Shown: piece by piece, positions 1 to 64,000 of the stretch
Numbering within the stretch: the stretch's first letter is position 1
How the letters are laid out: each line of letters opens with the position of its first letter
From: an uncultured Clostridiaceae bacterium
Lineage (GTDB): Bacteria; Bacillota; Clostridia; TANB77; CAG-508
NCBI GenBank assembly: GCA_946998225.1
Contig: CAMPYH010000001.1
Coordinates: 388,094-452,093, forward strand
DNA length: 64,000 nucleotides
Reading direction: 5' to 3'
Made by a program: the position numbers and the translations under genes
Notes under the pieces: model-generated
Told to the model about the DNA's origin: nothing
The model's input: only the letters and a program-made list of their open reading frames with translations
The model's database searches: none

Positions 1-28761: not shown

Positions 28762-28784
28762 GGAAGCTTTAAGCTTCCTTTTTA
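28762..28784 (+). terminator. rho-independent terminator after rpsO
   Basis: ggaagctt-t-aagcttcc palindrome followed by ttttt. Confidence 0.7.
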
Positions 28785-28848
28785 TATATTTTACATTTTA
28801 TATTTTTTGTTATTTTGTATATAATAAAAATAAACAAAATTAAAAGAG

Positions 28849-29520
28849 GTGTATATGAAAGAAAAATGGAAAAAAATATTACTTGCTATAACATTAATTG
28901 TTTTAGGAATAATAGTAGGATTAAATTCACTAGAAATAACATCTATAAATATATTTTTTGATGGCTGGTGGACACTTATAATAATTATACCAAGTTTAAT
29001 AGGTGTAATAGATGATAAAGATACTGGAAGCCTTGTTATGCTTTTAGTAGGTATTTTGTTACTTCTTAATGCAAGAGGAATCTTTGTATTAAACGTATTA
29101 TGGAAATTAATTATTCCAATTATTTTAGTTTTTATGGGAATAAATGTTTTAAGAAATGATGTATTTAGTAAAAGTGCAAAAAAATTAGAAAATGTAAATA
29201 AAAAAGCTGTGTATAACGCATCATTTAGTACTAAAAATAATGTAGTAAAAGAAGATGTTGAGGCTTTAAGTGTTGAGGCAATCTTTGGAGAAAATACAAT
29301 AGATTTAAGGAACATAGAAATTAAAGAAGACATATATATAAAAGCATTAGCAATGTTCGGTGAAGTTAAAATTATAACTCCTAAAGATCAAAGCATTAAA
29401 TTAAATGCAAATAAATTCTTTGGATCAGTTCAAAATAATAATAAGAATATAGTGGACGAAAATAAAAAAATAATAAATATAAATGCATCAGCTATATTTG
29501 GAGAGGTTGATATAATATAA
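28849..29520 (+). CDS. LiaF-like membrane protein (DUF2154-type C-terminal domain)
   Basis: Four N-terminal TM helices, then a beta-rich C-terminal domain …AIFGENTIDLRNIEI…ALAMFGEVKIITP…ASAIFGEVDII typical of LiaF-family proteins. Confidence 0.5.
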   Translation: MYMKEKWKKILLAITLIVLGIIVGLNSLEITSINIFFDGWWTLIIIIPSLIGVIDDKDTGSLVMLLVGILLLLNARGIFVLNVLWKLIIPIILVFMGINVLRNDVFSKSAKKLENVNKKAVYNASFSTKNNVVKEDVEALSVEAIFGENTIDLRNIEIKEDIYIKALAMFGEVKIITPKDQSIKLNANKFFGSVQNNNKNIVDENKKIININASAIFGEVDII

Positions 29521-30287
29521 TGAAAGAAAATGTAAAAAGAATTTTAGCATATGTACTTGCTATATTTGTTATAACTATGATTATAAGTTTTATAATTAGT
29601 TTTACAGCTTTTGTAATTAGATTATACAATATGAATTTAAAGACAGAGAATATTAATTTAAAAACTGAAGAAATATTTGAAGAAAAAAACAATAATATTA
29701 AAAAGATACATTTAGATTGTGACAATGCAAATATACATATATTAAAAGGAGATACTTTTAATATTAAATCTACTAATAAAAAGTATGGTGTAAAAGTAGA
29801 AGATGGCGAGCTTAAAATACTTGAAAAAGGAAAAATTAAATTAGAACTATTTGCAGGAGTAAAAATTAATTCAAAAGAAAAAATTGAAATATATATTCCT
29901 GAAAATAGACATTTTGAAAAAGTATATATAAGTGCAGGTGTTTCTAAAATTCTAGTAGATAATATAAATGCAGATAATTTAGAAATAGATGCAGGTGTAG
30001 GAAATATAGATGTGAAAAATGGAAATATTAATAATTTTAAACTTACATGCGGAGTAGGAAATGTTCTTGTTAGGTCAAAATTTAATGAAAGTGCAAAAAT
30101 TGAAGGCGGTGTAGGAAAATTAAATTTAGAAATACTAAACAAAAAAGAAGATATTAATATGAAAATAGAAAGAGGCCTAGGACAAATATATTATAATGGT
30201 GAAACATTAAAAGAAGATGTATTTGGAGATGGAAAAGTTAAATTTGAAATTGAAGGCGGATTAGGACAAATAGATATTAAAAATTAA
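29520..30287 (+). CDS. DUF4097-type beta-strand repeat protein (LiaG-like putative adhesin domain)
   Basis: TM anchor, then repeated (D/G)AGVGNIDV / CGVGNVLV / GGVGKLNL / GGLGQIDI units. Start overlaps the upstream stop (ATAATG). Confidence 0.55.
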   Translation: MKENVKRILAYVLAIFVITMIISFIISFTAFVIRLYNMNLKTENINLKTEEIFEEKNNNIKKIHLDCDNANIHILKGDTFNIKSTNKKYGVKVEDGELKILEKGKIKLELFAGVKINSKEKIEIYIPENRHFEKVYISAGVSKILVDNINADNLEIDAGVGNIDVKNGNINNFKLTCGVGNVLVRSKFNESAKIEGGVGKLNLEILNKKEDINMKIERGLGQIYYNGETLKEDVFGDGKVKFEIEGGLGQIDIKN

Positions 30288-30323
30288 ATATAGATAAATT
30301 AAAAGATAAAGAAAAGAGGAAAT

Positions 30324-32450
30324 ATGATAGAAAAAAAATATGAGATAGAATTAGATGGAAAAAAATTAAGTTTTGAATTTTGTTTTATGGCAAAACAAAC
30401 AGATGTATCTGTACTTGTAAGATATGGAGATACAGCAGTTAATACAACTGTAGTTGTAGACAAGGAACCTAAAGAAGGTATAGATTTTTTCCCACTTTCT
30501 GTTGAATATGAAGAAAAACTATATGCTGCAGGTAAAATACCTGGAGGATTCAAAAAAAGAGAAGGAAAACCAACAGATGAGGCAATACTTGTATCAAGAG
30601 CTATAGATAGACCGTTAAGACCACTATTTCCTAGTGATTTGAGAAATAGTGTAGTTATTAATAACTTAGTTATTTCAAGTGATATAGACTGTTCTCCAGA
30701 GTTTGCAGCAATGGTTGGATCAAACCTTGCTGTACATATATCTAGTATTCCTTTTAACGGGCCTATTGCTACAGTAAATATTGGAATATGTGATGGAAAG
30801 TTTGTGTTAAATCCAGATTTAAAACAAAGAGATGAAAGTTCTTTAGTTTTAACTCTTGCTGGAAGCAAAGAAAAAATAGTTATGATAGAAGCAGGTGGTA
30901 AAGAAATACCAAATGATACTATGATGGAAGCTATTGAATTTGGACATAAATATATTAAAATGCTTTGCGACTTTTTTGCAAAAATTCGTGAAGAAATTGG
31001 AGAGCCTAAATTTGAATATGAGAAAATTGTTTTAGATGAAGAATATTTAGAATATATAGATAATAAATATAGAAAAACTTTAGAAGATGAACTAGTAAAT
31101 AAAAATAAAGGTGAAGTAGATAAAGTTATACAAAAAATAGTAAATGAAGAATCACAAATATTAAAAGATGAAATAAAGAAGCTTGAATCTAAAGATAAAT
31201 TAGATTTAGAAGCTATACGTAAAAAACAAGAACTACTTGGAAAATTAATTGAGTTTGTAAATAAACTTGAAAAAGATGTTGTAAGAAGAAAAATACTAGA
31301 CAAAGGTGAAAGAGTAGATGGCAGAGGATTAAATGATGTAAGATTACTTTCAGCATCTGTAGGATTATTTAAAAGAACACATGGATCAGGTATGTTTACA
31401 AGAGGTGAAACACAAGCTTTAACAATTACTACACTTGGAAGAACTAATGAAGATCAAAAATTAGATAATTTATCTGAAGTTGAATATAAAAGATATATAC
31501 ATCAATATAATTTCCCACCATATTCAGTAGGTGAAGCAAGAACATCTAGAGGACCTGGAAGAAGAGAAATAGGACATGGTGCACTTGCAGAAAAAGCGCT
31601 TGTTCCAGTACTTCCTAGTGAAGAAGAGTTCCCATATACAATAAGAGTTGTATCTGAAATAATGGGTTCAAATGGATCAACATCACTTGCAAGTGTTTGT
31701 GGTAGTACACTTTCACTTATGGATGCAGGTGTTCCTATCAAAAAACCAGTAGCAGGAATATCTGTAGGTCTTGTAACAGATAAAGATGGACATTATGAAA
31801 TGCCAATAGATATACAAGGATTAGAGGACTTCTATGGAGATATGGACTTTAAAGTAGCTGGTACTAAAGATGGTATAACAGCTATACAAGTAGATATTAA
31901 AATAGATGGATTAACTATAGAACAAGTTAGAAAAGCTTTAGACAAAACAGAAAAAGTAAGAATAAGAATTATTGATGATGTAATATTAAAAGCTATACCA
32001 GAGCCTAGAAAAGAAATATCTCCATATGCACTTAAAACAGAAATGGTAAAAATTGATCCAGATAAAATAGGAAAATTAATAGGTGCTGCTGGAAAGAATA
32101 TTAATAGAATTATTGAAGAAACAGAAACAGAGATAGATATAGAAGATGATGGTAGAGTTATAATCTATTCATATAATAAAGATTCAATTTTAAAAGCTAA
32201 AGAACTTGTAGAACTTTCTACAATAGAATACAAAAAAGGAGATTTAGTAGAAGGTGTTGTATCAAGTATAGTTAAATTTGGAGCATTCTTAACACTTCCA
32301 AATGGCGAAGAAGCACTTTTACATATTTCTAAAATCTCTAAAGAAAAGGTTAATAAAGTAGAAGATGTTTTAAAAATGGGACAAGTTGTAAAGGTTAAAA
32401 TAAATGATGTAGATGATGATGGAAAAATAAGTGTGGATGCTAGAATATAA
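30324..32450 (+). CDS. pnp: polyribonucleotide nucleotidyltransferase (PNPase)
   Basis: 708 aa. Two RNase PH domains (…RPLRPLFP…, …GSNGSTSLASVCG…), KH domain (GKLIGAAGKNINRI) and S1 domain at the C-terminus. Confidence 0.95.
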   Translation: MIEKKYEIELDGKKLSFEFCFMAKQTDVSVLVRYGDTAVNTTVVVDKEPKEGIDFFPLSVEYEEKLYAAGKIPGGFKKREGKPTDEAILVSRAIDRPLRPLFPSDLRNSVVINNLVISSDIDCSPEFAAMVGSNLAVHISSIPFNGPIATVNIGICDGKFVLNPDLKQRDESSLVLTLAGSKEKIVMIEAGGKEIPNDTMMEAIEFGHKYIKMLCDFFAKIREEIGEPKFEYEKIVLDEEYLEYIDNKYRKTLEDELVNKNKGEVDKVIQKIVNEESQILKDEIKKLESKDKLDLEAIRKKQELLGKLIEFVNKLEKDVVRRKILDKGERVDGRGLNDVRLLSASVGLFKRTHGSGMFTRGETQALTITTLGRTNEDQKLDNLSEVEYKRYIHQYNFPPYSVGEARTSRGPGRREIGHGALAEKALVPVLPSEEEFPYTIRVVSEIMGSNGSTSLASVCGSTLSLMDAGVPIKKPVAGISVGLVTDKDGHYEMPIDIQGLEDFYGDMDFKVAGTKDGITAIQVDIKIDGLTIEQVRKALDKTEKVRIRIIDDVILKAIPEPRKEISPYALKTEMVKIDPDKIGKLIGAAGKNINRIIEETETEIDIEDDGRVIIYSYNKDSILKAKELVELSTIEYKKGDLVEGVVSSIVKFGAFLTLPNGEEALLHISKISKEKVNKVEDVLKMGQVVKVKINDVDDDGKISVDARI

Positions 32451-32510
32451 GAGAAATAAACAACAAAAACAAACTAATAAAATAAAGAAAAAATAGCAAA
32501 AAAATAAAAG

Positions 32511-32545
32511 ATGTATCTAAGTAAAATTAATTAGATACATTTTTA
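32511..32545 (+). terminator. rho-independent terminator after pnp
   Basis: atgtatcta-(loop)-tagatacat followed by tttt. Confidence 0.55.
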
Positions 32546-32722
32546 ATTATAAAATGTTGATTTTAATACCGTTTCACAAAAAAATACAAAATGCAAATCA
32601 AAGGTTTAAAAATGGTATACATAAAATATATACTTTTGAAATTTTATTTGTTTATTTTTAAACATTTCTGGAATTTAACGAATTATGTGTATAACTTTTA
32701 AAATAATAGATGTTTTAATAGA

Positions 32723-32752
32723 GCTATCCACAGAGTTATCCACAATATCCAC
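32723..32752 (+). promoter_or_regulatory. cluster of three direct DnaA boxes (cTATCCACA, TTATCCACA, aTATCCACA)
   Basis: Read directly: agCTATCCACAgagTTATCCACAATATCCACAtaaaa. The consensus DnaA box is TTATCCACA. Located ~45-75 bp upstream of the plsX promoter. Confidence 0.6.
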
Positions 32753-32795
32753 ATAAAAATTATTACAAATATTTATGTAAATTGTTTTTAAAATA

Positions 32796-32824
32796 TTTGT
32801 ACAAGCATAAAAAATAATATAGAA
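32796..32824 (+). promoter_or_regulatory. candidate sigma-A promoter TTGTAC-17-TAGAAT for plsX
   Basis: ttgtac 32796-32801, tagaat 32819-32824. RBS aaagagg precedes ATG 32846. Confidence 0.4.
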
Positions 32825-32845
32825 TAGGAAAAGAAAAAAGAGGTA

Positions 32846-33853
32846 ATGATGAAAATATTATTAGATGCAATGGGAGGGGATTTAGCCCCAGTAGAAAACA
32901 TTAAAGGTGCATATGAGTTTTCAAAAGAAACAAAATATGATGTAGTGCTTTTAGGAGATAAAGAAAAATTAAATGAAGTATCTTTAGAGTTATATAATGT
33001 AGATATAGATAATCTTTCTCCTAGAATATCTGTTATACACACAACAGAAAATATTGATCCAAATGAAGTTCCAACAGTTGCAATAAAAAAGAAAAAAGAT
33101 TCTCCAATAGTTAAAGGATTACATGAATTAAAAGAAGGAAATGGAGATATATTTTTATCTGCAGGAAGTACAGGAGCTCTTTTAACAGGAGCTGTTCTTA
33201 TTGTAGGAAGACTTAAAGGAATTAATAGACCTTCTTTAGTTCCTACATTTAATCTAGGTAAAAATAAAATATTTTTATCTGATTCAGGAGCAAATACAAC
33301 TATTAGACCAATAAATCTTTTACAATTTGCTCAAATGGCAAGTATGTATGCGGAAATAGTTGAAGGAATAGAAAATCCTAAAGTAATGATGTTAAATAAC
33401 GGAGCTGAAAGAAATAAAGGTACAGATGTACACAAAGAAGCATATACTCTTTTAGAAGAAGAAACAGAAAAAGGAAATCTTAATTTTAAAGGTAATATAG
33501 AAGCAAGAGATGTCTTTAAAACAGATGCAAACGTAATCGTAACAGGTGGATTTGAAGGAAATGTCTTAGTAAAAAGCATTGAAGGCACACTTGAATTTAT
33601 ATCAGATAAAATTAATGAAAAGCTAAATAAAGTTAATAAGCTTTTTAGAAATATTATTAAAAAGAAAATAAAAGGATCAAGTGGAAGTATAGATTACAAA
33701 AAATGGGGCGGAGCTGTAATGCTTGGCATTAAAAATCCGGTTATTAAATTACATGGTAGTAGTGATCAAACAGCATTTTATTATACTTTAAAACAAGCAG
33801 AAAAAATTCTTGATTCAGGATATATTGAAAAGTTTAAAGAAAAGATGGAATAA
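32846..33853 (+). CDS. plsX: phosphate acyltransferase PlsX
   Basis: MMKILLDAMGGDLAP N-terminus, …GSTGALLTGA…, …VVTGGFEGNVLVKS…. Full-length PlsX family. Confidence 0.85.
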   Translation: MMKILLDAMGGDLAPVENIKGAYEFSKETKYDVVLLGDKEKLNEVSLELYNVDIDNLSPRISVIHTTENIDPNEVPTVAIKKKKDSPIVKGLHELKEGNGDIFLSAGSTGALLTGAVLIVGRLKGINRPSLVPTFNLGKNKIFLSDSGANTTIRPINLLQFAQMASMYAEIVEGIENPKVMMLNNGAERNKGTDVHKEAYTLLEEETEKGNLNFKGNIEARDVFKTDANVIVTGGFEGNVLVKSIEGTLEFISDKINEKLNKVNKLFRNIIKKKIKGSSGSIDYKKWGGAVMLGIKNPVIKLHGSSDQTAFYYTLKQAEKILDSGYIEKFKEKME

Positions 33854-33899
33854 ATAAGAAAGAAAAATAAATAAAAGTAAATGAAAGTAAAAATAAAAA

Positions 33900-33926
33900 A
33901 ATCCTAAATTAATAGGATTTTTTTAT
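33900..33926. terminator. bidirectional rho-independent terminator
   Basis: aatccta-aattaa-taggatt followed by tttttt. Flanked by convergent genes. Confidence 0.6.
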
Positions 33927-33943
33927 ATGGTTTATCTATATTA

Positions 33944-34159
33944 TTAATTATATTTTTCAATTTTATATTTGTTAATTTCTTTTGATTCTTCATCCATTTG
34001 TTTTTGTTCTATTTTCCTATCTTCTAAAAGTGGTTTGTCATATTTAAAGTATGAAAAGATAAGTGGTGTAAGAACAAGCGCTAAAACAATGATTACAGTT
34101 TCTAATATAACTGTTAAATGTTCATCTTTTGACATAATTACTCCTTTATTTATTTTCAT
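33944..34159 (-). CDS. small single-TM membrane protein (hypothetical)
   Basis: 71-aa ORF with hydrophobic core VILETVIIVLALVLTPLIF. Overlaps the upstream small ORF by 14 nt. Confidence 0.35.
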   Translation of the reverse strand: MKINKGVIMSKDEHLTVILETVIIVLALVLTPLIFSYFKYDKPLLEDRKIEQKQMDEESKEINKYKIEKYN

Positions 34160-34337
34160 TTAATTCTATTTTTTTATCCATAATTGCATTTATTACTTGC
34201 TTATCTCTTGTTATAGTTAATTGATCAAGACGTCTTGTTTCAAGAAAAATATTAAGACGTATAAAGATTGCAAAATACATAAAAGCAAGGTAAAGTAAAA
34301 CAGCAATTATTAAAAGACAAATATTTTTTTTATTCAT
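34146..34337 (-). CDS. small single-TM membrane protein (hypothetical)
   Basis: 63-aa ORF, TM LLIIAVLLYLAFMYFAIFI, charged C-terminal part. Confidence 0.35.
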   Translation of the reverse strand: MNKKNICLLIIAVLLYLAFMYFAIFIRLNIFLETRRLDQLTITRDKQVINAIMDKKIELNENK

Positions 34338-34528
34338 ATAAAATCCCCTTTCATAATATATATCTTTAATATATGAAATAAATTTAAAAAGAAAAATGAA
34401 TTAGGAAGGTATTTGTATATATATATATATTTGTAATAAATGTAATAACTATTTATATGTTTTATTTAAACAGATTTTATAGTATAATATTAAGGAATTA
34501 ATAATAAAAATTAAGCAAAAGGATATTT

Positions 34529-35947
34529 ATGATACTTTTAAACAAACAAAAAGAATATATGGATAAAATTAAAAATTTAATAGAGAAAAACAATCTAGAT
34601 TTTACATATTATATAGAAACATTTGGTTGTACTTTAAATGAAAACGATAGTGAAAAGATAGAGGGAATATTTGAAAAATCTGGAATGAGGAAACAAAATT
34701 CGCCAGATGGAGCATCTTTAATTGTATTTAATACATGCTGTATTAGAGAAAATGCTGAAAAAAGACTTTTAGGAAGACTTGGTGCAGTTAAAAAAGAAGC
34801 ATTAAATGGTGCTTTAATTTTAATAGGTGGATGTATGATGCAAGAGGAAAGCAATGTTAAGATTGTTAAGGAAAAGTTTCCTTTTGTAGATTTAATTTTT
34901 GGTACACATACAACATTTAGACTTGCAGAAAATATTTGGAATATTTTAGAAAGTATATATTTACATGAAGATAAAAGTAAAGATAAAAAGAGTTTAAAAT
35001 TAATAGATGTTTTAGATATTGATGGAGAAATCTATGAAGGATATCCTGTTAAAAGAGGTAAAGGTCATAGTGCTTATGTAACTATTATGTATGGCTGTAA
35101 TAATTTTTGTACATACTGTATTGTGCCATATGTAAGAGGTAGAGAAAGAAGTAGAGATCCAGAAAATATTTTAGATGAGGTAAAAGAGCTTGTAAGTGAA
35201 GGATATACAAGTATTACGCTTTTAGGACAAAATGTTAACTCATACAAAGGTAAAGGAGATATTTTAGATTTTGGAGATTTAATAGATGAGGTATGTAAGA
35301 TACCTGGACTTAAAGAGTTATCTTTTATATCTCCACATCCAAAAGATTTTACAGATAAGATTATTGACTCTATTGCAAGAAATAGTATAGTGTCTAGAAA
35401 TTTACATTATCCGCTTCAATCTGGAAGTACAAGAATACTTAAAAAGATGAATAGAAAATATACTAAAGAGCAATACATTGAAAGAGCAAATAAGATTAAG
35501 GATAAGATTAAAGATGTGTCTTTTTCAACAGATATTATAGTTGGATTTCCAGGTGAGACAGAAGAAGACTTTGAAGAAACTTTAGATGTAGTAAAAAAGA
35601 TAGATTTTGATCAAATTTTTATGTTTATATATTCTCCAAGAGTTGGAACTGTAGCATATAATATGAAAGATGAATATATAGATAAAGAGGTACAATCTGA
35701 AAGATTTGAAAGACTTAAGGAGTTATATAATACTCGTCTTGATGAGATTAATGAAAAGTATATAGGAAAAGTTGAAACAGTTATAATTCTAGGCGAAAGC
35801 AAAACAAGTAAAAATATGCTTGAGGCAAGGAATAAAAATAATAAGATTTTAATTTTCCCAAAATATGATGGATGGAAAACTGGTGAAGAAGTAGATATAA
35901 AAGTTTTAGAAAACCATAGATGGTATTTAAAAGGAGAAAAAATATAG
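34529..35947 (+). CDS. miaB: tRNA-i6A37 methylthiotransferase MiaB
   Basis: UPF0004 N-domain with three Cys (…ETFGCTLNE…NTCCIRE…GGCMMQ…), radical-SAM YVTIMYGCNNFCTYCIVPYVRG, and TRAM domain at the C-terminus. Confidence 0.9.
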   Translation: MILLNKQKEYMDKIKNLIEKNNLDFTYYIETFGCTLNENDSEKIEGIFEKSGMRKQNSPDGASLIVFNTCCIRENAEKRLLGRLGAVKKEALNGALILIGGCMMQEESNVKIVKEKFPFVDLIFGTHTTFRLAENIWNILESIYLHEDKSKDKKSLKLIDVLDIDGEIYEGYPVKRGKGHSAYVTIMYGCNNFCTYCIVPYVRGRERSRDPENILDEVKELVSEGYTSITLLGQNVNSYKGKGDILDFGDLIDEVCKIPGLKELSFISPHPKDFTDKIIDSIARNSIVSRNLHYPLQSGSTRILKKMNRKYTKEQYIERANKIKDKIKDVSFSTDIIVGFPGETEEDFEETLDVVKKIDFDQIFMFIYSPRVGTVAYNMKDEYIDKEVQSERFERLKELYNTRLDEINEKYIGKVETVIILGESKTSKNMLEARNKNNKILIFPKYDGWKTGEEVDIKVLENHRWYLKGEKI

Positions 35948-38619
35948 TGAAGATATCTGAATTAACGAAAGAAGATATAAACAATTTAACACCAACGATG
36001 AAACAGTACATAGATCTTACTAAAGAGTACAGTGATACAGTACTCTTTTATAGAATAGGAGATTTCTATGAATTCTTTTTTGAAACAGCTGAGGAAATGA
36101 GTAAAGTTTTAGAACTTGCTCTTACTTCTAAAGCTGGAGGATTAGAAGAAAAAATACCTATGGCTGGAATACCTTCAAGCTTTGTAGATTCATATATAAT
36201 AAAGCTTTTAAATTTAGGATATAAAGTTTCTCTTTGTGAACAAATAGAGACATTTAAAAATGGTAAAAAAGAGGTATTAGGAAGAGAAGTAGTTAAGGTT
36301 ATTACACCTGGTACAATTATTTCAAATGATATGCTTGATTCTAATAAATCTAATTATATTATGAGCATATATTTAGGTGAAGAAAGATACAGTATAGCAG
36401 CGGCAGATATATCTACTGGTATGTTTTTTGCATCAAGCTTTGAAGCATCTTTTAGTAGGGTGCTAGATGAACTTTCTAAATTTAGACCAACTGAAATAAT
36501 TGTTACAGATAATATAACAGATGATGAAATATTTACTATTAAAGAACTTTTTACAAATATTATTAATATAAAAGAAAAAGAGTTTTTTGAAGGAGAGTTT
36601 TCTAAAGAATATACTTTTAATTTTACAAAATCTGCTTTTGAAAATATAAAAGGAAAAGAGAATAAAGTAGATAAAGATAAAAGCGAAGATATATATGATA
36701 GTCTTAAAATAAATGATGAGATTAAAAAAGCTGTAAAAGGTATAGATAAATACATTGAGCTTACACAAAAAATGAAGATGACTCAGTTAAATGATATCGA
36801 AATATATTTTCCAGAAAAGTATATGGCTATAGATTATGCATCAAGAAAGAATCTAGAGATAAATGAAAGAATGCAAGATGGAAGAAAAAAAGGAAGTCTT
36901 TATGGAACTTTAGATTTTACAAAAACTGCAATGGGTTCTAGAATGCTTTCAACATGGATAAATAGTCCTCTTGTAGATAAATTTGAAATAGAGGGAAGAC
37001 TTGATGCAGTAGAAGAGTTAATAAATAATATAGATTTAATGCATGAAATAGAAAATGCTCTTAAATATATCCATGATATAGAAAGATTAATAAGCAAAGT
37101 ATCTAATGCTACAGTTAATGCAAGAGATTTAATTGCACTTAAAAAATCTATTGGACATTTAGTAGAGTTAAAGCTTGCTCTTTCAAATGGAAAGAGTCAT
37201 TTGATAAAAAGATTATTTAGTGAATTAGATATTTTAGACGATATATATACAAAACTTGATGAGGTTCTTTTAGAAGATCCGCCTATCCAAATTACTGAAG
37301 GTGGAATAATAAATCCAGAATATAGTGAAGAGTTATTTAAACTTTTACATATGGAAGAGATTAATAGTGAAAAGATATTAAAGTTAGAATTAGAAGAAAA
37401 AGAAAAAACAAATATATCTCTTTTAAAAGTAGGCTTTCATAGAAACTTTGGATACTATATAGAAGTTACAAAAGCTAATATAGATAAAGTTCCACAAGAT
37501 AGATATTTCTTAAAACAAACACTTAAAAACCAAAATAGATATATAACAGCTGAGCTTAAAGTTTTAGAGGATGAAATACTCGGTGCAAGTGAAAAGAGTA
37601 AAGCTTTAGAATATGATCTTTTTAATAAATTAAGAGAAGAAGTAAATTCTGAAATAGGAAGAATACAAAAAGCAGCAAAAATAATTGCAAATACAGATAC
37701 AATATTTTCACTTGCTGTAGCGGCAGTTAGAAATAGATATGTAAAACCTGAAATAACAAATAATATGCAAGGAATAATAGATATAAAAGGTGGAAGACAT
37801 CCAATTGTTGAAAGAATATCTAAAGAGCAGTTTGTTGAAAATGATACATATTTAGATAATTTTAAAAACACTGTAATGCTAATAACAGGTCCTAATATGT
37901 CAGGTAAATCTACATACATGAGACAGGTTGCATTAATTACACTTATGGCTCAAATAGGGTCTTTTGTACCTGCAGATGAGGCAAAGATTAATGTGGTAGA
38001 TAAAATATTTACAAGAATAGGTGCATCAGATGATCTTGGAATGGGTAAATCTACATTTATGGTAGAGATGACAGAGCTTGCAAATATCTTAAATAATGCA
38101 ACATCTAAAAGCTTAATACTTTTAGATGAAGTAGGAAGAGGTACATCAACATATGATGGAATGAGTATAGCAGAAGCTGTAATAGAAGAAATTGTAGATA
38201 AAGAAAAAATAGGGGCTAAAACTCTTTTTGCAACACATTACCATGAACTTACACAACTTGAAGAGAGAATTCCATCTGTTAAAAATTACCATGTTACAGC
38301 AGAGGTAATAGGAAAAGATGTGTTCTTTTTAAGAAAACTTGCAAAAGGTGGAAGCAGTGAAAGCTATGGTATACATGTTGCAAAACTTGCAGGAATAAAA
38401 CCAAGTGTATTAAAAAGAGCTGAAAAAATATTATCTGAAATAGAAACAAACCAAATATTTTTGAAAAAAGCAAAAGAAAAAGAACAAAAAAATGAGCAAG
38501 TTGCAATAGAAGATATGAAGCAAGCAAGTTTAATACAAAAAATACAGTCAATAGACATAAACAATATGACTCCACTTGAAGCTTTGAAAGAGCTTGGAGA
38601 TATTAAAGGTATGATTTAG
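35920..38619 (+). CDS. mutS: DNA mismatch repair protein MutS
   Basis: …LTPTMKQYIDL…LFYRIGDFYEFFFE… mismatch-binding domain. Walker A GPNMSGKSTYMRQ, …LLDEVGRGTSTYDG…, …FATHYHELT…. The start may instead be GTG at 35947, overlapping the miaB stop (TAGTG). Confidence 0.95.
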   Translation: MVFKRRKNIVKISELTKEDINNLTPTMKQYIDLTKEYSDTVLFYRIGDFYEFFFETAEEMSKVLELALTSKAGGLEEKIPMAGIPSSFVDSYIIKLLNLGYKVSLCEQIETFKNGKKEVLGREVVKVITPGTIISNDMLDSNKSNYIMSIYLGEERYSIAAADISTGMFFASSFEASFSRVLDELSKFRPTEIIVTDNITDDEIFTIKELFTNIINIKEKEFFEGEFSKEYTFNFTKSAFENIKGKENKVDKDKSEDIYDSLKINDEIKKAVKGIDKYIELTQKMKMTQLNDIEIYFPEKYMAIDYASRKNLEINERMQDGRKKGSLYGTLDFTKTAMGSRMLSTWINSPLVDKFEIEGRLDAVEELINNIDLMHEIENALKYIHDIERLISKVSNATVNARDLIALKKSIGHLVELKLALSNGKSHLIKRLFSELDILDDIYTKLDEVLLEDPPIQITEGGIINPEYSEELFKLLHMEEINSEKILKLELEEKEKTNISLLKVGFHRNFGYYIEVTKANIDKVPQDRYFLKQTLKNQNRYITAELKVLEDEILGASEKSKALEYDLFNKLREEVNSEIGRIQKAAKIIANTDTIFSLAVAAVRNRYVKPEITNNMQGIIDIKGGRHPIVERISKEQFVENDTYLDNFKNTVMLITGPNMSGKSTYMRQVALITLMAQIGSFVPADEAKINVVDKIFTRIGASDDLGMGKSTFMVEMTELANILNNATSKSLILLDEVGRGTSTYDGMSIAEAVIEEIVDKEKIGAKTLFATHYHELTQLEERIPSVKNYHVTAEVIGKDVFFLRKLAKGGSSESYGIHVAKLAGIKPSVLKRAEKILSEIETNQIFLKKAKEKEQKNEQVAIEDMKQASLIQKIQSIDINNMTPLEALKELGDIKGMI

Positions 38620-38624
38620 TAAAA

Positions 38625-38648
38625 AGGATACAACAAGTATCCTTTTTA
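38625..38648 (+). terminator. rho-independent terminator after mutS
   Basis: aggatac-aacaa-gtatcct followed by ttttt. Confidence 0.65.
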
Positions 38649-38767
38649 AATGGAAAAAAATAAAAAAATATAAAGATAATATTACAATCCAAACAAAAAC
38701 CTTATATATACATATAAATACAAGTATATTAAAGGAAAGGTGAAAAATTCAAAGAGGGAATATATTT

Positions 38768-41700
38768 ATGAGAAAAAAACAAAATAGAAAAGTAAAAGTA
38801 AAATTAAATAAAATAATATTACAGGTACTACTTTTAATATTAGTATCAATTGCTTTAATTACACAAAAAGAAAACATATTAAATATATTTACAAATAAAA
38901 ATAAAATAAAAGCTGAAATACCAGCAGATATGAAAATAGGAGATATAATTAAATATGACCATAAAACAGGTGTAAAACCAGAGGACTTAAAAATAACCAT
39001 AGGAAAAGGAACAGCAAGCATACCTGGATCAGGAAGATACTTATCTCCAGATGATCCTGTTGAAGAACAAACATTCGATGCGAGTAATATAAATACAACA
39101 TGGCGCGTATTTAATATGGACAAAGCAAATAATGAAATAATGATAGTATCAAACAACATATATCCAGAATTTAAAACATATGGTGCAATAGACTATATAT
39201 GGTATGAACATAATATGCATAAGATAGCAAGTATATTTGGCCATGGAAAAGGTGCAAAAAAGAAGGTATTTGAATATAAAGTAGGATCACAATTAGAAGA
39301 TACAGGGGATACAGCAACATGGAAAACAGGAACTAATGGAGTTCCACTAACAGGTGCAAGACCACTAAGAACAGAAGATATAGAAAAAGCATTTGGATGG
39401 GTTGAAGGTACAATATACAGCAATTCAAAGTTTAAGAAAAACTCAGGATATGGTATAAAACATACAAGAAACATATATTTTCCACAAAGAGATACAGGAA
39501 GTAATGTGCAACAATGGGCAGATAAAAATATAGCAAAAGCAGCAAAGCAAGATGTAGAAGTGAAAGACGGATCCTACTGGATTGATAAATCTAATGTACC
39601 AGAAAACAATTATAAAAAAGTATTATGGGATTGGAATGGTAATAACGAGTTCCAATTAGGCCGAGTAGGCCTGGCTGTTTATTCGGACTATGTTGAATTC
39701 AGAATGGGTGTGGTCGATTTTTACAACTTCTATTCAGCGTTCGACAGTTTCGTGTATGCGAGTATTTATGATGGTGGCTGGGTTGAGTATGACCGTTCGT
39801 ATGCTAGCCGTGTAGTAGCCTTCTTGTCGTCATCGGACATCATATATCGTAAATCCAGTGCCTTTGGCGCCCATCAAGAACAAATCTGGGAAATAGAAGA
39901 AAAACGAACACTTCCAAAAGGAATGCAAATAGGAGATATAGTAAACTATGACCATAAAGCAACTGGAGTAAAGATAGAAGACAAAAGATTGGCAAATATT
40001 GTAGAAAATCAAAAAGTGTTAAAAACTACCATAGGGGAAGGAACAGCAAGCAAGCCGGGTTCAATAAAGGAACAAAACTTTGATGCAAATAAAATAGATA
40101 CAAATTGGCATGTATGGGGAGTAGATGAAGAAACGGGAAATGTTATAATAGTTTCAGACAGTGTAGCACCATTTATAACATATGGTGCAATAGATTATAT
40201 ATGGTATGAGCATAATATGCATCAAATAGCAAGTATATTTGGTCATGGAAAAGGTGCAAAAAAGAAAGAGTTTACATATAAAGTGGGATCACAATTAGAA
40301 GATGAGGAAGATACAGCAACATGGATAACAGGAATTAATGAGGTGCCACTAACAGGTGCAAGACCACTAAGAACAGAAGATATAGAAAAAGCGTTTGGTT
40401 GGACAGAAAGTTATATAAAAAAAGCCGGTTCAAAGTTTACAAGATATGAATATAACTGGGGCGAAACATCCACTGAAAATATTTATTATCCACAAAGAAA
40501 AGTAGATGGTATAAACCAAATCTGGGATAATGAAACGATAGCAAAAGGCCCTAAAAAGAATGTAACAGCATACAATAGAAGTTATGGTATAAATAAAGGC
40601 AAAATAATAGACGAAAATGATACAAACATTTCTGAAGAAAAGAAGAAATTATATAAACGCTATATAAACATATTATGGGATTGGAATGGTAATAACGATT
40701 TTCAATTAGGACAAGTAGGCCCGGTTGCTTTTCCTGACCGTGTTGACTTCAAAAGGGGTATGGTTCGTTCTGGCAACTTCCGTTCAGCGGACAATGGTTT
40801 CGTGATTGCACATAATACTGGCCACTGGTCTGAGTATGGCAATGCGTTTCCCGGGCGTGTTTTATCCTTTTTGTCGTCATCGGACATCACATATCGTAAA
40901 ACTAATGCTGCTGGCGCACACCAAGAACCGGTGTGGGATATAGAACTTAAATCACCGGCAACCAAAAACATTAAAGTAAATATGAAGAATGAATTTGGAG
41001 AAAATCTAAGTGGTATTAAATTTAATATTGGCGTGGACGAAGGAGCGTCCGTGCTAAGCCGCATTAATTTAAATATAAATAGTGGTACTGTGTATTCGTT
41101 TAATCAATCTAATGTTGTTATGAAAGATAATAAATACAAAATGGAGGTTCTTGGTCTCCCTACTGGTGCAGATTACAAGATAATATCTAAATATGGAGAT
41201 GTTCATGAACTTGAACAAGATATTGTGTCATTTGGAAAAGAAAATCTAGAGTATGATATATTAATCTACCGTAAAGATGGAGATTATCCAGTAACAGTTA
41301 CATATGAAAATGGAGAAGATGATAAAGGATTTAGTCTTGAAGGAAAGATAAAATTAATGGATGGAAAAAAAGCTATTAAGACATTGAAGGTTACTTTGAA
41401 AAAGGGTAATACTGAATTTAAGTTTACTGATGTAAAATATTTTGTTGATGGTAAGTTTAAAAATTACAATATTAAGTATGAAGGTGAAGGTGATGTTAAA
41501 GTTGATGGAAATGAATTAAAGGTAAAATATACTCCGCCTAAGAAAAATTACAATATTAAAGCAGAATTTATCTTTGATAAAACTTTAGATAAAGTGCCAG
41601 TAAAGCTATTTGCTGATGGTAAACCTTTAAAAGATATTGAACTTTTAAAGAGCGAGGATTATATACATGTAGAAAATCTTCCTGCAAGAAATGATTCAGG

Positions 41701-41929
41701 TAAAGAAATTACTTACACAATTCAAAAAGGAAATATTCCTTCAGGATATATTACAGAGATATCTGGACTTACAATAACAATACGTCCGGTTCTTACACTT
41801 CCTATGAGTGGATCAGATAGTATAAAGATGGTTGGAATAACAGCTGGAATATGTGTTGCTTTAGGAGCTATAGGAAGATTTAAGAATAAATTTATAATAT
41901 TCTTTAAAAAGTATGAGATTATGAAGTAA
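38768..41929 (+). CDS. surface protein with ~340-aa internal tandem domain duplication and LPMSG-type C-terminal sorting signal
   Basis: Signal/TM at the N-terminus. Two copies of a large domain (e.g. GAIDYIWYEHNMH(K/Q)IASIFGHGKGAKKK…VGSQLED…TGARPLRTEDIEKAFGW in both). Ig-like C-terminal repeats. LPMSG + hydrophobic + RFKNK tail. Confidence 0.75.
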   Translation: MRKKQNRKVKVKLNKIILQVLLLILVSIALITQKENILNIFTNKNKIKAEIPADMKIGDIIKYDHKTGVKPEDLKITIGKGTASIPGSGRYLSPDDPVEEQTFDASNINTTWRVFNMDKANNEIMIVSNNIYPEFKTYGAIDYIWYEHNMHKIASIFGHGKGAKKKVFEYKVGSQLEDTGDTATWKTGTNGVPLTGARPLRTEDIEKAFGWVEGTIYSNSKFKKNSGYGIKHTRNIYFPQRDTGSNVQQWADKNIAKAAKQDVEVKDGSYWIDKSNVPENNYKKVLWDWNGNNEFQLGRVGLAVYSDYVEFRMGVVDFYNFYSAFDSFVYASIYDGGWVEYDRSYASRVVAFLSSSDIIYRKSSAFGAHQEQIWEIEEKRTLPKGMQIGDIVNYDHKATGVKIEDKRLANIVENQKVLKTTIGEGTASKPGSIKEQNFDANKIDTNWHVWGVDEETGNVIIVSDSVAPFITYGAIDYIWYEHNMHQIASIFGHGKGAKKKEFTYKVGSQLEDEEDTATWITGINEVPLTGARPLRTEDIEKAFGWTESYIKKAGSKFTRYEYNWGETSTENIYYPQRKVDGINQIWDNETIAKGPKKNVTAYNRSYGINKGKIIDENDTNISEEKKKLYKRYINILWDWNGNNDFQLGQVGPVAFPDRVDFKRGMVRSGNFRSADNGFVIAHNTGHWSEYGNAFPGRVLSFLSSSDITYRKTNAAGAHQEPVWDIELKSPATKNIKVNMKNEFGENLSGIKFNIGVDEGASVLSRINLNINSGTVYSFNQSNVVMKDNKYKMEVLGLPTGADYKIISKYGDVHELEQDIVSFGKENLEYDILIYRKDGDYPVTVTYENGEDDKGFSLEGKIKLMDGKKAIKTLKVTLKKGNTEFKFTDVKYFVDGKFKNYNIKYEGEGDVKVDGNELKVKYTPPKKNYNIKAEFIFDKTLDKVPVKLFADGKPLKDIELLKSEDYIHVENLPARNDSGKEITYTIQKGNIPSGYITEISGLTITIRPVLTLPMSGSDSIKMVGITAGICVALGAIGRFKNKFIIFFKKYEIMK
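38900..40930 (+). repeat. ~1.0-kb intragenic tandem duplication (copy 1 ~38900-39900, copy 2 ~39905-40930)
   Basis: Flanking parts are ~90% identical at the DNA level (e.g. 39181-39420 vs 40181-40420). Central GC-rich sub-segments are diverged. Confidence 0.7.
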
Positions 41930-42032
41930 TTAATTATGAAATAAATGGTTATGTTTTATGTTATTACTAATAAAACGCACTATTGGTGAATAATATTTTA
42001 TATATACTATTTGTTTTATATATTATCTTTAA

Positions 42033-42059
42033 ATGAGCTAAGTTTTAGCTCATTTTTTA
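42033..42059 (+). terminator. rho-independent terminator
   Basis: atgagcta-agttt-tagctcat followed by tttttt. Confidence 0.6.
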
Positions 42060-42137
42060 TGCTAAAAATTATGTAAATCTAGAAAAATATGTTAAAATAT
42101 ATACATGTATCTTTGTATACAAATATGTATTGTACTT

Positions 42138-42149
42138 TGGGAAATTTCC
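42138..42149. promoter_or_regulatory. perfect 12-bp palindrome GGGAAATTTCCC (candidate operator) upstream of the GNAT gene
   Basis: Read directly. Sits 22 nt upstream of ATG 42172, overlapping the RBS-proximal region. Unusually GC-rich for this genome. Confidence 0.35.
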
Positions 42150-42171
42150 CGCAGTTAAAAAGGAGAGAACG

Positions 42172-43023
42172 ATGAAAAGAATTAGTAGAAAAATTTCAGG
42201 AAGAAACGTATTCGTTAAAGAAGCAGATAAGCACGATTGGCTTGTTATGCAAGAGTGGTTTGCAACAAAACCATTTTATGAACTTCTAAGTTTAGATGAT
42301 ATTTTAGACTATTATGAAGAGTTTAGAGAGGGCGGTGCTTATGTCGCTGAAATTGAATACGAACCAGGACGTGCTTATCCTGTATCATTATTGTCTTGGA
42401 AAGGTGCAAAAGAAACAGAACATCCAGTAGCTTTTGAAGATATTTCACGTGTTGCATACATTTCAGATTCTATGACTATACCAAGTTACAGAAAAAGAGG
42501 AATACAAACACAGCTTTTGTATTTAGCTTTAAAAGAAATGAAACGTAAAGGATACAAAGAAGTATATTTAAGAACAGTGGATGGTTCTGAAATGAACAGT
42601 CTTGCTAGAAAAGCAGGAATGGATATCTGTAAAAATGAATATGGTAGTATGATTGTACAAGTAACTAAAACACCTAGAAGTTTAGAGTATATTGATGAGC
42701 TTAAAACTAATGAAAGAAAAAAACTTCGCTTATTAGTTAAAACTCTAATAATGGCTTATGACAACCAAAAGGTAGACTTAAACGTACCAGCTACAAAAAG
42801 AGGTATAATTCATTTGCTAAATAAACTAGATGAACTTGAAATCCAAACACAAGACAAAACTTTCCAAAAGAAATTTGGTAAAAACATTGAAGAAACAGTT
42901 GACCAAATAATGATTCCTGAAGTAAGATGTTTTTACAGAGGTAGTATTCAAGTTATGATATTAAAACTAGGTAAATTAATATCTAGATATAACAGGAATA
43001 TGGCTGAAAAAACTGTAAACTAA
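42172..43023 (+). CDS. GNAT-family N-acetyltransferase with C-terminal extension
   Basis: Acetyl-CoA motif …IPSYRKRGIQTQLLYLALKEMKRKGYKEVYL…. RBS aaaaggagaga. GC content and codon usage (cgt, cgc, gtc, acg) are atypical for the window. The ORF track starts at TTG 42130. Confidence 0.7.
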   Translation: MKRISRKISGRNVFVKEADKHDWLVMQEWFATKPFYELLSLDDILDYYEEFREGGAYVAEIEYEPGRAYPVSLLSWKGAKETEHPVAFEDISRVAYISDSMTIPSYRKRGIQTQLLYLALKEMKRKGYKEVYLRTVDGSEMNSLARKAGMDICKNEYGSMIVQVTKTPRSLEYIDELKTNERKKLRLLVKTLIMAYDNQKVDLNVPATKRGIIHLLNKLDELEIQTQDKTFQKKFGKNIEETVDQIMIPEVRCFYRGSIQVMILKLGKLISRYNRNMAEKTVN

Positions 43024-43033
43024 TAATTTTTAA

Positions 43034-43063
43034 AAGAACTACAAACTTTGTAGTTCTTTTTTC
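43034..43063 (+). terminator. rho-independent terminator
   Basis: Perfect 10-bp stem aagaactaca / tgtagttctt followed by tttt. Confidence 0.65.
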
Positions 43064-43118
43064 TTTTGTTATTTTTTGTTTTTTGTTTTTTGTTTTGTTT
43101 TTTCTTTTTGTTTTCCTT
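43064..43118. repeat. (TTTTTTG / TTTTG)n T/G-rich microsatellite
   Basis: ttgttattttttgttttttgttttttgttttgttttttctttttgttttcctttt. Confidence 0.7.
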
Positions 43119-43168
43119 TTATATATATTTGTCATATTTTAAAGAAATATATATAATTACGGTAATTA

Positions 43169-44224
43169 ATGGAGAAGAAAATGAAAAAAGATGGAATTAA
43201 AATATTAGAAAAATTAGTGAGCTTTAACACAATAAAAGACAAAGAAAACAAAGAAATAATTAAATATATTACAGGTGAGCTTAAAAGCTTAGGATTTAAT
43301 ATTATATACTCAGGTAAATCATTAATTGCTGAATATGGTAAAAATCCTAAATTAGGTTTTTTATCTCATACAGATACAGTAGATGTAAATAAAGAGTCTT
43401 GGAATACAGATCCATTTATACTTACAAAAAAGGGAGATCTTTTATATGGACTTGGAGCTTGTGATACTAAATCTACACTTGCAGCATTTTTAGAAGCAGT
43501 AAGTTTAATAGATTTAGCTAATTTGAAACATGGTTTAAAGATATATATTACTTATGATGAGGAAATTAGTTTTAAAGGAGCTTTAGAAGTTATTGAAAAC
43601 GAAAAAGTATTTCCAGAATATATGGTAATAGGTGAACCTACAGATAATAAAATAGATACAGCTTGTAAAGGAATATTAGAAATTAGAGCAGATTTTAAAG
43701 GAAAAAGAGCACATGCAAGTACGCCAGACAAAGGAATTAATAGTAATTTAAATGCAATAAACTTTTTTAATGAAATGAATAGATATTATTTAGATAATAT
43801 TTATATGGATAAAGAAGAATTATTCCCTGTAGCTGAGACAACATTTACACTTACTAAAATGGAAGGTGGAGATATTAAAAATGCGGTTCCAGAACATACT
43901 ACACTTTTAATTGATTCAAGAATTTCTAAAAAAGAACATTTAGATATGTTAAAAGAAAAAGTTGAAGAAGTTGCTAAAAAGCATGGTGGAATAATTACTT
44001 ATGGAGATTACTTATATCCATTTAATAACGAAATAGATTTTATTAGAGATAAACATGCAAGTAGTTTTATAACTGAGGCAAGCCTTATTGATACGAAATA
44101 CAAAATGATACTAGGCGCTGGACCTGTAACTGCACATGAAGTAAATGAGCATATATCTATTAAAAGTTTTAATAAACTTGTAGAGCAGTATAAAGAGATT
44201 ATTGAAAATGTTTGTAATAGATAA
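43169..44224 (+). CDS. M20-family metallopeptidase / deacylase (ArgE/DapE-like)
   Basis: …GFLSHTDTVDVNKESWNTDPF…GDLLYGLGACDTKS… metal-binding motifs of peptidase family M20. Confidence 0.75.
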   Translation: MEKKMKKDGIKILEKLVSFNTIKDKENKEIIKYITGELKSLGFNIIYSGKSLIAEYGKNPKLGFLSHTDTVDVNKESWNTDPFILTKKGDLLYGLGACDTKSTLAAFLEAVSLIDLANLKHGLKIYITYDEEISFKGALEVIENEKVFPEYMVIGEPTDNKIDTACKGILEIRADFKGKRAHASTPDKGINSNLNAINFFNEMNRYYLDNIYMDKEELFPVAETTFTLTKMEGGDIKNAVPEHTTLLIDSRISKKEHLDMLKEKVEEVAKKHGGIITYGDYLYPFNNEIDFIRDKHASSFITEASLIDTKYKMILGAGPVTAHEVNEHISIKSFNKLVEQYKEIIENVCNR

Positions 44225-44292
44225 TTTTGTATGAAATTGAATTTTTTTAAAAGTAGGTATAGTATATTGATATACTTAAAAAGGGGTAAAAT

Positions 44293-45051
44293 ATGAAAAT
44301 GTTAAAAAAAATATTAGTAATGATATTATTAATTTTAATGGTTGTTGCTTCAGTATTTTTTATAGTAGATAAAAAAAGATTTTTAAAGAAAAAAGCACCA
44401 ATATTTAGTATTAGAAGAGAAAGCGAAGATGAAACTAAAGTTACATATATTGGTCTTGGATACAAAATAGTTACATATCCAGAAGGAACACCTAAACAAG
44501 AGTTTAAAAAGATTAAACATAAAAAAATAGTTCCATGGTTTGGAGATTACAAAAAGCCAAGTAAAAAAGCTAAAGGAAAAGCTAAAAAAGTAAGTATTAA
44601 AACACAAGATGAATTCTATAAATACTTAGGAAGTAAAAAAATAAAAGCTAAAAAACCAACAGATAAATTTAATAAAGAAGATGCAAAAAATAACAAATAC
44701 TATATATTTGAAAATGGAATGGAAACAAATAGAGAAAAACTAGACGAATTTATGAAAAAATATAGTGAAAACGAAAATGCATTTTTAGAAATAGCTAAAG
44801 TTACAGAAAAAGGTGATTTAATTCTATATCATATAATCTATGAAAAAGGAGCTAAAAAGCTATATATAATAGTAGATACAAAAAGAGATCAATCATTAGA
44901 TAAAAAATTAAGAAAAATAGAATTATATAAACTAGATAAAATTGAAATTAAAGAAGAAAATTCTAAAAAGAAACTTGTATCTTTTGAATCTAAAGAAAGT
45001 AGACCTGAATTAGATTCATTTAGATCAATGACAATAACTGAAGTTAAATAG
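44293..45051 (+). CDS. membrane-anchored hypothetical protein (paralog A of tandem pair)
   Basis: TM anchor. The conserved block KVTY(I/M)GLGYKIVTYP and the C-terminal half …ELYKLD(K/N)IEIKEENSKKKLV… are shared with the next gene. Confidence 0.6.
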   Translation: MKMLKKILVMILLILMVVASVFFIVDKKRFLKKKAPIFSIRRESEDETKVTYIGLGYKIVTYPEGTPKQEFKKIKHKKIVPWFGDYKKPSKKAKGKAKKVSIKTQDEFYKYLGSKKIKAKKPTDKFNKEDAKNNKYYIFENGMETNREKLDEFMKKYSENENAFLEIAKVTEKGDLILYHIIYEKGAKKLYIIVDTKRDQSLDKKLRKIELYKLDKIEIKEENSKKKLVSFESKESRPELDSFRSMTITEVK

Positions 45052-45073
45052 ATGTATAAATTTTAATTATAAG

Positions 45074-45103
45074 GAAGAAGATAACATTTGTTATCTTCTT
45101 TCT
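45074..45103 (+). terminator. rho-independent terminator
   Basis: aagaagataaca / tgttatcttctt stem followed by a T-rich run. Confidence 0.5.
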
Positions 45104-45246
45104 AATTGTTTTTTCATTTCTTTATAATTGATATTTTTCTAAAAGAATTATAAAATAAAATTATACTTTTATAATACATAAAAAATATATACAAACACAT
45201 AATATAATTTTACTTAATATATTTTATGTAAGAAAAGGAGGTATTT

Positions 45247-46014
45247 ATGAAAGTATTAAAAGCAATATTAGGAATAATATTAGTTTTAGTAATTCTTGGA
45301 GGAGTTTTCTTTTTAATAGATAAAGGAAGATTTAACAAAAATGAAAAACCAATATTTGCAGTAAGAATGCAAGAAAAAGATGGAGGCAAAGTTACATATA
45401 TGGGACTTGGATATAAAATAGTTACATATCCTGGAGTTTCACCTAAAGAAACATTTAAAACTACTAAATACAAAAAGATGCTTTGCTGGTTCCAAGATTA
45501 TGAAAAACCAAAAATGGTAGAGGTTAAAGAAAAAGCTCAAGATATTAAGGAAGCAGTGATTAATTCAACAGAAGATTTCTATAAATATTTAGAAGATAAA
45601 AAAATAAAAGTTGAAAAAGAAATAGAAAAATTTGATGAAAAAGAAGCAAGAGATAAAAACTATTATTTATTTAAAGGAAAAGAAGAAATTAATAGAGAAA
45701 AATTAGATGAATTCATGGATAAATATGGTAAAAATGAAAATGCATTTTTAAAAGTAGCAACACCTACAAAAGAAGGAGATTTTATACTTTATCATATTGT
45801 ATATGAAAAAATGAATAAAAAAATATACATGGTTGTAGATACAACAAGAGATAAACATGCAGATGAAAAAACAAGAAGAATTGAATTATATAAATTAGAT
45901 AATATAGAAATAAAAGAAGAAAATTCTAAAAAGAAACTTGTAGCTTATGAAGGAAAAGAATATAGACCAGAATTAAGCTCAGTAAGATCTGCAGAAATTA
46001 CAGAAGTTAAATAA
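45247..46014 (+). CDS. membrane-anchored hypothetical protein (paralog B)
   Basis: Paralog of the 44293 gene. Strong RBS aaaaggagg. Confidence 0.6.
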   Translation: MKVLKAILGIILVLVILGGVFFLIDKGRFNKNEKPIFAVRMQEKDGGKVTYMGLGYKIVTYPGVSPKETFKTTKYKKMLCWFQDYEKPKMVEVKEKAQDIKEAVINSTEDFYKYLEDKKIKVEKEIEKFDEKEARDKNYYLFKGKEEINREKLDEFMDKYGKNENAFLKVATPTKEGDFILYHIVYEKMNKKIYMVVDTTRDKHADEKTRRIELYKLDNIEIKEENSKKKLVAYEGKEYRPELSSVRSAEITEVK

Positions 46015-46032
46015 TATGTAATTTAGTTTAAG

Positions 46033-46058
46033 AATATAAAAGGTAAAGTTTTACTTTG
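46033..46058 (+). terminator. rho-independent terminator
   Basis: ggtaaagt-ttt-actttgcc (one G-U pair) followed by tttttt. Confidence 0.5.
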
Positions 46059-46175
46059 CCTTTTTTATTTTGGTTTCGTTTATTTTGAAAACTAAAATCT
46101 ACCACTTATATTTTTGTTTTCCATTTAATATACTAATATGAGAAGTAAAATATTAATTAAAAATTGGGAGATGAA

Positions 46176-48734
46176 ATGTATATATTTAATAAATTAGAAG
46201 TAACACCTACAATACCAAGTAAATTAGAGAGATTAGAAGAGCTGGTATATAATATTTGGTGGACATGGAATACAGATTTTTTAAAACTTTTTAAAGAAAT
46301 AGATGAAGAGGTATGGAGTATATCTCAAAAGAATCCTGTTAAATTTTTAAAACTAGTTTCACAAGAAAAACTAGAAAAGGTAGCAGAAGATGAAGAGTTT
46401 ATGAAATCATATAATGAAGTATTAGATAGATTTGATAACTATATGAATAAAAAAGATACATATTTTGCTAAAAATTATGAAGAGAATAAAGATGATGTAA
46501 TTGCATATTTTTCAGCAGAATATGGTCTTGATGAAACAATGCCAATATATTCTGGTGGTCTTGGAGTTTTATCTGGTGATCATATGAAAACAGCAAGTGA
46601 TATAGGAATGCCATATGTGGGAATAGGACTTTTATATAAAGAAGGATATTTTGAACAAAGAATAGATGGTTATGGAAACCAAATAACTAAATATTCAAAA
46701 ATAGATATAGATAATATGCCAATCATACCTGTTAAAGACGAAAATGGAGAAGACTTAAAAATTACTGTAAACATTAAAGGTGAAGATGTTTTTGTTAAGG
46801 TGTGGCAAATTAATGTAGGAAGAATAAAACTATATTTAATGGATACAGATCTTCCAGAAAATAGTGAGAAAAATAGAGAAATAACATATAGATTATATGG
46901 CGGTGATCAAGAAACACGTATATCTCAAGAAATAGTTTTAGGATTTGGTGGACTTAAGGTTTTAAGAAAATTTAATATAAATCCTGTACTTTACCATATG
47001 AATGAAGGACATTCTGCGTTTTTAATTTTAAAACTTATAGAAGAGATCGTAGAAAATAAAAAAGTTTCATTTGATATAGCATCTGAGATAGTTAAAGTTA
47101 AAACAATATTTACAACACATACTGCAGTTCCTGCGGGAACAGATATTTTTCCAAGAGATATGATGCTTAGATATTTTAAAAACTATAATGAAAAGCTAGG
47201 AATAACAGAAGATGAATTCTTAGCACTTGGATCAAGTAATCTTGATGGAGAATATCCTCCATTTAATATGACTAAATTTGCCATAAAATTTTCAGGAAAA
47301 AGAAATGGTGTAAGTAAACTTCACGGATCAGTTTCAAGAGAACTTTTTAAAGATATGTGGCCAGATATTATGGAAGATGAAATTCCAATTACATATGTTA
47401 CAAATGGTGTACATGTGGGAACTTGGATGTCTCCAGATATACATAGATTGTGTAATAAATATCTAGAAAAAGATTGGAAACTAAAAGTTGAAGATAAAAA
47501 GGAATGGGAAGGAATTAAAAATATTCCGGATGAAGAAGTTTGGCAAACACATAAAGAAATAAAAAGGAAACTTTTAAGAGAAGTTAAAATTAAGAACAAA
47601 GAAAGAATGCTTAAAAACAATGTTCCTTTTGAAACAATAAAAGAAATAGAAGAAAAAATTGATCCTAATGTACTTACAATTGGTTTTGCAAGAAGATTTG
47701 CAACATATAAAAGAGCTACAATGCTATTTTCAGATATAGAAAGATTAAGCGAAATAGTTAATGATGATGTAAGACCGGTACAATTTATATTTGCTGGTAA
47801 AGCACATCCTGCAGATGTTGAAGGACAAGACCTTATTAGAAGAATTCATGAAGTATCAATGATGCCACAATTTAGAGGTAAGATTATTCTTCTTGAAAAT
47901 TATAATATGGCAATCTCAAGATTTTTAATATCTGGATGTGATGTATGGCTTAATACACCAAGAAGACCAATGGAAGCATCTGGTACATCTGGTCAAAAGG
48001 CATCTATTAATGGTGTACTTAACTTTTCAACACTAGATGGATGGTGGGAAGAAGGATATAATTTAAAAAATGGATGGCCAATAGGAAATAGAGATATATA
48101 TGCATCTAAGGAAGCACAAGACAGATTTGATGCAGAAAGTTTATACAATACTTTAGAAAATGAAATAATTCCAATGTATTATATACGTGAAAATGGTCTT
48201 CCTCAAAAATGGATAGAATATATTAAAGAAAGCATTACATCTTCTGCGGCTATGTTTTCATCTGCTAGAATGTTTATAGATTATATAAAAGAAATATATA
48301 TGCCAGCAATTAAGATGTGTAAAAAGAAATTTACTAATCTAGATGAAGTTGGAAATTTTGTTAAATGGAAAAAAGTAATAAGAAGAGAATGGGATAGCAT
48401 AGAAATAAAACAAGAAGGTGAAGGCATGAATGGTAAGATAAATGCCGGACAGGTAGTTAGTGCAAGATGCTGGGTAAATTTTGGAACTATAAATCCTCAT
48501 GATGCAGATGTAGAAATTTTTGTTGCTAAGATGAAAGAAAATGGAAAACTTACAAAAATAAATGAAATAAAAATGAAGGAAACAGGAAATTCTGAAAATG
48601 GATTTTATGAGTATGAAGGTGAATTTGTGCCAAATGATGGAGGAGAATTAGCTTATACTTATAGAGTGTGTCCTAAGAACAAAATGCTTCTTGAAAGAGA
48701 AGATGCAAAAGTTGTTAAATGGTATACTAAATAA
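46176..48734 (+). CDS. glgP: alpha-glucan (glycogen/maltodextrin) phosphorylase, GT35 family
   Basis: …SGGLGVLSGDH… N-terminal motif and the PLP-site region EASGTSGQKASINGVLNFSTLDGWW (family EASGTxxMKxxxNG motif). ~850-aa alpha-glucan family phosphorylase. The ORF track starts at TTG 46164; ATG 46176 is preferred. Confidence 0.85.
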   Translation: MYIFNKLEVTPTIPSKLERLEELVYNIWWTWNTDFLKLFKEIDEEVWSISQKNPVKFLKLVSQEKLEKVAEDEEFMKSYNEVLDRFDNYMNKKDTYFAKNYEENKDDVIAYFSAEYGLDETMPIYSGGLGVLSGDHMKTASDIGMPYVGIGLLYKEGYFEQRIDGYGNQITKYSKIDIDNMPIIPVKDENGEDLKITVNIKGEDVFVKVWQINVGRIKLYLMDTDLPENSEKNREITYRLYGGDQETRISQEIVLGFGGLKVLRKFNINPVLYHMNEGHSAFLILKLIEEIVENKKVSFDIASEIVKVKTIFTTHTAVPAGTDIFPRDMMLRYFKNYNEKLGITEDEFLALGSSNLDGEYPPFNMTKFAIKFSGKRNGVSKLHGSVSRELFKDMWPDIMEDEIPITYVTNGVHVGTWMSPDIHRLCNKYLEKDWKLKVEDKKEWEGIKNIPDEEVWQTHKEIKRKLLREVKIKNKERMLKNNVPFETIKEIEEKIDPNVLTIGFARRFATYKRATMLFSDIERLSEIVNDDVRPVQFIFAGKAHPADVEGQDLIRRIHEVSMMPQFRGKIILLENYNMAISRFLISGCDVWLNTPRRPMEASGTSGQKASINGVLNFSTLDGWWEEGYNLKNGWPIGNRDIYASKEAQDRFDAESLYNTLENEIIPMYYIRENGLPQKWIEYIKESITSSAAMFSSARMFIDYIKEIYMPAIKMCKKKFTNLDEVGNFVKWKKVIRREWDSIEIKQEGEGMNGKINAGQVVSARCWVNFGTINPHDADVEIFVAKMKENGKLTKINEIKMKETGNSENGFYEYEGEFVPNDGGELAYTYRVCPKNKMLLEREDAKVVKWYTK

Positions 48735-48748
48735 TAGAAAGGTAGATT

Positions 48749-64000: not shown

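Follow-up and report, generated by a model that had tools for sequence, protein, structure and literature searches.

A conserved array of three DnaA boxes upstream of plsX as a candidate link from the replication initiator to phospholipid synthesis

The matching of membrane growth to chromosome replication in bacteria is still poorly understood. In Bacillus subtilis, depleted or slowed fatty-acid or phospholipid synthesis alters, and lowers, oriC-dependent initiation (PMC4207641). Literature searches did not uncover a direct path by which the initiator acts on lipid synthesis, and full-text searches returned no paper linking DnaA boxes to plsX regulation. A cluster of DnaA boxes in the gap upstream of plsX raises the question of whether this site is selected, which protein would bind it, and what its binding would do. 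As a conserved candidate DnaA site in the plsX control region, it is a candidate return path from the initiator to lipid synthesis.

The cluster lies in a 64-kb stretch of DNA, referred to here as the window, from an uncultured low-GC, Clostridia-like lineage. The window has ~25% G+C and nearly every gene is on the + strand. The gene order around the cluster is dprA, rpsO, two Lia-like genes, pnp, the gap, plsX, two small minus-strand ORFs, miaB, and mutS. The pnp-plsX gap extends over 395 bp, from the pnp stop (32450) to the plsX ATG (32846). The two genes and the features between them are as follows.

30324-32450: pnp, polyribonucleotide nucleotidyltransferase
32510-32548, + strand: predicted intrinsic terminator of pnp, hairpin and U run (dG -13.5 kcal/mol, z = -6.0, 0/200 shuffles as stable)
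32574-32625, + strand: second conserved block, CACAAA..TCAARTG..GTTNACATAA, ~100-150 bp upstream of the boxes
32686-32694, - strand: fourth, inverted box TTATACACA, 30 bp upstream of box 1
32724-32732, + strand: DnaA box 1, CTATCCACA, 1 mismatch, at position 1
32733-32735, + strand: spacer GAG, 3 bp, between box 1 and box 2
32736-32744, + strand: DnaA box 2, TTATCCACA, perfect consensus
32745-32753, + strand: DnaA box 3, ATATCCACA, 1 mismatch, at position 1; abuts box 2
32763-32780: palindrome TTACA-N8-TGTAA (inside TATTACA-N6-TATGTAA), 5-7 bp past box 3
32797-32825, + strand: best sigma-A-like match, TTGTAC-17-TAGAAT, putative plsX promoter (-35 at 32797-32802, -10 at 32820-32825)
32846-33853, + strand: plsX, phosphate acyltransferase, monocistronic (TIGR00182, E = 7.8e-82, above the curated cutoff)

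The three-box array and its setting upstream of plsX

The window reads AGAG-CTATCCACA-GAG-TTATCCACA-ATATCCACA-TAAAA, and the boxes are arranged head-to-tail. Their start-to-start distances are 12 and 9 bp, which correspond to gaps of 3 bp and 0 bp. A DnaA box was defined by ≤1 mismatch to TTATCCACA with an intact CCACA core, and all three boxes fit this definition (one perfect, two mismatched at position 1 only). An initial annotation of this DNA had described the same triple of one perfect and two mismatched boxes. The triple is present on the + strand, and the spacing of 12 and 9 bp and the 395-bp intergenic region are borne out by the sequence; only the position given for the array, 32723-32752, was 1 bp low. 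Across the 64-kb window there are 39 boxes with ≤1 mismatch versus 22 expected, and the plsX gap is the single place where ≥3 same-strand boxes fall inside 40 bp. Dinucleotide-preserving shuffles produced a pair in 99/1000 cases and a triple in 0/1000, and the window has no second triple, so the earlier remark that such clusters are rare by chance holds. The three-box array is real and non-random.

Five lineages were compared, namely that of the window, L007/L008, L009, L010, and L134, together with strain variants (L001-L006). The relatives come from metagenome assemblies. Where a full PlsX existed, its identity to the PlsX of the window is 66% in L007/L008, 60% in L009, and 69% in L010. The arrangement N-TATCCACA-RAG-TTATCCACA-ATATCCACA lies upstream of plsX in the same orientation in 5/5 lineages, and 28/29 array positions are invariant across them; the remaining gap is barely alignable. 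Box 1 keeps its core TATCCACA in all five lineages and is variable at position 1 (C, C, G, A, A), and the spacer between boxes 1 and 2 is GAG in four lineages and AAG in one. Box 2 is kept in 5/5 lineages, as is box 3, including the A at position 1. Among seven strain variants, 22 columns of the gap are variable, with 0 of them within 32709-32783. In L007, maf replaces pnp as the upstream neighbor, yet the array stays upstream of plsX, and a perfect inverted DnaA box has been added 37 bp downstream of box 3. The inverted box of the window, TTATACACA, shows no conservation outside the window species, and its counterpart in L010 is degenerate (TTATTCATA). These alignments indicate that the boxes are under purifying selection together with plsX, and that the site is real and selected. 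The five plsX-linked lineages are kin, and the kept position could therefore partly reflect shared ancestry.

Density of boxes was also scored with the clustering index A of Ishikawa 2007, which is affinity/distance over four successive TTATNCACA boxes with ≤1 mismatch and has a threshold of A > 0.3. In B. subtilis, every one of the eight stable DnaA sites exceeds it (PMC2533591). The index is 0.69 at the boxes of the plsX gap, and the next best place in the window reaches 0.08. The relatives score 0.70 (L007), 0.57 (L010), 0.26 (L134), and 0.14 (L009) on a scale whose threshold was calibrated on B. subtilis. L134 and L009 fall below 0.3 because only three boxes are conserved; the fourth box used for the index differs from lineage to lineage.

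More distant relatives of PlsX, at ~50% identity and in a plsX-acpP-rnc context (L130-L133), have no boxes and carry another upstream motif (TTAGTAGTCAAAT-like). The association of the boxes with plsX is therefore confined to the wider lineage to which the window belongs. A search of GTDB genomes with the single PlsX protein gave no match, so no close representative was reachable that way. The nearest named PlsX proteins are from Clostridia MAGs and are ~47-49% identical.

The transcription of plsX is likely to be autonomous from its upstream neighbor, in that the pnp terminator is predicted to isolate plsX from transcription coming from upstream. A terminator hairpin is also present 3' of plsX. 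With terminators on both sides, the plsX promoter should lie within the ~300 bp that hold the boxes. The best sigma-A-like match begins 44 bp past box 3, which agrees with the -35/-10 pair that the initial annotation had placed ~45 bp downstream, but its -35 is not conserved and its leader would be very short, at only ~13-16 nt. The distance from the -10-like hexamer to the ATG is only 14-20 nt for the best match (window, L007). Hexamers resembling a -10 element (TAGAAT, TAAAAT, TAGAAT, TATAAT) are found 66-72 bp past box 3 in four lineages, and no -35/-10 pair is convincingly kept across the lineages. Because of the short leader and the unconserved -35, the true plsX promoter may lie elsewhere, possibly upstream of the boxes. 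Promoter candidates upstream of the boxes, near the conserved TTTTAAAATAG and GTTNACATAA blocks, are without a partner hexamer and were rejected. Searched against Rfam, neither the gap nor the window as a whole gave an RNA family, and none of the small ORFs examined in the pnp-plsX gap looks real. No acpP, fab, or fapR is near plsX in the window lineage. An AMP-binding (acyl-CoA/ACP ligase-like) gene is located at 59126-60931.

Two further elements in the gap are conserved. In the palindrome region, TATTACA and TTATGT.AA are invariant in five lineages, with the TATGTTA form in L010 and L134. The palindrome has one further match in the window, versus 0.23 expected by chance, and it gives no RNA-fold signal (z = -0.38). 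Its half-site TTATGTNAA is not enriched as a recurrent regulator motif (9 matches versus 12.5 expected), and half-site-like sequences upstream of dprA and two other genes have no consistent placement. In an informal comparison, none of the FapR, FabT, TnrA, CodY, Spo0A, LexA, NrdR, and Zur operators known to us fits the palindrome. In the second conserved block, GTTNACATAA is nearly invariant in the lineage alignments, and in L009 and L010 its CACAAA part takes the form of a weak DnaA box, TTAAKCACA.

Recurrence of the arrangement and comparison with origins

One genome per GTDB species was scanned for TATCCACA-N3-TTATCCACA-N-TATCCACA, and the gene contexts of the resulting loci were checked with Pfam. 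At least 119 GTDB species genomes, spread over several phyla, contain the three-box arrangement (box, 3 bp, box, 0 bp, box), with ~0.001 expected by chance. Taxa among the matches listed are Clostridia, Lachnospiraceae, Bacilli (Exiguobacterium, Thermoactinomyces, Paenibacillus, Ligilactobacillus), Negativicutes, Spirochaetota and Leptospira, Elusimicrobiota, and Bdellovibrionia. Of the 121 copies among the matches listed, 73 carry AAG or GAG as the free 3-bp spacer. The recurrence of the arrangement with this preferred spacer hints at an optimal geometry for cooperative DnaA binding.

Origin-adjacent copies (dnaA, dnaN, or rnpA) account for 13 loci, or ~11% of copies, among the matches listed. 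Their contexts are rnpA<-module->dnaA, dnaA->module->dnaN, or a position adjoining dnaN-recF. One of these, L045 (6565-6593, box orientation), has the boxes followed by GGCC and (CTA)5(TTA)3 between dnaA and dnaN. The (CTA)5(TTA)3 run corresponds to 3'-GAT-5' trios on the opposite strand, which makes L045 a textbook unwinding module.

The recurrent non-origin neighbors among the matches listed are a dnaD-like/dnaC-like operon (10) and hrcA-grpE-dnaK (9), followed by dnaE-DUF1294, a class II aminoacyl-tRNA synthetase, hpf, pta, rpiB, and coaX. None of the module copies among the matches listed neighbors plsX. These non-origin copies lie in unusually long gaps (median 562 bp), and the orientation of their neighbors has no strong bias (++ 28, -+ 23, -- 21, +- 12, again among the matches listed); 12 of the listed copies sit in gaps between convergent genes. 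By this distribution, the three-box unit appears to be a general, widely reused DnaA-binding geometry, for which each lineage uses its own loci. About 9/10 of the sampled copies are non-origin, and for uncultured bacteria the geometry could serve in the prediction of DnaA regulons. An inverted box TGTGGATAA is found 20-25 bp past the triple, as in L007, in three low-GC 'Clostridium sp.' MAGs (L023, L042, L075). The triple and inverted box of these MAGs sit upstream of pta, whose product belongs to the PTA_PTB family, in the same superfamily as PlsX.

The presence of the arrangement at origins raises the reading that the plsX gap contains an origin-related element, either a secondary origin or a displaced or remnant BUS that still nucleates a DnaA filament and opens the AT-rich DNA downstream. 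The initial annotation had named a remnant or secondary origin among its candidates. The box array is identical to those of real dnaA-dnaN unwinding modules (L045), and the 29-bp arrangement at plsX matches L045 and other origin loci, with the geometry of a BUS (PMC8287927, PMC6669920). Like the Bacillota BUS (B. subtilis incC boxes 6 and 7; L045), the plsX-gap boxes are head-to-tail, read 5'-TTATCCACA-3', and are followed by AT-rich DNA, and their gaps of 3 and 0 bp agree with the rule that tandem boxes are ≤3 bp apart (PMC8287927). Past box 3, the conserved TTATTACA frame reads TTA TTA (3'-AAT AAT-5' on the other strand) and then ATA TTT ATG. It passes the permissive (NAN)x3 rule (PMC8287927) at offset 15 only, but chance alone would produce the (NTN)x3 pattern in DNA of 75% A+T. 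A BUS has ≥3 DnaA-trios (3'-GAT-5' consensus, central A) located 0-16 bp from a box, usually past a GC-rich spacer. Unlike a BUS, the plsX gap shows neither a GC-rich spacer nor GAT trios; in each of the five lineages the conserved frame runs for just two AAT-type triplets and is interrupted at the third (CAA or CAT). Moreover, the spacer from box 3 to the conserved element varies between 5 and 7 bp, which shifts any trio register.

The surroundings of the site also differ from those of an origin. To the left and right of it, GC skew is positive (+0.2 to +0.4) in the window as well as in L007, whether resolved at 2 kb or at 600 bp, and through the window it stays between +0.14 and +0.39 to ~62 kb, where a minus-strand gene begins. 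There is no inflection at 32.7 kb, and the GC-skew check that had been suggested for this locus thus reveals no switch in either the window or L007. Flanking genes are co-oriented rather than divergent, with pnp (or maf) and plsX as neighbors in place of dnaA, dnaN, or rnpA, and the left-side genes would be head-on to forks leaving the plsX-gap site. Searches with phmmer using Pfam-verified seeds found no homologs of DnaA, DnaN, RnpA, RecF, YidC, or MnmE in any window ORF. The description of the cluster as far from any dnaA gene is accordingly valid within the 64-kb window. Strong conservation and purifying selection contradict a decaying remnant. An origin-related element is thus very unlikely, and the plsX-gap site is not considered an origin because skew and gene orientation are unchanged there and the window is without dnaA and dnaN.

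Candidate functions of the plsX-gap site

The ligand of the array is almost certainly DnaA, because box 2 is the exact consensus, the arrangement is the same as at genuine origins, and L007 has gained an extra consensus box. The alternative is that a different protein binds these DnaA-box-like repeats, such as a lineage-specific lipid regulator that recognizes the TATCCACA direct repeats and the palindrome. Such a protein would be in keeping with the conserved TTACA-N8-TGTAA 5-7 bp from the boxes, with the lack of fapR beside plsX in the window lineage, and with the different upstream motif of the ~50%-identity relatives. It would have to coincide with a central box that is the exact universal DnaA consensus, with a whole three-box arrangement, RAG spacer included, that recurs at verified origin regions and across several phyla, and with an extra box in L007 that is again a perfect DnaA box, and we regard it as very unlikely. 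We know of no lipid regulator operator (FapR, FabT) that resembles the three-box repeats.

The closest known systems are the non-origin DnaA-box clusters of B. subtilis and its DnaA regulon. The B. subtilis clusters and regulon comprise sda, ywlC, yydA, gcp-ydiF, ywcI-vpr, and thdF-jag, with A values of 0.36-1.64 (PMC2533591), a range that includes the 0.69 of the plsX gap. At these clusters, DnaA activates sda and represses ywlC and yydA, and the clusters have been proposed to buffer active DnaA (PMC2533591). The plsX-gap site resembles them in its closely packed consensus or near-consensus boxes, its intergenic location away from dnaA, and its conservation in related species; intergenic location and conservation in relatives (395-bp gap, five lineages) are also features of the DBC type. 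The B. subtilis clusters are stably bound by DnaA and regulate the adjacent gene. They contain 4-8 boxes, unlike the conserved core of only three boxes here, and the list of eight stable DnaA-binding regions in B. subtilis does not include plsX.

Other systems are more distant. E. coli datA, DARS1, and DARS2 are functional analogs, being DnaA-box clusters in non-coding DNA outside the origin through which the DnaA pool is adjusted. In datA, which stimulates DnaA-ATP hydrolysis, a specific set of boxes is spread over a larger region and an IHF site between essential boxes is required, and the DARS cores consist of three boxes that include oppositely oriented ones. The three conserved plsX boxes are all direct and on one strand, unlike the DARS orientation, and the phylum differs. 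The site also resembles DnaA-regulated promoters, such as dnaA in its autoregulation and Pseudomonas aeruginosa gidA at oriCII (PMC13438810), where boxes are just upstream of a promoter, here a putative one. In contrast to these promoters, the candidate target is a lipid-synthesis enzyme and the site is not beside the origin.

We favor, with somewhat better than even confidence, a DnaA-responsive control element for plsX, with DnaA titration as a by-product. This reading draws on the B. subtilis analogy and on the module being locked to monocistronic plsX in every lineage. The array would be a candidate high-affinity, cooperative docking module for DnaA in the private 5' control region of plsX, and the boxes share the ~300-bp terminator-bounded region with the putative plsX promoter. 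DnaA, most likely in the ATP form, would occupy the three boxes as a short oligomer and alter the frequency of RNA polymerase initiation at the nearby downstream plsX promoter. Membrane phospholipid synthesis would thereby be tied, at its first committed step, to the replication-initiation state, and a few DnaA molecules would also be kept off the origin by the site, as in the B. subtilis clusters. The direction of control is guessed to be repression of plsX at high DnaA-ATP, because the boxes point at the promoter, which is the filament direction in origin modules such as L045, and because the inverted box of L007 is near the -35. Binding of DnaA, its effect on plsX transcription, and the direction of that effect are all inferred.

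A pure reservoir or titration site, similar to Bacillus DBC or to datA, would instead tune a distant origin and leave plsX expression unaffected, with its adjacency to plsX incidental. In the window, L007, and L010, the index A exceeds the threshold derived from B. subtilis, and the clusters of that species have been proposed to govern how much active initiator is present (PMC2533591). In other phyla, the genes next to the module are unrelated and their orientation is little constrained, and the gaps are long and sometimes lie between convergent genes (among the matches listed). The weak orientation bias and the long gaps are explained by a structural or titration role no less readily than by promoter control, and these cross-phylum traits, together with a conserved core of three boxes versus ~four in the B. 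subtilis rule, count against plsX control. Titration is weakened in turn by the small number of DnaA molecules that three boxes hold, by L009 and L134 being under the index threshold, and by the finding that most stable B. subtilis DnaA sites also regulate the adjacent gene (PMC2533591). The plsX linkage, the orientation, and the rough distance to a -10-like hexamer are kept in five lineages despite maf in L007, and titration would not need that. Titration alone is therefore a serious but less probable explanation than control of plsX, although sequence alone cannot separate regulation from titration. Either way, the initial proposal of a functional DnaA-binding site, as a regulated plsX promoter or a titration cluster, is strongly supported by an array that is invariant in five lineages amid diverged surroundings, and by the identical arrangement at genuine origins and many loci across phyla.

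A wider form of the favored plsX-control reading is that the three-box unit (TATCCACA-RAG-TTATCCACA-N-TATCCACA) is a portable, cross-phylum DnaA 'landing pad', connected to other genes in other lineages, that here makes DnaA a direct cell-cycle regulator of plsX, the gateway to membrane phospholipid synthesis. This form is speculative and we consider it unlikely. If true, it would complete a circuit in which replication initiation and membrane growth act on each other, given that an effect of lipid synthesis on oriC-dependent initiation is established in B. subtilis. In a bolder version, a DnaA-ATP filament may spread over or partly open the AT-rich promoter DNA, and the origin-unwinding mechanism may be reused for transcription control.

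Other features of the window

Downstream of plsX, tandem small ORFs at 33944-34159 (- strand) and 34146-34337 (- strand) encode 71 and 63 aa with hydrophobic N-terminal halves. They are the only minus-strand genes of that stretch and have no Pfam family. In L007 and L009, a gene pair of an ArsP_1 permease and a DUF1980 protein takes their place.

A perfect single DnaA box at 27241-27249 precedes a strong dprA promoter (TTGACA at 27288, 17 bp, TATAAT) by ~40 bp. It was rejected as a functional site; the box is not conserved in L007 and is therefore probably due to chance or strain-specific.

No Pfam family was assigned to a 2802-aa ORF (10328-18736) or to a run of nine consecutive ORFs (19533-27161). 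Considered with the sortase and the Cna_B protein that other parts of the window encode, these ORFs suggest a fast-evolving Gram-positive surface or accessory region. A tandem repeat, AAAAAGAAT x3, is located at 27165-27200, right after the stop of a 515-aa ORF and before the terminator that precedes dprA.

Follow-up and report, generated by a model that had tools for sequence, protein, structure and literature searches.

Two GC-rich cores in the tandem heads of a clostridial sortase-type adhesin as probable variable regions of a diversity-generating retroelement, now apparently out of step with the template

In the stretch of DNA analyzed here (the window; 64 kb from an uncultured Clostridiaceae bacterium), a surface-protein gene at the mutS locus carries a duplicated domain, and each copy contains a core that is much richer in GC than its surroundings. 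How did such cores arise in a genome of 26% GC, and are they still changing? We consider that the cores are variable regions (VRs) of a diversity-generating retroelement (DGR), one in each tandem head of a sortase-type adhesin with a Cna_B stalk, and that the gene is an off-site paralogue at the mutS locus, now out of step with its template (TR). A probability of roughly 0.65 is assigned to this reading as a whole.

In the protein, an N-terminal signal/TM segment is followed by two head domains in tandem, a stalk containing Cna_B, and an LPMSG sorting signal (Table 1). The Cna_B match in Pfam (aa 940-1004) had an E value of 5e-8 with the whole protein and 5e-12 with the C-terminal part. The protein thus combines an LPXTG-type motif, a hydrophobic segment, a basic tail, and a Cna_B stalk, as is asked of MSCRAMM-like proteins. 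An exact-sequence look-up of the protein gave no record. The homologues (n = 25) are nearly all two-headed, with lengths of ~1040-1100 aa, and 24 homologues share the motif IRPVLTLPM.GSDS without variation. The two heads, of ~335 aa each, show 59% amino acid identity across 316 residues in the self-alignment. Direct repeats within the gene are spaced at 993-1050 nt, and the tandem duplication of about 1 kb claimed in the original prediction was borne out.

Table 1. Features of the adhesin gene (positions in the window)
Feature	Position	Strand	Description and source
Surface-protein gene	38768-41929	+	1053 aa; ORF list and translation
Head domain, copy 1	38918-39910	+	aa 51-381; self-alignment
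5' framework anchor TTATGGGATTGGAATGGTAATAACGA	39623-39648	+	encodes LWDWNGNN; identical in copy 2, 40673-40698
VR1, DGR variable-region homologue	39666-39822	+	157 nt, of which 3 nt are an insertion relative to TR; blastn with L001 TR
3' anchor GCCTTCTTGTCGTCATCGGACATCA	39818-39842	+	IMH-like candidate target-recognition element; begins at the end of TR/VR homology
Small post-VR1 hairpin GTGCC-TTT-GGCGC	39858-39870	+	weakened; dG -2.5, z -0.3
Head domain, copy 2	39911-40945	+	aa 382-726; self-alignment
VR2, DGR variable-region homologue	40716-40869	+	154 nt, in register with TR; blastn with L001 TR
3' anchor, copy-2 version TCCTTTTTGTCGTCATCGGACATCA	40865-40889		
Long hairpin (GC-rich third patch)	41028-41057	+	stem GGCGTGGACG/CGTCCGTGCTAAG, loop AAGGAG; ~145 nt downstream of VR2
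Sorting signal	41798-41926	+	LPMSG 41798-41812 (aa 1011-1015), then hydrophobic segment, then basic tail RFKNK…KK (…GRFKNKFIIFFKKYEIMK); translation

Core 1 (39659-39880) has a GC content of 0.46 and a third-position GC content (GC3) of 0.47; the corresponding values of core 2 (40703-40939) are 0.49 and 0.42, and the GC3 of the remainder of the gene is ~0.19. In 1399 windows of 74 codons from the other ORFs, GC3 was 0.116 +/- 0.042 and reached 0.311 at most. The cores are also the top two 200-nt windows for GC in the 64 kb (0.495 and 0.455; the third-ranked was 0.41). The predicted GC enrichment at homologous positions is therefore real and well beyond chance. Inside both cores the AT skew turns negative, adenine falls to 0.20-0.22 against a mean of 0.44, and codons atypical for a 26%-GC genome (CGT, TCG, GCG, GGC, and CCG) are used. 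The residues K, N, I, and E are depleted, and G, V, R, S, F, and Y are enriched. This bias might suggest that the GC rise follows from the amino acid composition of a β-rich core abundant in G, A, V, R, S, F, and Y; an overlapping antisense gene might have the same effect, and an ORF of 120 aa on the minus strand (40702-41064) does cover core 2. However, the rise is greatest at synonymous third positions (0.42-0.47 vs. 0.19 within the gene), which rules out amino acid composition as its cause, and no such antisense ORF lies over core 1. The antisense ORF over core 2 is expected by chance, because an adenine-poor sense strand gives few antisense stops, and it was judged to be a by-product of that strand rather than a gene. 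An origin of the cores in residue composition or antisense coding can hardly be entertained.

Comparison of the two copies revealed an unusual placement of their differences. DNA identity between the cores is 67-77%, which is not below that of several flank blocks; strong divergence at the DNA level, as originally described, is not in itself what distinguishes them. In the cores, identity is 80-85% at codon position 3 and 57-75% at positions 1-2, whereas the flanks show the opposite order. The flanks had been described as about 90% identical; this applies to ~240-300 nt (88% for 39169-39409 vs. 40171-40411), whereas the other flank blocks are 50-82% identical. In the consensus of 24 homologues, fixed and variable residues alternate in both cores. 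Both of the short anchors pointed out at the start are present twice and without mismatch, TTATGGGATTGGAATGGTAATAACGA at 39623 and 40673 and TTGTCGTCATCGGACATCA at 39824 and 40871. The third GC-rich patch (41030-41066) also exists, with a GC content of 0.64, but it belongs to a conserved hairpin outside the repeat. The two copies diverge unevenly along the repeat, and the cores differ between strains, in line with what the original prediction required.

A homologue of the adhesin, 74% identical to the window protein, is encoded on a related metagenome contig, L001. This contig is ~97% identical to L006, a contig whose sample also yielded the window-like contig L004/L005; therefore, L001 is probably nearly conspecific with the window. 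It carries an RVT_1 reverse transcriptase (RT) and a third, intergenic copy of the core, which corresponds to the TR. The gene order is tsaD, RT, a 141-aa ORF, a 278-aa ORF, TR, a 160-aa ORF with weak similarity to MutS domain I, and the target gene. The TR has 154 nt and a GC content of 0.40, encodes ...VNSNNVNFRRGMVNSDNFNSANNNFVNANTDGSWNENDNT..., and contains 15 AAY codons. Mismatches between the TR and the VRs of L001 fall on TR adenines in 18 of 18 cases for VR1 and in 27 of 28 for VR2 (together 45/46), and the homology stops at GCAG, immediately before the 3' anchor. The same pattern was observed in contig L002, where VR2 differs from the TR at 20 adenines (20/20 mismatches) and at none of 101 non-adenine sites. 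In L008, a more distant relative reached via the nearest other RT cluster, 22 of 23 mismatches are at adenines; its DGR lies beside mutS and has a single-headed, single-VR target. An RT near a TR is present in L001, L002, L008, and L007, the last of which provided a TR variant through a metagenome pattern scan.

The RT matched RVT_1 (3e-20) and phrog_1423 (1e-64), its best PDB match was the 328-aa reverse transcriptase 8ub7 (E 4e-16), and it carries the motif LGSMTSQ. The 141-aa ORF directly after it (133 aa in L008) showed a weak similarity to a ferritin-like helical bundle (E 0.02) and no match in Pfam, NCBIfam, or PHROG; Avd was thus unmatched by sequence, and this lack counts against the DGR reading. 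Paralogous surface-protein genes were found at the tsaD, mutS, dprA-rpsO, and ftsW loci. Judging from the TR/VR pattern, the DGR is functional in the sister genomes.

The window VRs were scored against the TR variants of L001, L002, and L007. The distant TR of L008 was left out; it is too divergent to be the cognate template. In VR1, TR adenines account for 22-24 mismatches and other bases for 12-15, with a further gap of 3 nt; in VR2, the counts are 26-27 and 12-15, respectively. The mismatches are thus enriched at adenines, involving 22-27 of 47-49 adenine sites. Between VR1 and VR2, 29 of 49 TR-adenine sites differ, compared with 21 of 101 others (odds ratio 5.5, p 6e-6). The composition of the window VRs (GC3 of 0.48 in VR1 and 0.44 in VR2, adenine of 0.19 in both) is similar to that of active VRs (GC3 0.43-0.48, adenine 0.16-0.21). 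Fully decayed VRs (L003 VR2 and L005) have GC3 values of 0.09-0.20 and adenine contents of 0.28-0.38. From these comparisons, it is nearly certain that the cores are VRs of DGR origin, homologous to TR-templated VRs and marked by an adenine-site footprint. The points that count for such an origin are the adenine-specific TR/VR pattern, the RT with its matches, the copy differences, the conservation of position 3, the active-VR-like composition, and the alternation of fixed and variable residues.

Could the cores instead be recombination cassettes unrelated to a DGR, or horizontally acquired segments of higher GC, inserted separately into each repeat? Their GC3 and codon choice are foreign to the genome, and the gene forms a clear mosaic among near-identical genomes, as such cassettes would lead one to expect. 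However, the "donor" that was found is an intergenic template adjoining an RT in the same species group, and the differences are adenine-specific. In addition, every non-decayed paralogue has the same composition exactly at the TR-homologous interval, and no donor or silent cassette was detected in the 64 kb by blastn and nhmmer with both cores or by blastn with the TR. Foreign cassettes are thus very improbable. The higher-GC donor suggested earlier does exist, as the element's own TR acting via cDNA with randomized adenines, and not as a foreign genome; the cores can be accounted for without gene conversion of the flanks, which had also been suggested. The ideas of a conserved framework with a variable cassette, of a variable ligand-binding insert, and of a donor elsewhere were on the right track, in that the cores are homologous to DGR VRs overwritten from a TR, but the mechanism, adenine-specific mutagenic retrohoming by an RT, had not been named.

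Under a DGR origin, the element of the species would be located elsewhere, outside the window. A transcript of the TR would be copied by the RT, which would put random bases opposite adenines, and the resulting cDNA would overwrite the VR under the guidance of an element at the VR 3' end. The high GC3 and the foreign codons would arise because the VR takes over the non-adenine bases of the TR, and the negative AT skew because the VR loses adenines. Variation at codon positions 1-2, a fixed position 3, and invariant anchors at the edges would all be produced by the same mechanism.

The 3' anchor GCCTTCTTGTCGTCATCGGA is retained at both window VRs. Its DNA sequence is conserved, down to the genome-atypical TCG and GAC codons, in the window, L001, L002, L004, and L006; in L003 and L005, which are decayed paralogues, the anchor is eroded. 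A small hairpin, GCGCC-NNN-GGCGC, is intact behind all four VRs of the DGR-linked genes (dG -5.8, z ~-2.3). In the window, it is weakened behind VR1 (Table 1), and its equivalent behind VR2 (~40905-40920) is lost (dG -1.5). The long hairpin in L001 has a 13-bp stem (dG -10.6, z -3.2, 1/200 shuffles); the window version is less stable (dG -6.8, z -1.0). Among the window, L001, and L002, its stem is conserved and its loop variable; L004 and L006 have an eroded version, and L003 and L005 have none. The 3' anchor and the small hairpin seem to be candidates for IMH or recognition elements. Rfam gave zero family matches across the 64 kb.

It should then be asked whether the window VRs are still being rewritten. 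No RT was found in the 64 kb, either by tblastn with the L001 cassette proteins or by a YxDD scan, which gave no RT-type ORF. Each window VR has 10 non-adenine mismatches common to every scored TR variant (active VRs have 0-1), and a search for a better-fitting TR among L001, L002, and L007 left these mismatches in every case. The differences from these three TRs, the genome's own cognate TR being outside the data, are therefore not confined to adenines as in a live target. VR1 and VR2 are discordant at 21 of 101 non-adenine sites and by a 3-nt indel; therefore, no single TR templates both. Among the off-site paralogues, non-adenine decay forms a gradient from 1 to ~60 of 102 sites.

Rewriting in trans by a DGR of the species ~100 kb or more away, acting on VR1, VR2, or both, has to be weighed at this point. 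For non-phage DGRs, remote targets over 100 kb away from the RT have been documented, among them seven in Treponema (PMC5758913). An IMH-like anchor is present at both window VRs, VR1 keeps most of its hairpin, and the composition of the VRs is un-ameliorated. L004 represents an allele of the same locus, with flanks 96-98% identical to the window, and its VRs differ from those of the window at 29-30 of 49 adenine sites (~60%), which amounts to saturation. This divergence despite near-identical flanks therefore indicates diversification or allele replacement at the locus within the history of the species. On the other hand, homing would erase non-adenine mismatches, and at least 10 per VR persist against each scored TR variant. 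The discordance of VR1 and VR2 and the loss of the VR2 hairpin also speak against current rewriting, and the VRs depart from the pattern by which the survey recognizes live remote targets, i.e. A-to-N differences only, with minor exceptions (PMC5758913). We regard a live remote target as unlikely, though it is the most serious of the alternatives. The window VRs were presumably written by a DGR in the past, and rewriting seems since to have ceased or to have become very rare.

Several observations bear on the "out of step" part of the preferred reading. Counting for it are the lack of a TR or RT in the 64 kb, the non-adenine mismatches, the discord of VR1 and VR2, the weakened or lost hairpins, and another allele (P0020/P0174), both VRs of which are identical in two samples. 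Counting against it, the window genome beyond the 64 kb could hold a cognate TR, or a second TR, that matches one VR better than the four recovered variants do. Both the VR-like composition and the 3' anchor, GC-rich synonymous codons included, have been kept, whereas erosion is expected in a long-dead target. The VR divergence of L004 also counts against it, as does VR1 of L002, which has 11 non-adenine mismatches beside its own DGR with intact cis elements; therefore, such mismatches alone are no proof of a dead target.

The sister locus resembles the DGR of BPP-1 (bRT, Avd, TR, and the Mtd VR with IMH and hairpin) in several respects. Its TR is AAY-rich and differs from the VRs almost only at adenines, and where the TR/VR homology stops there is a conserved 3' element with a small GC hairpin behind it. 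[quoted passage not shown] Unlike BPP-1, the system is chromosomal in a host of the low-GC Gram-positive type, its order is RT, small ORF, ORF, TR, MutS-I-like ORF, and target, and each adhesin gene has two internal VRs, compared with one C-terminal VR. Avd has no sequence match at the sister locus, the head has no Foldseek match to Mtd, and the window copy is without any cassette.

Use of one DGR for scattered paralogous surface-protein genes is shared with the Treponema denticola DGR (TvpA) and the "Lineage 4" cellular DGRs (Wu et al. 2018, PMC5758913); in contrast to those, the off-site paralogues here are graded in decay rather than cleanly different at adenines alone and fall outside the survey's description of live remote targets (PMC5758913). 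[quoted passage not shown] 2018, PMC5758913). As in that gene, there are several VRs per gene, and the 3' recognition element of an internal VR must also encode protein; unlike it, the adhesin owes its two VRs to a whole domain of ~335 aa that was duplicated in tandem. DGRs also diversify the type V pilus adhesins of Bacteroides in the gut (bioRxiv 10.1101/2024.11.15.621889) and the DUF6273 "tentaclin" proteins of Firmicutes phages (PMC10743442, PMC11792537). In these cases, as here, the diversified part is a distal binding head on a fibre or stalk of Ig-like domains, but the window adhesin is anchored by a sortase-type LPMSG signal and its stalk contains Cna_B. A full-text literature search found no paper with both "diversity-generating retroelement" and "LPXTG".

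The AlphaFold2 model of head copy 1 had a pLDDT of 93 and a pTM of 0.92. The head domain matched no family in Pfam, NCBIfam, or PHROG, and the model had no Foldseek match in the PDB, including Mtd. The best structural match was a phage DUF6273 protein and was non-significant (Foldseek E 0.09, prob 0.38); Pfam DUF6273 showed no match at E values up to 10 in 18 family members and none up to 0.01 in 10 distant relatives. On a rather speculative reading, the ~335-aa head may represent a third DGR scaffold, neither C-type-lectin nor Ig-like, in which the variable residues would occupy alternate positions of a four-to-five-strand β-meander. On the same reading, the paralogue family may also form an archive: the DGR-linked copy would explore specificities, and the off-site copies would freeze useful ones. 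Off-site copies could perhaps be reactivated via the 3' anchor that they keep.

Sharp islands that are rich in GC3 and poor in adenine, and in which conservation is higher at position 3 than at positions 1-2, constitute a recognizable signature of DGR VRs. This signature is usable even where the retroelement lies beyond the sequenced fragment, a situation in which metagenome surveys cannot detect VRs (PMC8144416). The paralogues, from perfectly templated to fully decayed, provide a natural series on the birth, orphaning, and erosion of DGR targets. A structure of the head would show whether DGRs are limited to C-type-lectin and Ig scaffolds. For the organism itself, an uncultured low-GC bacterium, the finding points to a two-headed, wall-anchored adhesin with binding heads that reverse transcription rewrites or once rewrote.

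The two GC-rich cores of the adhesin gene, here termed variable regions VR1 and VR2, were almost certainly written by a diversity-generating retroelement (DGR; probability about 0.95). The tandem duplication and the cores of the original prediction are both real, with a spacing between repeats of 993-1050 nt, and the cores are extreme. Their GC contents are 0.46 and 0.49 and their GC3 values 0.47 and 0.42, against a GC3 of about 0.19 outside the cores in the same gene and 0.116 ± 0.042 (maximum 0.311) in 1399 windows in other ORFs. They rank as the top two 200-nt windows by GC across the 64 kb. Adenine is at 0.20-0.22 in the cores versus 0.44, the AT skew is flipped, and the codons CGT, TCG, GCG, GGC, CCG, TTC and GAC found there are atypical for a 26%-GC genome. 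Amino-acid composition was ruled out as the source of the shift, because the shift is strongest at codon position 3. The two short anchors said to be shared were each found twice, exactly, whereas the "~90% identical flanks" extend over only ~240-300 nt, other flank blocks being 50-82% identical. Identity between the cores is 0.80-0.85 at position 3 and 0.57-0.75 at positions 1-2, and the flanks show the opposite; this pattern runs counter to ordinary purifying selection. An antisense ORF of 120 aa (40702-41064, minus strand) overlies VR2, with no counterpart at VR1. Because an adenine-poor sense strand leaves few stop codons in antisense, this ORF is most likely a by-product of that composition.

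The third GC patch, placed at 41030-41066, is GC-rich as predicted but lies outside the repeat and corresponds to a long hairpin ~145 nt past VR2, with a 13-bp stem, two G·T pairs and a 6-nt loop. The 13-bp stem in L001, the contig encoding the closest homologue found (74% identity), has dG -10.6 and z -3.2. The window, L001 and a second DGR-bearing contig, L002, share a conserved stem but differ in the loop; the hairpin is eroded in homologue loci L004 and L006 and absent from decayed paralogues.

The order of the parts of the protein (signal, two heads, Cna_B stalk, LPMSG and tail) identifies it as a two-headed, sortase-type cell-wall adhesin. Its chromosomal context is ordinary, with miaB-mutS on one side and a GNAT acetyltransferase gene on the other. 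Only 25 homologues were present in a large protein collection, nearly all two-headed. Elsewhere in the window, a 2802-aa ORF (10328-18736) also occurs on a near-identical contig, at the start of L005, and two adjacent ~250-aa paralogues (44293-45051, 45247-46014) have weak, sub-threshold DUF4362 matches and ~74% mutual DNA identity across L004 and the window.

Locations of the adhesin gene, its parts and its family loci (L001-L007, contigs bearing homologues)
Feature	Location	Strand	Remark
Adhesin gene	38768-41929	+	1053 aa; contains both cores
VR1	39666-39822
VR2	40716-40869
GC-rich hairpin	window 41028-41057; L001 12233-12264		after VR2 only
N-terminal hydrophobic signal/anchor	first part of adhesin
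Tandem domain copies (~335 aa)	aa 51-381; aa 382-726		59% identical mutually
Stalk with Cna_B domain	after the two head domains
LPMSG motif, then hydrophobic segment and basic tail	C-terminus
Locus tsaD	L001, L002, L007		beside DGR
Locus mutS	window, L004
Locus between dprA and rpsO	L005		missing in window
Locus after ftsW	L003, L006

In both cores, fixed residues alternate with variable ones in the homologue consensus (VxSxxVxFxRGxVxSxxFxSAxxxFVxAxxDGxWxE). Directly upstream of the target gene, L001 carries, in this order, an RVT_1 reverse transcriptase (RT, 319 aa), a pair of small ORFs, a third core copy in an intergenic region and a 160-aa ORF. Alignment of the three copies identifies the intergenic one as the template repeat (TR), in which 15 of the 51 codons are AAT or AAC. 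Mismatches of the genic copies fall at template adenines in 18/18 and 27/28 cases; those of L002 VR2 do so in 20/20, with 0/101 elsewhere, and those of L008, a more distant, single-headed relative, in 22/23. Such adenine-confined mismatches are the defining DGR signature. The RT contains the motif LGSMTSQ and matches the phage RT family phrog_1423 (1e-64); its closest solved relative is the 328-aa RT 8ub7, which we regard as the DGR enzyme of Bordetella. In principle, a computed ~10^26 protein variants per VR could be encoded by the TR.

In DGRs of this type, the TR and the target gene are separated by a MutS-domain-I-like ORF of 160-168 aa (L001 9538-10020, L008 10531-11037); the match is weak in L001 (E 0.005) and is a precomputed Pfam hit in L008. 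RVT_1 and MutS_I are fused in P0237, a 457-aa relative of the RT. In L008 the entire cassette, single-headed target included, is found downstream of the real mutS at a distance of a few kb, and the window copy abuts mutS.

This process very probably accounts for the GC anomaly. TR cDNA repeatedly overwrites a VR, which therefore takes over the non-adenine bases of the TR and does not drift to the AT-rich codons of the genome. Replacement of TR adenines by random bases lowers adenine and raises GC, and AAY codons vary at positions 1-2 with position 3 constant. Consistent with repeated overwriting, GC3 is 0.43-0.48 and A 0.16-0.21 in active VRs, whereas clearly decayed paralogous VRs (L003 VR2, both L005 VRs) have returned to GC3 of 0.09-0.20 and A of 0.28-0.38.

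Both window VRs are of the active type in composition, and they differ from each other at 29/49 TR-adenine sites versus 21/101 other sites (OR 5.5, p 6e-6). This history leaves two readings of the present state. The copy is probably an orphaned or dormant off-site paralogue; the main rival, a live remote DGR target, seems unlikely. A 2018 survey of DGRs offers precedents for both multi-VR genes and remote targets: among 372, one gene had three VRs, and remote targets numbered up to seven (PMC5758913). Live use would agree with the retention at both VRs of the 25-nt element GCCTTCTTGTCGTCATCGGACATCA, a candidate recognition element (3' anchor) starting where TR/VR homology stops; it keeps genome-atypical synonymous codons here and has been lost from decayed paralogues. 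The L004 allele at the same locus, moreover, differs at ~60% of adenine sites. However, neither a TR-like copy nor an RT was found within the 64-kb window, and the small GC hairpin GCGCC-N3-GGCGC, ~35 nt past each VR in DGR-linked genes, is weakened after VR1 and lost after VR2. The flanks of L004 and L005 are 96-98% identical to the window, and the L001 contig shares 97-99% identity with one from the sample of L004, so the recovered TRs can serve as species-level proxies. Each window VR shows 12-15 non-adenine mismatches to them, compared with 0-1 for active VRs, and 10 per VR persist when any of three TR variants is allowed at each site. One TR is currently unable to template both VRs, since their non-adenine sites disagree as counted above and VR1 carries an extra codon. 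An orphaned or dormant copy accords better with these features. L002 VR1 (10905-11058), in a gene directly beside its DGR, retains both the 3' anchor and the hairpin intact, yet departs from its own TR at 11 non-adenine sites; no such mismatch occurs in the gene's VR2. This contrast suggests that a foreign VR was imported by recombination or that VR2 is used selectively.

The adhesin gene occupies up to four loci in the species, and its VRs form a series from perfect templating to complete erosion. The single-headed target of the distant L008 indicates that tandem head duplication is derived in the lineage of the window. At L005 9873-13199, an extra 1046-aa paralogue, absent at window 28353-28385, is a clean presence/absence polymorphism of ~3.3 kb, because the flanks on both sides are 98-100% identical. 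The window gene is also mosaic relative to L004 (39328-39660, 40318-40700), although the DNA on either side of it matches at 96-98%. In this comparison both window domains lack a ~22-aa insert (IPLTTPxGIPGITTKEGLKDIVVPLSG). The ~60-aa segment immediately upstream of each VR has two forms, ...PQRDTGSNVQQWADKNIAKAAK... and ...PQRKVDGINQxWDNExIAKGPKKNV..., which trade places between domains 1 and 2 among alleles.

The AlphaFold2 model of the head domain is confident (pLDDT 93, pTM 0.92), and the VR covers four to five consecutive β-strands. The head matched nothing in Pfam, NCBIfam or PHROG, no PDB chain by sequence and, whole or as its C-terminal half, nothing in PDB by Foldseek. Relatives form 212 clusters in a full HMM search; among those examined, several are proteins of ~330-450 aa whose N-terminus resembles a type-IV pilin, in keeping with a binding role at fibre tips. 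The window feature thus belongs to the DGR-target class, with a known mechanism, here represented by an off-site copy that lacks the retroelement; it would gain importance if the head is a new scaffold or if the window copy is live.
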